DNA of 64,000 nucleotides from Yoonia sp. (lineage in GTDB: Bacteria; Pseudomonadota; Alphaproteobacteria; Rhodobacterales; Rhodobacteraceae). Under the pieces are notes generated by a model. It saw nothing but the letters and a program-made list of their open reading frames with translations. It was not told the origin of the DNA and searched no databases. Positions 1 to 64,000 of this stretch are shown one piece after another. The stretch lies in assembly GCA_029252195.1 (NCBI GenBank), contig JAQXBV010000090.1, positions 10,815 through 74,814 on the forward strand. Direction: 5' to 3'. Numbering within the stretch: position 1 is the stretch's first letter; each line of letters starts with the position of its first letter. Made by a program: the position numbers and the translations under genes.

Positions 1-513
1 ATAAGCGGGACTGGCGACCAGCACCCGCGCGCAGGTCGCGATGTTACGGATTCGCAGATTGCTGTCCTCGGGCTTGCCCAAGAAGAACGCGACATCCAGC
101 CCTTCGGCCGTCAAATCAACATTGCGATCAGTCAGGCGCAAGCGCACGTCAACCATCGGATATTTCTCAGTAAACGGCGGCACCAATGGCGCGATCAGCC
201 GCCGGCCAACACCCAAAGGGGCCGCAACATGCAGCAACCCCTTGGGGTTTTCGGTCATATCCGAGACTTGACCTTCCGCATAACTTACCGCGTCCAGAAT
301 GCCGCAGGCGCCACCGTAAAAAGCGGTGCCTTGGGTGGTCGGGCGCAGGCTCCGCGTGGTGCGCTGAAAGAGCCGCACCGAGAGGTGATCTTCAAGCTGG
401 GAAATGCGCGCAGATGTGACCGCAGGTGAAATCCTCAAATCGCGCCCTGCCGCCGACATCGAGCCAAGCTCGTAGACACGCACGAAAGTCCGAATATTCT
501 CAAGGTACGACAC
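1..513 (-). CDS. LysR-family transcriptional regulator (partial; 3' end runs off the window)
   Basis: Absent from the ORF track; read manually from GTG at 513: MSYLENIRTFVRVYELGSMSAAGRDLRISPAVTSARISQLEDHLSVRLFQRTTR (LysR HTH). The frame stays open to base 1. Confidence 0.9.
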   Translation of the reverse strand, partial: MSYLENIRTFVRVYELGSMSAAGRDLRISPAVTSARISQLEDHLSVRLFQRTTRSLRPTTQGTAFYGGACGILDAVSYAEGQVSDMTENPKGLLHVAAPLGVGRRLIAPLVPPFTEKYPMVDVRLRLTDRNVDLTAEGLDVAFFLGKPEDSNLRIRNIATCARVLVASPAY

Positions 514-584
514 GATTGTTCCGATATTTTTGAGAGAGGCAAGTAATGCCTAATATTATAAGATAAACGCAGCGCTGACCAGCC

Positions 585-1598
585 CTAAGACATCTCCCGA
601 TCAGGGCGGAACGGCGCCAAAATTGCCTGTGTCTCTCCCATGATTTCGGCCGCAACCAATTGTCCGATCAACGGACCGAGCGTGATTCCCGAATGCATCG
701 TCGCCGCATAGACGCCGTCCACCCAGCCGACCATGGGCAATCCGTCTTTGGGCACAGGACGCAGGCCCAGATTGATTTTGGCGATGTCCAGATCGGCGGT
801 TGGCAACCGGCGACGCAAACGGCCCAACATCTCTTGGGCGAAGCGGCCCACATCGCACGCGCCGAGCCCGCCGCCACTGAAGATTTCGCCCATGACGATA
901 TGCCCCGCAGGATCCTGCCGGAAATGCACGTCGGGCGACATGATGATGTGATCGACAATCGGGGCAATCGGCTGGCTGTGCAAAATCAGCCCCGCCTGAT
1001 TGTCCATCGGCAGGCCGAGAAGATCGCCAGAGGCAGCCCCCACGGCCACGACCACATGATCGGCCTGCATCGCGCCATGTGAGGTTTGCGCTGCGCGGGC
1101 GGAAACCTTGGACACCTCCGCGCCCAGAATGATCTTTGCCCCCGACGCTGCAAGTAAGGCTTGCGCAATCGCCGCCCCGTCTGCCGCCCCCTCGACCTGC
1201 CCTAAAACACATAGGTCGGGCGGATTGGCGACATGCGGCTCAAGGGTCGCAAAACCGGCCGCGTCGATCCGCGTCGCCTCATAGCCGTGGGTTTGTATCT
1301 CGGCCCAGTGGTCCTCGAACGCGGCACCTTCGTCCTCCCACCACAACGCCCCTTTCCAGCGGACACGCGGCAGCGCGAGCGTGGCACTCAGCGCCGCAAA
1401 TCTATCAATCGCTGCGCGCCGCAGGGCATAATACGCAGGGGTTTCCGCAAAGCTCGCGTTGATCCAGCCAAAGGATTTGGCGCTGGCACCGCCGCCGATG
1501 CTCCCAGCCTCGATAACCGTAACTTCGGCACCAGCTTGCGCAAGGTGATAGGCGCAGGACGCACCCACAATGCCGGCACCGACAACAATGATTTTCAC
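585..1598 (-). CDS. FAD-dependent oxidoreductase, DAO/glycine oxidase family
   Basis: N-terminal GAGIVG FAD motif; GLRP and HSGITLGP C-terminal motifs; AAGGAG RBS. Confidence 0.85.
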   Translation of the reverse strand: MKIIVVGAGIVGASCAYHLAQAGAEVTVIEAGSIGGGASAKSFGWINASFAETPAYYALRRAAIDRFAALSATLALPRVRWKGALWWEDEGAAFEDHWAEIQTHGYEATRIDAAGFATLEPHVANPPDLCVLGQVEGAADGAAIAQALLAASGAKIILGAEVSKVSARAAQTSHGAMQADHVVVAVGAASGDLLGLPMDNQAGLILHSQPIAPIVDHIIMSPDVHFRQDPAGHIVMGEIFSGGGLGACDVGRFAQEMLGRLRRRLPTADLDIAKINLGLRPVPKDGLPMVGWVDGVYAATMHSGITLGPLIGQLVAAEIMGETQAILAPFRPDREMS

Positions 1599-1619
1599 GA
1601 CACTCTCCTTTTCGGCAAT

Positions 1620-1641
1620 GATGGGTTAAAACCCATCCTAC
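1620..1641 (-). repeat. GTAG-type REP-like palindrome, copy 1 (GTAGGATGGGTTTTAACCCATC)
   Basis: The same 22-mer recurs at 27104, 35284 and 41552; GTAG foot followed by GATGGGTT/AACCCATC stem. Confidence 0.85.
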
Positions 1642-1645
1642 GCAG

Positions 1646-2575
1646 TTACACTGTAATCACAAAGGTCGCGCCTGACCCTTCGCCCAAGCGAATACTCGCG
1701 CCTTGCGCCGCCAGCATCCGCCGCACGATCGCAAGCCCCATGCCTGTGCCGCCCGTGTCCCGCCGCGTCGTAAAGAACGGGTCGAAAATGCGCTCGCGGT
1801 TGCCCGCAGATATGCCTGGCCCATCATCGCAGACCACCACAGTCTCGCCATCAAACGCGGCCCATACGCGGCCCGCCCCATGGGCGCGCGCATTCCCGAC
1901 AAGATGCGACATGACGAGCCGCATCGCCGCTGCATTGATCGGCAGTTCTCCATCGCGCGTGACCTCTGCGCCTTCGGCAACATCCGAGAGCAGGCAGGTT
2001 CCCGCGGGCAACGGCTCTTGTGCCCTTGCCAAGGCGCGCTGCGCCTCCAAAAGCGCGGTCATCCGTGCAGAGGAGGCCGCGATCCGGTCAAGCAAGACCG
2101 CCCGATCAACAGCGCCAAGCTGCGGATTGCGCAATAGCTCCGCCGCCCCCGAAATCACCGTCAGCGGCGATTTCAACTCATGGGTCACATGATCCCCATA
2201 AGAGCGTAATACGTCGGTCCTCGCCTGTAAGACGCGGTGCATCTGGCCCACCGCCTGCCCCAGCTCGGAAAATTCGGGCGTGCCAAAATGCGCGGGCGGG
2301 TGCACCTCTGCCACACTCCCCGCCACATCCTTGGCATAGACCGTGAGGGCCTGCACAGGGCGCAGCACCAAGCGCCAAAGCAGAAACGCCAAGATCGCGG
2401 TGGCGACGAAGGCGATCACCCCGATTAGCCAACTCGTCTCGCCCCAGCCAAGCACCCCACCCGCAACGCGAAAGTACCCGACCCCTAAGAGCGGCAGGCT
2501 GAAAACGGCAGCCAATGTCCCGCCAATGACAAGCCATAGGGGTGGGCGCCATTTTGGCGTTATACGGCGCGACAT
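1646..2575 (-). CDS. Sensor histidine kinase (two TM helices, HAMP, HisKA, HATPase)
   Basis: H-box HVTHELKSP; N-box NARAHG; DDGPG, FDPFFTT and GTGMGL boxes. Confidence 0.92.
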   Translation of the reverse strand: MSRRITPKWRPPLWLVIGGTLAAVFSLPLLGVGYFRVAGGVLGWGETSWLIGVIAFVATAILAFLLWRLVLRPVQALTVYAKDVAGSVAEVHPPAHFGTPEFSELGQAVGQMHRVLQARTDVLRSYGDHVTHELKSPLTVISGAAELLRNPQLGAVDRAVLLDRIAASSARMTALLEAQRALARAQEPLPAGTCLLSDVAEGAEVTRDGELPINAAAMRLVMSHLVGNARAHGAGRVWAAFDGETVVVCDDGPGISAGNRERIFDPFFTTRRDTGGTGMGLAIVRRMLAAQGASIRLGEGSGATFVITV

Positions 2576-3249
2576 GGGCCCATCCGGATTCCGACACCAT
2601 GCACGGTCTCAATAGCCTCCGCACAGCCTGCCTGCGCCAGTTTGGCCCGCAGATTGCGTAGGTGGCTGTCCATCGTGCGATCGCTGACATGCACATTGGT
2701 CCCGTAGACCGCATCCACAATCGCAGGGCGCGCCATGACATTGTCGGGCCGGCGCATGAGCTGCACCAGCAGCTCCATCTCGCGCGAAGTCAGCACCACG
2801 GGCGCTTCGCCCACGCGGCAGGCGTGACGGCTTGGATCGACACTCAACACGCCACGGCGCAACATCACCTTGGGGTCATAGGCAGGAACGGCCCGCTTGA
2901 GGATGCCGCGCACGCGGGCCACCACTTCGCGCGGGGAAAAGGGCTTTGAGACATAGTCATCCGCGCCCATCTCAAGGCCCACGATGCGGTCGATCTCGTC
3001 GCCCTACGCGGTGAGAAACAGGATCGGCACCTGACTGGTCTTGCGCAGCTCGCGGCACACCGTCAGCCCGTCCATCTCGGGCATCTCGATATCAAGCACG
3101 ATCAAATCGGGCGACAGGCTACGGGCCATTTCAAGGGCCTGTTGCCCGTCGGCGGCGGCCGCGACGCTAAATCCCGCAACCTCCAGCCCCATCCGCAGCA
3201 CATCACGGATACCCGCATCATCATCGGCGATCAAAATCTGCTGGCTCAT
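2560..3249 (-). pseudogene. OmpR-family response regulator interrupted by an in-frame TAG at 3004-3006
   Basis: ORFs 3004..3249 and 2560..2982 share a frame: ...[29 protein letters not shown]...; the receiver and winged-helix domains are otherwise continuous. Confidence 0.88.
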
Positions 3250-4658
3250 TGCCCCGCCTCCGCTTTTATCACGTCCAAGCTACGGCGCAGGCGGGCATTA
3301 CGAAACCCCCAATCGCGCCAACCTTGCGGCGGATAAACCGTCAGGTCGTAGTAGCGGTCAATACAAAGATCAGGCGCAAATCGGGCAACCTCAACCGCAG
3401 CCCCATCGCGCAAGCTACAAACATAGCCCGCATCGAGCGGACCAACTGTCAACTGGTGGCGGGCCACAAAACCCGACACATTCACCAGCAAACACAGGTA
3501 AACCGCGCCAAAGGCGCGCGTCAGCATCCAGCCTGTGCTCTGGCGCTGCACCGTTTGCATCACCAAGACAATTAACCCAAGTGCCACGACACTCATCCAG
3601 ATGAAGGCCGCAAATCGCATCAAAGTCAGACCGTAGACGTCGACATAAAGATCAAGCCGCAGGATCGACGAGATCACCAGCATCACCGTTTGCCCGACCC
3701 AGACCAGCAAGAGCACGCGCATCTTGCGACTATCAAGCCAAGGCTGGGCGGCCAGCGCAAATGCCCCTGCCAGCAAGGCCGTCACCATCAATGGATAAGC
3801 GCCGCGATGGGCGTAATTGGCATAGGTCATACCCTCTGGCAGGCGCACGCCACCCCAGAGATATCCCAAATCCATCACCGTCTGGACCGCGAAGATCACG
3901 TTGAACACGATCAGCGCGCGCAGCACAGATCGCGGGTTCAAATAGGCAACCGAAACAGGCTTGCGCGCGGACTTCACAGAAACGAAATGCAGGTTCATCT
4001 GCGCCAACCGCAAGAAAGGCCAAGCAATGAGGGCGACCACTGCCCAAAAGATCACACGCTCGATATCAGGCCCTTGGCGCAGATCAAACTGTGACATCCA
4101 GTTCTCGACCAGCGGGTTGGCCGTTGCCATCAGGCCGACAAACACCACGCCCACGACCACAGGCATCGCCCAATCCAGCACCAAACGACGGCTTGGGCCA
4201 CGCAACTCTGCTGCGCGCATGTCGCGGACCCATTGCCCAAGGCCATGCGCCAGCAATCGGCGGGCAGCCTGCCCCCAACGGGGCCCCGAAATCAGCCCCG
4301 CGAAAACGGCAAGCCCGATGAAAGCCAAAGCAAACGAGAGCCATTGCACCAGATCAACCGCAGGCAAAAGCGCGGCAATCAACACCGCCCAAGCCACCAG
4401 AGCCCGCAGCGACGACACGTCACGCCGCAGCACAAAATGCGCCGCAGCCGCGACGCTGAAGATCGCCGCAACGAACCCGAGGCCAAGGTGACTGTGAAAC
4501 AAACAGGCGTCGACAAGCGCAACGACAAGCTCCAAAAGCCACCAAGGACGGCTTGGCACCACACCACCGCGGCCCACGCCGCTTTGACTATCGGCAGCAA
4601 TCCACCACGCGTCTTTGCTCAAGGATCGCGGCAGGCCGCGCACGGTCATGGGTGTCAT
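3246..4658 (-). CDS. DUF4153/DUF4173-type polytopic membrane protein
   Basis: Many hydrophobic segments; YANYAHRGAYPL and YVDVYGLT motifs recalled for this family; 4-bp overlap with the response regulator. Start placed at the RBS-supported ATG. Confidence 0.75.
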   Translation of the reverse strand: MTPMTVRGLPRSLSKDAWWIAADSQSGVGRGGVVPSRPWWLLELVVALVDACLFHSHLGLGFVAAIFSVAAAAHFVLRRDVSSLRALVAWAVLIAALLPAVDLVQWLSFALAFIGLAVFAGLISGPRWGQAARRLLAHGLGQWVRDMRAAELRGPSRRLVLDWAMPVVVGVVFVGLMATANPLVENWMSQFDLRQGPDIERVIFWAVVALIAWPFLRLAQMNLHFVSVKSARKPVSVAYLNPRSVLRALIVFNVIFAVQTVMDLGYLWGGVRLPEGMTYANYAHRGAYPLMVTALLAGAFALAAQPWLDSRKMRVLLLVWVGQTVMLVISSILRLDLYVDVYGLTLMRFAAFIWMSVVALGLIVLVMQTVQRQSTGWMLTRAFGAVYLCLLVNVSGFVARHQLTVGPLDAGYVCSLRDGAAVEVARFAPDLCIDRYYDLTVYPPQGWRDWGFRNARLRRSLDVIKAEAGQ

Positions 4659-4746
4659 CTTTCGTCCCTCTCTCATTTTTAATTGAGACGAGACCTACTG
4701 ATTGGACGTGCAAAGCCGTGGCGATGTTTGTGCAGTTTTTGTGCAG

Positions 4747-5439
4747 TTAGTCTGCGGCTTCCGCCTCTGCTGCCGCACGAATGGCGCGGATGTTTTCGCC
4801 ATATGGGGCAGGGTTGGCCACCGATCCGCCACGGAACACCGCAGAGCCCGCAACCAAGACGTCTGCCCCCGCAGAGGCCACCAAGCCAGCCGTCGTTGCA
4901 TCAACGCCGCCGTCGATTTCGATATGCACAGGGCGGTCGCCAATCATGGCGCGCAGATCAGCAATCTTCAGCGACATATCGATAAATTTCTGGCCGCCAA
5001 AACCGGGGTTCACGGTCATCACACAGACCAGATCGACCATATCCAACAGCTCTTCGACCACCGACGCAGGGGTGCCCGGGTTCAACGCAACACCCGCCTT
5101 GCACCCCAGATCACGGATATTCTGCAAGGTGCGGTGAATATGCGGACCGGCCTCGTAATGCGCGGTGATGTAATCAGCACCCGCATCTGCAAAGCCCTGC
5201 AAATAAGCATCAACCGGCGAGATCATCAAATGCACGTCCATCACGGTTTTCACATGCGGGCGGATTGCCTTGCAGGTCTGCGCGCCAAAGGTGATGGCCG
5301 GCACAAAGTGGCCGTCCATGACATCAACGTGGATCCAATCCGCGCCTTGGGCCTCGACGGCCTCAATCTCTGCGCCAAAATTAGCGAAATCAGCGGCAAG
5401 AATGGACGGGGCGATCTTGATCGAGCGGTCAAAAGACAT
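4747..5439 (-). CDS. rpe: Ribulose-phosphate 3-epimerase
   Basis: [38 protein letters not shown] and DGG motifs. Confidence 0.97.
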
Positions 5440-5557
5440 GAGCGGGAATCCTTGTGCGAGCAGTGTTGGGCCCCGTTTACCCTCTCAGGCGGGCTTCGTC
5501 ACGCAAGCTTTTAAAATACTTGCGGCGTAGGCGAAATTCCTGTGCTAATTTGACCTC

Positions 5558-6391
5558 ATGACAGAACCGAGCCTCACCTATCGCGACATCCTGCGCCATG
5601 GCGCTGCCGTCCATATTACCCGTGCGCTGGTCACGCCGACGCGCCCAAAGGCCCTGCACGTCCAAGACTTTCCAGAGTTATTCTGGGTCCAAAACGGGCA
5701 AATCAGGCACCATCAGCCCGCTGGCGTGACAACCCTCACCGAGGGCGATCTGGTATTTATGCGGGAGGGGGACAGCCATGCGCTGCAAGGGCGCGGCGAG
5801 CAAGCGCTTGTTGTCTCGCTCACGCTGCACCCGCAGTTGATCGAGGCGCTTGGCAAACGGCACAAGGCGCTGCCAGGGCAATATTTCTGGGCCGATGCCG
5901 CGCAGACACTGCACCTTGATACCAAAGCGCTGATCACATTGAACCAAGCAACGCTCAGGCTCGAACGTAGCCCGCGTGACCGGTTCTCGACCGAAGCCTT
6001 TCTGCTGCCGCTCTTTGCGGCGTGGCTCAAGCCTGACACGCCCGACACGGCCCCTGCGTGGCTCAATGCCGCGCTCATCGCTGCCGACGATCCTGCGGTG
6101 TTCCGTGACGGGGCCGCAGGCTTTGTTGCCCTCACTGGCCAAACCCACCCGCACGTCAGCCGGACCCTCAAGCGGCTCACGGGGCAAAGCCCGTCAGAGC
6201 TGATCAATGACAAGCGGATGCAGCACGCGGCCCAGCAACTCACCGGCACCGCCGAGCCCTTGGCCGAGATCGCCGCCGATTGCGGAATCCCGAACCTGTC
6301 GCACTTTCACAAGCTCTTTCGCGCAGCCCACGGCCTGACCCCGCACCAGTATCGGCGCAAATTCCAACGTGACGTCGTGCAACCCGAATAA
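5558..6391 (+). CDS. AraC-family transcriptional regulator (cupin plus HTH)
   Basis: C-terminal LAEIAADCGIPNLSHFHKLFRAAHGLTPHQYR; divergent from rpe and upstream of deoC. Confidence 0.9.
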   Translation: MTEPSLTYRDILRHGAAVHITRALVTPTRPKALHVQDFPELFWVQNGQIRHHQPAGVTTLTEGDLVFMREGDSHALQGRGEQALVVSLTLHPQLIEALGKRHKALPGQYFWADAAQTLHLDTKALITLNQATLRLERSPRDRFSTEAFLLPLFAAWLKPDTPDTAPAWLNAALIAADDPAVFRDGAAGFVALTGQTHPHVSRTLKRLTGQSPSELINDKRMQHAAQQLTGTAEPLAEIAADCGIPNLSHFHKLFRAAHGLTPHQYRRKFQRDVVQPE

Positions 6392-6431
6392 TATTGACCA
6401 AACGATCAAAACTTGTCAAGACGAGCCCTAA

Positions 6432-7460
6432 ATGACACGCTTCCCACCAGTGGAGGAGACCGCTTTGCACACGACAACCACGCCCGACGTCACGACCAGC
6501 CACCTGCCCCAAGTCCACGAGCCGCGCAACACCGTGATGCCGCTTGATCTGGACTGGGTGGCAAGCGTGCAGGCCAATACCAGCGCCATTGAACGGCGTG
6601 CCGCGACACTGCCCGGACGGTGGAGCGTCAAGAAAGACTATCAGGCCGCATGGCTGTGCAAAGCCATCAGCCTGATGGACCTGACCACCCTGTCTGGTGA
6701 CGACAGCGAAGGGCGCGTGCGCCGCCTTTGTGCCAAGGCCCGCCAACCCGTCGCCCAAGGCATCCTCGAAAAGCTCGGCATGGAGGGCCTGACCACGGGC
6801 GCCGTCTGCGTCTATCACGATATGGTTGAAACCGCAGTCGACGCCCTGTGCGGCACGAATATCCCCGTCGCAGCCGTCTCCACAGGCTTCCCTGCTGGCC
6901 TTTCGCCGTTCCACTTGCGCATTCAGGAAATCCGCGAAAGTGTTGCCGCTGGGGCGAAGGAAATCGACATCGTGATCTCCCGCCGCCACGCGCTCACAGG
7001 CAACTGGCAAGCGCTCTACGACGAGATGTGCGAGATGCGTGAGGCCTGCGGCGATGCCCACGTCAAGGCGATCCTTGCCACGGGCGAGCTTGGCACCCTG
7101 CGCAACGTCGCCCGCGCCTCGCTTGTCTGCATGATGGCTGGCGCCGATTTCATCAAGACCTCGACAGGCAAAGAACCCGTCAACGCGACCCTGCCCGTCA
7201 CGCTCACCATGATCCGCGCGATCCGCGACTATCAGGAACGGACAGGTCTCAAAGTCGGCTACAAACCCGCAGGCGGGATTAGCAAGGCCAAAGACGCGAT
7301 CGTCTATCTCGCCATGATCAAGGACGAGCTGGGTGAGCGATGGCTACAACCCGACCTTTTCCGCTTTGGCGCCTCCTCTCTTTTGGGCGATATTGAGCGG
7401 CAACTCGAACACCACGTCACAGGCGCATACTCCGCGCAGTGGCGGCACGCGATTGGATAA
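6432..7460 (+). CDS. deoC: Deoxyribose-phosphate aldolase (long type)
   Basis: DLTTLSGDD, AAVSTGFPAG, EIDIVI, GADFIKTSTGK and GYKPAGG motifs. Confidence 0.95.
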   Translation: MTRFPPVEETALHTTTTPDVTTSHLPQVHEPRNTVMPLDLDWVASVQANTSAIERRAATLPGRWSVKKDYQAAWLCKAISLMDLTTLSGDDSEGRVRRLCAKARQPVAQGILEKLGMEGLTTGAVCVYHDMVETAVDALCGTNIPVAAVSTGFPAGLSPFHLRIQEIRESVAAGAKEIDIVISRRHALTGNWQALYDEMCEMREACGDAHVKAILATGELGTLRNVARASLVCMMAGADFIKTSTGKEPVNATLPVTLTMIRAIRDYQERTGLKVGYKPAGGISKAKDAIVYLAMIKDELGERWLQPDLFRFGASSLLGDIERQLEHHVTGAYSAQWRHAIG

Positions 7461-7464
7461 GACC

Positions 7465-9765
7465 ATGACAGTTAAAGAGATTTTCGACACCATGGACTAT
7501 GGCCCGGCCCCTGAAAGCAGCAAGGAAGCCCTTGCTTGGATCGCTGATCGGGGCGGCATCGCTGGTCACTATATCAACGGCAAGTTTAGCCACTTGCGCG
7601 ACGATTTCGCCACGACCAACCCCGCAACGGGCGTGAAACTTGCAGGCGTCACCAAAGGCACCGCCGACGAAGTGGCCCTCGCCGTAAAGGCCGCTCGCAA
7701 AGCGCAATCCGCATGGGCCAAAGACAGCCACGCCCGCGCCCGCGTGCTTTATGCAATCGCCCGTCTGATGCAAAAACACTCACGCCTTTTGGCCGTGATG
7801 GAAACCTTGGATAACGGCAAACCGATCCGCGAGAGCCGCGACATCGACGTCCCCCTCGCGATCCGCCACTTCTACTACCACGCTGGCATGGCGCAACTGA
7901 TGGACGGCGAACTCCCCGACCGCGGGCCCTTGGGCGTCTGCGGCCAGATCATCCCATGGAACTTCCCGCTCCTGATGCTCGCATGGAAAATCGCGCCCGC
8001 CTTGGCAATGGGCAACACTGTTGTCCTCAAACCCGCCGAATTCACACCCATGACCGCGATGATCTTCGCCGAAATCTGCGACCAAGCAGGCGTTCCTGCG
8101 GGCGTCGTGAACATCATCACAGGCGACGGCGAAACGGGTGCGGCCCTCGTTGCCGCCGACGTCGATAAAATCGCCTTCACCGGATCGACCGAAGTGGGCC
8201 GCATCATCCGAAAAGCCACCGCAGGATCAGGCAAAGCCTTGTCCTTGGAACTCGGCGGCAAATCCCCCTATATCGTATTCGACGACGCCGATATGGATAG
8301 CGCCGTCGAAGGCCTCGTTGATGCGATCTGGTTCAACCAAGGGCAGGTCTGCTGCGCCGGTTCGCGACTGCTCGTCCAAGAAGGCATCGCAGACCGCTTC
8401 TACGCCAAACTGAAATCGCGCATGAGCGGCCTGCGCATCGGCGACCCGCTTGATAAATGCATAGACATCGGCGCCATCGTGGACCCGTCCCAGCGCGACA
8501 TGATCGCCAAGCTGGTTGAAGGCAACAACGAGGGCGACACGTTCCAAACGCAAGCCCCCGAGGGCTGCTTCTACCCACCAACCCTGATCACAGGGCTGCA
8601 CGCCGCATCACACCTCATGCAGACCGAAATCTTCGGCCCTGTGCTGGTATCGACAACATTCCGCACGCCATCCGAGGCCATAGAGATCGCCAATAACACC
8701 CGCTACGGCCTCGCTGCCTCCGTCTGGTCCGAGAACATCAACTTGGCGCTCGACATCGCGCCAAAGCTGGTTGCAGGCATCGTCTGGATCAACGGGACCA
8801 ACATGATGGATGCGGCCGCAGGTTTCGGCGGGGTGCGCGAAAGCGGCTTCGGGCGCGAAGGCGGCTGGGAAGGGCTAGCAGGCTACACCAAGCCAAAAAC
8901 GCTTGGCAAACCGCGCACTGCGGCCAGGCCACACGCAGGCAAAGACACCCCCGCCGACCCGCTCGACCGGACCGCAAAACTCTACATTGGCGGCAAACAA
9001 GCGCGCCCCGATAGCGGCTACTCCACCGCAATCCACAGCCCCAAGGGCGCGTTCCTCGGCCACGTTTCCACAGGCTCGCGCAAGGATATCCGCAACGCGG
9101 TCGAGGCCATGAACGCCGCCAAAGGCTGGTCCAAATCCACCGGCCACCTGCGCGCTCAAATCCTTTATTACATAGCGGAAAACCTCTCGGCGCGCGAGGG
9201 CGAGTTTGGCAAACGGATCAGCGCCCTCACAGGCAAATCTGGCAGCACGGAGGTGCAAAACAGCATCAAGGCGCTTTTCACCTTTGCGGCTTGGGCCGAC
9301 AAATACGACGGCCAAGTGCACGGTGTCCCGATCCGTGGCGTCGCCCTTGCGATGAAAGAACCCGTCGGCAACATCGGCATCCTCTGCGGTGACGCGCCCC
9401 TCCTCGACGTCATCACCCCCATGGCCGCCGCCATCGCGATGGGCAACCGGACAACGCTGGTGCCTTCAGCCGCCTTCCCCTTGGCCGCGACCGACCTGAT
9501 CCAAATCCTGGAAACCTCAGACGTGCCCGCAGGTGTCGTGAACATCGTCACTGGCAACCACATGGAGCTCGCAAAAACGCTAGCCGATCACCTTGATCTC
9601 GACAGCCTCTGGAACCTCGCCGACACATCGCTCAACGCGCAAATCGAGGCCGCCTCCGCAGGCAACCTCAAGCGCACTTGGGCGCCGCTCGGCACGCCAA
9701 GCACGCGCGACTACCTCGCTGCCGCCACCGAAGTGAAAAACATCTGGATCCCCTACGGCGAATAG
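7465..9765 (+). CDS. Aldehyde dehydrogenase with extra C-terminal Rossmann-like domain (ALDH16-like)
   Basis: IIPWNFP, FTGSTEVG, LELGGKSP, catalytic NQGQVCCAGS and EIFGPV, followed by a second partial ALDH module (RTAKLYIGGKQARPDSG...). Start at ATG 7465, just after the deoC stop. Confidence 0.9.
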   Translation: MTVKEIFDTMDYGPAPESSKEALAWIADRGGIAGHYINGKFSHLRDDFATTNPATGVKLAGVTKGTADEVALAVKAARKAQSAWAKDSHARARVLYAIARLMQKHSRLLAVMETLDNGKPIRESRDIDVPLAIRHFYYHAGMAQLMDGELPDRGPLGVCGQIIPWNFPLLMLAWKIAPALAMGNTVVLKPAEFTPMTAMIFAEICDQAGVPAGVVNIITGDGETGAALVAADVDKIAFTGSTEVGRIIRKATAGSGKALSLELGGKSPYIVFDDADMDSAVEGLVDAIWFNQGQVCCAGSRLLVQEGIADRFYAKLKSRMSGLRIGDPLDKCIDIGAIVDPSQRDMIAKLVEGNNEGDTFQTQAPEGCFYPPTLITGLHAASHLMQTEIFGPVLVSTTFRTPSEAIEIANNTRYGLAASVWSENINLALDIAPKLVAGIVWINGTNMMDAAAGFGGVRESGFGREGGWEGLAGYTKPKTLGKPRTAARPHAGKDTPADPLDRTAKLYIGGKQARPDSGYSTAIHSPKGAFLGHVSTGSRKDIRNAVEAMNAAKGWSKSTGHLRAQILYYIAENLSAREGEFGKRISALTGKSGSTEVQNSIKALFTFAAWADKYDGQVHGVPIRGVALAMKEPVGNIGILCGDAPLLDVITPMAAAIAMGNRTTLVPSAAFPLAATDLIQILETSDVPAGVVNIVTGNHMELAKTLADHLDLDSLWNLADTSLNAQIEAASAGNLKRTWAPLGTPSTRDYLAAATEVKNIWIPYGE

Positions 9766-9773
9766 GGGGCCCG

Positions 9774-9827
9774 CTTCTTTTGGCCAAAAATACCTCGGGG
9801 GGCGCGCAGCGCGGGGGCAGCGCCTCC
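9774..9827 (+). repeat. Dispersed intergenic repeat family B (CTTCTTTTGGCCAAAAATACC...), copy 1
   Basis: Near-identical core at 14734 and 30386; lies between convergent genes and is followed by a GC-rich hairpin. Confidence 0.7.
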
Positions 9828-10507
9828 TACGACTTCTTCTTCCACGTGCCAAGCCAACGGGTCAAACGCCCCTTCTGCTGGGCGATATCCGCACTCACTT
9901 CGTCATATCGGTGCTCGGCACTATCCAAAAGCGGATCAATCGAGCGCTCGCGAAACTGCATCCACATCGCAAGGATAAACACGCTTGCCACAATCAAAAA
10001 GCCGAAGAAGAAGATATTGAACCACGGAATGATCCGCGCGTCAGGCCCGTCAATCGGACGGATCGCAATCGCGTTCGGAAACGCAGAGAAATACTCGTTG
10101 CGCCACCCGTAATGGGTCATCACAGCCCACTTGGGTTGCTCTGGCGTAGAACGTAAATCGTCGGCCTCGGTTTGTAGGCTCGCGGTATCGAATTTAAAAT
10201 AGAACGGCCAAGACCACCCTGTGTCTTCGTTGCGGTAAACCATCACCTCGGTCGCGTCGCGCGGAACAAAACCTAAGAGAAAGGTTTTCTTCTTAACCGT
10301 CTGGATAAACTGAACATCGCGATTGACCAGAGTTGCAGATTGGTCGTCGGGTCGCGCCCAGAATATCCGCGTCCAATCATTCAGATCCTGCCGTTCCTGA
10401 TAGGTATTCACAACCCGCACAATATCATGCTGCGGCAGCGCATAGTGCAAAATCACTCCAATGATCAGCGCCACCAAGACGCGAAACGTAACTTTAATTC
10501 TATGCAT
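9827..10507 (-). CDS. DUF1523-type membrane protein
   Basis: N- and C-terminal TM helices; HYALPQHDIV, YRNEDTGW.WP.YFKFD and THYGWR motifs recalled for DUF1523. Confidence 0.8.
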   Translation of the reverse strand: MHRIKVTFRVLVALIIGVILHYALPQHDIVRVVNTYQERQDLNDWTRIFWARPDDQSATLVNRDVQFIQTVKKKTFLLGFVPRDATEVMVYRNEDTGWSWPFYFKFDTASLQTEADDLRSTPEQPKWAVMTHYGWRNEYFSAFPNAIAIRPIDGPDARIIPWFNIFFFGFLIVASVFILAMWMQFRERSIDPLLDSAEHRYDEVSADIAQQKGRLTRWLGTWKKKS

Positions 10508-10515
10508 AACTCACC

Positions 10516-10791
10516 TCAATTTTCGTTTGTCAAATAGATGATAGCAAACACGATCAGTGTCGGAATGATATAAACCAAGCCGATCAACTTGGGACGAAAA
10601 GAGGCATTATAGGCCTTTATACCCTCGGCAACAAACGCGTCAAGGGCATCCATATCCTGACTACCCTCATTCTCTTCCGCCCAAGCATTCTCCAGCTTTT
10701 CGCGGCGCACAGAGCGCGAATAGATCGAGATCGACAGATACACCACGCTTAACGCGAGGCACCCGAACAAGACCAGTCTGACAAATCCCAT
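10516..10791 (-). CDS. Small two-TM membrane protein of unknown function
   Basis: MGFVRLVLFG...LVYIIPTLIVFAIIYLTNEN; GGAG RBS; tightly coupled to both neighbours. Confidence 0.75.
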   Translation of the reverse strand: MGFVRLVLFGCLALSVVYLSISIYSRSVRREKLENAWAEENEGSQDMDALDAFVAEGIKAYNASFRPKLIGLVYIIPTLIVFAIIYLTNEN

Positions 10792-10793
10792 TG

Positions 10794-12137
10794 CTATCTC
10801 CTCCGCACCGCGCCCCAAGGGCCGACGGCTTCTATCATATCACGCTTTGCGGGCTTTGGCTCTTCCAAGGGCGCATCATGCCCAAACAAGGCCTCGCGCG
10901 TGCCCGCCTTATCCACTTGATACTCCCGATCCAAAAAGTCCACGACATAGGCGCGTTTTTCGTCAGGCCAAGTGGCATAAGCCCCATAAAACGCCTCTTT
11001 ATGACAGATAAAGAGCTGGCGAATGTCCAGCGGGCACAACTCGGCCAGCAGCATATTGACCAAATCCGCATCCGCGTGATCCTTGGCGCGCAGCGTGTAG
11101 AAATAGGAGTCATGGTCCGATGTGATCCGTGGCCAAGGGCCATCTTCCTCGGCCCAGCGCGCCAATGCAGCCAAACCCTGCCACGCCTCTGGCAACTTCT
11201 CGGCATACCGACGCCCAAGCGTGCGCAAGTCGCGCCGCGTCGCCCCCGTCAAATCCTCGCCCATTTGCGCGGCAACCGAGGCCACGACAAAATCCATCTT
11301 CTGATGCAGGATCGCTGCGGCATCGAGGCCCCGCGCCTCCACAATCGGCTCGACCAGATCATTGAGCTTCAAAAACTTTGCAATCGCACTGCGCTCCGAC
11401 AGGTCAAAGACAAACCCTATCGGCACATCACCCAAAGACAACTTATCTATCGCCGAAAGCACCGCAGGATGCGGCACGCCGCGAAACACATAAAGCCTGC
11501 CAAAATGCGAGGTCCAGAAGTTGTCTTGGGCGAATTCCATCTGGTTAAGCGTAACAGGATTGCGGGTCACATCACCCGTTTCCTTGGCCAGCCCGATCAT
11601 TTCCCCGATCAGCACATCATCAAACCAAGCACCCTCCTCGGTCTTGAACCGATCAATCATCGCGCCCAGCTTTTTCGCCGTGGCCACCGTCCCGCCCGTC
11701 GTATCCGCCTCAATCGTAATCTTGCGAATATCAAACAGCTTCGCCGCCGTCTCGACGCTATAGACCGAATTGACCAACTCGCCTGCCACCGCATCGCGCG
11801 CCGTCAGCGCGAAAAGCTGCGCACGGTTGGTCTCGATAAACTGCTTGAGAATACCGCGCGACGTCGAAAACTTCGCATTGAGCAACGGCGCCGTCGCCTG
11901 CTCGGTCGTGAGCAAGATAAACTGACGGTTCACACCCTTATGGTTAAGATAAAGTTCATCCTGCAGCTCCGCCCCGATCTCAGGCGAATACCCCGAAATA
12001 TCGACATGAAACTCGTCCAGCTTTGTCTGCTTGCCCGTCAGCGACTTGAGGGCGCGATTATAGCGCTCGACCAAAACAGAGCTATCCACGCGAATAAGAT
12101 TGCCAAACATCAGGCCTTTTTGAATGAGCCTATGCAT
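10794..12137 (-). CDS. DUF6638-type cytoplasmic protein of unknown function
   Basis: MHRLIQKGLMFGNL...FHVDISGYSPEIG...YLNHKGVNRQFILL; family name from recall; start chosen by RBS spacing (AGGA). Confidence 0.75.
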   Translation of the reverse strand: MHRLIQKGLMFGNLIRVDSSVLVERYNRALKSLTGKQTKLDEFHVDISGYSPEIGAELQDELYLNHKGVNRQFILLTTEQATAPLLNAKFSTSRGILKQFIETNRAQLFALTARDAVAGELVNSVYSVETAAKLFDIRKITIEADTTGGTVATAKKLGAMIDRFKTEEGAWFDDVLIGEMIGLAKETGDVTRNPVTLNQMEFAQDNFWTSHFGRLYVFRGVPHPAVLSAIDKLSLGDVPIGFVFDLSERSAIAKFLKLNDLVEPIVEARGLDAAAILHQKMDFVVASVAAQMGEDLTGATRRDLRTLGRRYAEKLPEAWQGLAALARWAEEDGPWPRITSDHDSYFYTLRAKDHADADLVNMLLAELCPLDIRQLFICHKEAFYGAYATWPDEKRAYVVDFLDREYQVDKAGTREALFGHDAPLEEPKPAKRDMIEAVGPWGAVRRR

Positions 12138-12462
12138 CTGCATTCCTTTTCTTCTTGCGGATCATACCTGCAACCCATCCCACTGCATAAAATGCCACTG
12201 CGCCAAGCATGGTTACTTGCGCCATCGCTTTTGCACCACCCACATCACTGGCTGTTGTTCTAAAAGCAGTTGTATCTGATCCCATGTGCGCAATCTGACC
12301 CAGATTGACGCCCAGATTATATACCGCAGCCCAACTTATGATCGCCAAGAGCACCACGACCAGTAAAGCCAAAACCGGCTTTGCCTTCATGCGCGCAACG
12401 ACGCCAAGCACGAACCCAGCTAACCATATCACACCGACAAAGCTGAACACGAAAATTACCAT
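12130..12462 (-). CDS. Small three-TM membrane protein with atypical codon usage
   Basis: MVIFVFSFVG...RKKKRNADA; start overlaps the upstream stop (ATGGTAA); uses ATA and TTA codons. Confidence 0.6.
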   Translation of the reverse strand: MVIFVFSFVGVIWLAGFVLGVVARMKAKPVLALLVVVLLAIISWAAVYNLGVNLGQIAHMGSDTTAFRTTASDVGGAKAMAQVTMLGAVAFYAVGWVAGMIRKKKRNADA

Positions 12463-12797
12463 ACCTTGCTCACCCAACTCCGCGGCAAATTCGCGACAGA
12501 GAGCACCATAATCGGGGCCCAAATCATCCCGGCGATCAGGCCCAGCTTGCCATAAAACAACACATTCGCCGCCACCCCGTATTCCGCAAATTGCGCCGAT
12601 GTCAGGCCCTGCCAGAAATAGAGCACCACAAAAAATCCCGCACTCAGGCAGAACAAGAACACCGTCGACAAAAACGCATTGAGCAACAGCGGCTTAATCC
12701 CCTCTGGCAGCACCATCGACAAGAGCTTTGGCACCAGCCACGCAAGCAGCGCCAAGGTTAGCGCAGGCACGAACAAGCTGTCGGAAAACAGGCTCAC
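12456..12797 (-). CDS. Small three-TM membrane protein
   Basis: Hydrophobic 113-aa ORF; its GTG start overlaps the AAA ATPase stop (GTGA). Confidence 0.75.
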   Translation of the reverse strand: MSLFSDSLFVPALTLALLAWLVPKLLSMVLPEGIKPLLLNAFLSTVFLFCLSAGFFVVLYFWQGLTSAQFAEYGVAANVLFYGKLGLIAGMIWAPIMVLSVANLPRSWVSKVW

Positions 12798-14725
12798 CCT
12801 TTGCCCTCCAAATACCGCCGCTTCGCCGCCTCGGAGCGGCCCAAATCACGGACCATATTCTCAATCGCCACCTCATCGGACTTATCGGCATAACGGAATT
12901 CGCTATCCGCATAGCGGTTGATTTCCTGTATCACCATCTCGGTCGTGATCGGCTGACGCAGTTCCGAGATCATCCCTTTCTTGGTGTCATAATCTTTGAA
13001 CAGGAACAAATCAGGCACTTCCATCCATTCGTCGGGCAGCTCGAAGTCCATCGCGCGGACTTTCACCGCATCCGTGATGTTCTTGATCGCACGGCCCGTG
13101 AACCGCTCGTCTGCTTCCTGAATAGCCTTCAAATAGGTCCCCATCTTGGCAATTGTATCGAGATCACCAATCTCGCTTTGCACGCGGTCAAACACGCGGA
13201 TCAGCCCTTCTTCATGGGGCTTTGAGTGCCCCGCAAAGCTGGCCGCGACCGCCTTTTTGATCTCTTGCGCAGAGAAAACCTCGTGCTCTCCCACAGGAAT
13301 ATCGTGGTTCTTGCCCATCAACAGATAGAGAATATCAATATAGTCATCCCGCGTCTGTGGCCCGTCCACCAGAAACCGCGCCCCCGCGCGCTGGCGCAGG
13401 GCATCGTCGACATTCTCGGGATAGTTCGAGAACATACCAAACGTGCAATTCCCGCGCACAACCGTATTGGCGCCTGCAAAACTCTCCATCAGTACAGCCG
13501 TAATCTCCAACTGGCCCGCGCTTGACTGACGATCACCACGCTTGCCTGCCAACTGGTCAATATCGTCAATCGTGCCAAAGCCGATCACGCTTGGATCCAG
13601 AATATTGTTGATAAACGCCTTCGCGTTTTGCCCCGATTTGCCCTGATAGCTGTCGATATTATCGGTACTCAGGTTCTGATATTTGAACGGATAGCCCGCT
13701 GTCTGGCAGTAATCATTCACAAGGCCTGCCATCATCTGGATCAGCGTCGTCTTCCCCGTCCCGGGCTTCCCATCCCCCATAAACGTAAAGATAAACCCGC
13801 CCAATTTGGCAAAGGGGTTCAAGCGCCGCTCAAAGTCGTAAGCCATCAGCATCTTAGCAAGCTTCATCGACTGATACTTTGCAATATGGTTGCCCACGAC
13901 CTCATTGGGTTTCTTAAACGTCATCGTGAGCGTGGACGACTTGCCCTTGCGTGCAGGACTAAACCCGCGCACGGCAAAATCATCCGCCTCCACCCGCCAT
14001 GCGGCTGCGACAAATGGCTCCAGGCGCAGTGCGGTGCTGGCGCGGCCCGCGACCTTTTCCATCAAAGCCTCGGCAAAGGCCAAGACAACGGCCACCATCT
14101 TATGCTCGTCAGTACCCAGCGCGGAAATATCGCGGTCCAACTCCCACAGCACGCCGTGCAAGGCCAATTGGCCGTTGTCGACCAGAACCTCCTCGATCTC
14201 GCCGACCTCAACCGTCTGCTCGGAGGCATGGCTGCTCAGTAAAAACGCCGTCGCAGATCCAAACACATAAAGCGTGATCAAGGCCTCCGCCGTCAGCAAC
14301 TCGGAAAACTCCGCGCGCCGCGTCTCCGCCAAACCGCCTTCCAAATTCGCCCGTTTGAGATCCTTCAAAGGGATCCGATCAGAAAACTGGTCCGCTACAG
14401 CCAAAGCAATCGCAATGGCGCGGCGCAAGCCTTGCAACACATGGGCCTGAATTGGCGAGGGCAACCCGTCGCCACCAATCGCCTCAATCCGCGCCGACAG
14501 TTGAATACCCTCGGTGCGCGTCACACGGCGGGCCGAAAGCCCCGGTGTGGTCGAGCGAAACCGCCTCGCGGCACCAATGCCCGACGACTTCTCCGCCACA
14601 GGGGCAGCCCCGCCCGACGCAATCCGTGGACTATGATCGAACCCCTCCAGCAACCCCAGCGCACCCGCATAATGGCTGCGAATATCGTCCTCACGAAGCT
14701 CCATCTGGTCACTGCTCTGGCTCAT
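12794..14725 (-). CDS. AAA+ ATPase, single classical-clade module with long N-terminal helical domain
   Basis: Walker A GKPGTGKTT, pore loop SYQG, Walker B-like GTIDDID, sensor-1/SRH FSNYPENVDDALRQRAG. Confidence 0.9.
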   Translation of the reverse strand: MSQSSDQMELREDDIRSHYAGALGLLEGFDHSPRIASGGAAPVAEKSSGIGAARRFRSTTPGLSARRVTRTEGIQLSARIEAIGGDGLPSPIQAHVLQGLRRAIAIALAVADQFSDRIPLKDLKRANLEGGLAETRRAEFSELLTAEALITLYVFGSATAFLLSSHASEQTVEVGEIEEVLVDNGQLALHGVLWELDRDISALGTDEHKMVAVVLAFAEALMEKVAGRASTALRLEPFVAAAWRVEADDFAVRGFSPARKGKSSTLTMTFKKPNEVVGNHIAKYQSMKLAKMLMAYDFERRLNPFAKLGGFIFTFMGDGKPGTGKTTLIQMMAGLVNDYCQTAGYPFKYQNLSTDNIDSYQGKSGQNAKAFINNILDPSVIGFGTIDDIDQLAGKRGDRQSSAGQLEITAVLMESFAGANTVVRGNCTFGMFSNYPENVDDALRQRAGARFLVDGPQTRDDYIDILYLLMGKNHDIPVGEHEVFSAQEIKKAVAASFAGHSKPHEEGLIRVFDRVQSEIGDLDTIAKMGTYLKAIQEADERFTGRAIKNITDAVKVRAMDFELPDEWMEVPDLFLFKDYDTKKGMISELRQPITTEMVIQEINRYADSEFRYADKSDEVAIENMVRDLGRSEAAKRRYLEGKG

Positions 14726-14733
14726 CTTAAATC

Positions 14734-14768
14734 CTTCTTTTGGCTAAAAATACCTGCCGCCGGCAGGC
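14734..14768 (+). repeat. Repeat family B, copy inside the AAA operon
   Basis: CTTCTTTTGGCTAAAAATACCTGCCGCCGGCAGGC. Confidence 0.7.
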
Positions 14769-14788
14769 TTGGCTTTGTCAAAAGCCAA

Positions 14789-15906
14789 CTACCTATAACT
14801 CAACACGCGCCCTTGATCTGACACAACAAACTTGCGGACATCTTTGAACCCAGCAGGGTTCCGTTCCGCCAAAGCCTGATAAGGGCGCTCTGGCATAATG
14901 ATCGACCGCTGCATCCGCGAAGCACCCATCTCGGCGCCCGCCGCCGCAAATGGATCAAGCGCAAATATCTGCCGCTCGACTGTGCCAAACCAGCCCGACT
15001 TCACCCGCTCGACACGCTCGGCCACCAAATCTTCCTCGGTCCACACCATCGCCCAGTCTTCACCCACAGGGCTTTTAGCCGCCTCCAGCACCTCGCGCAA
15101 CGGCCCCGCTTGCATCGTGAACGCGTTTGAGTACATCGGCCCAATATGAAATCGGCGCAGCCTCGTAAGATGCAGATCGTCAAAGTCCTCGTCAAAACCC
15201 TTGGCAATGGTCAACAACTTCAACCCGCCCAAAGATTGCGCCATCAGATGCGATTGCGCTTCTGGCCAACGGCGCTCGTCTTTCGGCAGGCCCACCTTGC
15301 CCGTGTCCTCAACATCCATGATGTAAATCACGGGCAAGTTGACCTCACTGTCATAGACCGCCCAATGCACCTGAAAATGACGGCGATCATCGTCGTTCTT
15401 GATCCAAACAGCCGTCGGATCATTGCGCGCCCAAAACATGCCGCCTTTAGAAAGCTCTTCATAATAAAGCCGCTGCGACAACGCATATTGCAGCTTCGTT
15501 GGGATCTCTTGGTCGCCCACATCGTGCGCACCATCTGATCCTTCAATGCATCAACGGACGGCATAGACGCCAAATGGCGCTCGGCTTGAAGCACATCATT
15601 GGCCATCTCCAGCAGCTCCTGATAAACAGGCAACCCGCTCTCGACACGGTCAAACGTCAACTGCCCCGCATGCGCATACCGGCCCGAGAAATGATACTTA
15701 TGCGCCAGCGCCCGAAACGTCAGATTCAGCCCCAACAGATACCGCGCCAGCACATCAATATCGCGGCGACCCAAACGCTCCTCGGCCACCATGGTGGCCG
15801 CAACCTTCGTCATATGCTGTGTGATCCGCTCGAACTTGCCAAAATAGCGCCGCGTAATGCGGGTATCTTCGAGTTTGAAATGGTCGAGGCTTGGCGCATC
15901 AATCAT
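14789..15906 (-). pseudogene. Conserved hypothetical protein split by a 1-bp deletion near 15520
   Basis: Frame 1 reads MIDAPSL...DQMVRT and frame 2 continues VGDQEIPTKLQY...; junction ACG AT GTG GGC GAC, so one inserted base restores a single ~370-aa ORF. Confidence 0.8.
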
Positions 15907-15912
15907 CTATTT

Positions 15913-16110
15913 TCATTTCCTCTTCAAAGCAGAAAGCCCAAACCAAATAAGTGAAAGCAATGCTTCGAAAAGCATTAGTCCTATACCCGCAGCCCCCACG
16001 ACAACCCACCATGTGTTTGTGACGACCCCGACCAACATTATTCCAATTAAGAAAGGAAGCGCAAAGAGCCGCCAGTGCGTTTTGATCAATCGATTACCCC
16101 TGATCCCCAT
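15913..16110 (-). CDS. Small AT-rich two-TM membrane protein
   Basis: MGIRGNRLIKTHWRLFALPFLIGIMLVGVV...WFGLSALKRK; overlaps the coiled-coil gene stop; uses TTA, ATA and CTA codons. Confidence 0.55.
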   Translation of the reverse strand: MGIRGNRLIKTHWRLFALPFLIGIMLVGVVTNTWWVVVGAAGIGLMLFEALLSLIWFGLSALKRK

Positions 16111-17176
16111 ACTGATTGCTAACATGCTTCTCGACGATCTTGGCGAACCTGCGCACAAACCGCTCGTCGGCCTTGGCTTTCTGCTCCAACACTTCGCGCG
16201 CGAATACCATGTGGTCCTCCTGGGCTTCCAACATATCGGCCATACGGGCGTTCGTGGCAGAGCCAATCGCGGCCATTGCTGTCTGCGCCTCTTGGTCGGT
16301 TTTTACGCCAATCTCGTTGATCTTGTGGGCCACATCCTGCTGCTGCGCAGTCTTCAATGACTTAGACAAAGCATCATACAAAACAACACGTTGCTTGGTA
16401 TCTGTCTCCAGCTTGTTGATCAGCACCATCTGCGTCGCCGCTTGGTTTTGCAAACTATCGACCCAAGTTTTGCCCTTCTCGATATAACGCTCCAGCGTCT
16501 GGGATTTCGCAAGCTGGACCTGCTCCATCTGCACCATCTCGTTGTATTGCGAGTTCAGCGCGGCCAATTCGCTTTCAAGCTTTGTGCGCTTGGCCGCGTC
16601 CTGCTCCACCGAAATCTTGCCCTCAAGCGTAATAATCTGCGGATCAATCGCCAGAATATCGGCGCGGACCTGCTCCAACTCGCCAACCGTCGCCTCGCGC
16701 TCGTCCAGCGTGCCCGTCAGGTTGGTTTCAACCTTGGTTTTCTGTTCATTCAGCGTCGCGAGCTGCCCCTGCAAAAGCCGCGTGATCACGTCAGATTTGC
16801 TGATCAAATCCTGCAACTTGTCATCAACAGAGGCCGAGCGCATCCGCTCTTCGCGCATGCTGTCAGCCTTGGCACCAGAGAACCAACCCACAACGCTTTC
16901 CATCGTGGTCTTGGAGCGCATCTCATCGAAATCCTTGGAAAATGCGGAGGTTACATCGTCAAGACCCATGATCAATTCCGCGATATTGGCGTTCATGAGT
17001 TCGGTATGCGCATGCACATCCTCAAGGCTCGCATTCTCGATATCGGCGGAGATATCGGTGCCCGAAGCCATCTTTTGGCGGGCCGTTTCAATGCGTGATG
17101 TGAGCTCGGAAATCTTGGCCTGCGCCTCGGCTACTTGCTTTTGGCTTTCGTTAATCTGTGCGTCGAAAGTAGACAT
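16094..17176 (-). CDS. Long coiled-coil protein (TelA/PspA-like architecture), first gene of the AAA operon
   Basis: 360 aa, almost entirely Glu/Gln/Lys/Ala/Leu helical heptads; one aromatic patch (ESVVGWFSG); GAGGGG RBS. Confidence 0.85.
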   Translation of the reverse strand: MSTFDAQINESQKQVAEAQAKISELTSRIETARQKMASGTDISADIENASLEDVHAHTELMNANIAELIMGLDDVTSAFSKDFDEMRSKTTMESVVGWFSGAKADSMREERMRSASVDDKLQDLISKSDVITRLLQGQLATLNEQKTKVETNLTGTLDEREATVGELEQVRADILAIDPQIITLEGKISVEQDAAKRTKLESELAALNSQYNEMVQMEQVQLAKSQTLERYIEKGKTWVDSLQNQAATQMVLINKLETDTKQRVVLYDALSKSLKTAQQQDVAHKINEIGVKTDQEAQTAMAAIGSATNARMADMLEAQEDHMVFAREVLEQKAKADERFVRRFAKIVEKHVSNQYGDQG

Positions 17177-17213
17177 CTGCGGTGGTCCCCTCGTTAATGT
17201 TATATGTTTTTAC

Positions 17214-17242
17214 ATTTATGTGCCCGCGCGCAGGGTTTCAAT
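17214..17242 (-). promoter_or_regulatory. Candidate promoter of the coiled-coil/AAA operon (RpoH-like or sigma70-like)
   Basis: Minus strand ATTGAA-N16-CATAAAT; also readable as TTGAAA-N17-TAAATG. Confidence 0.45.
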
Positions 17243-17306
17243 TCGGCGCGCAGAAAATTCTGCCCATTCATGCGCAAAAAACACGGCAGGTAAATGGCGA
17301 TGATGT

Positions 17307-17337
17307 GAAAAGACCCGCACCATTTGGCGCGGGTCTT
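17307..17337 (-). terminator. Intrinsic terminator after the L,D-transpeptidase gene
   Basis: AAGACCCGC/GCGGGTCTT stem followed by a T-run on the minus strand. Confidence 0.7.
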
Positions 17338-17342
17338 GGATT

Positions 17343-18173
17343 TTATTGCAGCGGTACGTTTGCTTCATCGAGCGGCAGATTGGGATCAACCGCATCAAAA
17401 TCGGGCGGATGATCATTGGCCAAGGCCTCTTCACCATAAATCTCTTCGGGATCGATTTGTTTGGGGGGCAACTCAACACCACGCAGATAATGCTCCGGGT
17501 CAACGCGCAACGATTCGGATTCGGACCGCACATGCACCTTCACGCCCGTCTCGACCGCATTATAGAGGTGGATAATGTCATGGTTGAATAGGCGAATACA
17601 GCCAGCCGACCCTGAATTCCCGATGGAACCCAGGTCATTGGTGCCGTGAATACGGTAATAAGTGTCGCGCCCGTTGCGGTAAAGATAAAGGGCAGCCGCA
17701 CCCAGCGGGCTGCGCAATCCGCCCGGAATACCCTTCGCAAAGGGGCCGTAAACATCCGGCTCTGTGCGCAACATTTTTGCTGTCGGCGTCCAGCCCGGCC
17801 ACTTTTTCTTCACCTGAATGATACCGTTACCCGCAAAGCTTTTGCCCGCACGACCAACGCCCACTGGGTATCTGACGGCTGTGCCATCATCTTTCACATA
17901 ATATAGAAACTTCGCATAGGGATCGACATCAATGGAGTTGGCTGGCGCCTCACCCAGATAAACTCCCGTCATGCGGCGGTTTATCCCTGCTGTGTATTCG
18001 GGCGGAATACCCGCAAGCTGATATCCGGAATCGAAAATCGGACCGTAGCCATCAACGAATTGGATAGGCTCTGGAAGATCGAGGTTTGACGCGGGCACAG
18101 TCGCACAGGCGGCCGTGGTGCCCAGCATCATCACGCCAAAGGCACGTCGAGTGAAAGTTGAAGAAGTCGTCAT
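17343..18173 (-). CDS. L,D-transpeptidase (YkuD/ErfK family), probable Tat-exported lipoprotein
   Basis: YRIHGT...SAGCIRL catalytic motif; TRRAF twin-arginine and TAAC lipobox in the signal peptide. Confidence 0.93.
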   Translation of the reverse strand: MTTSSTFTRRAFGVMMLGTTAACATVPASNLDLPEPIQFVDGYGPIFDSGYQLAGIPPEYTAGINRRMTGVYLGEAPANSIDVDPYAKFLYYVKDDGTAVRYPVGVGRAGKSFAGNGIIQVKKKWPGWTPTAKMLRTEPDVYGPFAKGIPGGLRSPLGAAALYLYRNGRDTYYRIHGTNDLGSIGNSGSAGCIRLFNHDIIHLYNAVETGVKVHVRSESESLRVDPEHYLRGVELPPKQIDPEEIYGEEALANDHPPDFDAVDPNLPLDEANVPLQ

Positions 18174-18298
18174 AAGGGGCAGCTACCAAATGAAAAGTCC
18201 TGCCTTGAATACCATGTGCACCAAAAGTTGCAATTCAAGCCCGTGTTATTGCCCTGAAATATGGGGCGCCCGATAAAAGACGCCCCAATCTGTGACCT

Positions 18299-19504
18299 TT
18301 AACCAACGATATTCTGTGCAGGGCCATAAGGATACTTGGTAATATCCTCGTTTCCGTCTTCGGTGATGAACAAAATATCATGCTCACGGTAGCCACCCGC
18401 GCCAGGTGTGCCTTCGGGAATCGTTAGCATCGGCTCCATCGAGATCACCATGCCGGGTTCCAGCACCGTGTCGATATCCTCGCGCAGCTCAAGCCCCGCC
18501 TCACGCCCGTAGTAATGCGACAGCACACCAAACGAGTGGCCATAGCCGAAGGTGCGATATTGCAGCAACTGGCGCTCTTCAAAGAAGTCGTTGATTTTGG
18601 CGGTAATCTCCGAACACTTCGCACCGGGCACCAAAAGGCTCATGCCATATTCATGGGCCGCGACGTTAGCCTCCCAAATCTTCAGGGATGCAGGATCAAC
18701 CTCCTCGACAAACATCGTGCGCTCCAGCGCGGTATAATAGCCGCTGATCATCGGGAAGGTATTGAGCGACAGAATATCGCCCCGCTCCAGCACGCGCCCC
18801 GTTACAGGGTTATGCGCGCCGTCTGTGTTGATCCCCGACTGGAACCAGACCCATGTGTCGCGATATTCGGCATCGGGAAAGCGCTTGGCGATCTCCAGTT
18901 CCATCGCATCACGGCCCGCCATCGCGACATCAATCTCGCGCACACCCGCACGCGCGGCCTCGTGAATGGCATAGCCGCCCACATCAGCCACGCCCGCACC
19001 GTGACGGATCAAATCCAGCTCGGCTTGGCTTTTCTTCATGCGCTGCACCATGGTTGCAGGCGCGATATCAACCGTCTGCTTGGGCGCCAGAAACGCTTCC
19101 AGCTTCTGGCTTTGCAGCAGCGTCAGGTGATCGCCTTCCAGACCGATCACGGCACCGGAACCCGTTACGGACAGAATTGCGCGCCAGTAATTGTCACGCT
19201 CCCAGTCGGTATAAGTGATGTTATCACCGTGGCAGCGCCGCCAAGGCTGGGCCGCATCAATGCCCGCCGAAATCGTGACACTCTGCGTGGGCGTCACAAC
19301 CAGCCCGTAAGGCCGCCCGAAAGAGCAATAAAGGAAACCCGAATAATAGGCGATGTTATGCATCGAGGTGAAGACCGCGGCTTCAACACCCTTATCGGCC
19401 ATGATCTGGCGCAGGCCCTTCAGACGGGCCTCATATTCGGAAGGGGCAAACGGCAGCACCTCGGCGCCCTGATGAAAACGGTAAAACTGTGGACGGGTAG
19501 TCAT
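18299..19504 (-). CDS. Creatinase (M24 family)
   Basis: SMHNIAYYSGFLYCSFGRPY, WFQSGINTDGAHNP, FGYGHSFGVLSHYYGREAGLELRED and YREHDIL, all creatine amidinohydrolase signatures. Confidence 0.93.
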   Translation of the reverse strand: MTTRPQFYRFHQGAEVLPFAPSEYEARLKGLRQIMADKGVEAAVFTSMHNIAYYSGFLYCSFGRPYGLVVTPTQSVTISAGIDAAQPWRRCHGDNITYTDWERDNYWRAILSVTGSGAVIGLEGDHLTLLQSQKLEAFLAPKQTVDIAPATMVQRMKKSQAELDLIRHGAGVADVGGYAIHEAARAGVREIDVAMAGRDAMELEIAKRFPDAEYRDTWVWFQSGINTDGAHNPVTGRVLERGDILSLNTFPMISGYYTALERTMFVEEVDPASLKIWEANVAAHEYGMSLLVPGAKCSEITAKINDFFEERQLLQYRTFGYGHSFGVLSHYYGREAGLELREDIDTVLEPGMVISMEPMLTIPEGTPGAGGYREHDILFITEDGNEDITKYPYGPAQNIVG

Positions 19505-19631
19505 AGCATAGACCTCACATTTTTGGGGCCAATATGCAGACCCCGAAAGGTCCCGGCGTTCAGGACGAAGGCATCACAGCCAAGCGGCAGTTTCCCACCT
19601 GCGACGACGCCATCGTCGCTTGCTCGGCCCC
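19505..19631 (-). ncRNA. Candidate structured cis-regulatory leader (riboswitch-like) of creatinase
   Basis: P1 GCCGAGC/GCTTGGC encloses P2 GCGACGAT/GTCGTCGC and P3 GGTGG-GAAA-CTGCC; downstream hairpin GGACCT-TTCG-GGGTCT; TTGACG...TAACGC promoter-like motif immediately upstream. Confidence 0.55.
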
Positions 19632-19755
19632 AGCGTTAGCAGGTTTTGCAGATGCGTCAATCCAGTCCATGACGTACCCAAGCGAAGTGCCTGCTTGTGC
19701 AGCACTCCCATAAGAGCGAAACTAGGCCAAAGCCGCGCTGTCCCAGAAAGCCGCC

Positions 19756-20166
19756 ATGTCCATCTTGTCCCGCCTTTTGGCCGTCTTCAGGCCCGTCCAA
19801 CTGCCCGAAGTGCCGCAGGCATTGCCCCATGGCAAACAACGTATCCACCTGTTTTCCGGCAACTTCGATGATGTCGACGCGGCGATGGCCTATTGCTTTC
19901 ACGCGCCGGGTGATGTGCCCGAACAACTCACGCTCGACCAACCAGGTGCCTTCATTGATACAAGCTATGTCGAGGTTGATTTTGGCACCGCTGAAAAGCG
20001 GCTGGCCGAGTTCCTCAGTGCAGAGCAAGCGGATCATGCCTTTCACAAAATGCGTGGCGCGAATACGCTGATTATCATTGCTGAACAGGCGTTTGGCGGC
20101 TTCCCCTATGTGCTGACGCACACGCCAAATCTGTTCTACCTCGGCCCCTATATCGTCGACGTGTGA
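19756..20166 (+). CDS. Hypothetical protein
   Basis: 136-aa ORF whose stop overlaps the next start (TGATG); no family recognised. Confidence 0.7.
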   Translation: MSILSRLLAVFRPVQLPEVPQALPHGKQRIHLFSGNFDDVDAAMAYCFHAPGDVPEQLTLDQPGAFIDTSYVEVDFGTAEKRLAEFLSAEQADHAFHKMRGANTLIIIAEQAFGGFPYVLTHTPNLFYLGPYIVDV

Positions 20167-21128
20167 TGCAGAACCTGATCACCGATATCGCAGGCTTTCA
20201 GGTCGGCAACGCCCATGACGAGACCCTGAAATCAGGGGTCACGGTGCTCACCGCCGATAGCCCCTTTACCTGCGGCGTGCATGTGATGGGCGGAGCGCCT
20301 GGCACCCGCGAGACGGATCTTCTCGCGCCTGACAAGACCGTGCAGACGGTTGATGCCATCGTGCTTTCGGGCGGCAGCGCCTTCGGCTTGGATGCGGCCT
20401 CGGGCGTCGCAGATGCGCTGCGTAACGACGGTCGTGGCTTTCCTGTAGGCGACGTGACCGTCCCGATCGTGCCTGCCGCCATTCTGTTCGACCTGCTGAA
20501 CGGGGGCGATAAGAACTGGTCTACAAACCCTTATAACGCCTTGGGGAGGCGTGCCTATGCCGACCGCGGTGAGACGACCTTCAAAACCGGCACCTCTGGC
20601 GCAGGCTTTGGTGCAACAACAGCTAATCTCAAAGGCGGGCTCGGCTCTGCCTCGATGATGCTGCCAAATGGTGTGATCGTCGGTGCCCTTGTGGCTGTCA
20701 ACGCCCTTGGCTCTGCCACCGTCGGCGACGGTCCGCATTTCTGGGCCGCGCCATTTGAAGAAAACGGCGAGTTCGGCAACCTCGGCCCATCGCCCACCTA
20801 CCCCAAGGGACGGCCCGACACCAAAGGTCACGCTCAAAACACCACCATCGGCATCGTCGCCACCAACGCGAAATTGACCCAAGCGCAATGCACGCGCCTC
20901 GCCACCGCCGCCCATGACGGGATCGCGCGAGCCTTGGTGCCAAGCCATACGCCAATGGACGGTGATTTGATATTTGCGGCCAGTCACGGCGATAAAGACT
21001 GTGATGATCTGATCTATCTCGGCCATGCCGCCGCCACCTGCATGGCCCGCGCCATCGCACGCGGCATCTTTGAGGCGCGCTCAAACCCCTTTGAGACCCC
21101 TGCCTGCTACGCCCGCACCTTTAGCTGA
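20166..21128 (+). CDS. P1/S58-family peptidase (DmpA-like)
   Basis: NLITDIAGFQVGNA, GGAPGTRETDLL, LSGGSAFGL, QNTTIG autoprocessing site and DGDLIF. Confidence 0.9.
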   Translation: MQNLITDIAGFQVGNAHDETLKSGVTVLTADSPFTCGVHVMGGAPGTRETDLLAPDKTVQTVDAIVLSGGSAFGLDAASGVADALRNDGRGFPVGDVTVPIVPAAILFDLLNGGDKNWSTNPYNALGRRAYADRGETTFKTGTSGAGFGATTANLKGGLGSASMMLPNGVIVGALVAVNALGSATVGDGPHFWAAPFEENGEFGNLGPSPTYPKGRPDTKGHAQNTTIGIVATNAKLTQAQCTRLATAAHDGIARALVPSHTPMDGDLIFAASHGDKDCDDLIYLGHAAATCMARAIARGIFEARSNPFETPACYARTFS

Positions 21129-21861
21129 GCAGCGCCTTGACCAGCGGGCTGTCAGGGTCGCCAAGCGGTTCAATCACGCTGAAATGATGCGCGCCCTCGG
21201 ACACGACCAAATCAACGCCCCAGGCTTCGGCCAACTGCTTGGCTTGCTCCTGGAAAACAGGGCGTTCATCACCCCCAACCCAAACGGTCACGGGCACGTT
21301 TGGCGGTGGCAGGTTTACAGGACTTTCGGCAAAGGCCTCCGCTTCGGTAAGGCGCAAATCGGCGTTCATCTTGGTCTGCAAAAGCGGAGTCAAATCCGCC
21401 ACGGGCGAGATCGGCAGAACGCGCGCCACATGGGGCATCCCTGCCAAGCGCGCCACCAAATGCCCACCCGCGGAATGCCCCGCCAAGCGTAGCGGGCCTT
21501 GCAAACCTTGCAGTGCGGCCTCAATTTGCTGCGTAATTTCAGTGACATGCACATCTGGGCACAAATCATAAGACGGTATGGCCACCGACCACCCATGCGC
21601 TAAAGCACCCGCCGCGAGATGCGACCAATAGGATTTATCAAAAGCCACCCAATAGCCGCCATGCACAAAAACCACCGTGCCTTTGGGCGTGCCTTCGGGG
21701 TGGAACACATCCATTACCTGCCGCGCCGACGGACCATAGCGCACATACAGATCAGCCTTGGCCGTGGCCCGAAATACCGCCGCCAAATCCGCCCATTTCT
21801 CTGGATAGGCCTTGCCGTTCGGAATATAAGCCGCATTGGCAAAACGATCATCCATATCCAT
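21121..21861 (-). CDS. Alpha/beta hydrolase (arylformamidase/esterase-like)
   Basis: HGGYW oxyanion motif, GHSAGG nucleophile elbow, HHF C-terminal His. Confidence 0.88.
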   Translation of the reverse strand: MDMDDRFANAAYIPNGKAYPEKWADLAAVFRATAKADLYVRYGPSARQVMDVFHPEGTPKGTVVFVHGGYWVAFDKSYWSHLAAGALAHGWSVAIPSYDLCPDVHVTEITQQIEAALQGLQGPLRLAGHSAGGHLVARLAGMPHVARVLPISPVADLTPLLQTKMNADLRLTEAEAFAESPVNLPPPNVPVTVWVGGDERPVFQEQAKQLAEAWGVDLVVSEGAHHFSVIEPLGDPDSPLVKALLS

Positions 21862-21952
21862 TCTTTGGTCTTCCATGATTCCAGTCGGGTGTTTGGGCTT
21901 TACCTACGCTACCTTGCAGGGTCAGATAGCGCCAACTGAATTGGAGGCCATT

Positions 21953-23431
21953 ATGCTAGACGAAACAACGAATCTGAAATCAATGCTCAACCGCCCTGAC
22001 CTGCTCTGCACGCAGGCCTTTGTCGGCGGCGAGTGGGTCGATGCGAAAAGCGGCAAGACCTTTGACGTCACAAACCCTGCACGCGGTGACGTGATCGCCA
22101 CGGTGGCCGATCTGGACCGCTCTGAAATCACACAAGCCATTGATGCAGCGCATAAAACGCAAAAAGCATGGGCTGCACTTCCTGCCAAAGCCCGCGCCAA
22201 TGTGCTGCGCAAATGGTTTGATTTGCTCATGGCAAACCAAGAAGACCTCGCGATCATCATGACCGCCGAGCAAGGCAAGCCGCTAGTTGAGAGCCGCGGC
22301 GAGGTCGCTTATGGCGCGTCCTTCGTCGAGTGGTTTGGCGAAGAAGCCAAGCGTAACTACGGCGAAACGATTCCCGGTCACATGGCCGACAAGCGCATCA
22401 CCGTCATTCGCCAGCCGATTGGCGTCGCCGCCGCGATTACGCCCTGGAACTTCCCCAACGCGATGATCGCCCGCAAAGTCGCCCCCGCACTGGCCGCTGG
22501 CTGTTCCTTCGTCGTGCGCCCTGCATCGCTCACGCCCCTTTCCGCACTCGCCATGGCGAAGCTCGCAGAAGAGGCTGGCGTGCCAAAGGGCGTGCTTTCC
22601 GTCGTGACCTCGACCAAGTCGTCTGACGTGGGCAAAGAGTTCTGCGAGAACCCGATTGTGCGCAAATTGTCGTTCACGGGCTCCACCGAAGTCGGCCGTA
22701 TCTTGCTCCGCCAAGCCGCCGATCAGGTCATGAAATGCTCAATGGAGCTGGGCGGCAACGCGCCCTTCATCGTATTTGATGACGCGGACCTAGATGAGGC
22801 GGTCATCGGCGCCATCGCGTGCAAATTCCGCAACAACGGCCAGACCTGTGTTTGCGCGAACCGCATCTATGTGCAGGCAGGCGTTTACGATGAATTCGCA
22901 GCAAAGCTGAAAGTCGCGGTCGAAAACCTCAAGGTCGGCGACGGCCTTTCTGACGGCATCACCACAGGACCATTGGTCGAGCAGGCAGCGGTCGCAAAAG
23001 TGCAAGAACACCTCGACGATGCGCTGTCCAAGGGCGGCACGATCCTCACAGGCGGCAAACCGCACGCGCTCGGTGGGTTGTTCTACGAGCCGACAATCGT
23101 GACCAATGCGACCAAGGACATGATGGTCAGCATCGACGAGACCTTCGGCCCCTTCGCGCCACTGTTCAAATTCGAAGATGAAGACGATGTGATCGCGCTT
23201 GCCAACGACACGATCTTTGGCCTCGCCTCTTATTTCTACGCCAAAGACCTGTCGCGTGTGACCAAGGTTACAGAGGCGCTGGAATACGGCATCGTCGGTG
23301 TAAACACAGGGATCATCTCGACCGAAGTCGCCCCTTTCGGCGGTGTCAAACAGTCGGGCTTAGGGCGCGAAGGCAGCCGTCATGGCATGGATGACTACAT
23401 GGAAATGAAGTATATCTGCACGTCAGTCTAA
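21953..23431 (+). CDS. gabD: NAD(P)-dependent succinate-semialdehyde dehydrogenase
   Basis: ITPWNFPNAMI, FTGSTEVG, MELGGNAPF, RNNGQTCVCAN, ETFGP and PFGGVKQSGLGREGS; GGAGG RBS before ATG 21953. Confidence 0.93.
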   Translation: MLDETTNLKSMLNRPDLLCTQAFVGGEWVDAKSGKTFDVTNPARGDVIATVADLDRSEITQAIDAAHKTQKAWAALPAKARANVLRKWFDLLMANQEDLAIIMTAEQGKPLVESRGEVAYGASFVEWFGEEAKRNYGETIPGHMADKRITVIRQPIGVAAAITPWNFPNAMIARKVAPALAAGCSFVVRPASLTPLSALAMAKLAEEAGVPKGVLSVVTSTKSSDVGKEFCENPIVRKLSFTGSTEVGRILLRQAADQVMKCSMELGGNAPFIVFDDADLDEAVIGAIACKFRNNGQTCVCANRIYVQAGVYDEFAAKLKVAVENLKVGDGLSDGITTGPLVEQAAVAKVQEHLDDALSKGGTILTGGKPHALGGLFYEPTIVTNATKDMMVSIDETFGPFAPLFKFEDEDDVIALANDTIFGLASYFYAKDLSRVTKVTEALEYGIVGVNTGIISTEVAPFGGVKQSGLGREGSRHGMDDYMEMKYICTSV

Positions 23432-23437
23432 ATCGGT

Positions 23438-23461
23438 TGGGGCAGGTTTAACCCTGCCCCA
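23438..23461. terminator. Hairpin between convergent gabD and oxidoreductase genes (terminator or diverged REP)
   Basis: TGGGGCAGG-TTTAAC-CCTGCCCCA; shares the GGTTT(T)AACCC core with the REP family. Confidence 0.55.
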
Positions 23462-23469
23462 GCAACCCC

Positions 23470-24396
23470 TTAAGCGGTCATATCAATCACGATTTTACCA
23501 ACCGCATGGCCGCCGGCCAGATGGGCGTAGGCCTTGGCCGCATCGGCAAACGGAAACGTGCGGTCGATCACAGGCTTGAGCGCGCCGGCGGCGACCAGAT
23601 CAGCCAGTGCCGCAAGCTGCGCGCCATCGGGATGCATGAAGAACCAATCGAATGTCACGTCATGCTTGGCAGCCAAACCCTCGGTATCCTGCCCCTTGAT
23701 CGACACCAAATGCCCGCCCTTTTTCAAGACCTTGAAAGAGCGGTTCATGATATCGCCTCCGACCATATCGAACACGACATCATAGTCGGAAATGACCTCG
23801 TCAAAGGCCTGCGTCTTGTAATCAATCACAAGATCCGCGCCGAGTAATTTGACCAATTCCGCGTTCGGTGCACTGACGGTCGTCGCAACAGATGCGCCCA
23901 AATGCTTCGCCATCTGAATAGCCAAAGTACCCACGCCGCCAGAGCCCGCGTGGATTAGGACTTTCTGGCCCTTTTTCAGATGCGCGAACTCCACGAACGC
24001 TTGCCAAGCGGTCAGACCCGCGAGAGGCATTGATGCGGCCTCGGCGTGGCTCAGGCTGGCAGGCTTCAACGCCAGTTCGACAGCTTTCACACGGGCAAAT
24101 TCCGCAACAGCCCCTTTGTCGCCTTGGTTCGCGCGGGCGTAAACTGCGTCGCCAATCTTGAACGTGGTCACGTCTTTGCCGACTTCGGTCACAACGCCGC
24201 TGACGTCATAGCCCATCACAAACGGGAAGCTGAGCGGCATCATGTCTTTCAAATACCCCGCCCGCAGAATGTTATCGATCGGGTTCACACTGGCGGCATG
24301 GACTTTGATGATGACGCTATCATCGGCTAAAACGGGTGCGGGAACATCGGCGATTTCAACGGCGCCTTCATAGGCGCGAATGATTGCAGCTTTCAT
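23470..24396 (-). CDS. NADP-dependent oxidoreductase (MDR/quinone reductase family)
   Basis: SVNPID, GYDVSG, HAGSGGVG and GKIVI motifs. Confidence 0.9.
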   Translation of the reverse strand: MKAAIIRAYEGAVEIADVPAPVLADDSVIIKVHAASVNPIDNILRAGYLKDMMPLSFPFVMGYDVSGVVTEVGKDVTTFKIGDAVYARANQGDKGAVAEFARVKAVELALKPASLSHAEAASMPLAGLTAWQAFVEFAHLKKGQKVLIHAGSGGVGTLAIQMAKHLGASVATTVSAPNAELVKLLGADLVIDYKTQAFDEVISDYDVVFDMVGGDIMNRSFKVLKKGGHLVSIKGQDTEGLAAKHDVTFDWFFMHPDGAQLAALADLVAAGALKPVIDRTFPFADAAKAYAHLAGGHAVGKIVIDMTA

Positions 24397-24562
24397 GGGG
24401 AGGGGTCAAATTTTATTTGTTATTTCAAACGGCTCATCGCCGTTGGGATGATCATGTAGGTAGGCCGCGACGCCTCGGGTTACGAGGGTGCCGAGAGGTT
24501 ATGTCAAAATAACCTAAGGTCATCACCAAGGATTGACGTCCGAGGCACGTCAATCCACCATA

Positions 24563-25105
24563 ATGCGTATGACAACACCCGATGAAGACTTGGCACTTGC
24601 AGCAGCCTCTGGCGATGGGGCGGCTTTTGCTTTGCTGCTTGATCGACACTACGACAGGCTGTTTGCGTTCTGCTTCAGGCTGACGGGTGTGCGGGCCGAG
24701 GCCGAGGATTTGACCCAAGATATCTGTGCCGCCTTACCCGCGAAACTGGCGAGCTATCAGCGCCGCGCAAAGGTCACGACATGGCTTTACCGCGTCGCCG
24801 TCAACGCAGCCCACGACCGCAGGCGTAGACGTGCCACTTAAGTGAAGGCAAGCGCCGGTTGGGGCGATTGGGAGATTGGCCGCTCTGAAACCGCCATCGA
24901 GAACGCGGCAAAAATGGATTGGCTCACGACCGCAATGCAACATCTGAACGACGATTTACGCGATACGCTGGCCATGGTGTTAGACGACATGACCCACGCG
25001 CAAGCAGCCGAAATCTTAGGTGTGTCGGAGGGCACGATTTCGTGGCGGATATCGGAGGCCAAAAAGCGCCTCAAAGAATTGAAAGAAAAGGAGGGTGTAG
25101 CATGA
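24563..25105 (+). pseudogene. ECF sigma factor with in-frame TAA at 24839-24841
   Basis: Region 2 (EAEDLTQD...TWLYRVAVN) and region 4 (EILGVSEGTISWRISEAKKRL) are in one frame, separated by RRRRAT*VKAS. Confidence 0.88.
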
Positions 25106-27105
25106 GCGACGACCTCGACGATATTAAGGCGATGATGACAAGCGCGACGCCAGCGCCCGATGCCACACGCCGCGCCGAAAATCTGGTCCTTGCGCGACAA
25201 AATTTCGACACCCTCCAAGGATCAACTGCCGGCACCCGTCCAACTTCTGTAATCGGGTAAAACGCCCTCTGGACAGGAGTGAAGACCATGCTGAATACAC
25301 TGACATCTCAGGGCGCATTGGGTGCCTCCACGGCGCTTGTAGCCTGCGGCTTCTTGTTTTTGACGCCGACGGGACAGGATTTATTGCGTAAGCCTACACC
25401 AGTTTTGGACATGGCGGAAATTGATGAATTAGGCCAGACGGAACGCGCAATTGCACAAGCGCCCGAGAACTCTACTACGCCCCTTCAAGCCGAAGAAATT
25501 GTAGCGAGCGACGCCGAAATTGCGCCACCAGCGTCACAACCAAAAAGCCGCGTCGTTGCGCCGCAAACCACAGCGCCTGCTATCTCTGACGCGCCAGCTC
25601 TAAGCTTGGGCAGTGCTGACACGGTTTCCACTTTGGCCGCACCAGCCCCGGAGCCAACTGTTCTCATGGAGATGGCCCCGGACGACAACATCTCACGTCT
25701 TAGGCTCAACGACACCGAAGAGTTCGCCAACCTTGCCGCGAACCCTGTGAAGGTCGTGACCGAAGAACCTGTCTCGACCTTCTCCATCGACGTCGATACG
25801 GCCAGTTATTCCCTTGTCCGCTCCAGCCTGCAAAACGGGTATATGCCGCCGCCAGATTCCGTGCGCGTTGAGGAAATGATCAATTATTTCCCTTACGATT
25901 ACGCGGGTCCTGAGGCAGGCGAGGCCCCCTTCCGCCCGACCGTCACCGTGATGGGCACGCCGTGGAATGCGGGCACAAAGCTGGTGCATATCGGGTTGCA
26001 AGGGCGGATGTCGGCCGTGGCTGATCGCCCTGCGCTGAACCTCGTGTTTCTAATTGACACCTCGGGGTCGATGTCCGATGCCAATAAGTTGCCGCTTCTC
26101 AAGCAATCCTTCCGGCTGATGCTCGACAACCTGCGCCCCGAAGATCAGGTCGCGATTGTCGAATATGCAGGCAGCGCAGGGCAGGTTCTGGCCCCTACTG
26201 CCGCGTCTGATCGCACGACAGTTCTGCAAGCGATCCAAGGGCTAGGTGCTGGCGGTTCGACGAACGGTCAGGGTGGTTTAGAACAGGCCTATGCCGTAGC
26301 TGCCAGTATGGCTGGGGACGGCAAAGTCAGCCGCGTGATCCTTGCCACGGATGGTGATTTCAACGTCGGGCTCAATAGCCCCGAGGCGCTTAAGACCTAT
26401 ATAGCGGAGAAGCGGGACAGCGGCACATATCTGAGTGTCTTGGGCTTTGGCCGTGGCAATCTTGATGACGCGACGATGCAGGCGCTCGCGCAAAACGGCG
26501 ACGGGATCGCCGCGTTTATCGACACGCTGTCCGAGGCACAAAAGGTGTTGGTGGACCAGTTGACAGGGGCGCTGTTCTCGATTGCGGGGGACGTGAAGGT
26601 GCAGGTCGAATTCAACCCAGCCGCCGTCGCCGAATACCGCCTGATCGGTTATGAAACACGTGCCCTGCGCCGCGAGGATTTCAACAATGACGCGGTGGAT
26701 GCAGGCGACCTAGGGGCTGGTCATTCGGTGACTGCGATTTACGAGGTCACACCTGTGGGCAGAGATGCGGTGTTGCACGATCCGCTGCGGTATCAAGCGG
26801 CAGAGGTGAACGGCGACGCAAGTGAATTGGGATTTCTCAAGCTGCGTTACAAAGAACCGGGTGAGGACGCGAGCAAGCTGTTGGACGTGCCGATTATAGA
26901 GGGCACAGAGACCAGCACCGAAGCGCAATTCGCAACGGCAATCGCGGGCTTTGGCCAGCTGTTGCGCGGGTCGGATTATTTGGACGATTGGGGCTATGGG
27001 CAAGCGATTGAACTGGCCGTGGCCAACCGCGGGGCAGACGACTTTGGCTACCGGACAGAGGCCGTGTTGCTGATGCGATTGGCCCATAGCCTTTCAGCGC
27101 GGTGA
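25102..27105 (+). pseudogene. YfbK-like vWA-domain membrane protein (anti-sigma-like N-terminus) with in-frame TAA at 25258-25260
   Basis: MSDDLDDIKAMM...TSVIG*NALWTGVKTML... is one frame; downstream STFSIDVDTASY, VRVEEMINYF, MIDAS DTSGSM and ATDGDFNVG; ATG overlaps the sigma stop. The C-terminal 608-aa part could still be translated from 25279/25288. Confidence 0.75.
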
Positions 27106-27125
27106 TGGGTTAAAACCCATCCTAC
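27104..27125 (-). repeat. GTAG-type REP, copy 2
   Basis: Exact 22-mer between convergent genes; overlaps both stop codons. Confidence 0.85.
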
Positions 27126-27862
27126 TTAATCCAGTCCAAAGACATCTCGGTGCGATCGGCGGGGGTATACTCCCCGCTGATCCAGCCCTTGTAGCCGTCC
27201 TTTTTCAACCGCGCGAATAAGGCATCGTAGTCAATCTCGCCCTGATCTGGCGCTGTGCGATCAGGGGTCTGGCCAACCTGCACATGCGCCACCACATCGC
27301 GCACCTTCGCCCAAGTGCCTAGCACATCGCCCGTGATTTTCTGCGCATGATAGGCGTCGAATTGCAGGCGCAGGTTCGGCGCACCCACCTCTTGGACAAT
27401 CGCTTTTCCCTCGTCAAAATCGCTCAGGAAATAGCCAGGCATATCATCGCAGTTGATCGGCTCGATTGTCAGGCTCTGGTGGGGGGCTTCGGCGGCCGCC
27501 CAGCGGAGATTTTCCACAAAACAAGCCCGCGCCGCAGCCCCCTCAGCCGCACCTGCCATAATATGCAAATGCTGCGCGCCCAGCGCCTTGGCATAGCGCG
27601 CCGCGCGTATGAAATCTTGCTGGAACCGCGCGCCGACCACAGCGGCAAAGCCCCGCTCGCCGCCCGTATAATTGGGCGGCGGACAATTGATCAGCGCCAG
27701 CGGCAACCCGTTGCGCCCCAGCATATCGAGCATATCAGGCACGGCCACATCATAGGGAAACAGCACCTCGACCGCATCAAAGCCTGCGGATTTCGCCGCG
27801 CCAAACCGCTCCAAAAATGGAAGTTCGGTAAACAACATCGTCAGGTTCGCGCAAGTCTTCAT
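27122..27862 (-). CDS. hyi: Hydroxypyruvate isomerase family protein
   Basis: ANLTMLFTELPFLERF, LTIEPIN, LQFDAYHAQ, HVQ and EY motifs. Confidence 0.88.
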   Translation of the reverse strand: MKTCANLTMLFTELPFLERFGAAKSAGFDAVEVLFPYDVAVPDMLDMLGRNGLPLALINCPPPNYTGGERGFAAVVGARFQQDFIRAARYAKALGAQHLHIMAGAAEGAAARACFVENLRWAAAEAPHQSLTIEPINCDDMPGYFLSDFDEGKAIVQEVGAPNLRLQFDAYHAQKITGDVLGTWAKVRDVVAHVQVGQTPDRTAPDQGEIDYDALFARLKKDGYKGWISGEYTPADRTEMSLDWIK

Positions 27863-28449
27863 CCATGTAACTCCGCCGCTGGAATGATCGGGAAGAACGC
27901 CCCCTTGGACATCACGCCAAACCACGCAACGCCGTCAACATCGTGTTCTTCACCGACGTCAACCAATCGGTAAAACGACTTGCGGTCGATCAGCGCCACA
28001 AGGTTCGCGCGCACCAAGACATAGGGCGCGGGTTCGCCGGTTTCCGGATCGCGCACCACGCGGATCGGTGCCTCTGGCCCCGCATCAACAAAGTCCCCGA
28101 CATTTGTCTCGAACACCAGCGCGTCACCCTTGCGATTGAAATCCACCGCGACAAAGGGCGCATCATCCACCGTAATCCCGACCTTCTCGACAGGCGTTAC
28201 AAGAAAGTAATCGTCCCCATCGCGCCGCAGAATCGTTGAGAATAATTTGACCAATTCCAACCGCCCAATTGGCGTGCCGAGGTAAAACCACGTCCCGTCC
28301 CGCGCAATTCGCATATCCAGATCGCCGCAAAACGGCGGATTCCACAGATGAACGGGCGGCAAACCGCCTTTTTTCGCGGCGCGCGCCGACGCGGCAAGGC
28401 TTTCGGCACTTGGGGTCACGATCTTTTGTCCGGTCATTGTATTTCCCAT
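27859..28449 (-). CDS. DUF1285-family protein
   Basis: PPVHLWNPPFCGDLDMRIARDGTWFY...LVTPVEKVGITVDDAPF, recalled as the DUF1285 signature. Start may be at 28437. Confidence 0.85.
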   Translation of the reverse strand: MGNTMTGQKIVTPSAESLAASARAAKKGGLPPVHLWNPPFCGDLDMRIARDGTWFYLGTPIGRLELVKLFSTILRRDGDDYFLVTPVEKVGITVDDAPFVAVDFNRKGDALVFETNVGDFVDAGPEAPIRVVRDPETGEPAPYVLVRANLVALIDRKSFYRLVDVGEEHDVDGVAWFGVMSKGAFFPIIPAAELHG

Positions 28450-28506
28450 TGGGGTCAGTGCACTAATCTGTTGTTATAAGCATATCAGCGTAACAGGAGC
28501 ATTGTC

Positions 28507-29511
28507 ATGGTAAACCCCGATCAATTGGTCACCGATATTGAGAAACTTGGGACCAAATTGGCCAAAGCCCGAGAGAGTATCGGCAAACGGTTTATCGGGC
28601 AGCCCCGCGTTGTTGACCTGACGCTGACCGCGCTCATCTGCGGCGGCCATGCCGTATTGATCGGTTTGCCTGGTCTGGGGAAGACCCGCCTTGTCGATAC
28701 GCTCTCGACCGTGATGGGCCTCCATGGCAACCGGATCCAGTTCACGCCCGACCTGATGCCCGCCGACATCCTTGGCTCCGAAATCCTTGATACGGCCAAA
28801 GACGGATCGCGGGCGTTCCGCTTTGTTGAGGGGCCTGTGTTCTGTCAGTTGCTGATGGCCGACGAGATCAACCGCGCCAGCCCGCGCACTCAGTCCGCCC
28901 TTCTACAAGCCATGCAGGAAAAAGAAGTGACCATCGCGGGTGAACACCGCCCGCTTGGCATGCCTTTCCATGTGCTTGCCACCCAGAACCCGATTGAACA
29001 AGAGGGCACCTATCCGTTGCCCGAGGCGCAGCTAGACCGCTTCTTGGTGCAGATCGACGTGCCCTATCCAGACCGCGCAACCGAGCGCGACATCTTGATT
29101 GCGACAACAGGGACACAAGAAGAAGAGGCCACGCAAGTTTTCACCGCCGCAGAGCTTCTTGAGGCACAGACCATCCTGCGCCGTATGCCGGTGGGCGATC
29201 ATATTGTCGAAATGATCCTTGATCTGGTGCGCGCATGCCGCCCTGACGAAAGCGCCTCTGAGGCGGTGCGCAATGCCGTCAGCTGGGGACCCGGTCCGCG
29301 CGCGGCCCAAGCGCTCATGTTGACGGTCCGCGCGCAAGCCCTTCTTGACGGGCGTCTGGCACCTTCGGCCGAAGACGTCATGGCCATGGCCGTGCCCGTT
29401 CTCGAACACCGGATGGCGCTGTCGTTTGCGGCCCGCGCGCGCGGTGAAACCGTGACCGGCATCATTCAGGCAGTCGCAGCTCAGATCACATCGGTGAAGG
29501 CCGCCGCGTGA
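28507..29511 (+). CDS. moxR: MoxR-family AAA+ ATPase
   Basis: [40 protein letters not shown] and [22 protein letters not shown]. Confidence 0.95.
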
Positions 29512-30380
29512 CCAGCCCACTCGATCTTCGCAGTCAGGCCGAAACCGCCGCCAGCCCGCTTCCTGCGCTTTTGGCAGGCGCAGAGCATCTGGCGACGACC
29601 GTCTTGCTGGGCGATCACGGGCGCAGGCGTGCCGGCATGGGCGATACGTTCTGGCAATACCGCAACGCACAAACGGGCGATGATTTGCGCAGCATCGACT
29701 GGCGACGGTCAGCGCGCGCAGACAGCAATTTCGTGGCCGACAAAGAATGGCAAATCGCCCAATCCGTAACCCTCTGGGTCGACCAATCGGCCTCCATGGC
29801 TTTCGGCTCTGACGCGAACTTGCCCAGTAAATCAAACCGCGCCCGCACCATTGCGCTGGCAACTGCGATCCTGCTGATCCGCGGCGGCGAGCGGGTCGGG
29901 CTGACGGGCGATCAACTCCCCCCCCGCCGCGGCGAGGCACAAATCAGCAAACTTGCGAATGTCCTCTCCCAAGACGAGACCACCGACTACGGCACCCCTG
30001 ACACCACAGGCATGCTCCCCCGTTCCCGCGCCCTCTTCGTCTCAGATTTCATGGGTCACATCGACGCGCTTGAGACGGCCCTCTTAAAGGCCGCCGACCT
30101 TGGCGTGCGCGGTGTGATGCTGCAAATCCTTGACCCGCAAGAAGAAACCTTCCCCTTCAACGGGCGCACCATTTTCCAATCGATGTCAGGCAGCCTGCAA
30201 CATGAAACCCTGCAAGCGGGCGAGCTGCGCAACCGCTACCTTGAGAGGCTGGCAGAGCGCAAAGACAGGCTCACCCATCTGGCACGCACCACGGGCTGGC
30301 AGTTCCACACCCATCACACCGACACGCCAGCCACCAGCGCCCTTTTGTGGCTCTACCAAGCGCTTACGAGGTCCATATGA
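29508..30380 (+). CDS. DUF58 domain protein (vWA-like MoxR partner)
   Basis: FWQYRNAQTGDDLRSIDWRRSAR, VDQSASM and VSDF; GTGA overlap with moxR. Confidence 0.92.
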   Translation: MTSPLDLRSQAETAASPLPALLAGAEHLATTVLLGDHGRRRAGMGDTFWQYRNAQTGDDLRSIDWRRSARADSNFVADKEWQIAQSVTLWVDQSASMAFGSDANLPSKSNRARTIALATAILLIRGGERVGLTGDQLPPRRGEAQISKLANVLSQDETTDYGTPDTTGMLPRSRALFVSDFMGHIDALETALLKAADLGVRGVMLQILDPQEETFPFNGRTIFQSMSGSLQHETLQAGELRNRYLERLAERKDRLTHLARTTGWQFHTHHTDTPATSALLWLYQALTRSI

Positions 30381-30385
30381 CCACC

Positions 30386-30433
30386 CTTCTTTTGGCCCAA
30401 AATACCTGCGCGTCTGGTGCCGCGCCCCAGCGG
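30386..30433 (+). repeat. Repeat family B, copy inside the moxR operon
   Basis: CTTCTTTTGGCCCAAAATACC core followed by a GC-rich tail. Confidence 0.65.
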
Positions 30434-30458
30434 TCCGCGACAAAGGATACCCTCTGAT

Positions 30459-33215
30459 ATGTGGATGATCGGCCCCATTGGTTTCAGCGCGCCTTTACTG
30501 CTCCTCGGCCTGAGTGTGCTACCTATTCTCTGGCTTCTGCTGCGGGCCGTGCCCCCCGCGCCCGTGAAACGGCGGTTTCCAGGGGTGGCCTTGCTCTTGG
30601 GTCTGACAGACGCAGAAAGCCAAGCTGATAAAACCCCGTGGTGGCTTCTGCTCCTGCGGCTCTTGGCGGTTGCAGCACTCATTTTGGGTTTTGCTGGGCC
30701 TGTTCTCAATCCGACCGAAAGCAAGGGCGGAGCGGGCGATTTGGTCATTGCGTTGGACGGATCATGGGCGGGGGCGCCGAGCTGGAGGGCACAGATGGAC
30801 CGCGTCGACACGCTCTTGACGGAGGCGGCAGCAAACGACCGCCGCGTGGCGATCATCAACCTCTCGGCCTTGCCCGTTGGCGGGTTGCCCTTCGCTTCGC
30901 CCAATGAGTGGCAGAACAAACTGGCCAATGTGCAGCCTCAACCGTGGCAGCCTAGCGCAGATACGAGCGCATGGATCGCAACCCTATCGGGCCGGTTCGA
31001 GACCTATTGGATGTCCGACGGGATCGACTGGGACGGGCGGGATGCGCTGCTTGCGGCGTTCGAAACCCATGGCGCTGTGCGCATTTTCCAATCGCCGCGA
31101 TCGACATTCGGGCTGCGCCCTGCGCGCTTTGAGGACGGCGAAATCATCGTCTCTGCAGTCCGCACGCCGATCGGCGCGGCGGCAACCGTGCCCGTTACCG
31201 CCGTCGGGCTGGACCCGTCTGATGTCGAGCGGCAATTGCAGACCATCGACCTCGCGTTCAATGCGGGCGAGGCCGTGGCCGAGACCGCCCTCGTTTTGCC
31301 CTCCGAACTGCGCAACCGCGTGACACGTTTCGAAATCACCGGCCAGCGATCTGCCGCCGCCGTCAGCCTGACCGACGACGCACTCAAGCGGCGCGAAGTG
31401 GCGCTCATTGCAGGATCGGACAACCGCGAGGGGCTGAACCTGCTGTCGCCGCTGCACTACCTGCGCGAGGCCTTGGCCCCCACGGCCGACCTCATCGATG
31501 GCACGCTCGAAGACATCTTATTGGCCAATCCAGACGTGATTGTGCTGGCCGACGTGGCAGGGGTCACATCGCTTGAAAACAACGGTCTGATCAAATGGGT
31601 CAATGACGGCGGGCTACTTTTGCGCTTTGCAGGGCCACAGCTAGCGACCTCTGATATTGGCCGCGCCTCTGAGGACCCACTCTTGCCTGTGCGCTTGCGG
31701 GCGGGTGGGCGCAGCGTTGGTGGTGCCATGAGCTGGGGCGAGCCCAAGGCGCTGGCCCCCTTTGCTGAAGATTCTCCCTTCTTTGGTCTGCCCGTGCCAG
31801 AGGATGTGACCGTCACCAGCCAAGTGATGGCGCAGCCCGACCCGACGCTGGCAAGCCGTGTGATTGCGCAACTGGCCGACGGCACACCGCTGGTCACCCG
31901 CAAAAGCCTCGGACAGGGGCAAGTTGTCTTGGTCCATGTGACCGCAAATGCGGAATGGACGACGCTGCCGCTCTCGGGGCTTTTCGTGCAAATGCTCGAA
32001 CGGCTCGCGGTTTCGACACGCCCCGCCCTCTCTGACGCGACAATTTTGGAGGGGTACACGTGGTTGCCGCGCGATATGCTGGACGGCTTTGGCGACTTGC
32101 AAGATGCAAGTGCCTTGGCGGGTGTCGACGGCGCCGTGCTTGCGGGTGGACAGGCGGGTCCAAACCTGCGTCCCGGCCTCTATGCGGGGCCAGACCAGCA
32201 AATCGCGATCAATGTGATCGACCAGGACACCACGCTCTCGGTTGCCGCTTGGCCCGCGCGCATCCCCGTAGAGGGCTTGGGCACAGCGCAGGAAACGGCG
32301 CTTAAAGGCTGGCTTCTGGCGGGTGCGATGGCGCTTTTGCTGATCGATATTCTCGCCTCGCTCGCGATTGGCGGGCGGCTGCGCGGACCGCAGGCAGATG
32401 CGGTGGCGCTCTTGCTTGCGGCCATGCTTATCGCGCCGGATGCACAGGCCCAAACCAATGATAAAACCGCCATTGCGGCCGCAGCCAATGTCGTGCTCGC
32501 CCATGTGCTGACGGGTGACAAAGAGACCGACGATATCGCCGCCGCAGGGCTTTTGGGGATATCGCGGACGCTCTTTCAGCGAACGTCGATTGAACCCGCA
32601 AAGCCCATGAGCGTTGACCTCGAAACAGACGAACTGACGTTCTTTCCATTCCTCTATTGGCCCATTACCACGGATCAACCGCTGCCAAGCGCAGCCGCCT
32701 ATAGCAAGCTGAACCGTTATTTGCACACCGGCGGGATGATCCTGTTTGATACGCGCGACGCCGATCAGGCAAGCTTCGGCTCTGGCAGCCCCGAGGGGCG
32801 CAAGTTGCAGGCCATCGCGCGCGGGCTCGACATTCCCGCACTTGAGCCGATCCCCAGCGACCATGTGCTGACGCGGACCTTCTATCTGCTGCAGGATTTC
32901 CCGGGGCGCTACAACAGCCGCGATATCTGGGTTGAAGCCGCGCCGTTCAACGCCGAACTGGCCGAGGGCATGCCGTTCCGCAATCTCAACGACGGGGTCA
33001 CACCTGTCGTGATCGGCGGCAACGACTGGGCGCGGGCTTGGGCCATTGATGCCAACGGGAACCGCATGTTCCCCGTCGGGCGCGGCACTGCAGGCGAGCG
33101 GCAGCGCGAATTTGCCCTGCGTTTTGGCGTGAACCTGATCATGTATGTGCTGACAGGCAATTATAAATCGGATCAGGTGCATGTGCCTGCGCTGCTCGAC
33201 CGTTTGGGACAATAG
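30459..33215 (+). CDS. BatA-domain / DUF4159 membrane protein
   Basis: N-terminal BatA motif (PWWLLLLRLLA), degenerate vWA (ALDGSWA), GATase-like middle region, C-terminal FFPFLYWP...GGMILFD...FGVNLIMYVLTGNYKSDQVH. Confidence 0.88.
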   Translation: MWMIGPIGFSAPLLLLGLSVLPILWLLLRAVPPAPVKRRFPGVALLLGLTDAESQADKTPWWLLLLRLLAVAALILGFAGPVLNPTESKGGAGDLVIALDGSWAGAPSWRAQMDRVDTLLTEAAANDRRVAIINLSALPVGGLPFASPNEWQNKLANVQPQPWQPSADTSAWIATLSGRFETYWMSDGIDWDGRDALLAAFETHGAVRIFQSPRSTFGLRPARFEDGEIIVSAVRTPIGAAATVPVTAVGLDPSDVERQLQTIDLAFNAGEAVAETALVLPSELRNRVTRFEITGQRSAAAVSLTDDALKRREVALIAGSDNREGLNLLSPLHYLREALAPTADLIDGTLEDILLANPDVIVLADVAGVTSLENNGLIKWVNDGGLLLRFAGPQLATSDIGRASEDPLLPVRLRAGGRSVGGAMSWGEPKALAPFAEDSPFFGLPVPEDVTVTSQVMAQPDPTLASRVIAQLADGTPLVTRKSLGQGQVVLVHVTANAEWTTLPLSGLFVQMLERLAVSTRPALSDATILEGYTWLPRDMLDGFGDLQDASALAGVDGAVLAGGQAGPNLRPGLYAGPDQQIAINVIDQDTTLSVAAWPARIPVEGLGTAQETALKGWLLAGAMALLLIDILASLAIGGRLRGPQADAVALLLAAMLIAPDAQAQTNDKTAIAAAANVVLAHVLTGDKETDDIAAAGLLGISRTLFQRTSIEPAKPMSVDLETDELTFFPFLYWPITTDQPLPSAAAYSKLNRYLHTGGMILFDTRDADQASFGSGSPEGRKLQAIARGLDIPALEPIPSDHVLTRTFYLLQDFPGRYNSRDIWVEAAPFNAELAEGMPFRNLNDGVTPVVIGGNDWARAWAIDANGNRMFPVGRGTAGERQREFALRFGVNLIMYVLTGNYKSDQVHVPALLDRLGQ

Positions 33216-33217
33216 CT

Positions 33218-35293
33218 ATGACCGAAACTCTGATCCTTGATCCGCTTGTCCCGCTCTTTGCGCTTTATGCGCTGGCAGGCTTGTCTGTGGCCTTTGTCGG
33301 GCTGGCTATCTGGCGCAGGTTGAGCGGCTGGTGGGTGCGTGCGCTTGCGGGGATCGCGATTTTGGCAGCCATCGCAAACCCTTCGGTGCAGCGCGAAGAG
33401 CGTGCACCGCTCAGCGATATCGTCATCGCGCTTGTCGATGAAACCGCCAGCCAGCAGGTCAGCGACCGCCCCGACCAAACCGCCGCAGCCCTTGAGAACC
33501 TCGCGTCCGAAGTGGCCGCACTGGCCAATACCGAACTGCGGGTCGTGTCCCTGAGGGACGCGGACGACGACGGTGGCACCCAATTGATGTCGGCCCTCGC
33601 GGAGGCCCTGGCAGAAGAGCCACAAGCGCGCATCGCGGGGATCGTGGCCATCACAGACGGGCGCGTGCATGATGCCGACCGCCTGCCCGCACTGCCTGCG
33701 CCGCTGCACACATTGTTGACAGGCCGCGCGACAGATTGGGATCGCAGGCTGGTTGTTTCCAATGCCCCCGCTTTTGCGATCTTGGGTGAAACTGTGACAC
33801 TAACCCTGCGCGTTGAGGACCAAGGTGCCGCGCCAGAGCCGGATGCAATCGTCCCTTTGTCTATTGCGGTGGACGGGAATGCACCGCTGGTATTTCAGAT
33901 CCCGACTGGCCAAGATATCGAATTGCCGCTGGATTTGCCACATGGCGGTATGAATATCGTGCAATTCACGACGCCCGCCATAGAGGGCGAACTGACCGAC
34001 CGCAACAACAGCGCTGTGGTGCAGATCAACGGGGTGCGCGACCGTTTGCGTGTGCTTTTGGTCTCGGGCGAACCACATGCGGGCGAGCGGACTTGGCGGA
34101 ACCTTTTGAAATCAGACGCGGCAGTAGATCTCGTGCATTTCACCATTCTGCGCCCGCCAGAAAAGCAAGACGGCGTGCCTGTGGATGAGCTGTCTTTGAT
34201 CGCCTTTCCGACGCGCGAGCTGTTTCTGGAAAAGATCACCGACTTTGATCTGATCGTCTTTGACCGCTACCGCAGGCGCGGGATTTTGCCGGCCGAATAT
34301 CTGGATAACATCCGGAATTACGTGGTCGAGGGCGGCGCAGTGCTGATCTCGTCCGGACCGGAGTACGGTGCGGCAGAGAGCATCTATCGCTCGCCGCTGG
34401 GGGTCATTCTTCCAGGTGCACCCACGGCCCGCGTGTTTGAAGAAGGCTTCACGCCGCAAGTGACCGATATCGGCGACAGACACCCGGTGACCGCAGGGCT
34501 GGAGGCCGCATGGCCGAACGCCGACGCGAGCGGGCCAGGGTGGGGGCGCTGGTTCCGCTTGGTTGATGTGCTGGTACCTGAGACCGCGACGACAGTCATG
34601 TCGGGGCTGGATGACAGGCCCCTGCTCACACTGGACCGCGTCGGTGAGGGCCGCGTCGCGTTGATCGCCTCTGATCAGTCATGGCTTTGGGATCGGGGCT
34701 TTGAGGGGGGCGGGCCACAATTAGAGCTGCTGCGCCGCTTGGCCCATTGGATGATGAAAGAGCCCGAACTTGAAGAAGAGGCGCTTTGGGCCGAGGCAAC
34801 GGGGCAATCCATACGCATCATCAGACGCAGCCTGAACCCCGAAATTGGCGATGTCACCGTTGTGCAGCCGGACGGGACAGAGACGGTTTTGACGCTTGAT
34901 GAGGTCTCGCCGGGTCGGTTTGAGACACTTTGGAACGCGCCGGAACTGGGGCTGTACCGATTGCGCGATGGCACGATTGAGGCAGTCACAGCGCTTGGGC
35001 CCGCAGCCCCGCGCGAGTTTGAACGGACTATCGCAACGCAGGAGATCATGGCACCGATTGTCGCCACGACACGCGGTGGCGTTGCACCGATAGAAGATGG
35101 CAAGATCACGATCAGATCAATCCGCGAAGGCAGACCTGCCGCTGGGCGTGGCTGGATCGGGATCACGCCACGCGGCGCATTCCAGACCGCAGATATCCAG
35201 ATTACACCGCTCTTGCCTGCTTGGGCGTTCTTGCTGATCGCTGGGCTTTTGACAATTGGTGCATGGCTACGCGAAGGCCGGAAGATGGGTTAA
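33218..35293 (+). CDS. Membrane protein with vWA-like and class I glutamine-amidotransferase-like domains
   Basis: ALVDETAS and AITDG (vWA-like); LRVLLVSGEPHAGERTWRNLLKSD...LIAFPTRELF; TM helices at both ends. Confidence 0.8.
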   Translation: MTETLILDPLVPLFALYALAGLSVAFVGLAIWRRLSGWWVRALAGIAILAAIANPSVQREERAPLSDIVIALVDETASQQVSDRPDQTAAALENLASEVAALANTELRVVSLRDADDDGGTQLMSALAEALAEEPQARIAGIVAITDGRVHDADRLPALPAPLHTLLTGRATDWDRRLVVSNAPAFAILGETVTLTLRVEDQGAAPEPDAIVPLSIAVDGNAPLVFQIPTGQDIELPLDLPHGGMNIVQFTTPAIEGELTDRNNSAVVQINGVRDRLRVLLVSGEPHAGERTWRNLLKSDAAVDLVHFTILRPPEKQDGVPVDELSLIAFPTRELFLEKITDFDLIVFDRYRRRGILPAEYLDNIRNYVVEGGAVLISSGPEYGAAESIYRSPLGVILPGAPTARVFEEGFTPQVTDIGDRHPVTAGLEAAWPNADASGPGWGRWFRLVDVLVPETATTVMSGLDDRPLLTLDRVGEGRVALIASDQSWLWDRGFEGGGPQLELLRRLAHWMMKEPELEEEALWAEATGQSIRIIRRSLNPEIGDVTVVQPDGTETVLTLDEVSPGRFETLWNAPELGLYRLRDGTIEAVTALGPAAPREFERTIATQEIMAPIVATTRGGVAPIEDGKITIRSIREGRPAAGRGWIGITPRGAFQTADIQITPLLPAWAFLLIAGLLTIGAWLREGRKMG

Positions 35294-35305
35294 AACCCAT
35301 CCTAC
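35284..35305 (-). repeat. GTAG-type REP, copy 3
   Basis: Exact 22-mer; encodes the last codons and stop (ATG GGT TAA) of the preceding gene. Confidence 0.85.
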
Positions 35306-35339
35306 TTAGGTGTGGCAGGAAACATCTATTGCGCCAGTG

Positions 35340-36038
35340 TCATTTGCCCCCATTGAGCAAAATGTCACGCGGCATGGAGGCAAATTCACGCGACCACACC
35401 ACCCAGATCACGACACCGGTCGCCACGACCAGCGGGACCGGCCCAAAGAGCCAAGAAAGCGCACCCAGCGCGAAATACATCGACCGCAGTCCACGGTTGA
35501 AGTTCATGGCCGCACGAATGTTCAGCGACGCCGCTTGGCTCGAGAGCGGCTTGCATTGCGGATCGTTTGGATCGTTCGGGACAGCAGCCATCAAAACTGC
35601 ACAATAGCCAAAGACACGGTTCGACCAGACAAATTTCAGAAATGCATTCGTGAGAAACAAGGCAACAAAGGCAAGCTTCAGCTGGATCAGCAATGCTGGC
35701 GACATGTCTGCAAGCACCTCGAATGTCACGCCCTCCAAGGGCTCTGTGTTCTTGGCCAAAGCCAACACGCCCCCGATTGCAAAAACGCATGTCGACGCGA
35801 AAAACGAGGTACCTTCGCGCAGGCTTGCCAGAATTTGGCTATCAAAAATGCGCGGATCACGGCGCACAAAGACCTCCATCCAATCCCGCCTACGCTGCGA
35901 CATCAGAACTGTCACGGAAGGCCGCGATTTGGGTGGGTTTTCAATCAGCAAGCCAAGCCCGAACCATGCAGCAATCATGAAGACTGCGGCGCTGATGTCG
36001 TAGATCGACAAGAGTGCGAAGTGATATGTCAGTGTCAT
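35340..36038 (-). CDS. DUF599-family membrane protein
   Basis: RRDWM...RDPRIFDSQILASLREGTSFFAST...FNRGLRSMYF. Confidence 0.85.
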   Translation of the reverse strand: MTLTYHFALLSIYDISAAVFMIAAWFGLGLLIENPPKSRPSVTVLMSQRRRDWMEVFVRRDPRIFDSQILASLREGTSFFASTCVFAIGGVLALAKNTEPLEGVTFEVLADMSPALLIQLKLAFVALFLTNAFLKFVWSNRVFGYCAVLMAAVPNDPNDPQCKPLSSQAASLNIRAAMNFNRGLRSMYFALGALSWLFGPVPLVVATGVVIWVVWSREFASMPRDILLNGGK

Positions 36039-36081
36039 ACCCCAAACTACCGCGTTCAAATCAAACTTGCCATCTGCAAAA

Positions 36082-36104
36082 ATTGGTAATATTAACTTAC
36101 CAAT
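36082..36104. promoter_or_regulatory. Palindromic operator upstream of glcD (FadR/GlcC-type)
   Basis: ATTGGTAA-TATTAAC-TTACCAAT, a perfect 8-bp inverted repeat. Confidence 0.65.
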
Positions 36105-36123
36105 AATCAAAGGGAGAGTCGCC

Positions 36124-37557
36124 ATGGAAATGCCTGTACCAGATGCTGCAGTGATTGCGCGAAAGGACAGGCTTGTCGCGCGCCTGCGCGAAGTGTTGCC
36201 AATGGACGCCGTGATTTCCGATATCTCCGAGACGCGGGCCTATGAATGCGACGGTCTGACAGCTTACCGCTGCCCGCCACTGTGCGCCGTTTTACCCGCA
36301 AACACAGCGGAGGTCGCCGCCATCCTCAAGATCTGTCATGAATTGAACGTGCCCGTTGTGCCGCGCGGCTCTGGCACCTCTCTCGCGGGGGGGGCCTTGC
36401 CCACAGCAGATAGCGTCATTATCGGGGTCGCGAAAATGAACGGCGTGATCGAAACCAATTACGACGACCGCTACATTCGCGTGCAAACGGGGCGAACAAA
36501 TTTGTCGGTCACGGGCGCGGTTGAAACCAATGGCTTCTTTTACGCTCCCGATCCGTCAAGCCAATTGGCTTGTGCGATTGCAGGCAATATCGCGATGAAT
36601 TCCGGCGGGGCGCATTGCTTGAAATACGGGGTGACGACCAACAATTTGTTAGGGGTCACGATGGTCATGATGGACGGGACCATCATCGAGATCGGGGGCG
36701 CGCATTTGGATGCTGGTGGCCTTGATCTGCTTGGTGTTATTTGTGGCTCCGAGGGGCAGCTTGGCGTTGTGACAGAGGCAACTTTGCGGATTCTGCACAA
36801 ACCCGAAGGCGCGCGGCCCGTGCTGATGGGCTATGACAACTCCGAGGTCGCGGGGCAAGTTGTGACCGATATTATCAAGGCCGGCGTTTTGCCTGTTGCG
36901 ATCGAATTTATGGACCGGCCCTGCATTGAAGCGACCGAGAAATTCGCGCAGGCGGGCTATCCTATGTGCGAAGCGCTTTTGATTGTAGAAGTCGAAGGGT
37001 CCGACGCGGAGATTGACGCACAACTCGCACTGATCATGGAAATCGCGCGCAAGCACAATCCGGTCGAATTACGCGAAGCGAAATCAGCGGATGAAGCCGC
37101 GCGCATTTGGCTTGGCAGGAAATCAGCCTTTGGGGCGATGGGCCAGATCAATGATTACATGTGTCTGGACGGGACAATCCCTGTCTCGGCTCTGCCCTTT
37201 GTTCTGAAACGGATCGGAGAAATGTCAAAGGAATTTGGCCTCGACGTCGGAAACGTTTTTCACGCAGGCGACGGAAACATGCACCCGCTTATTCTGTTCG
37301 ACGCAAATAAAGAGGGTGACTTGGAACTCTGCGAGGCGATGGGCGCTGAAATCCTCAAGCTTTGTGTCGAAGTCGGCGGATGTTTGACGGGCGAACATGG
37401 CGTTGGCATCGAAAAGCGCGACCTGATGCACGTCCAATTCGCGACCGCTGATCTCGAAGCGCAAATGGCGGTGAAGGATGTGTTTGATCCGAAATGGCTA
37501 TTGAACCCCGCTAAGGTCTTCCCGCTCGACTCCTCATCTCCCCGCCGCGCGGCCTGA
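36124..37557 (+). CDS. glcD: Glycolate oxidase FAD-linked subunit D
   Basis: PRGSGTSLAGG, FYAPDPSSQLAC, GGAHCLKYGVT, HAGDGNMHP and TGEHGVG. Confidence 0.95.
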   Translation: MEMPVPDAAVIARKDRLVARLREVLPMDAVISDISETRAYECDGLTAYRCPPLCAVLPANTAEVAAILKICHELNVPVVPRGSGTSLAGGALPTADSVIIGVAKMNGVIETNYDDRYIRVQTGRTNLSVTGAVETNGFFYAPDPSSQLACAIAGNIAMNSGGAHCLKYGVTTNNLLGVTMVMMDGTIIEIGGAHLDAGGLDLLGVICGSEGQLGVVTEATLRILHKPEGARPVLMGYDNSEVAGQVVTDIIKAGVLPVAIEFMDRPCIEATEKFAQAGYPMCEALLIVEVEGSDAEIDAQLALIMEIARKHNPVELREAKSADEAARIWLGRKSAFGAMGQINDYMCLDGTIPVSALPFVLKRIGEMSKEFGLDVGNVFHAGDGNMHPLILFDANKEGDLELCEAMGAEILKLCVEVGGCLTGEHGVGIEKRDLMHVQFATADLEAQMAVKDVFDPKWLLNPAKVFPLDSSSPRRAA

Positions 37558-37615
37558 CCAATTTTCGTCGAAAATTGGAAACTACGGCACAAGTCCTTTT
37601 ATCAGAAGAAATGAC

Positions 37616-38698
37616 ATGACACCCAAAACAGAAACCGACCTCGCCCAAATGATCACTGACGCAAGCGGTCCGCTGCGTATCACTGGGGGAGGCACACGGC
37701 CTATTGGGCGCGTCATCGGCACCCCGCTTGATCTTTCAGCGCTGTCAGGGGTCACCCTCTATGAGCCGGGCGCATTGACGCTTGTGGCGCAGGCCGGCAC
37801 CCCAGTGGCCGAAATCGAAACCTTGCTGGCCGCCGAAAACCAGCGCCTCGCGTTTGAACCGATGGATCACCGGGCCTTGCTTGGCACAACGGGGACACCC
37901 ACGATCGGCGGCATCGTCGCCGCCAATGTTTCTGGTCCCCGCCGCATCTCCGTCGGTGCGGCGCGCGATTTCATGCTTGGTGTGCGTTTCGTTGATGGCT
38001 CAGGGACCGTCATCAAAAACGGCGGCCGTGTTATGAAGAACGTGACAGGGTACGATCTGGTCAAGCTAATGTCTGGCTCCTATGGCACGCTTGGGGTTCT
38101 GACCGAGGTCTCGCTCAAGGTCTTGCCAGCCGTCGAAACGAGCCTGACACTGACCCTCAAAAACCTCGACGATTCCACCGCAATCAAGGCGATGTCGGCA
38201 GCACTCTGCTCTCCATTTGAAGTCACGGGTGTCGCCCATACCCCAAGCACGGCAACGACCCATTTCCGGCTCGAAGGATTCGCGGTGTCTGTCGCTTACC
38301 GCGCAGACGAGCTCTCCAAAAAACTTGCACCCTTTGGCCGCACAACAGAGGCACAAACCGACTGGGCGGCGATCCGCGATGTCCACGCCTTCGCCAAACA
38401 GGAAGGTGATGTCTGGCGCATTTCCGTCAAACCATCCGATGCGGCGGCACTGGTTGCAAAGCTGGGCGCAGTGTCCGTGCAATACGATTGGGGAGGCGGC
38501 CTGATTTGGGCACTGTGCCCCGAAGGCCATGATCTACGCGCTGCCATGGGCCATACAGCGGGCCATGCAACATTGATCCGCGGGAAGGGCTGCGGGCCGA
38601 CCTTCCACCCCGAACCAGCCCCGATCGCTGCAATCACCGCCGGTTTGCGCGCGAAATTCGATCCACGCAACATTCTCAATCCGGGGATCATGTCCTGA
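37616..38698 (+). CDS. glcE: Glycolate oxidase FAD-binding subunit E
   Basis: YEPGALT, GPRRISVGAARD, GGRVMKNVTGYDL and KFDPRNILNPG. Confidence 0.95.
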   Translation: MTPKTETDLAQMITDASGPLRITGGGTRPIGRVIGTPLDLSALSGVTLYEPGALTLVAQAGTPVAEIETLLAAENQRLAFEPMDHRALLGTTGTPTIGGIVAANVSGPRRISVGAARDFMLGVRFVDGSGTVIKNGGRVMKNVTGYDLVKLMSGSYGTLGVLTEVSLKVLPAVETSLTLTLKNLDDSTAIKAMSAALCSPFEVTGVAHTPSTATTHFRLEGFAVSVAYRADELSKKLAPFGRTTEAQTDWAAIRDVHAFAKQEGDVWRISVKPSDAAALVAKLGAVSVQYDWGGGLIWALCPEGHDLRAAMGHTAGHATLIRGKGCGPTFHPEPAPIAAITAGLRAKFDPRNILNPGIMS

Positions 38699-40014
38699 TG
38701 CAAACCACATTCACACCAGAACAGCTCGAAAACCCCGCAACCGCCCGCGCCAATGAAATTCTGCGCGCCTGCGTGCATTGCGGGTTTTGCACCGCGACCT
38801 GCCCGACCTACCAAGTCCTCGGCGACGAGCTCGACAGTCCGCGCGGCCGCATTTACCTGATCAAGGATATGCTTGAGAACGAGCGCACCCCCGACGCCAA
38901 AACCGTCAAGCACATCGACCGCTGTCTGTCTTGCCTCGCGTGTATGACAACCTGTCCGTCTGGCGTGCACTATATGCACCTGATCGACACCGCCCGCGCC
39001 TATATTGAGGATAACTACAAACGGCCTCTCTCTGACCGCGCCCTGCGCTGGGTCTTGGCCCGTATCTTGCCCTACCCGACACGGTTCCGTATCGCACTCC
39101 TTGGTGCCAAAATCGGCAGGCCTTTTGCGCGGTTCATCCCTGACCCCCGCCTTCGTGCCATGCTGGAGATGGCGCCCAAGGTCATCCCGCCCGTGTCGCG
39201 CAACGACGACCCGCAAACCTTCCGCGTGGCTGATAAGAAAATGCGTGTGGCCCTGATGACAGGCTGCGCCCAGCGCGCGCTTAACACAGATATCAACGAT
39301 GCGACGATCCGGCTCCTGACACGCCTTGGTGCAGAGGTCGTGATCCCCAAAGGCCAAGGCTGCTGCGGCGCGCTGACCCATCACATGGGCAAAGAAGACG
39401 AAAGCCACGCAACAGCGGCCAAAAACATCCGCGCTTGGGTGGCCGAAATGGATGCCGGGCTCGACGCCATCGTCATCAACACCTCCGGATGTGGGACCAC
39501 GGTCAAGGACTACGGCCACATATTCCGCAACACCGATCTGGCGGCCGACGCGGCCCGTGTGTCGGCTATTGCCATGGATGTCTCTGAAGTGCTGATGAAA
39601 CTCGACCTGCCCGAAGGCGAGGACAAAGATACGCGCGTCGCCTATCACGCGGCCTGTTCGCTGCAACACGGGCAAAAGATCAAAACGTTCCCCAAGGACC
39701 TGTTGCGCAAGGCGGGCTTTACCGTGCTGGAACCCGCAGACAGCCACCTGTGCTGCGGCTCGGCAGGCACATATAACCTGATGCAGCCCGAGATCTCGAA
39801 GCAGCTCAAGGCACGCAAGGTCAAAACCCTTGAGACACTCACACCTGACATCATCGCCGCAGGCAACATCGGCTGCATGATGCAAATCGGGTCAGGCACC
39901 GAGACGCCAATCGTGCACACTGTCGAGCTTTTGGATTGGGCCACAGGCGGCCCGAAACCGCCCGCGCTGTCAAAATCCCACAGTCAAAAACCACAGGTGC
40001 CAATCTTGCGATAA
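38698..40014 (+). CDS. glcF: Glycolate oxidase iron-sulfur subunit F
   Basis: CVHCGFCTATCP and CLSCLACMTTCP ferredoxin motifs; CCG domains. Confidence 0.95.
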   Translation: MQTTFTPEQLENPATARANEILRACVHCGFCTATCPTYQVLGDELDSPRGRIYLIKDMLENERTPDAKTVKHIDRCLSCLACMTTCPSGVHYMHLIDTARAYIEDNYKRPLSDRALRWVLARILPYPTRFRIALLGAKIGRPFARFIPDPRLRAMLEMAPKVIPPVSRNDDPQTFRVADKKMRVALMTGCAQRALNTDINDATIRLLTRLGAEVVIPKGQGCCGALTHHMGKEDESHATAAKNIRAWVAEMDAGLDAIVINTSGCGTTVKDYGHIFRNTDLAADAARVSAIAMDVSEVLMKLDLPEGEDKDTRVAYHAACSLQHGQKIKTFPKDLLRKAGFTVLEPADSHLCCGSAGTYNLMQPEISKQLKARKVKTLETLTPDIIAAGNIGCMMQIGSGTETPIVHTVELLDWATGGPKPPALSKSHSQKPQVPILR

Positions 40015-40071
40015 TGCCATATTATTGCCCCAAGGGGCCGCGTATACGTGCCGCGAACTGAAAGGTGAACG

Positions 40072-40863
40072 ATGCGTTTTCTGGCCCTACTCCTTGCTTT
40101 GACCCTGAGTACAGGCGCATTTGCGCAAGACTCGGATTTGGTCACGCTCCAGACGCGCAATGACAGCCGCGGCTGGGAAGGGGTCGGTAGGCTCGATATC
40201 CTCGACAAGGGATTCTGCACGGCGGCCCTCATACAAAGCAAACTGATCCTCACGGCGGCGCACTGCCTATATGAAGCAGACGGCACGCCGATTAGCCCCG
40301 ACAGATTCATCTTTGAGGCAGGATTACGCGACGGGCGGGCAGAGGCGTCCCGCAATGTCATACGACTGCTGGCGCATCCCGCATATCACCACACAGGGCC
40401 TTCAACCGATACATCAGAGGTCGCCTATGACATTGCGATCCTCGAACTCGATCAACCGATTCGCAATGGCCGGATCATCCCTTACGCGATCGCATCAAAA
40501 CCGGAAGCGGGCGATGAAGTCGGGATCGTCTCCTACGGGAAAGACCGCGCAAATGCCGCAAGCCTGCAAAAGACCTGCCAAGTGATTGAGCGGCAAAACG
40601 GTGTCATCCTTATGAGTTGCGACATCGCCCTCGGCTCCTCAGGCTCGCCCGTGTTCGCCATGAAAGACGGGACCGCAAAAATCGTCTCCGTCGTCTCGGC
40701 GATGGCCGACGTTGACGGGGAAAAGATTTCCATTGGCACCTCACTCCAAGACCCACTGGCCGAATTAATCGCAATGTTTGCCAGTGCCAGCACAGGGTCG
40801 GGCCGCAAGATCGTTTTAGGTGGCCAACGCAATGAAACGGGCGCGAAATTCGTTACGCCATAA
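40072..40863 (+). CDS. Secreted trypsin-like serine protease
   Basis: Signal peptide; TAAHC, DIAIL and GSSGSP catalytic triad motifs. Confidence 0.9.
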   Translation: MRFLALLLALTLSTGAFAQDSDLVTLQTRNDSRGWEGVGRLDILDKGFCTAALIQSKLILTAAHCLYEADGTPISPDRFIFEAGLRDGRAEASRNVIRLLAHPAYHHTGPSTDTSEVAYDIAILELDQPIRNGRIIPYAIASKPEAGDEVGIVSYGKDRANAASLQKTCQVIERQNGVILMSCDIALGSSGSPVFAMKDGTAKIVSVVSAMADVDGEKISIGTSLQDPLAELIAMFASASTGSGRKIVLGGQRNETGAKFVTP

Positions 40864-40874
40864 GCGTTTTGCAA

Positions 40875-40897
40875 GCCCGAAAATGCCCGCCGGAGGC
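40875..40897 (+). repeat. Repeat family B-related element
   Basis: GCCCGAAAATGCCCGCCGGAGGC; similar to 49453-49484 and 61226-61258. Confidence 0.45.
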
Positions 40898-40920
40898 GGA
40901 TGTTTGTGGCTGGCTGACCT

Positions 40921-40949
40921 CTTGAAACCAAAACGCACCGTCCCCACAT
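40921..40949 (+). promoter_or_regulatory. RpoH-type heat-shock promoter of ibpA
   Basis: CTTGAA-N16-CCCACAT, matching the alphaproteobacterial CTTGAA...CCTATAT pattern upstream of an sHSP gene. Confidence 0.7.
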
Positions 40950-40954
40950 CTTGA

Positions 40955-41048
40955 ATACGGACGCCGAATTTGGGTCCGTTACTCAATCGGCCCTGCCAAT
41001 AATGGAGGGCCAAACACTGTTATCGCTTGATAAAGGATGACCACGATG
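40955..41048 (+). ncRNA. ROSE-like RNA thermometer in the ibpA 5' UTR
   Basis: Hairpins ACGGAC/GTCCGT and GGCCCT/AGGGCC, then ATC-G-CTT/AAG-GAT with a UCGCU bulged-G motif pairing the AAGGA SD. Confidence 0.75.
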
Positions 41049-41513
41049 CGTACTTTTGACTTAACTCCCCTCTACCGCGCCACCGTTGGCTTTGACCAAA
41101 TCGCCGATCTTCTGGACCGGACACTTGCCGCCGAGGCTGGCAACACAACCTACCCCCCTTACAACATCGAAAAGACCTCTGACGACGCTTGGCGCATTTC
41201 GCTTGCGGTCGCAGGGTTTGCCGATGACGACCTCGCAATCGAGGTCAAAGACCGTAATTTGCACGTCACCGCCCGCAAATCCGAGGACGAAGACAGCAAA
41301 ATCTATCTGCACCGCGGCATTGCGACCCGCGCGTTCGAGCGGCGCTTCCATCTGGCCGATCATGTCCGCGTGACAGGTGCCAGCCACGAAAACGGCATGC
41401 TGCATATCGATCTGGTCCGCGAAGTTCCCGAGGCGCTCAAGCCCCGCCAAATCGCGATCACCAAAGGCCGCAAGACCGAGGCCAATCTGATCGAAGAAAA
41501 ATCGGTAAACTAA
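41046..41513 (+). CDS. ibpA: Small heat-shock protein (Hsp20)
   Basis: MRTFDLTPLYRATVGFD, YPPYNIE, YLHRGIATRAFER, NGMLHIDL and KPRQIAI. Confidence 0.95.
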   Translation: MRTFDLTPLYRATVGFDQIADLLDRTLAAEAGNTTYPPYNIEKTSDDAWRISLAVAGFADDDLAIEVKDRNLHVTARKSEDEDSKIYLHRGIATRAFERRFHLADHVRVTGASHENGMLHIDLVREVPEALKPRQIAITKGRKTEANLIEEKSVN

Positions 41514-41551
41514 GCGGCACAAGGGCAACCCCTGCCCTTTGCCACACCTGC

Positions 41552-41577
41552 GTAGGATGGGTTTTAACCCATCCTAC
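41552..41577. repeat. GTAG-type REP, double-footed copy 4
   Basis: GTAGGATGGGTT-TT-AACCCATCCTAC, a perfect inverted repeat with GTAG at both ends. Confidence 0.85.
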
Positions 41578-41861
41578 TTCAGTTCGACCTCCACAAAGGT
41601 CATCGTTTCGCGACCACGATTGATCACATTGTGCTTTACTCCCGCATCGCGACGATAGGCGGTCCCCGCAGGGATCAGCACTTCTACAACCGCACCATCA
41701 GGGTTTTCCAAAAGCATCGCGCAATCTGTCACCGCCGCAATCACATAGTCATACGCATGGGTGTGCCAGCCGGTTTCGGCGTCAGGCGCAAAGTCAAACC
41801 GCGTGACACGCACCCGCGCGTCATCAATCATTTGGGTTGCTATAGCGGGTTTGCGCGCCAT
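41574..41861 (-). CDS. Small cupin-domain protein
   Basis: TGWHTHAYDYV and GVKHNVIN cupin motifs; start overlaps the polA stop. Confidence 0.85.
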   Translation of the reverse strand: MARKPAIATQMIDDARVRVTRFDFAPDAETGWHTHAYDYVIAAVTDCAMLLENPDGAVVEVLIPAGTAYRRDAGVKHNVINRGRETMTFVEVELK

Positions 41862-44665
41862 TAATGCGCCTCTGCCCAGCTCTTGCCCTGCCCCGCATCC
41901 ACCGACAGCTTCACATCCAGTTTGACCGCAGGATCAGAGGCATTCTCCATCACATCGCGTGCGACCCTGATCAGATCATCCGCGACACCAGCCTCCACCT
42001 CGAAAATCAATTCGTCGTGGACCTGCAACAGCATCTTGGCAGGAATCCCCTTGATCGCCTCAGGCATCCGTATCATCGCGCGGCGGATCACATCGGCGGC
42101 AGTGCCCTGAATAGGTGCGTTGATCGCGGCCCGCTTGGCAAAGCCCGCCTGCGGCCCCTTGGCGTTAATCTCGGGCGTGTTGATCTTGCGCCCGAAAAGC
42201 GTCTGCACATAGCCGTGATCTTTGGCAAATTGCACCGTCTCGTCCATATAGGCGCGAATACCCGGGAAACGCTCGAAATAGCGGTCGATAAACCCCTGCG
42301 CTTCGGCCCGTGGAATCCGCAAATTCCGCGCAAGGCCAAAACCCGAAATTCCGTAAATCACACCAAAGTTGATGGCCTTCGCCTGACTGCGTATCTCTGG
42401 CGTCATCTCGTCCAAGGGCACGTCAAACATCTCGGAAGCGGTTTGCGCGTGAATATCCACGCCGTCCTTAAACGCCTGTTTCAGCGCATCAATCCCCGCC
42501 ACATGGGCCAGAATGCGCAGCTCGATCTGGCTATAGTCGAGGCTGACCAACACCTTGCCGTCGTCCGCAATAAACGCCTCGCGGATGCGCCGCCCTTCCT
42601 CAGAGCGCACCGGTATGTTCTGCAAATTCGGGTCGGTCGAGGCCAAGCGCCCCGTGTTCGCCCCCGCAATCGAATAGGAGGTGTGCACGCGGCCAGTCTC
42701 TGCGTTGATATGCTCTTGCAGCGCGTCCGTGTAGGTCGACTTCAGTTTGGCCAACTGCCGCCAGTCCAGAATGCGGCGCGGCAGGTCATGCAGCGTCGCC
42801 AGATCCTCCAACACATCCGCCCCTGTCGAATAAGCCCCCGTCTTGCCCGTCGACGGCTTTTTGCCGTCGGGCATCTCAAGGTTCAGCTCGTCAAACAGAA
42901 TTTCTCCCAATTGCTTGGGCGAGGCGACGTTAAACTTGCGCCCTGCGAGCATCTGAATCTCGTCCTCCAGCCCCGCCATCTTCTGCGCGAAGGTATTGGA
43001 CATGCGGCTTAGCGTATCGCGGTCCACCTTCACGCCCGCCATTTCCATTTGCGCCAGCACTGGCACCAAGGGCCGCTCTAGCGTCTCGTAGACCGTCGTT
43101 ACCTTGGCCTGATGCAGCATCGGCTTGAACATCTGCCACAGACGCAGCGTGATATCGGCATCTTCTGCCGCATATTTCACCGCCTCGTCGATCGGCACCC
43201 GGTCGAAAGTGACGGCAGATTTGCCAGTCCCGAGCAGTGGCTTGATCGGGATCGGCGTGTGGCCCAGATACCGCTCTGACAGCAGGTCCATCCCGTGGTT
43301 ATGCAAGCCCCCATGCATCGCATAGGACATCAACATCGTATCGTCGATAGGGTGCACATTGATCGCAAGACGGGCGAAAATCTTGGCGTCATATTTCATG
43401 TTCTGCCCGATCTTGAGGATCGTCTCATCCTCCAACATCGGCTGCAACATGGCGAGGCATTCGCGGAAATCCATCTGCCCTTCAGCGCGCGCATCAGAGC
43501 CAAACAGGTCATCCTGTGCTGCCGCCTTATGGGTCAGCGGAATGTAACAGGCCTGCCCTGCCTCAACGCAAAGCGATATGCCCACCAGCTCCGCGCGCAT
43601 TTCATTGAGCGCCGTCGTCTCGGTGTCCACCGCCACATAGCCGCGCGCATAAATCCGGTCGAACCAGACCTGCAATGCAGCCGCATCGCTGACTTTCTCG
43701 TATTTTTCCGCATCAAAGGCCACAGCCTCGGCTGGGGCCGCTGACGCGGGCGCTTCGACCTCTGGCGCTTTGGCTCCCAAGCGATCAGCCAAACGCTTCA
43801 CAATCGTGCGGAATTCCATCTTGGCCAGGAAGGCCAACAAGTCCTCGGGCACGGCATCTTTGATCTCAAGGCTATCAAGATCGAACGGCAGCTGCATATC
43901 GCAATCAAGCTGCACCAGCTTCTTGGAAAGTTCGATCTGCGCGCGGTTCTCAATCAGGCTCTCGCGGCGCTTGGGTTGCTTGATCTCTCCTGCACGGTCG
44001 AGCAGCGTTTCCAGATCACCGTATTCATTGATCAGCAGCGCCGCCGTCTTGATCCCGATCCCGGGTGCGCCTGGCACGTTGTCCACGCTGTCGCCCGCCA
44101 GCGCCTGCACATCGACAACGCGCTCGGGCTGCACGCCAAATTTCTCAACCACGCCGTCGCGATCAATGCGCTTGTTCTTCATCGGGTCGAGCATTTCGAC
44201 GCCATCGCCAACCAGTTGCATCAAATCCTTATCCGATGACAGAATGGTCACACGCCCGCCCGCATCCCGCGCCCGATGGGCCAAGGTGGCTATAATATCA
44301 TCCGCCTCAAAGCCTTCGATCTCTTCGCAGGCGATGTTAAAAGCGCGGGTCGCCTCGCGGGTCAATGGCATCTGCGGGCGCAAATCCTCAGGCATCGCCT
44401 CGCGGTTCGCCTTATAGAGGTCATACATATCATTGCGAAACGTATGGCTGCCCTTGTCGAAAATCACCGCAACATGGGTCGCGGCATCGGGACCCGCGTT
44501 ATTCTCGATATAGCGCTGGAGCATGTTCACAAAGCCACTAACCGCACCGACAGGCAAGCCGTCAGACTTACGCGTCAGCGGTGGGAGTGCGTGATAGGCA
44601 CGGAAAATAAACGCAGAGCCATCTATCAAATGCAGATGGTGACCCTTTCCGAATTGCTGTGTCAT
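41861..44665 (-). CDS. polA: DNA polymerase I
   Basis: 5'-3' exonuclease (LIDGSAFIFRAYH), 3'-5' exonuclease (AVDTET), polymerase motifs DYSQIELR, AKAINFG and LQVHDEL. Confidence 0.98.
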   Translation of the reverse strand: MTQQFGKGHHLHLIDGSAFIFRAYHALPPLTRKSDGLPVGAVSGFVNMLQRYIENNAGPDAATHVAVIFDKGSHTFRNDMYDLYKANREAMPEDLRPQMPLTREATRAFNIACEEIEGFEADDIIATLAHRARDAGGRVTILSSDKDLMQLVGDGVEMLDPMKNKRIDRDGVVEKFGVQPERVVDVQALAGDSVDNVPGAPGIGIKTAALLINEYGDLETLLDRAGEIKQPKRRESLIENRAQIELSKKLVQLDCDMQLPFDLDSLEIKDAVPEDLLAFLAKMEFRTIVKRLADRLGAKAPEVEAPASAAPAEAVAFDAEKYEKVSDAAALQVWFDRIYARGYVAVDTETTALNEMRAELVGISLCVEAGQACYIPLTHKAAAQDDLFGSDARAEGQMDFRECLAMLQPMLEDETILKIGQNMKYDAKIFARLAINVHPIDDTMLMSYAMHGGLHNHGMDLLSERYLGHTPIPIKPLLGTGKSAVTFDRVPIDEAVKYAAEDADITLRLWQMFKPMLHQAKVTTVYETLERPLVPVLAQMEMAGVKVDRDTLSRMSNTFAQKMAGLEDEIQMLAGRKFNVASPKQLGEILFDELNLEMPDGKKPSTGKTGAYSTGADVLEDLATLHDLPRRILDWRQLAKLKSTYTDALQEHINAETGRVHTSYSIAGANTGRLASTDPNLQNIPVRSEEGRRIREAFIADDGKVLVSLDYSQIELRILAHVAGIDALKQAFKDGVDIHAQTASEMFDVPLDEMTPEIRSQAKAINFGVIYGISGFGLARNLRIPRAEAQGFIDRYFERFPGIRAYMDETVQFAKDHGYVQTLFGRKINTPEINAKGPQAGFAKRAAINAPIQGTAADVIRRAMIRMPEAIKGIPAKMLLQVHDELIFEVEAGVADDLIRVARDVMENASDPAVKLDVKLSVDAGQGKSWAEAH

Positions 44666-44729
44666 GAAACCGTCCCCCTGCGTTGCCTCAGGGGTGGTTT
44701 TGCCAGAAACGCGGACCGCCTGCCAGTCT

Positions 44730-45173
44730 TTAAGCGGTGGGCTCGATCATTGCGACGCGGGTAGCGTGACGACCACCTTCAAACTCTGCGCTCAAAAACG
44801 CCTCGACAATATCAAGCGCGAGACCGACACCGATCACACGCGCGCCCATTGAGAGCATATTAGCGTCATTGTGCTGGCGGATCATGCGGGCAGAAAACGT
44901 GTCAGAACAAACACCACACCGAATCCCAGCGACCTTATTGGCCGCCATCATGATGCCTTGGCCTGTGCCGCAAATGATAATGCCCAGCGCACACTCACCT
45001 GACACAACACGCTCTGCGGCGGCCTGACCATGGGTCGGGTAATGTGTGCTTTCAGTGCTTGTCGGGCCAATATCCACGACCTCCCAGCCTAGCGATGTCA
45101 CATGCGCGGCAACCGCTGCGCGTAGTTCAAGCGCCGAATGGTCACTTGAGAGTACAATACGTTTATTTGCCAT
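44730..45173 (-). CDS. rpiB: Ribose-5-phosphate isomerase B (RpiB/LacA/LacB family)
   Basis: SSDHS, ICGTGQG, HNDAN and FEGGRHATRV. Confidence 0.9.
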   Translation of the reverse strand: MANKRIVLSSDHSALELRAAVAAHVTSLGWEVVDIGPTSTESTHYPTHGQAAAERVVSGECALGIIICGTGQGIMMAANKVAGIRCGVCSDTFSARMIRQHNDANMLSMGARVIGVGLALDIVEAFLSAEFEGGRHATRVAMIEPTA

Positions 45174-45244
45174 GGAACTCTTGCCTCGCGCGGCCCCAAA
45201 GTCTGCAGACTTTGCCTACAAAATCTGAGATTTTGTTTTAAAAA

Positions 45245-45424
45245 TCAGACTTTGCCTTCAAAGTCTTTATGAACCAGCTTCGCATCGCAATAAGGGCATT
45301 CAACCCAGCCATGCTCGCCTGTGATTTGCAGCCAAACGCGCGGATGACCCAAGGCACCATCGCCGCCATCACAGGCCACACGATACTCGTTCACAATGCG
45401 GATTTCTGGGGCAGGTGTTGTCAT
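45245..45424 (-). CDS. Zinc-finger (CHCC-type) small protein
   Basis: [16 protein letters not shown]...ECPYCD. Confidence 0.85.
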
Positions 45425-45507
45425 GTCTGATCCTGTCTGGTTGCCACGGGTCACGGCCCGCCTTACATCTCTCCTAGCACAAAGCCCACACTGGGGGAAA
45501 GACGGAC

Positions 45508-46434
45508 ATGACACAGAATGCCATCGAAATTTCGGGTCTTTCCAAGACCTATGCGGCGACGGGGCGGTCCGAGGCCAAACACGCGCTCAACAACATCGAC
45601 CTGAACATCCCGCGCGGCATGATCTTTGGGCTTTTGGGGCCGAACGGCGCTGGCAAGTCCACGATGATCAACATCCTCGCAGGGCTTGTCACCAAGACCT
45701 CCGGGTCCGTTAAAATCTGGGGATTTGACCAAGACGAAAACCCGCGGCAATCCCGCGCCGCCATCGGGATCATGCCGCAAGAGCCGCACCTTGATCCGTT
45801 TTTCACCCCCGCAGGGTCGCTCGACGTGCAAGCTGGCCTTTACGGCGTGCCAAAGTCGCAGCGCAAAACCGCAGAAATCCTCGCACTGATTGGCCTGACC
45901 GATAAGGCCAATGCCTATGCGCGCTCGCTCTCTGGCGGCATGCGGCGCAGGCTTCTCTTGGGCAAGGCACTCGTGCACTCGCCGCAAATCCTAGTGCTTG
46001 ATGAACCAACCGCTGGCGTCGATATCGAGCTGCGCAATATGCTCTGGGCAAACGTGCGCAAGCTCAATGAGCAAGGCGTGACGATCATCCTGACCACGCA
46101 CTACCTCGAAGAAGCCGAGGCGATGTGCGACGAAATTGCGATCATCAACCACGGCAATCTGATCGTGCGCGACACCACAGCCAATTTGCTCGGGCGACTG
46201 GACCACAAGACGCTTGTGATCCGCCCTGCGTCTGACGCCGACCTGCCCGCCTTGCCCGCCAATATCACGGGGCAGAAGCGGCACGACGGACGCCTCGCCT
46301 TCACCTACCAAAGCGGGCAAACCAGCGCGGACGCAGTCCTCGATCTGATCCGGCATGCAAAAATCCAGATCAGCGACATCACAACAGAGCAATCAGATCT
46401 CGAAGATGTCTTTCTCGCGCTCACAAAGTCCTAG
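45508..46434 (+). CDS. ABC transporter ATP-binding protein (ABC-2/YadG-like)
   Basis: [21 protein letters not shown] and TTHY; no permease gene adjacent. Confidence 0.93.
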
Positions 46435-46793
46435 GCGGGCAACATCCGCCCCAACTGCTTGCCACCCACAATATGCATATGGAAATGCGGCACCTCTTGG
46501 ACGCCGTGCGTGCGTGCATTGGCGACTGCACGGAAGCCCTCTTCAACGCCGCTGATCTCGCAGACAGCGGCCACAGCAGCAAAGAAACCCGCCTGCTCGG
46601 CGGCACTGGCGTTGGCTGCGAAATCGTCAAGGCTGACATAAGCGCCCTTGGGGATCACCAGCACATGCACGGGGGCCTGAGGGGCAATATCTTTGAACGC
46701 AAGCGCGTGATCATTTTCAAAAACCGTGCTGTTGGGGATATCACCGCGCAAGATTTTGGCAAAAATATTCTGGTCGTCATAAGCGAATTGCAT
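46431..46793 (-). CDS. HIT-family nucleotide-binding protein
   Basis: NIFAKIL, DIAPQAPVH and HFHMHIVGG. Confidence 0.93.
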   Translation of the reverse strand: MQFAYDDQNIFAKILRGDIPNSTVFENDHALAFKDIAPQAPVHVLVIPKGAYVSLDDFAANASAAEQAGFFAAVAAVCEISGVEEGFRAVANARTHGVQEVPHFHMHIVGGKQLGRMLPA

Positions 46794-46801
46794 AGGGCAC
46801 C

Positions 46802-48379
46802 TCAGTCAACAAATAGGTAAGGGGTTTCAGCGAGTTTTCTGGCGGTTTCATCGTCAAGCGACAAGAACCGCGCGATGGCTAGGGCATTTTCCTGCGGGCT
46901 GGCGGATTCACGGATGCGGGCATAATTCTCAAAACCAGCGTCGCGTATCTTATCGCTTTCGAAAATAACGTCATAGCGGATCGTGGGCAACAATTGGGTC
47001 AATGTCTCTGGCGAGGTCTGCTCGCCCGCAAGACCAACGCGCTTGGCGTGGCCGATCAAATACTCATCGGTCATGTCACATTGCACCTCCAGCAACTTGG
47101 TCGAAGACCTGTCGGAGAAGAAGTCCTGCATCAGATCGAGACTGGCAGTATCGAGGCAAATCACCAAACGGTTGGTGTCGTAATAGTCAAACAACATGCG
47201 CATCAACGCGCGGCGGTGACGACGCCGCTTGCCCAAGTTTGACTGGATTCCCCCCAAATCAGGCAGGGCAGTGCCTTCTTCATCAAAGAGATATTCGATC
47301 GCGGGAATGTCCGAATGATTTCGGATCGAATCGATCAACCGTTTGGCAACATGCCACTTTTTACAGGCCACAATGAGCAACTCGCGCTCACGGCCCAGCG
47401 AGGCCTCTGTCTCCCAAAACCGGTTTGAAAACCTGCGGCCAATCCGTCCGCGCCCCGTCAAAAACTTGAACAGACTGCGGCCTTCGTTCGAAATCTTAAA
47501 ATCGTCGCGCTCGGAGGCATATAGCACGCCCAACCGTTCCTTCAGCTCCATGGCTTCGGGGCTGATTTTGCGGGCGAACAGACTGTCTTGGCTCAAAAGC
47601 AGATCATAGTGATCATTATAAAACGTCACCGGCATCCCGTAATCTGTGAACATCAAAAACGTCATCGTGCGGGATTGAATTTCATTTCCAGGCACAAGAT
47701 GGCGAACAACCGTTTGGAAAAACGTCTCATCAGGAATCCACGTCGTGCGGAAAAAGCGCATCACATCTTTGCGCTTTTTGGTGAAATCAATGATCCATTC
47801 AATCGTGCGGCGGCGCAGGCACCACCACTGAGAGCCAATCATAATCTGCAAATCGGCGGGCACCTCGCGGGTGATCCCGAATTTGCGTTGAAACCCGAAC
47901 GACCAATAAAACCTGCGCTTTTGCGTGCGCTCGTTAAAGAAGTGGCGATAAATCAGGCGTTCTTCTTTGAAACCGGTTTTGATCCATTCACTCTCTAAAT
48001 AGTCGAAACTCTCCACGTAATCGCAATCATGGTCATCTAGAAACTGATGGGCATAGGTCGCGGATTTGATCGCCATACAATCACCCGAGACCATATAAAA
48101 ATGGGTCGCCCGCGGAAATGCTTCGACCGCCGCCTCCACCGCATGCAACGTCGCCTGCACAAGGCTCCACTCGCCCCAGCCGCATTTGATCCGTTTTTTC
48201 GCATAGGCCACATTGAGGTTATCGGCAAATGCGCTCTGAATTTTCTCAAAAGCGGCAAGCGGCGCGCGCGCGTCAAAATGGATCGCAATGAAATCGCCAA
48301 CAGCCGTGAGCTGCTTTGCCTGAAGGATAATTGCGTCAGGATCCTTGTGACACAGGAGAATAAAAGCGATTTTTGCCAT
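46802..48379 (-). CDS. Core-2/I-branching (GT14-like) glycosyltransferase with C-terminal DUF5927/5928-type domain
   Basis: IAFILLCHKD, CGWGEWSLVQA, SGDC, GSQWWCL, IPDETFFQT and FARKI. Confidence 0.85.
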   Translation of the reverse strand: MAKIAFILLCHKDPDAIILQAKQLTAVGDFIAIHFDARAPLAAFEKIQSAFADNLNVAYAKKRIKCGWGEWSLVQATLHAVEAAVEAFPRATHFYMVSGDCMAIKSATYAHQFLDDHDCDYVESFDYLESEWIKTGFKEERLIYRHFFNERTQKRRFYWSFGFQRKFGITREVPADLQIMIGSQWWCLRRRTIEWIIDFTKKRKDVMRFFRTTWIPDETFFQTVVRHLVPGNEIQSRTMTFLMFTDYGMPVTFYNDHYDLLLSQDSLFARKISPEAMELKERLGVLYASERDDFKISNEGRSLFKFLTGRGRIGRRFSNRFWETEASLGRERELLIVACKKWHVAKRLIDSIRNHSDIPAIEYLFDEEGTALPDLGGIQSNLGKRRRHRRALMRMLFDYYDTNRLVICLDTASLDLMQDFFSDRSSTKLLEVQCDMTDEYLIGHAKRVGLAGEQTSPETLTQLLPTIRYDVIFESDKIRDAGFENYARIRESASPQENALAIARFLSLDDETARKLAETPYLFVD

Positions 48380-48530
48380 ACCGGTAAACGTAAACCCAAA
48401 GCCTAAGTGTTGCTTACTTCTCATAGCGTGAACAGACGTTGAATATACAGGGTTTCTTTGCTTTTGTTGGTCAACTATGACGGTCAGTGATTAAAAGCGC
48501 GCGCGAAAGCGCATTTTGGAGACAATTAAT

Positions 48531-49348
48531 ATGGGTTTTCCCGGCACTTGGATGACGTAAAGCGAAAGTGTGGTCTATCGGGTTGTCCCGAAATGCGCCT
48601 GCTCGACCATTGGCCAGATCATGTATTACTCGGATCACGGCACTTTTTTGATGGTGATATTCACGATGCGACCGACGGGATGCACAAATGGGCGATGGAC
48701 GCGAGCCAGCCGCTTATCACGACCAATGTGAAGCACCACAGCAGCTATTCCTTCACTTGCGTGCGCAATCCATACACAAGAATCCTGTCGTCGTTCTTCG
48801 ATAAGATCTGTGGCATCCAGCGCAACGGCAAACGCTATCGGGGCAATCTCGTGCCCCTGTTGATCCAGAAATACGGGATAGAGGTCGGCGACCCCGAGAC
48901 CGGCTTTGAATTCGACCAAATCAAATCGTTCCGCCGGTTCTTGCTGTTTGCCCGCGACACCATTCGCTGGCGTCGCCCGATGGAACCAGACATTCACTGG
49001 TCTGCCATGTCAGGCCACATATCGACCTTCATCGTGAACGGAGGATCCTATGACAAGATCATCTGGACCGAGAAATTCAACGACGGCATGCAAGAGGTTT
49101 TGGACAAGATCGAAACCCCGAGCAAAATCGACCTGTCCACGATCCCCCGCTTTAACGAAAGCGAAGGGCATGGCCCAAAACGCCTGCATCCTGTCGAAGA
49201 CTACTTTGACGATCTGTCCAAGCATCTGATGTGGGAAATGTACAAAAAGGATTTCCAACTGTTCAAATACGACTTTGACGATGCGCGCAATAAAATGCCC
49301 GTCGGCGAGATTGATTTGCACGAAGTGCATGCAAAACTAGGCGACTAG
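48531..49348 (+). pseudogene. Sulfotransferase-family (Sulfotransfer_2-type) gene with nonsense codon and frameshift
   Basis: ATG at 48531 reads MGFPGTWMT*SESVVYRVVPKCACSTIG (TAA 48558-48560; 5'-PSB-like PKCACST), then a -1 shift at the T-run near 48644-48649 into FFDGDIH...VRNPYTRILSSF (3'-PB motif). Confidence 0.85.
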
Positions 49349-49452
49349 GTCTGCAAGGCGCGAGACCGGCGGGCATGGCTATGTCCGCCGACGAGAAGCC
49401 GCTGCCACGCCTCTCGCGCCGCGCGACATGAGGCGAGCCGTGCAACGCCTGC

Positions 49453-49484
49453 CTTTTTCGAGCCCAAATATGCCCGCCTGAGGC
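49453..49484 (+). repeat. Repeat family B-related element
   Basis: CTTTTTCGAGCCCAAATATGCCCGCCTGAGGC. Confidence 0.45.
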
Positions 49485-49543
49485 ATCTTTCCCTCGCCTT
49501 GCCGCCGCGCCGCGCTAGCTAGCCGATGCGGGAAGGGAAATTC

Positions 49544-50254
49544 ATGACAACAGTATTGATTATTGGCTCAGGGCCGAATGCACTTGAGGCGCGCAAATGG
49601 GATCGCGGCCACTTTGACAAAGTGGTGGCCATCAATAACGCATGGCGCGTTCGCGATGACTGGGACCATTTGATCTTTCCAGAAGATTTCCCGGATGACC
49701 GGCGCCCAAAGCTGATTGCAAGCGACCAAACCCTGATTGAGGCCACAACCTTCGTCGCCCATCAAAACACCTTTGGCGGGTTTGTCTATGCTGGTGGCAC
49801 GATGGCATTCACGGCGGCCTATTGGGCGCTTGGGGCGCTCAAGCCGTCGGTCATTGCCATGATTGGCTGCGACATGACCTATGCGCAAAACGGGCCGACG
49901 CATTTTTACGGGCGCGGCACAGCGGACCCTTTACGCGACGACATCACACTGCGCTCGCTCCCCGCGAAGTCGGCCAGATTATCGGCACTTGCGGCGCGGG
50001 AAGGCTGTGCGATGGTCAACTTATCCTGCGCGCCCAGCCAGTTGACGTTCCCACGGGCGACACATTTGACCGCCGCCGCGCAGGTGCCCTTGCAACACAA
50101 TGCAACAGCGGTCGCGGCGGCCCTCCGGCAGGAGCGCGCCCTGAATTACTACGTCCCCTCAGGGAAATACTGGCACGACGTCAGCGAGTTTGATCCCCGC
50201 GAGGTTGACGCGCTTGACGCTATGTGGCTGGCGTCAGCCCTGCCTGCGCAATAA
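49544..50254 (+). CDS. Hypothetical protein with MAF_flag10/sialyltransferase-like motifs
   Basis: IIGSGPNA, VAINNAW, GTMAFTAAYWAL and IAMIGCDM; fold assignment is inference. Confidence 0.65.
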   Translation: MTTVLIIGSGPNALEARKWDRGHFDKVVAINNAWRVRDDWDHLIFPEDFPDDRRPKLIASDQTLIEATTFVAHQNTFGGFVYAGGTMAFTAAYWALGALKPSVIAMIGCDMTYAQNGPTHFYGRGTADPLRDDITLRSLPAKSARLSALAAREGCAMVNLSCAPSQLTFPRATHLTAAAQVPLQHNATAVAAALRQERALNYYVPSGKYWHDVSEFDPREVDALDAMWLASALPAQ

Positions 50255-51221
50255 GTACCGTCAGATCCGCCTCAGGCCGCGCGCCGATATGGCTAATCAC
50301 TTCAGCGGCGGCGATATTCCCGATATGGCCACAATCTGGAAGGCTGAACCCATGGGTCAATGCCCATAGAAAAGCCCCCGCAAAAAGATCGCCCGCACCC
50401 GTCGCATCGACGATCGTTATCGGGATCGCTGGCAGGTGCCAGCGGGCGCCCTGCGCCAAAACATGCGCGCCATTGCTGCCATCTGTGCAAGCCACGATCG
50501 CAACATGATCCGCCGCGCGTAAAAGTGCTGCGTCAAAATCATCGGTTTCATACATCGACAGCATCTCGGCGCGATTGCAAAACAGCAGGTCGACATCGTT
50601 TTGGATCATATCGCGAAACGCATCGCGGTGCCGGCTTATACAGAACGGATCAGAAAGCGTCAGGGACACGCGGCCCCCTGCCGCCTTGCAGGCCGCAATC
50701 GCCTTGGCGAAGGCCGCATGACTGTCAGGCCCGTCAAAACGGTAGCCCTCAAGATAGAGCCACTCGGAATCCGCCATTTGGGCTTCGTCGATATCGTCTG
50801 GCGTCAGGAATTCTGTCACCCCCAAATAGGTGTTCATCGACCGCTCGCCGTCAGGGGTCACGATAATCAGGCAGCGACCGGTTTCATCAGCCGCATCTTT
50901 TGGCGCAAACGTCGTCTCGTAAACCGCGCCCTGCGCGCGCAAGTCATGGGCGAAAATCGCGCCGAGCTGGTCGTCTTTGACCTTGCCGACATAGGCCGTG
51001 CGCCCGCCAAGATGGGCGATCCCCGCAATCGTATTGGCAGCAGAGCCACCAGAGACCTCACGCGCAGGACCGATGGACCCATAAAGCGTGACAGCGCGCT
51101 CCATATCAATAAGCTGCATGATCCCCTTTTCGATGCCAGCCTGCGCAAGAAAGCTATCATCTGCACGCGCCAGCACATCCACCATCGCATTACCGATGCC
51201 TACGACCTGAAACTTCTTCAT
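50220..51221 (-). CDS. PfkB-family kinase (adenosine kinase-like)
   Basis: GIGNAMVD, GGSAANT, ERSMNTYLG and DATGAGDLFAG. Confidence 0.92.
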   Translation of the reverse strand: MKKFQVVGIGNAMVDVLARADDSFLAQAGIEKGIMQLIDMERAVTLYGSIGPAREVSGGSAANTIAGIAHLGGRTAYVGKVKDDQLGAIFAHDLRAQGAVYETTFAPKDAADETGRCLIIVTPDGERSMNTYLGVTEFLTPDDIDEAQMADSEWLYLEGYRFDGPDSHAAFAKAIAACKAAGGRVSLTLSDPFCISRHRDAFRDMIQNDVDLLFCNRAEMLSMYETDDFDAALLRAADHVAIVACTDGSNGAHVLAQGARWHLPAIPITIVDATGAGDLFAGAFLWALTHGFSLPDCGHIGNIAAAEVISHIGARPEADLTVLIAQAGLTPAT

Positions 51222-51862
51222 AGGTTTTTATCCTCATATAGACATAGGTCGCGGATCAGACAGGCCGCGCATTTCGGTTTTCTGGCCACGCATGTATAGC
51301 GGCCATGCAGGATTAGCCAGTGATGGGCGTGCAATTGAAAATCGGCGGGGACGTGGTCTTCAACGGCGCGTTCAACCGCGTCCACATCTTTGCCCACGGC
51401 AATGCCGCTCCGATTGCCGACGCGGAAGATATGCGTATCCACGGCCTGCGCAGGTTGGCCCCACCACATGTTCAACACCACATTGGCGGTTTTGCGGCCT
51501 ACCCCGGGGAGTGACTGGAGCGCGGCCCGCGAATTGGGCACCTCACCGTCAAAGTCGTCCACGAGAATCTGGCTCATCTTGATGACGTTCTTGGCCTTTT
51601 GTCGAAATAGGCCAATCGTCTTGATATGCTCGGTCACGCCCTCAAGGCCCAGATCGAGCATCTTTTGCGGGGTGTCGGCAATCTTGAACAATTCGCGCGT
51701 CGCCTTGTTCACGCCCGCGTCCGTCGCTTGCGCCGACAGGGCCACCGCCACCACGAGCGTGTAGACGTTCACATGCTCCAGCTCGCCTTTCGGCTCTGCT
51801 TCGGCGGCGTGAAAGCGCTCGAAAATCTCGCGGATCGTTTTGTAATCGAGTTGTTTTACCAT
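51218..51862 (-). CDS. nth: Endonuclease III
   Basis: LSAQATD, LPGVGRKTA, AVDTH and CVARKPKCAACLIRDLC (4Fe-4S). Confidence 0.96.
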   Translation of the reverse strand: MVKQLDYKTIREIFERFHAAEAEPKGELEHVNVYTLVVAVALSAQATDAGVNKATRELFKIADTPQKMLDLGLEGVTEHIKTIGLFRQKAKNVIKMSQILVDDFDGEVPNSRAALQSLPGVGRKTANVVLNMWWGQPAQAVDTHIFRVGNRSGIAVGKDVDAVERAVEDHVPADFQLHAHHWLILHGRYTCVARKPKCAACLIRDLCLYEDKNL

Positions 51863-51924
51863 GGCACAATCTATGCGCAATTTTCGGGTCGCGGGCAACC
51901 AGTGCCTTGGCCTAGAGTGGCGTC

Positions 51925-52764
51925 ATGGAACAGCAAAACGCATATCATTACGATGTCATGCGTCGGGCCATCGATTACATCGATGGGGCGGCGGGACCGC
52001 AGATCGGCCTTGCCGATCTGGCCACCCAGATGAACATGAGCCCAGCCCATTTTCAGCGGCTCTTCTCGCAGTGGGTCGGCGTTTCACCAAAGCGCTACCA
52101 GCAGTATTTGCAGCTCGATCACGCCAAGTCCCTGCTGGCCGAGCGGTTCACCACCTTGGAAACCGCTGACGCCATTGGCCTGTCCGGCTCTGGCCGCTTG
52201 CACGACCTCTTTGTGCGCTGGGAAGCCATGAGCCCCGGTGACTTCGCCCGCGCAGGTGAAGGTCTGACGATCAACTACGGTTGGTTCGGCAGCCCCTTTG
52301 GCCCTGCCCTCTCCATGGGCACGGATCGCGGTATCTGCGGGCTCGCTTTTGCCGCTGAATTCGGGCATCAGGTTGCCATGGCTGATCTGCGCGGCCGCTG
52401 GCCCAAGGCGACCTTTGTCGAGAACCCCGGGGCGATTGCGCAATGGACCACCGCCGCCCTTGGCCTGTCTGGCGACACCGCCCTGCATATGATTGGCGCG
52501 CCATTTCAGCTACAGGTCTGGGAGGCCTTGCTGCGCATCCCCTCTGGCCATGTGACCACCTATTCCGAAATAGCCCAGTCCATTGGCCGCCCCAAAGCCG
52601 TACGCGCTGTGGGCACGGCCGTCGGGCGCAATCCTGTGAGCCTGCTTATTCCGTGTCACCGTGCCCTACGCAAATCGGGGGCGCTTGGGGGGTATCATTG
52701 GGGGCTTCCAGTCAAGCGCGCCTTACTTGCATGGGAATCGGCACGCAACGACAGTGCCGCATAA
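51925..52764 (+). CDS. ada: AraC-HTH / methylated-DNA-protein-cysteine methyltransferase (Ada-like)
   Basis: HTH with HFQRLFSQWVGVSPKRY; active-site PCHR; VRAVG. Confidence 0.88.
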   Translation: MEQQNAYHYDVMRRAIDYIDGAAGPQIGLADLATQMNMSPAHFQRLFSQWVGVSPKRYQQYLQLDHAKSLLAERFTTLETADAIGLSGSGRLHDLFVRWEAMSPGDFARAGEGLTINYGWFGSPFGPALSMGTDRGICGLAFAAEFGHQVAMADLRGRWPKATFVENPGAIAQWTTAALGLSGDTALHMIGAPFQLQVWEALLRIPSGHVTTYSEIAQSIGRPKAVRAVGTAVGRNPVSLLIPCHRALRKSGALGGYHWGLPVKRALLAWESARNDSAA

Positions 52765-52769
52765 GGCAG

Positions 52770-52794
52770 AAAACAGCGGAAATCCGCTGTTTTT
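52770..52794 (+). terminator. Intrinsic terminator after ada
   Basis: AAAACAGCGG-AAAT-CCGCTGTTTTT. Confidence 0.75.
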
Positions 52795-52895
52795 GGGAAC
52801 GTTATTGGATAGCAATCGCGAATAGGTCATATCAGTTCTCATCCACATCGCGCCACGGCGCATCCATATCGATCGGAACCCAAGATATGACTATT

Positions 52896-53537
52896 ATGAA
52901 ACTCCCCCTCGTCCTCGCTGCCGCGACAATGACCTTTGTCGGGGCCTGCACAGAAACCAGCCCGAACGGCGGCCAGCAGGCGCGCAACGGCGCCGCCATC
53001 GGCGCAGGTCTCGGCGTGCTCGCAGGAATCGCAACAGGTGACAGCGTCGAAGAGCGTCGCTCGAACGCAATCAAGGCCGGGCTTATCGGCGGGCTTGTTG
53101 GTGCAGGGATCGGCAACGAACTGGACAAGCAAGAAGAAGAACTGCGCGCGCAAATGGGTGGCAATGTCGGCATCGTAAACAACGGCACAAACCTTGTGGT
53201 CACGCTGCCGCAAGACATTCTGTTTGACACAGATTCAACCACAGTCTCGGGCGCATCGCAGAACGATCTTTACACATTGGCCCGCTCGATCAACCGCTAC
53301 CCCAACAGCACCGTCAACGTTGTCGGGCATACGGATAGCACAGGGGACGCGTCCTATAACTTTGACCTCTCGCAGCGCCGTGCCCAAGCGGTCGCTTCGG
53401 TCCTTATGAATGGCGGCGTCGCCCCTCAGCGGATCCGCTCCATCGGGCGCGGCGAGGATCAACCGGTTGCGTCCAACGCAACACCGGCAGGGCGGTCGCA
53501 AAACCGCCGTGTTGAGATCATCATCACACCGAACTAA
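52896..53537 (+). CDS. OmpA-family lipoprotein (YiaD-like)
   Basis: Lipobox VGAC, glycine zipper, GHTD...NFDLSQRRA...NRRVEI. Confidence 0.93.
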   Translation: MKLPLVLAAATMTFVGACTETSPNGGQQARNGAAIGAGLGVLAGIATGDSVEERRSNAIKAGLIGGLVGAGIGNELDKQEEELRAQMGGNVGIVNNGTNLVVTLPQDILFDTDSTTVSGASQNDLYTLARSINRYPNSTVNVVGHTDSTGDASYNFDLSQRRAQAVASVLMNGGVAPQRIRSIGRGEDQPVASNATPAGRSQNRRVEIIITPN

Positions 53538-53559
53538 TCCAACTGTTGGGTCGAACGGG

Positions 53560-53588
53560 AAAGGGGTCGCATCTTGCGGCCCCTTTTT
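53560..53588 (+). terminator. Intrinsic terminator after the OmpA gene
   Basis: AAAGGGGTCGC-ATCTT-GCGGCCCCTTTTT. Confidence 0.75.
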
Positions 53589-53608
53589 CATTGCTGAAGC
53601 CCCCGCTT

Positions 53609-53627
53609 TGGTCATACAATCTGACCA
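53609..53627. promoter_or_regulatory. Palindromic operator upstream of the GntR gene
   Basis: TGGTCA-TACAATC-TGACCA; encloses a TACAAT -10-like hexamer. Confidence 0.6.
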
Positions 53628-53647
53628 ATATCAAGTGGAGCCCCCTC

Positions 53648-54415
53648 ATGCCATTCGAGCCGATCCATCAAGAAAAAGTATCGATGAGCGTCGTGCGTCA
53701 GATCGAGGGACTGATCCTGCGCGGCATCTTACGTCCAGGTGAGCGGCTGCCCTCAGAGCGGGAACTCAGCGAGCGGATGGGCGTCTCAAGGCCCTCTCTG
53801 CGTGAGGCCTTGAGCGACCTGCAGGACAGGGACCTTCTGGCCAGCCGCGCAGGCGCAGGCGTCTTTGTTGCCGATGTCTTGGGCAGCGCCTTTGCACCCG
53901 CATTGGTCAAACTGTTCTCGTCCCATGATGAAGCGGTCTTTGACTACATCAGCTTTCGACGTGACATGGAAGGATTGGCGGCAGAGCGTGCGGCCCGTTT
54001 GGGCTCTGACATGGACCTCAAGGTGATCGACACCATTTTCAATAAAATGGAAACCGCGCATTCCAAAAGAAACCCCGCAGACGAGGCGCATCTGGACGCG
54101 GACTTTCACCTCGCCATCATCGAGGCCAGCCATAACATCATCATGCTGCATATGATGCGGTCGATGTATGAACTCCTACGCGAGGGCGTTTTCTACAACC
54201 GTGCCATCATGTTCAAACAGCGCACGACCCGCGACACGCTGCTCGACCAGCATCGAGCCATCAACGACGCATTGCAGGCGCGCGATCCTGTCCGCGCACG
54301 CACAGCCGTCGAAGCACATCTGAGCTTTGTCGAGGCATCACTGACGGACCAGCAAAAAGCAGACCGGAACGAGAGCTTTGCAGCCAAACGCTTTGAACAC
54401 GAAAGCAACCGCTGA
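53648..54415 (+). CDS. GntR/FadR-family regulator (GlcC/PdhR/LldR-like)
   Basis: PGERLPSERELSERMGVSRPSLREAL HTH; FCD domain DADFHLAI...HRAI. Confidence 0.92.
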   Translation: MPFEPIHQEKVSMSVVRQIEGLILRGILRPGERLPSERELSERMGVSRPSLREALSDLQDRDLLASRAGAGVFVADVLGSAFAPALVKLFSSHDEAVFDYISFRRDMEGLAAERAARLGSDMDLKVIDTIFNKMETAHSKRNPADEAHLDADFHLAIIEASHNIIMLHMMRSMYELLREGVFYNRAIMFKQRTTRDTLLDQHRAINDALQARDPVRARTAVEAHLSFVEASLTDQQKADRNESFAAKRFEHESNR

Positions 54416-54475
54416 CGACGAAAGGCCCTCCTCACATTCTGGCGGGCGGACAGATAGCCGAGCAGGACGCAAGAA

Positions 54476-54504
54476 AAAAGCCCAGCCAAATTGGCCAGGC
54501 TTTT
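54476..54504 (-). terminator. Terminator of the Fo operon
   Basis: Minus strand AAAAGCCTGGCC-AATTT-GGCTGGGCTTTTTT. Confidence 0.7.
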
Positions 54505-54528
54505 GAGGTTAGTCGAGCATGTCAGATG

Positions 54529-55086
54529 TTAGTGAAGCTTGGCTTCAACATCCGCAATGGCAGCATCGATCAGCGCGTTGCCTGCTTTTGCGTCCATCTG
54601 GGCTGCAATCACATCTTTCGCAGCAGCGACAGCGACAACAACAGCCTGATCCTTGACAGCCTTAATCGCAGAGGCTTTCGCACTGCCGATCTGCTCTTCA
54701 GCAGCCGCCAAACGACGTGTGATCGAGTTCGCGATATCCGCTTTTGCAGTCTCGGCAGCAGTTGCAGCCTCGTCCTTCGCGGTTGCAACGATACGATCAG
54801 CTTGCGCCTGCACTTCCTTTTGCTTGCGCTCATAAGAGGCGAGCAAGGACTGGGCCTCTTCGCGCAAAGCCTTGGCTTCGTCCAGCTCGGACTTAATCGC
54901 AGCAGAACGGCCATCAAGCATGTCGCCAATCTTGGACGGCACTTTGAAATAGATCAAAATCCCGATGAACAGCAAGAACGCCAAAAGAACGATAAAGTTG
55001 GTGTTCTTAAGCGACACAAATGGGCCAGTTGCCGCAAATGCTGGCGATGCAAACACAGTCATCAGGGCGGCGGTCAGATATTTCAT
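54529..55086 (-). CDS. atpF: ATP synthase Fo subunit b
   Basis: One TM helix then a long coiled coil; operon position. Confidence 0.93.
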   Translation of the reverse strand: MKYLTAALMTVFASPAFAATGPFVSLKNTNFIVLLAFLLFIGILIYFKVPSKIGDMLDGRSAAIKSELDEAKALREEAQSLLASYERKQKEVQAQADRIVATAKDEAATAAETAKADIANSITRRLAAAEEQIGSAKASAIKAVKDQAVVVAVAAAKDVIAAQMDAKAGNALIDAAIADVEAKLH

Positions 55087-55090
55087 GTCC

Positions 55091-55618
55091 TTAACCCTTC
55101 ATGCGTGCAGCGACGGCTGCGGTGATTGTTTTCGTATCAGCCGTGCCACCAAATGCCGCAACCAATTCCTTGGTTGTGTCTTTGGCGACTTGCGTCACGT
55201 TCTTAACGGCGCCATCACGGATTTCCGCTATCGCAGCTTCGCTTTCAGCAGACTTCGCTGCGATCTTTTTGTCAGCTTTCTTCAGCTCTACATCAAGTTC
55301 GGCCTGAATATCAGCCTTGGCTTCTGCAACAATCGCATTGGCCTGCGCACGCGCATCTGCAAGGGCCTTTTCATAGGCGGCCTCTGCTTCAACAGCTTTT
55401 TGCTTTAGCTCTTCGGCTGCGGCAATATCATTCGTAATTGTGCCCGAGCGTTCCGCCAGAACCGCGCTAATGCGTGGCAGTGCGATGCGCGACAGCACAA
55501 GGTAAATCACCACTAGGGTGACTACGAGCCAGAAAATCTGGTTCGGAAAGGTCGAGAAGTCCAGCTGCGGCATACCCGCAGAAGCTTCCACCCCGTGTTC
55601 GACAGTCTCTGTTGCCAT
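55091..55618 (-). CDS. atpF2: ATP synthase Fo subunit b'
   Basis: [16 protein letters not shown] signature. Confidence 0.93.
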
Positions 55619-55701
55619 GGTGGCCCCCGATTACCTTTGGTTTTACCGACCTGCGCACCCGTTTGGAGCGCGCAAATCAGCCGTAAGGATAACGGTTTTA
55701 A

Positions 55702-55941
55702 TTATACAGCGAACATCAACAGCAGAGCGACGAGGAACGAGAAGATCCCCAGAGCTTCTGCGAATGCGAGGCCGATGAACAGTGTTGCAGTCTGCGATGC
55801 AGCTGCGGATGGGTTGCGCAATGCGCCTGCGAGGTAGTTACCAGCGACGTGACCAACACCGATTGCGGCTGCGCCGGAACCGATTGCTGCGAGGCCTGCG
55901 CCGATGAATTTGCCGAGTGCGGCTGCTGCTACGAGTTCCAT
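55702..55941 (-). CDS. atpE: ATP synthase Fo subunit c
   Basis: [11 protein letters not shown] loop and FAEALGIF with the proton-binding Glu. Confidence 0.96.
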
Positions 55942-55987
55942 GAGATTCTCCTTACGATGGAATGTATGTTGTAGTGACGGATCGGAC

Positions 55988-56746
55988 TTAGTGCGCGGGG
56001 TGCAAAGCATCCTTGAGGTATACACAAGTCAGAATGGTGAAAACGTAGGCCTGAATACCGGCCACCAAAACCTCAAGTCCATAAATGGCGGTGATCGCCA
56101 GAATGGACACGGGGCTGATGGCTGCGATGGCAGCAAAACCTGCGAAAACTTTGATAACTGCGTGGCCGGCCATGACGTTACCCGCAAGACGGATAGAGTG
56201 GCTCACAGGGCGCACGAAGTAAGAAATAAGCTCGATGATCGCGATGACGGGTCGCAGTACGAGCGGCGCGTCTTTCATCCAGAACAAGCCAAGGAAAGCA
56301 GGTCCGTTCAGCACGAAACCCAGAACAGTGACACAGATGAACACACCGAAACCGAGAACCGCAGTGACCGCAATGTGGCTTGTTGTGGTGAACGACATTG
56401 GGATCAAGCCAAGGAAGTTCGCGAAAAGTATAAAGAGGAACAGCGTCATGATGTAAGGGAAGTACTTCACACCATCCTTACCAGTGACGTCCTCAACCAT
56501 CTTGTAAACGAAGCCGTACATCAGCTCGCCGACCGACTGGATACGCGATGGAACGATTGCGCGACCGCGGCTGCCCAGAACAAACAATGCAACGATGCAA
56601 AGAACAGCAATTGCCATCCAAAGTGTCACGTTTGTTGGCGTGTACCAATGGATCGGGCCTTCGCCGAACAACGGCTTGACGATGAATTGATCCAGCGGGT
56701 GGAAAACCAACCCAGTATCTTCAGCAGCGTGCGTCTCAGTTGCCAC
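55988..56746 (-). CDS. atpB: ATP synthase Fo subunit a
   Basis: [17 protein letters not shown] and [10 protein letters not shown]; GTG start at 56746. Confidence 0.96.
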
Positions 56747-57086
56747 GGTTTTCACCCTCATGTTCGTTGGCGGCTGCCAACTGTTTTCTCTGCACTTCCT
56801 GCGCCGATCGCATCATGGTTTTGACACCAGCCGCGAGGCCCAGAAAAATAAATATCACCAGGAAAATCGGAAGCGTTCCAAAGAACTGATCCAAACTATA
56901 CCCAATGCCAAATCCGATCCCAAGACCGGCAACTAATTCGATCACCATGCGCCAAGCGAGTTGTGCCTGACTATAGCTCTCATCTCCGTGCTCTTTGACG
57001 TATTCTGTCTTCTTTGCCGCCGCCAGTTTGGCCTCAAGCGCCTTTAGTCGGGCGCCATCATCTACTGGATCGTGTGGCTCGGACAT
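56736..57086 (-). CDS. atpI: ATP synthase accessory protein AtpI/AtpZ
   Basis: [11 protein letters not shown]...[12 protein letters not shown]; first gene of the Fo operon. Confidence 0.88.
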
Positions 57087-57295
57087 CAGTTTCAAAATCC
57101 CACGAAGTGTTGCGCAGGGTTTAGGGCGACCAGCGCAATGAGTCAAGCAAGCGATGCGATGCGATAACCATCTGTTTTCAAGCATTAAATGCGGAGGTGC
57201 GACACTTTGGATTATCCAACTTTCGGGCCCTGATGCCAGAAACGTTATTCAACCAAATGGTTGACGTTTACCGCTACTGGGGCTTAATCGCCGCT

Positions 57296-57619
57296 ATGAC
57301 AGATCAACTTGACGCCACCTTCGCGGCCCTTGCCGACCCGACCCGCCGCGCGATCCTCGCGATGCTGCTGGAGGACGATATGGCCGTCACGGACGTCGCC
57401 GAACCTTTTTCCATGTCACTGGCTGCGATTTCCAAACACCTTACCGTGCTCACCGCCGCTGGCCTGATCTCTCAGGAAAAGCGGGGCCGTGTGAAATGGT
57501 GCAAGCTGGAGCCTGACGCCCTGCGCTCTGCCTCGGTCTGGATGCAAGGCTTTGGCCAGATGGACGCGATTGATCTGGATGCGTTTGAGGCCTTTCTGGC
57601 GCAAGAACTCCCCAGCTAG
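57296..57619 (+). CDS. ArsR/SmtB-family transcriptional regulator
   Basis: FAALADPTRRAIL and SKHLTVL...AGLI. Confidence 0.9.
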   Translation: MTDQLDATFAALADPTRRAILAMLLEDDMAVTDVAEPFSMSLAAISKHLTVLTAAGLISQEKRGRVKWCKLEPDALRSASVWMQGFGQMDAIDLDAFEAFLAQELPS

Positions 57620-58500
57620 CCCTCGTCGCGCAATAACAAGACCAGCGCAATTATCGTCAACGCGACGCCGCCAAGCACCGCCAGCGGCGGCATTTGCGCG
57701 CCCAAGGCAATGCTCCAGATGATCACCCATGACGGGACCAGATAGGTATAGGCCATGACCTTTGCCGCAGGCAGGCGCATCGCAGAGAACTGCAACAAGG
57801 TGACTGTCGCTGCACTGGCAAAAACCGCCGTATAGAGGATCGTCAGCCAGACCACGCTGGGCAAATGCGCCCAATCGGTGCTGCTCAAATCCGACCAGCC
57901 GACAAGTGTCAAAATCACCGCCCCCGTGAGCAGCGTACCAAAGGCAAAGACCAAGGCGCTCTCGCCGCGGTTCAGCTTACGTACCAACGGCGTATATAGC
58001 GCATGGCTCACGCAGCCGATAAAATAGATCATCTCGCCACGCCCGACCTCAAACCGCAAGAGCGCCGCGACATCTGCGCGGAAAATGACCCAAAGCGCAC
58101 CAATGGCCCCAATCGCCAACGCCAGCTTGATCCGGCGGTGCATTCGCTGCCCCAACAAAAGCCACCCAAACCCCGCCGCCATGACTGGGGTGAGCGTAAA
58201 GACCGCAGCCGCACTGACTGATGGCGCTGTTTTCAACCCTTCGAACATCATGACGAAGTAGAAGGTAAAGATCGAGGCTAACACCACATAGCGCCAAGGT
58301 GCGTCGAGCGCCGCCCTCGGCACGCCGCCACGCATCAAAACCAAGGCGCCAATAATCGCCGCCGCGATCCAGAACCGCACCGTGTTGAGCGCCAGCGGCG
58401 TGATGTCATTGGCGGCCAAGACGCCAAGCGCAAATGACCCTGCGACAAGCATCGAAAAGGCCAACATTGCCACATGGCCGCTACGGGCCTCTGGCGTCAT
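57616..58500 (-). CDS. DMT/EamA-family transporter
   Basis: About 10 TM helices in two EamA repeats. Confidence 0.88.
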   Translation of the reverse strand: MTPEARSGHVAMLAFSMLVAGSFALGVLAANDITPLALNTVRFWIAAAIIGALVLMRGGVPRAALDAPWRYVVLASIFTFYFVMMFEGLKTAPSVSAAAVFTLTPVMAAGFGWLLLGQRMHRRIKLALAIGAIGALWVIFRADVAALLRFEVGRGEMIYFIGCVSHALYTPLVRKLNRGESALVFAFGTLLTGAVILTLVGWSDLSSTDWAHLPSVVWLTILYTAVFASAATVTLLQFSAMRLPAAKVMAYTYLVPSWVIIWSIALGAQMPPLAVLGGVALTIIALVLLLRDEG

Positions 58501-59375
58501 GCCTCGTAACTCTTCGCAAAGACCTTCAGATGGGCCAGAATCGCCTGCACCTTGCTCGTGCGGTGCAAATCCACATGGGTGACCAGCCACAGTTTTGATG
58601 CCCAATCCGCCCTTTGCGCAATGACCTCCACGAGATCGCAACTTTCGGTCATGTCGAAATCCGACAGAAACCCGATGCCCGCCCCTGCAAGGATCGCATC
58701 GACCATATTGCGCTCGTCAGTTGCCTGATAGACGATCCGCGCATCGCCCACTGTCGCCCGCAACCACTTGTTAAACGGTGCACGATTGACCTCGCTGTAA
58801 TGGCCGACAAAGCGGTGATGGCGTAAATCGGCCTCGGATGCGGGCATCCCGTGACGCGAGATATAGCCCTTTGACGCCACCAACCGCACATTCAAATCCA
58901 GAAACGGCTGCACCACATTGTCAGGCTGGTCGGGCATATCGCCCGCACGGATCGCCACATGCGCCTCGCCATATTCCAATCGAAACAGCCGCTCACCCGT
59001 CAAGAACCGGACCCGCACATCAGGGTGTTCTTCTTGGAACGCCACCAGCGCAGGGGTCAATAGCCGTGACAGCTCCCCCAGCGAGGTGATCACCAAATCA
59101 CCGCTGACGCCCTCGCCCTGCCCCTTGATCCGACCAGCAAGTTGCGTGAACTGATCTTCGGTCGCTTGCGCAACGACGAGCAGATCATTGCCCGCCTCCG
59201 TCGCTGTATAGCCGCGCGCATGACGCTGGAAGAGCTTCACGCCCAGACGGCCCTCCAGCGCGTCAATATGGCGAATGACGGTCGCGTGATGCACGCCCAG
59301 CGCCTCCGCCGCACCCGACACCGTGCCATTGCGTGCCACCTGATAGGCGGTGCGGATTTCGTCCCAATTATCCAT
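58497..59375 (-). CDS. LysR-family transcriptional regulator
   Basis: MDNWDEIRTAYQVARNGTVSGAAEALGVHHATVIRHIDALE. Confidence 0.92.
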   Translation of the reverse strand: MDNWDEIRTAYQVARNGTVSGAAEALGVHHATVIRHIDALEGRLGVKLFQRHARGYTATEAGNDLLVVAQATEDQFTQLAGRIKGQGEGVSGDLVITSLGELSRLLTPALVAFQEEHPDVRVRFLTGERLFRLEYGEAHVAIRAGDMPDQPDNVVQPFLDLNVRLVASKGYISRHGMPASEADLRHHRFVGHYSEVNRAPFNKWLRATVGDARIVYQATDERNMVDAILAGAGIGFLSDFDMTESCDLVEVIAQRADWASKLWLVTHVDLHRTSKVQAILAHLKVFAKSYEA

Positions 59376-59529
59376 GACGTTCAACTTGTGCAAATACGAA
59401 CATTAAAGCATGTTAGATCGCATTTACGTTCGCCACCACAAGATTAAAGTCGCACCTTAACGCAGCTGTGATGCCGCGCGGACGCCTCCTGTTGACTCAC
59501 CACCCCCAAACAGTCTAGACGCACCTTAA

Positions 59530-59671
59530 CTCCGGATAGCACCAGCTTTCCGGTCCCTATTCATAGGGATCGCCCTCCGTCAGCGCGTTGCGCCCACGGG
59601 GGCGCTACTGCATAGAGCATTGCGTTCCTATATAAGGAGCCGATGTAACGACTAACGAGGGCACAGCGCCG
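59530..59671 (+). ncRNA. Structured ffh 5' leader (alphaproteobacterial ffh motif-like)
   Basis: Hairpins CCGGA/TCCGG, TCCCTA/TAGGGA and GCGCCC-ACGG-GGGCGC downstream of TTGACT-N18-TAGACG. Confidence 0.5.
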
Positions 59672-61174
59672 ATGTTTGAGAACCTATCCGACCGCCTATC
59701 AGGCGTCTTTGACAAGCTCACCAAACAAGGTGCGCTCTCTGAGGATGACGTCAAGACCGCGCTGCGCGAGGTCCGCGTGGCCTTGCTTGAGGCCGACGTC
59801 TCGCTCCCCGTCGCCCGCGACTTTATCGCCGCCGTGCAGAAAAAGGCGACGGGTCAAGCCGTCACCAAGTCAATTCAGCCCGGCCAGCAAGTCGTCAAAA
59901 TCGTGCACGACGAACTGCAGCACATCCTGACAGGCGACACTGATCCCGGCGCGCTCAAGATCGACAACGCCCCTGCGCCGATCCTTATGGTCGGTCTGCA
60001 AGGCTCGGGCAAAACCACGACGACGGCTAAACTCGCCAAACGCCTCAAGGAACGTGAAGGCAAGCGTGTTCTTATGGCCTCGCTCGACACCAACCGCCCC
60101 GCCGCGATGGAACAGCTTGCCATCCTGGGCGCGCAAATCGGCGTCGACACCCTGCCCATCATCAAGGGCGAAACACCCGTTCAGATCGCCAAACGTGCGA
60201 AAACCCAAGCGGCGATGGGCGGCTACGACGTCTATATGCTCGACACCGCAGGCCGCTTGCACATCGACGCAGACCTGATCGCGCAAGCCGCCGAGGTCCG
60301 CGACGCAGTCAACCCTCGCGAAACCCTGCTCGTCGTTGACGGTCTGACAGGCCAAGACGCGGTGAACGTCGCGCAAGAATTCGACGACAAAATCGGCGTC
60401 ACCGGCGTCGTCCTTACCCGCATGGACGGCGACGGTCGCGGCGGTGCGGCGCTCTCGATGCGGGCCATCACCGGCAAGCCGATCCGCTTCGTCGGTGTTG
60501 GCGAAAAGATGGACGCGATCGAGACTTTCGAGCCATCGCGCATTGCGGGCCGCATCCTTGGCATGGGCGACATCGTCGCGCTGGTCGAGAAGGCACAAGA
60601 AACCATCGAGGCCGAACAAGCCGAACGGATGATGCGCCGCTTCCAAAAAGGTCGCTTCAACTTCAACGACCTCAAGATGCAGCTTGAACAGATGATCAAA
60701 ATGGGCGGCATGGAAGGCATGATGGGCATGATGCCTGGCATGGGCAAAATGAAGTCTCAGATGGACGCCGCAGGGCTCGACGATAAAATCCTGACCCGCC
60801 AGATCGCCCTGATCAACTCCATGACCAAGAAAGAGCGGGCCAATCCAGAACTGCTCGCAGCCTCCCGCAAAAAACGGATCGCCGCGGGTGCAGGTCTTGA
60901 GGTCTCTGAACTCAACAAGCTCGTCAAGCAGCAGCGCCAAATGGGCGACATGATGAAGAAGATGGGTAAAATGGGCAAAGGCGGCATGCTCAAACAGGCA
61001 ATGAAAGGCATGTTCGGCGGCAAAGACGCAGGCACCATGCCCGATATGAACGATCCTGCCGCGATGGCCGAGGCCGCAAAGGCGCTCAAAGGCAAACTGC
61101 CCGCGGGCTTTCCGGGCATGGGCGCGGGTGCAGCCCTTCCCCCCGGCCTATCCGGTTTCGGAAAAAAGAAATAA
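59672..61174 (+). CDS. ffh: Signal recognition particle protein
   Basis: GLQGSGKTTT, DTAGR, TRMDGDGRGG, M-domain INSMT...RKKRIAAGAG. Confidence 0.98.
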   Translation: MFENLSDRLSGVFDKLTKQGALSEDDVKTALREVRVALLEADVSLPVARDFIAAVQKKATGQAVTKSIQPGQQVVKIVHDELQHILTGDTDPGALKIDNAPAPILMVGLQGSGKTTTTAKLAKRLKEREGKRVLMASLDTNRPAAMEQLAILGAQIGVDTLPIIKGETPVQIAKRAKTQAAMGGYDVYMLDTAGRLHIDADLIAQAAEVRDAVNPRETLLVVDGLTGQDAVNVAQEFDDKIGVTGVVLTRMDGDGRGGAALSMRAITGKPIRFVGVGEKMDAIETFEPSRIAGRILGMGDIVALVEKAQETIEAEQAERMMRRFQKGRFNFNDLKMQLEQMIKMGGMEGMMGMMPGMGKMKSQMDAAGLDDKILTRQIALINSMTKKERANPELLAASRKKRIAAGAGLEVSELNKLVKQQRQMGDMMKKMGKMGKGGMLKQAMKGMFGGKDAGTMPDMNDPAAMAEAAKALKGKLPAGFPGMGAGAALPPGLSGFGKKK

Positions 61175-61225
61175 TGCACCACCGCGCGGCATATGATGGA
61201 CAGATACGGGCACTTCTCGCCCCGA

Positions 61226-61258
61226 TTTTCTATGTCCAATCAAAATCCCGCCGGAGGC
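61226..61258 (+). repeat. Repeat family B-related element
   Basis: ...CCAATCAAAATCCCGCCGGAGGC. Confidence 0.4.
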
Positions 61259-61286
61259 TGCAAGTCCTCTGTGCAGGAGGCACCCT

Positions 61287-61838
61287 ATGAGCCTCACAAA
61301 CGCCCCCGTCCTCGTGACCAAAAACCTCACGCTGCGCGGCCCGCAAAAATCCGATCTCGCGGCCTTCACCGAAATGGTCACCAATTCCGAACGGATGAAC
61401 CTCATCGGCGGCAATGGCACCGAGAACGAGGCATGGCGCGGCTTCATCGCAGGGATCGGCCATTGGCACTGGCACGGCTACGGCTTCTTCACCATTGAAG
61501 ACACCGCCAGTGGCTTGCCTATCGGGCGCGTTGGCATCCTCAACCACATAGATTGGCCGCAGCCCGAACTCGCTTGGCATATGTTCGACGGCTATGAGGG
61601 CAAATCGCTTTGCTATGAGGCCGCCGTTGCCGTGCGCGCTTGGGCTGGCTCCATTGGCCTGCCTGTGCTGATCTCGCTCATCGCGCCAGCCAACACGCGC
61701 TCGCTCGCACTCGCAAAACGCTTGGGTGCGATTGAAAAATCCCGCATGACCCATTGCGACGAAGAAACCATCTCCATGTTGCACTTGGCCTATGATCATC
61801 CGACGGCCCGCGCCCAACTGGCCGAGGTGACCCCATGA
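61287..61838 (+). CDS. GNAT acetyltransferase (RimJ/RimL-like) 1
   Basis: GHWHWHGYG, ELAW and NTRSLALAKRLG. Confidence 0.88.
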   Translation: MSLTNAPVLVTKNLTLRGPQKSDLAAFTEMVTNSERMNLIGGNGTENEAWRGFIAGIGHWHWHGYGFFTIEDTASGLPIGRVGILNHIDWPQPELAWHMFDGYEGKSLCYEAAVAVRAWAGSIGLPVLISLIAPANTRSLALAKRLGAIEKSRMTHCDEETISMLHLAYDHPTARAQLAEVTP

Positions 61839-62350
61839 GCGTCACCCTCCAAACACCGCGCCTCGTCATGCGCCGTCCACAACCGGGCGATTGGATGGCG
61901 TTCCACGACTTCATGATGTCGGACCGCGCAACTGCTTTTGGTAGCAACGGCGACTTGGCCAAAACATGGCGCTCCTTCGCCGCTGAACTCGGTCATTGGG
62001 AAATCTTCGGCTACGGCATGTGGGCTGTAACCCTGCGCGGCGACAACGACTGTGTCGGTCTCGTCGGGCCTTGGACGCCGCCCGACTGGCCGGAAACCGA
62101 GATTGGCTGGATGATGTTCGACTCCTCCGTTGAAGGCACAGGCATCGCCTCCGAGGCCGCCACCGCCGCGATCAAACATGCCTATGATGTGCTGGGCTGG
62201 CAAACCGCCGTCAGCTACATCGCGCATACAAACGTGCGCTCGATCCGCTTGGCCGAAAAGCTGGGCGCAAAACTCGATGTTGCGGCCAAGGGCCCGACAC
62301 CAGAGACGCTCGTTTACCGCCACCCCGTGCCTAAAGGGGTGAAGCTATGA
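61835..62350 (+). CDS. GNAT acetyltransferase (RimJ/RimL-like) 2
   Basis: LQTPRLVMR, GHWEIFGYG, ETEIGW and NVRSIRLAEKLG. Confidence 0.88.
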   Translation: MSVTLQTPRLVMRRPQPGDWMAFHDFMMSDRATAFGSNGDLAKTWRSFAAELGHWEIFGYGMWAVTLRGDNDCVGLVGPWTPPDWPETEIGWMMFDSSVEGTGIASEAATAAIKHAYDVLGWQTAVSYIAHTNVRSIRLAEKLGAKLDVAAKGPTPETLVYRHPVPKGVKL

Positions 62351-62420
62351 CCAAATTTGCAGTGCACGCTTGGTGCACGCCCCGTGCGCTTAAATCGCAC
62401 GCACAATCTGAGCTGATATC

Positions 62421-63020
62421 ATGATTGATCCAAACGCAAACCGCCTGCCTTGGGAAGCCCTACCCCAGCAACAAGCCGCCGTCGCCGTCGAGCGGATCGG
62501 CCAAGCTTTGCCGCGTATCTTCACGGACCGCACCGTCATGCGCGGCCCCTACATGGAAGACTTCGACGTCTTCGCCGATATGGTCATTTCCGACCGTGGC
62601 CGCTACATCGCAGGGCCTTTGACACGCGAAGGCGCTTGGGACGATTTCATCCAATTGACCGCCAGCTGGATCCTGCGCGGTTGCGGGCTTTGGACCGTCG
62701 AGGACCAAGAAGACAAAACCGTTCTTGGCTTTGTTCTGCTCGGCCATGAGACAGGTGATCCAGAACCAGAACTCGGGTTCCTGTTCACTGAAGAGGCCGA
62801 AGGCAAAGGCTACGCATTCGAGGCCGCCGAGAAAGCACGCAACAACGCCTGGAACGCCCTGAGCTTTGACACATTGGTCAGCTACATCGACCCCGACAAC
62901 GAGCGGGCGATCAAACTGGCGCTGCGCCTTGGTGCCGAGCGCGACCCTGCTGGCGATCACGAAGGCACCCACTGCTACCGCTACCCCCGCCCAGACGCGC
63001 CAAAGGTTCCGCACATATGA
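62421..63020 (+). CDS. GNAT acetyltransferase (RimJ/RimL-like) 3
   Basis: ASWILRGCG, PELGF, EGKGYAFEAA and NERAIKLALRLG. Confidence 0.88.
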   Translation: MIDPNANRLPWEALPQQQAAVAVERIGQALPRIFTDRTVMRGPYMEDFDVFADMVISDRGRYIAGPLTREGAWDDFIQLTASWILRGCGLWTVEDQEDKTVLGFVLLGHETGDPEPELGFLFTEEAEGKGYAFEAAEKARNNAWNALSFDTLVSYIDPDNERAIKLALRLGAERDPAGDHEGTHCYRYPRPDAPKVPHI

Positions 63021-63313
63021 CAACAGATTCAGCCCGCGCCGCAGCCTTGCTCAAAGGCCACCGCGAAAGCATTGACCGCCTCGACGCGATCCTCGTCTAC
63101 ACGCTTGGGGAACGCTTCAAGCACACCCAAGCCGTAGGGGTGCTTAAGGCTGAGCACGACCTTCCGCCGTCCGATCCTGCCCGCGAAGCCACGCAGATCG
63201 CACGGTTGACCCAGCTTGCAGAACAGGCCGACCTAGACCCTGATTTTGCCAAGAAATTCCTGAATTTCATTATTCAGGAAGTGATCCAACACCACAAACA
63301 ACATCAATCGTAA
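63017..63313 (+). CDS. Chorismate mutase (AroQ type)
   Basis: RESIDRLDA...ERFKHT...DPAREATQIARL. Confidence 0.9.
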   Translation: MTTDSARAAALLKGHRESIDRLDAILVYTLGERFKHTQAVGVLKAEHDLPPSDPAREATQIARLTQLAEQADLDPDFAKKFLNFIIQEVIQHHKQHQS

Positions 63314-63362
63314 CGGTGGGGGTTCGCCCTGCCAAACTACCTAAAACAAAGGACTATCTATC

Positions 63363-63758
63363 ATGGCTATGAAAATTCGTCTCGCACGCGGCGGTTCCAA
63401 AAAGCGCCCTCACTACGCAATCGTTGCAGCAGACAGCCGCATGCCACGCGACGGCCGCTTCCTTGAGAAGCTCGGCACATATGCACCAATGCTGCCAAAA
63501 GACAGCGAAGAGCGCGTGAAAATGGACATGGAGCGCGTTCAGTACTGGCTGTCCCAAGGCGCACAGCCAACAGACCGCGTTTCCCGTATGCTGGAAGCTG
63601 CTGGCGTTCTGCCCAAGAAAGACCGCGCAAACCTGAAAAAGGGTGAGCCAGGCAAAGCGGCGAAAGCACGCGTTGAAGAAAAAGCGAAAAAGGCAGCAGC
63701 CGCAGCCGAAGCTGCCGCAGCACCTGCACCAGCAGCGGAAGAAGCTGCCGCTGAATAA
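63363..63758 (+). CDS. rpsP: 30S ribosomal protein S16
   Basis: [36 protein letters not shown]. Confidence 0.97.
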
Positions 63759-63764
63759 GCGACA

Positions 63765-63789
63765 TTGCCCGAGCCTCGCGCTCGGGCAA
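63765..63789. repeat. Perfect 10-bp inverted repeat between rpsP and rimM
   Basis: TTGCCCGAGC-CTCGC-GCTCGGGCAA. Confidence 0.55.
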
Positions 63790-63850
63790 CACCCGCCCGC
63801 TTTTTTGCAAAAAGCCTGCACTTTGTAGGGTTTTGCCAAGGAGTTCGCAC

Positions 63851-64000
63851 ATGTCTGACCGTATCGTAGTTGGCACCCTTGGCGGTGCGTTTGGGGTGGC
63901 TGGTGAAGTCCGCCTCAAGTCGTTTTGCGCCGACCCCGAAGCGATAGGTGACTATGCCCCGCTGACCACCGAGGACGGGAAAGTCTTTCCGATGCTCGTG
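63851..64000 (+). CDS. rimM: Ribosome maturation factor RimM (partial; runs off the window)
   Basis: Read manually: [43 protein letters not shown]; follows rpsP; AGGAG RBS. Confidence 0.92.

Follow-up and report, generated by a model that had tools for sequence, protein, structure and literature searches.

On balance, we read positions 19510-19629 (minus strand) of the window, as we call the whole 64-kb stretch of DNA analysed here, as the putative 5' leader of a creatinase mRNA and as a member of a widespread class of structured RNAs that would act in cis and are so far undescribed; a riboswitch is its likeliest identity, with creatine or guanidinoacetate as the proposed ligand. The parts of this reading deserve different degrees of confidence: comparison of the leader with its relatives makes it highly probable that it is a functional cis-regulatory RNA and probable that it binds a small molecule directly, and we name creatine or guanidinoacetate as the molecule sensed more tentatively. 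The initial annotation of this DNA had already proposed an undescribed structured leader that combines an aptamer-like domain with an alternative pairing to the Shine-Dalgarno (SD) region, and this central idea withstood each computational refutation named there: the element matches no Rfam family, is not a repeat, is conserved and covaries. The proposed anatomy is revised in three respects below. On re-reading the sequence, every leader string quoted in that annotation was found at its minus-strand coordinates.

The leader lies in a 251-bp intergenic region (19505-19755) between a minus-strand ORF (18299-19504) and a divergent plus-strand ORF of 136 aa (19756-20166), next to which is a peptidase S58 gene. 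The product of the minus-strand ORF, whose ATG start codon is at 19504-19502, matches solved creatinases over its full length (7yto, 1.1e-152; 1chm, 4.7e-152; 1kp0, 1.8e-144) and contains the Pfam domains Creatinase_N and Peptidase_M24; by these matches it is a genuine creatinase. The gene and the putative promoter of its leader are:

18299-19504, minus strand: creatinase (creatine amidinohydrolase), the presumed regulated gene, from PDB and Pfam matches.
19655-19660, minus strand: -35-like box TTGACG, read from the sequence, with a TTG[AC]C equivalent in 38 of the 81 leaders compared below.
19633-19638, minus strand: putative -10-like box TAACGC, weak, with a 16-nt spacer, identical in the closest relative (L001).

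The promoter TTGACG/TAACGC had been called in the initial annotation and is plausible. It was not called by a simple sigma-70 consensus scan, because its -10 box is without the final T. The 38 equivalents of the -35-like box lie between -47 and -43 relative to the P2 anchor, the same distance as in the window, and the wider interval from -58 to -38 contains 45 hits of TTG[AC]C as against 9 in the other 45 scanned positions; this conserved position would place the putative transcript start just 5' of helix P1. A search for RNA-seq support found the leader sequence in DNA metagenome runs only, the number of RNA runs being 0. In one subgroup of relatives (L050, L070, L073, L078 and L080) an inverted repeat of the form CTTGCCAG-N12-CGGCAAG, which includes the -35-like box, occurs about 45-20 nt upstream of P1 and overlaps the putative promoter; possibly a protein regulator uses this repeat as an operator and adds its control to that of the RNA.

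A search of positions 19400-19800 of the window with Rfam 15 (4227 models, both strands) returned no match at E<=10, in keeping with the earlier statement that no match to the guanidine-I/II/III, glycine, SAM or ZTP consensus could be recognised in the leader, and the motif in five relatives (L009, L033, L050, L108 and L201) had no match at E<=5. Full-text literature searches likewise turned up neither a riboswitch for creatine, creatinine or guanidinoacetate nor an RNA motif associated with creatinase; in a review from 2025 on the metabolism of guanidine, creatinase appears solely in connection with the protein regulator CahR. The sole Rfam match above the gathering score in the whole window is the ffh sRNA (RF01793; 59559-59610, plus strand, 63.3 bits, full length), which is unrelated to the leader.

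Folding of the single sequence (138 nt) gave -58.3 against -47.3+/-3.8 kcal/mol (z -2.9), moderately better than chance, and the minimum free energy (MFE) fold depended on the construct: one construct adopted a long-range alternative fold, and another gave exactly the P1/P2/P3 junction of the initial annotation together with a hairpin at 19566-19550. As the single-sequence fold could not decide the structure, relatives were compared. The creatinase protein was scanned against one genome per species, which yielded 80 loci (78-95% protein identity), mostly from Rhodobacterales and in addition from Thalassospira; having been found through the protein alone, these loci are unbiased as to the leader. 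The initial annotation had asked for conservation and covariation among orthologous leaders, and all 81 creatinase leaders (the 80 relatives and the window) carry the motif, with strong covariation. Two near-invariant blocks, CGAUGGCGUCG and (G/A)UCCUGNACGCCGGGAYCUU, are found upstream of the start codon in all of them, and a covariance model of the core (R1) scores every one at 50-82 bits. In the 64-kb window R1 finds exactly one copy (19541-19629, minus strand, 74.4 bits), and across 749 kb it finds nothing else credible beyond the known leaders, except one extra copy in L074.

Scanning metagenome contigs with the exact pattern gave 120 further loci, of which the real copies amount to about 100 distinct sequences scoring 40-79 bits; as they were found by exact pattern, these copies are uninformative on loop variation. 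About 10 of the 120 pattern hits were discarded as chance matches in GC-rich coding sequence, all scoring below 35 bits except L197 (38.8). The motif also occurs on three plasmids, one of Maritalea myrionectae (Hyphomicrobiales) and two of Loktanella salsilacus, and a weak, diverged copy of 23 bits in Paroceanicella has kept both loops described below. The hosts thus span three alphaproteobacterial orders, namely Rhodobacterales, Rhodospirillales (Thalassospira) and Hyphomicrobiales (Maritalea). One locus with a Rhodobacteraceae-type creatinase (83% identity) and a typical leader comes from a contig binned as Limisphaerales of the Verrucomicrobiota (L029, JBIKVM010000091.1), which is probably bin contamination and not spread to another phylum.

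The modest z score and the construct-dependent MFE fold of the single sequence would suit secondary structure arising by chance in intergenic DNA of high GC content, or else a repetitive or mobile element. Against this, each window or locus has a single copy, in constant position and orientation before the same gene, and extensive covariation accompanies scores of 50-99 bits in about 180 independent sequences, so that this explanation is effectively refuted by the comparison. Nor is the element a genome-wide repeat, an outcome that the initial annotation had singled out: beside the one copy in the window, the roughly 200 other loci have it only before creatinase or amidinotransferase genes or their remnants.

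The helices of the core and the proposed contact between its loops are, in the window:

19622-19626, minus strand: 5' strand of P1 (CGAGC), pairing with 19581-19585; the 7-bp version of the initial annotation reaches 19628.
19581-19585, minus strand: 3' strand of P1 (GCUUG), from covariation.
19601-19619, minus strand: hairpin P2 (GCGACGA-UGGCG-UCGUCGC), with an invariant loop at 19608-19612; 5 of 7 pairs covary.
19586-19599, minus strand: hairpin P3 (GGUGG-GAAA-CUGCC), variable and optional; 5 of 5 pairs covary where it is present.
19570-19581, minus strand: small hairpin P4 (GGC-UGUGAU-GCC); 4 of 4 pairs covary in relatives.
19550-19566, minus strand: hairpin H2 (GUCC-UGAACGCCG-GGAC); 3 of 4 pairs covary, and it is in the RNAalifold consensus.
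19555-19558, minus strand: CGCC of the H2 loop, the proposed contact of GGCG (19608-19611) in the P2 loop; complementary and invariant in 81/81.

In the core alignment (A1) 96% of the cells are paired; sliding the partners lowers this to 30-48%, and none of 500 shuffles came up to the values observed. A second covariance model of the full architecture (R2), with 63 leaders aligned (A3), shows compensatory changes in 22 of 25 pairs over the five helices P1, P2, P3, P4 and H2; here 92.7% of the cells are paired as against at most 53.5% when slid, a margin that is large even for an alignment fitted to a model, which favours structure. All five pairs of P1 have compensatory changes among the 63 aligned leaders, with variants such as GGC/GCC, GCAGC/GCUGC and GAAGG/CCUUU. 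P4 has only 3 bp in the window, in an ambiguous register, and is in competition with the two outermost pairs of the 7-bp P1. In the window H2 consists of GUCC (19566-19563), the loop UGAACGCCG (19562-19554) with the invariant ACGCC, and GGAC (19553-19550); across the leaders 98% of its cells are paired, with variation of the type G-C/A-U/G-U, and U-A is replaced by C-G in L076 and C-G by G-C in L007, both being single-sequence double changes at otherwise fixed positions.

Thus, the three-way junction of P1, P2 and P3 recognised in the initial annotation is real, all three helices showing covariation, but minimal leaders (L009, L018, L022 and L031) consist only of P2, a linker of 14-20 nt and H2, and by this comparison the P1/P3 junction is common but dispensable. 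The stretch which that annotation had passed over as a linker turns out to be the most conserved half of the element, holding H2, and the GNRA and UUCG loops to which it drew attention are not conserved across the leaders.

Conservation is concentrated in the loops: all 17 invariant and 11 near-invariant columns are in or next to the P2 loop and the loop and stem of H2. The loops UGGCG of P2 and UGNACGCCG of H2 are invariant in 81/81 leaders, and the block around P2 reads CGAUGGCGUCG in 78 of the 81 genome-derived leaders and CGGUGGCGCCG in the other three, with the GGCG loop core unchanged. Among 181 real copies, the N of the H2 loop CCUGNACGCC (A1 column 113; position 19560 in the window) can be any base except G (A, U or C), and G was seen at this position only in chance pattern matches inside coding sequence.

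The complementarity of the two loops raises the hypothesis of a loop-loop (kissing) contact between GGCG and CGCC, to which U19607-A19559 could add a fifth pair. Four contiguous complementary bases would be expected by chance in 4-10% of random loops of the same size and composition, and covariation is silent on the contact, since neither loop varies; a search for loop variants with which to test it found none, even the most diverged copy, that of Paroceanicella, keeping both loops.

Two guanidine riboswitches come nearest to the leader in the way they work. Guanidine-II consists of two GC-rich stem-loops whose ACGR loops kiss through C-G pairs and which frees the SD (PMC9300104). Like the leader, this class (mini-ykkC) has two linked hairpins with conserved loops containing a CG step, loops which kiss in guanidine-II and might do so in the leader; it too is a proposed translational ON switch freeing the SD, as we propose for the leader, and has a guanidinium-bearing ligand (PMC9300104, PMC12186494). 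The leader differs from it in that: 1) its loops are UGGCG and UGNACGCCG in 81/81 and not ACGR tetraloops, ACGC being present within the 9-nt (or 5-nt) H2 loop and P2 being without ACG; 2) it adds the P1/P3 junction and P4; and 3) its context is creatinase or amidinotransferase and not gdx/sugE or guanidine carboxylase. In guanidine-IV (mepA, or GGAM-1), an ON switch, the conserved nucleotides are located in two hairpin loops, with a presumed pocket formed by a loop-loop pseudoknot (PMC7736828), and the leader resembles it in concentrating its highly conserved nucleotides in two hairpin loops. Guanidine-IV, however, includes an intrinsic terminator in its motif and occurs mostly in Firmicutes upstream of sugE/mepA (PMC7736828), whereas the leader's platform is SD sequestration and its hosts are Alphaproteobacteria. 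A search of the leader found no terminator-like site, and what follows H2 is the anti-SD tract and not a GC stem with a U-run. With other loops, no terminator, another gene context and no model match, the leader is on these comparisons not a member of guanidine-II or guanidine-IV.

Several features that are used generically to recognise riboswitches (e.g. PMC7736828) are found here: a covarying structure, conserved unpaired nucleotides across diverged hosts, a consistent place before the genes of one pathway and of more than one gene family (the second in a single lineage), and, as for a translational platform, an SD-covering helix that is mutually exclusive with H2, with 3 nt shared. Leaders that bind proteins also display invariant single-stranded loops on covarying stems, and the element keeps mainly to a single gene family; the conserved loops might hence be bound by a trans-acting factor, a regulatory protein or a small RNA, which itself senses the signal. 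We judge this to be unlikely. There is no conserved candidate regulator gene beside the motif, the neighbourhoods examined differing widely; the RNA is absent where creatinase adjoins a protein regulator; and the same loops over three orders with several expression platforms are typical of direct metabolite sensing. Presumably the leader loops also do not fit a dual-hexaloop ANTAR target, which we count against a trans-acting factor. Direct binding of a small molecule accordingly stays the preferred reading of the loops.

The same core is combined with at least 3 different layouts of the expression platform. The platform elements in the window are:

19510-19516, minus strand: SD region GAGGUCU, with which GGGACCUUUC forms its best duplex in the window.
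19537-19552, minus strand: UUCG hairpin GGACCU-UUCG-GGGUCU, whose 5' strand shares nucleotides with the 3' strand of H2; in 38 distinct leaders of this subtype 95% of the cells are paired.
19525-19530, minus strand: GGCCCC element, a putative partner of GGGGUC (19541-19536) or of the SD-proximal GGUCU; RGACCCC is conserved in this subtype.

The pairing of GGACCUU with GAGGUCU over the SD, put forward in the initial annotation, was recovered as the best pairing of GGGACCUUUC in the window, at -9.9 kcal/mol and with its start 13 nt ahead of the ATG. When the 10 nt that follow ACGCC (GGGAYCUUUC) were matched with downstream sequence in 80 leaders, the best partner mostly began 11-14 nt before the ATG, and the observed duplex energy of -9.7 kcal/mol is more favourable than the -7.7 kcal/mol of dinucleotide shuffles (Wilcoxon p 7e-12). 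The "direct" layout has GGGACCUUUC paired to the SD region (A)AGGAGGGUC, and for 42 leaders of this type RNAalifold gives as consensus an 8-bp helix GACCUUUC/GGAGGGUC over the SD, with 2 compensatory pairs and otherwise one-sided changes that mostly keep the pairing. In these 42 leaders 3 nt of the anti-SD helix belong to the 3' strand of H2, which takes only 3 of the 8-10 anti-SD pairs.

The "relay" layout, found in 39 of the 81 leaders including that of the window, has four elements, in which GGGACC pairs with GGGGUCU in the UUCG hairpin (19552-19537) and RGACCCC with GGUCUG at the SD, and GGGGUC and GACCCC are mutually complementary; from this complementarity we infer a relay role for the GGCCCC element. 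In both layouts the 3' strand of H2, GGGAC, is common to the SD-sequestering helix, either directly or via the relay hairpins. The UUCG hairpin of the initial annotation is compatible with the data, but it is restricted to this one subtype, whose 38 distinct leaders have one-sided changes only and 0 compensatory changes. When RNAalifold was applied to the window-type platform, the relay elements were too ragged in the MAFFT alignment and H2 alone emerged. In two diverged copies, L108 (10345-10415) and L120 (1231-1282, minus strand), the linkers between P2 and H2 (UUUUCCUC and CUUUCCCCC, respectively) are complementary to the SD (AGAGGAGA and GAGGAGAG), as is proposed for the linker of guanidine-II.

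A two-state thermodynamic model in which P2 and H2 were either enforced or left free raised the mean unpaired probability of the SD from 0.30 to 0.33, some leaders including that of the window being unchanged, with no clear opening of the SD; as it reproduced no clear switch, this modelling was not used for polarity. That the SD is partly paired in both modelled states is also what a ligand-independent structural leader would show, such as an SD hairpin of the thermometer kind, an element for mRNA stability or a standby structure for translation, and SD-sequestering hairpins alone can act as thermosensors. Such an element would nevertheless need no conserved multi-helix domain with interchangeable platforms, and some two dozen bases that never or hardly ever vary are located in two loops at a distance from the SD; we consider it very unlikely.

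As H2 is conserved and covaries, it should be part of the functional, presumably ligand-bound, state, and since it excludes the SD-blocking pairing in all layouts, the architecture predicts an ON switch acting at translation. Under the preferred reading of the leader as a riboswitch, the sensing domain would have two parts: the P1-P2-P3 junction, in which P1 and P3 are dispensable and P2 bears the invariant UGGCG loop, and, after a variable linker that often contains P4, the hairpin H2 with the invariant UGNACGCCG loop. Docking of GGCG in the first loop with CGCC in the second would create a pocket for a ligand of the guanidino-acetate type, creatine or guanidinoacetate. The GGGAC on the 3' strand of H2 would at the same time be the start of the anti-SD sequence GGGACCUUUC. 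In the absence of ligand GGGACCUUUC is predicted to pair with the SD region in the direct layout, and in the subtype of the window to be held in the UUCG hairpin, GGCCCC covering the SD. In the ligand-bound state H2 and the docked loops would hold GGGAC, the SD-blocking pairing would be weakened and translation of creatinase would be turned ON; in the relay layout, holding GGGAC in H2 would leave GGGGUC free to capture GACCCC and thereby release the SD.

The choice of ligand depends on the genes that the motif precedes. Where the downstream gene is readable it is creatinase in 81/81 genome-derived loci and in about 94 of the 120 metagenome loci, the remainder of the latter being 16 contig ends, the approximately 10 chance matches and 3 remnants. 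These three (L181, 2804-2895, minus strand; L183, 1475-1545, minus strand; L145, 812-891, minus strand) have intact cores of 57-76 bits without a full creatinase gene and look like deletion remnants: in L183 only a C-terminal creatinase fragment precedes a YkuD gene, which is the window's own downstream neighbour, and in L181 the motif runs into a phytase-like ORF.

Four copies (the second copy of L074, and L170, L191 and L201) precede not creatinase but a 373-aa homologue of L-arginine:glycine amidinotransferase (E about 1e-84 to human AGAT, 1jdw). L201 is from Aliiroseovarius crassostreae, the proteins of L074, L170 and L191 are 95-97% identical, and in L074 the creatinase copy and the amidinotransferase copy lie within 4 kb of each other. 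All four have kept P1, P2, P3 and both loops, with diverged peripheral sequence. Since eight further amidinotransferase loci (81-91% identity) do not carry the motif, we attribute the association to co-option in a single lineage, that of Aliiroseovarius. An OFF switch at these copies, with feedback on synthesis, was considered and set aside, for the four platforms have the four-element layout of the window type, which makes the same polarity as at the creatinase copies more likely.

Creatinase and the amidinotransferase share guanidinoacetate/creatine chemistry, which points to creatine or guanidinoacetate as the ligand; with essentially one gene family and a second association in a single lineage, the gene context constrains this choice loosely. 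As it is from gene context alone (creatinase, and amidinotransferase in one lineage) that the ligand is deduced, as the guanidino group is common to arginine, guanidine and guanidinoacetate, and as creatinase doubles as a nitrogen-acquisition enzyme, the same riboswitch-type RNA might respond to another ligand: free guanidine, creatinine, urea, sarcosine, glycine, arginine, ornithine or a nitrogen-status signal. We think this improbable. The gene partners of guanidine-I, -II, -III and -IV (gdx/sugE, mepA and guanidine carboxylase; PMC12186494, PMC7736828) do not occur at any of the about 200 loci, the simplest arrangement is for a substrate to induce the enzyme that breaks it down, and sensing of a product would suit an OFF switch, against which the strand shared by H2 and the anti-SD helix speaks. 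Creatine or guanidinoacetate hence remains our tentative choice.

Creatine catabolism is induced elsewhere by proteins. CahR of Pseudomonas putida (PMC12623156) serves this same function, and creatinases at 58-60% identity, on a Leisingera plasmid and in Brucella anthropi, Acinetobacter and Klebsiella, are without the RNA and stand beside LysR or GlxA-type regulators. At these loci a DNA-binding transcription factor takes the place of the RNA, the upstream regions being short and containing no copy of the motif. This distribution fits the view that the RNA is the regulator where it is present.

If it is validated, a creatine/guanidinoacetate riboswitch would enlarge the riboswitch catalogue by a ligand and a fold that are both new; it may be the first natural class for creatine and/or guanidinoacetate and a fifth, distinct RNA solution for a guanidino compound, a suggestion to which we give rather less than even confidence. 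It would account for how roseobacters and their relatives control creatine catabolism without regulators like CahR or those of the LysR type, would put the use of creatine by abundant marine Alphaproteobacteria under its control, and would imply that creatine is a marine nutrient signal important enough to have its own RNA sensor. The compact natural aptamer, about 70 nt in its minimal forms, could serve in creatine or creatinine biosensing, and the leader offers, beside guanidine-II and guanidine-IV, a further natural test case for loop-loop docking in ligand sensing.

Finally, two observations concern the amidinotransferase homologues and the neighbourhood. The AGAT homologues (L074, 6406-7527, minus strand; L201, 6001-7122; P0121-P0240) abound in sequence data from marine bacteria, where clusters have thousands of members. 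Many NCBI records list them as "serine/threonine protein kinase", apparently a misannotation; the JGI name is glycine amidinotransferase. In the window the segment 19756-21876 encodes a small ORF of no assigned function, the peptidase S58 gene and an alpha/beta hydrolase, and these three neighbours adjoin an amidinotransferase gene in the same order in a Rhodobacter sp. MAG (L202, 6751-9122), which suggests a shared neighbourhood with creatinase and amidinotransferase in similar places.
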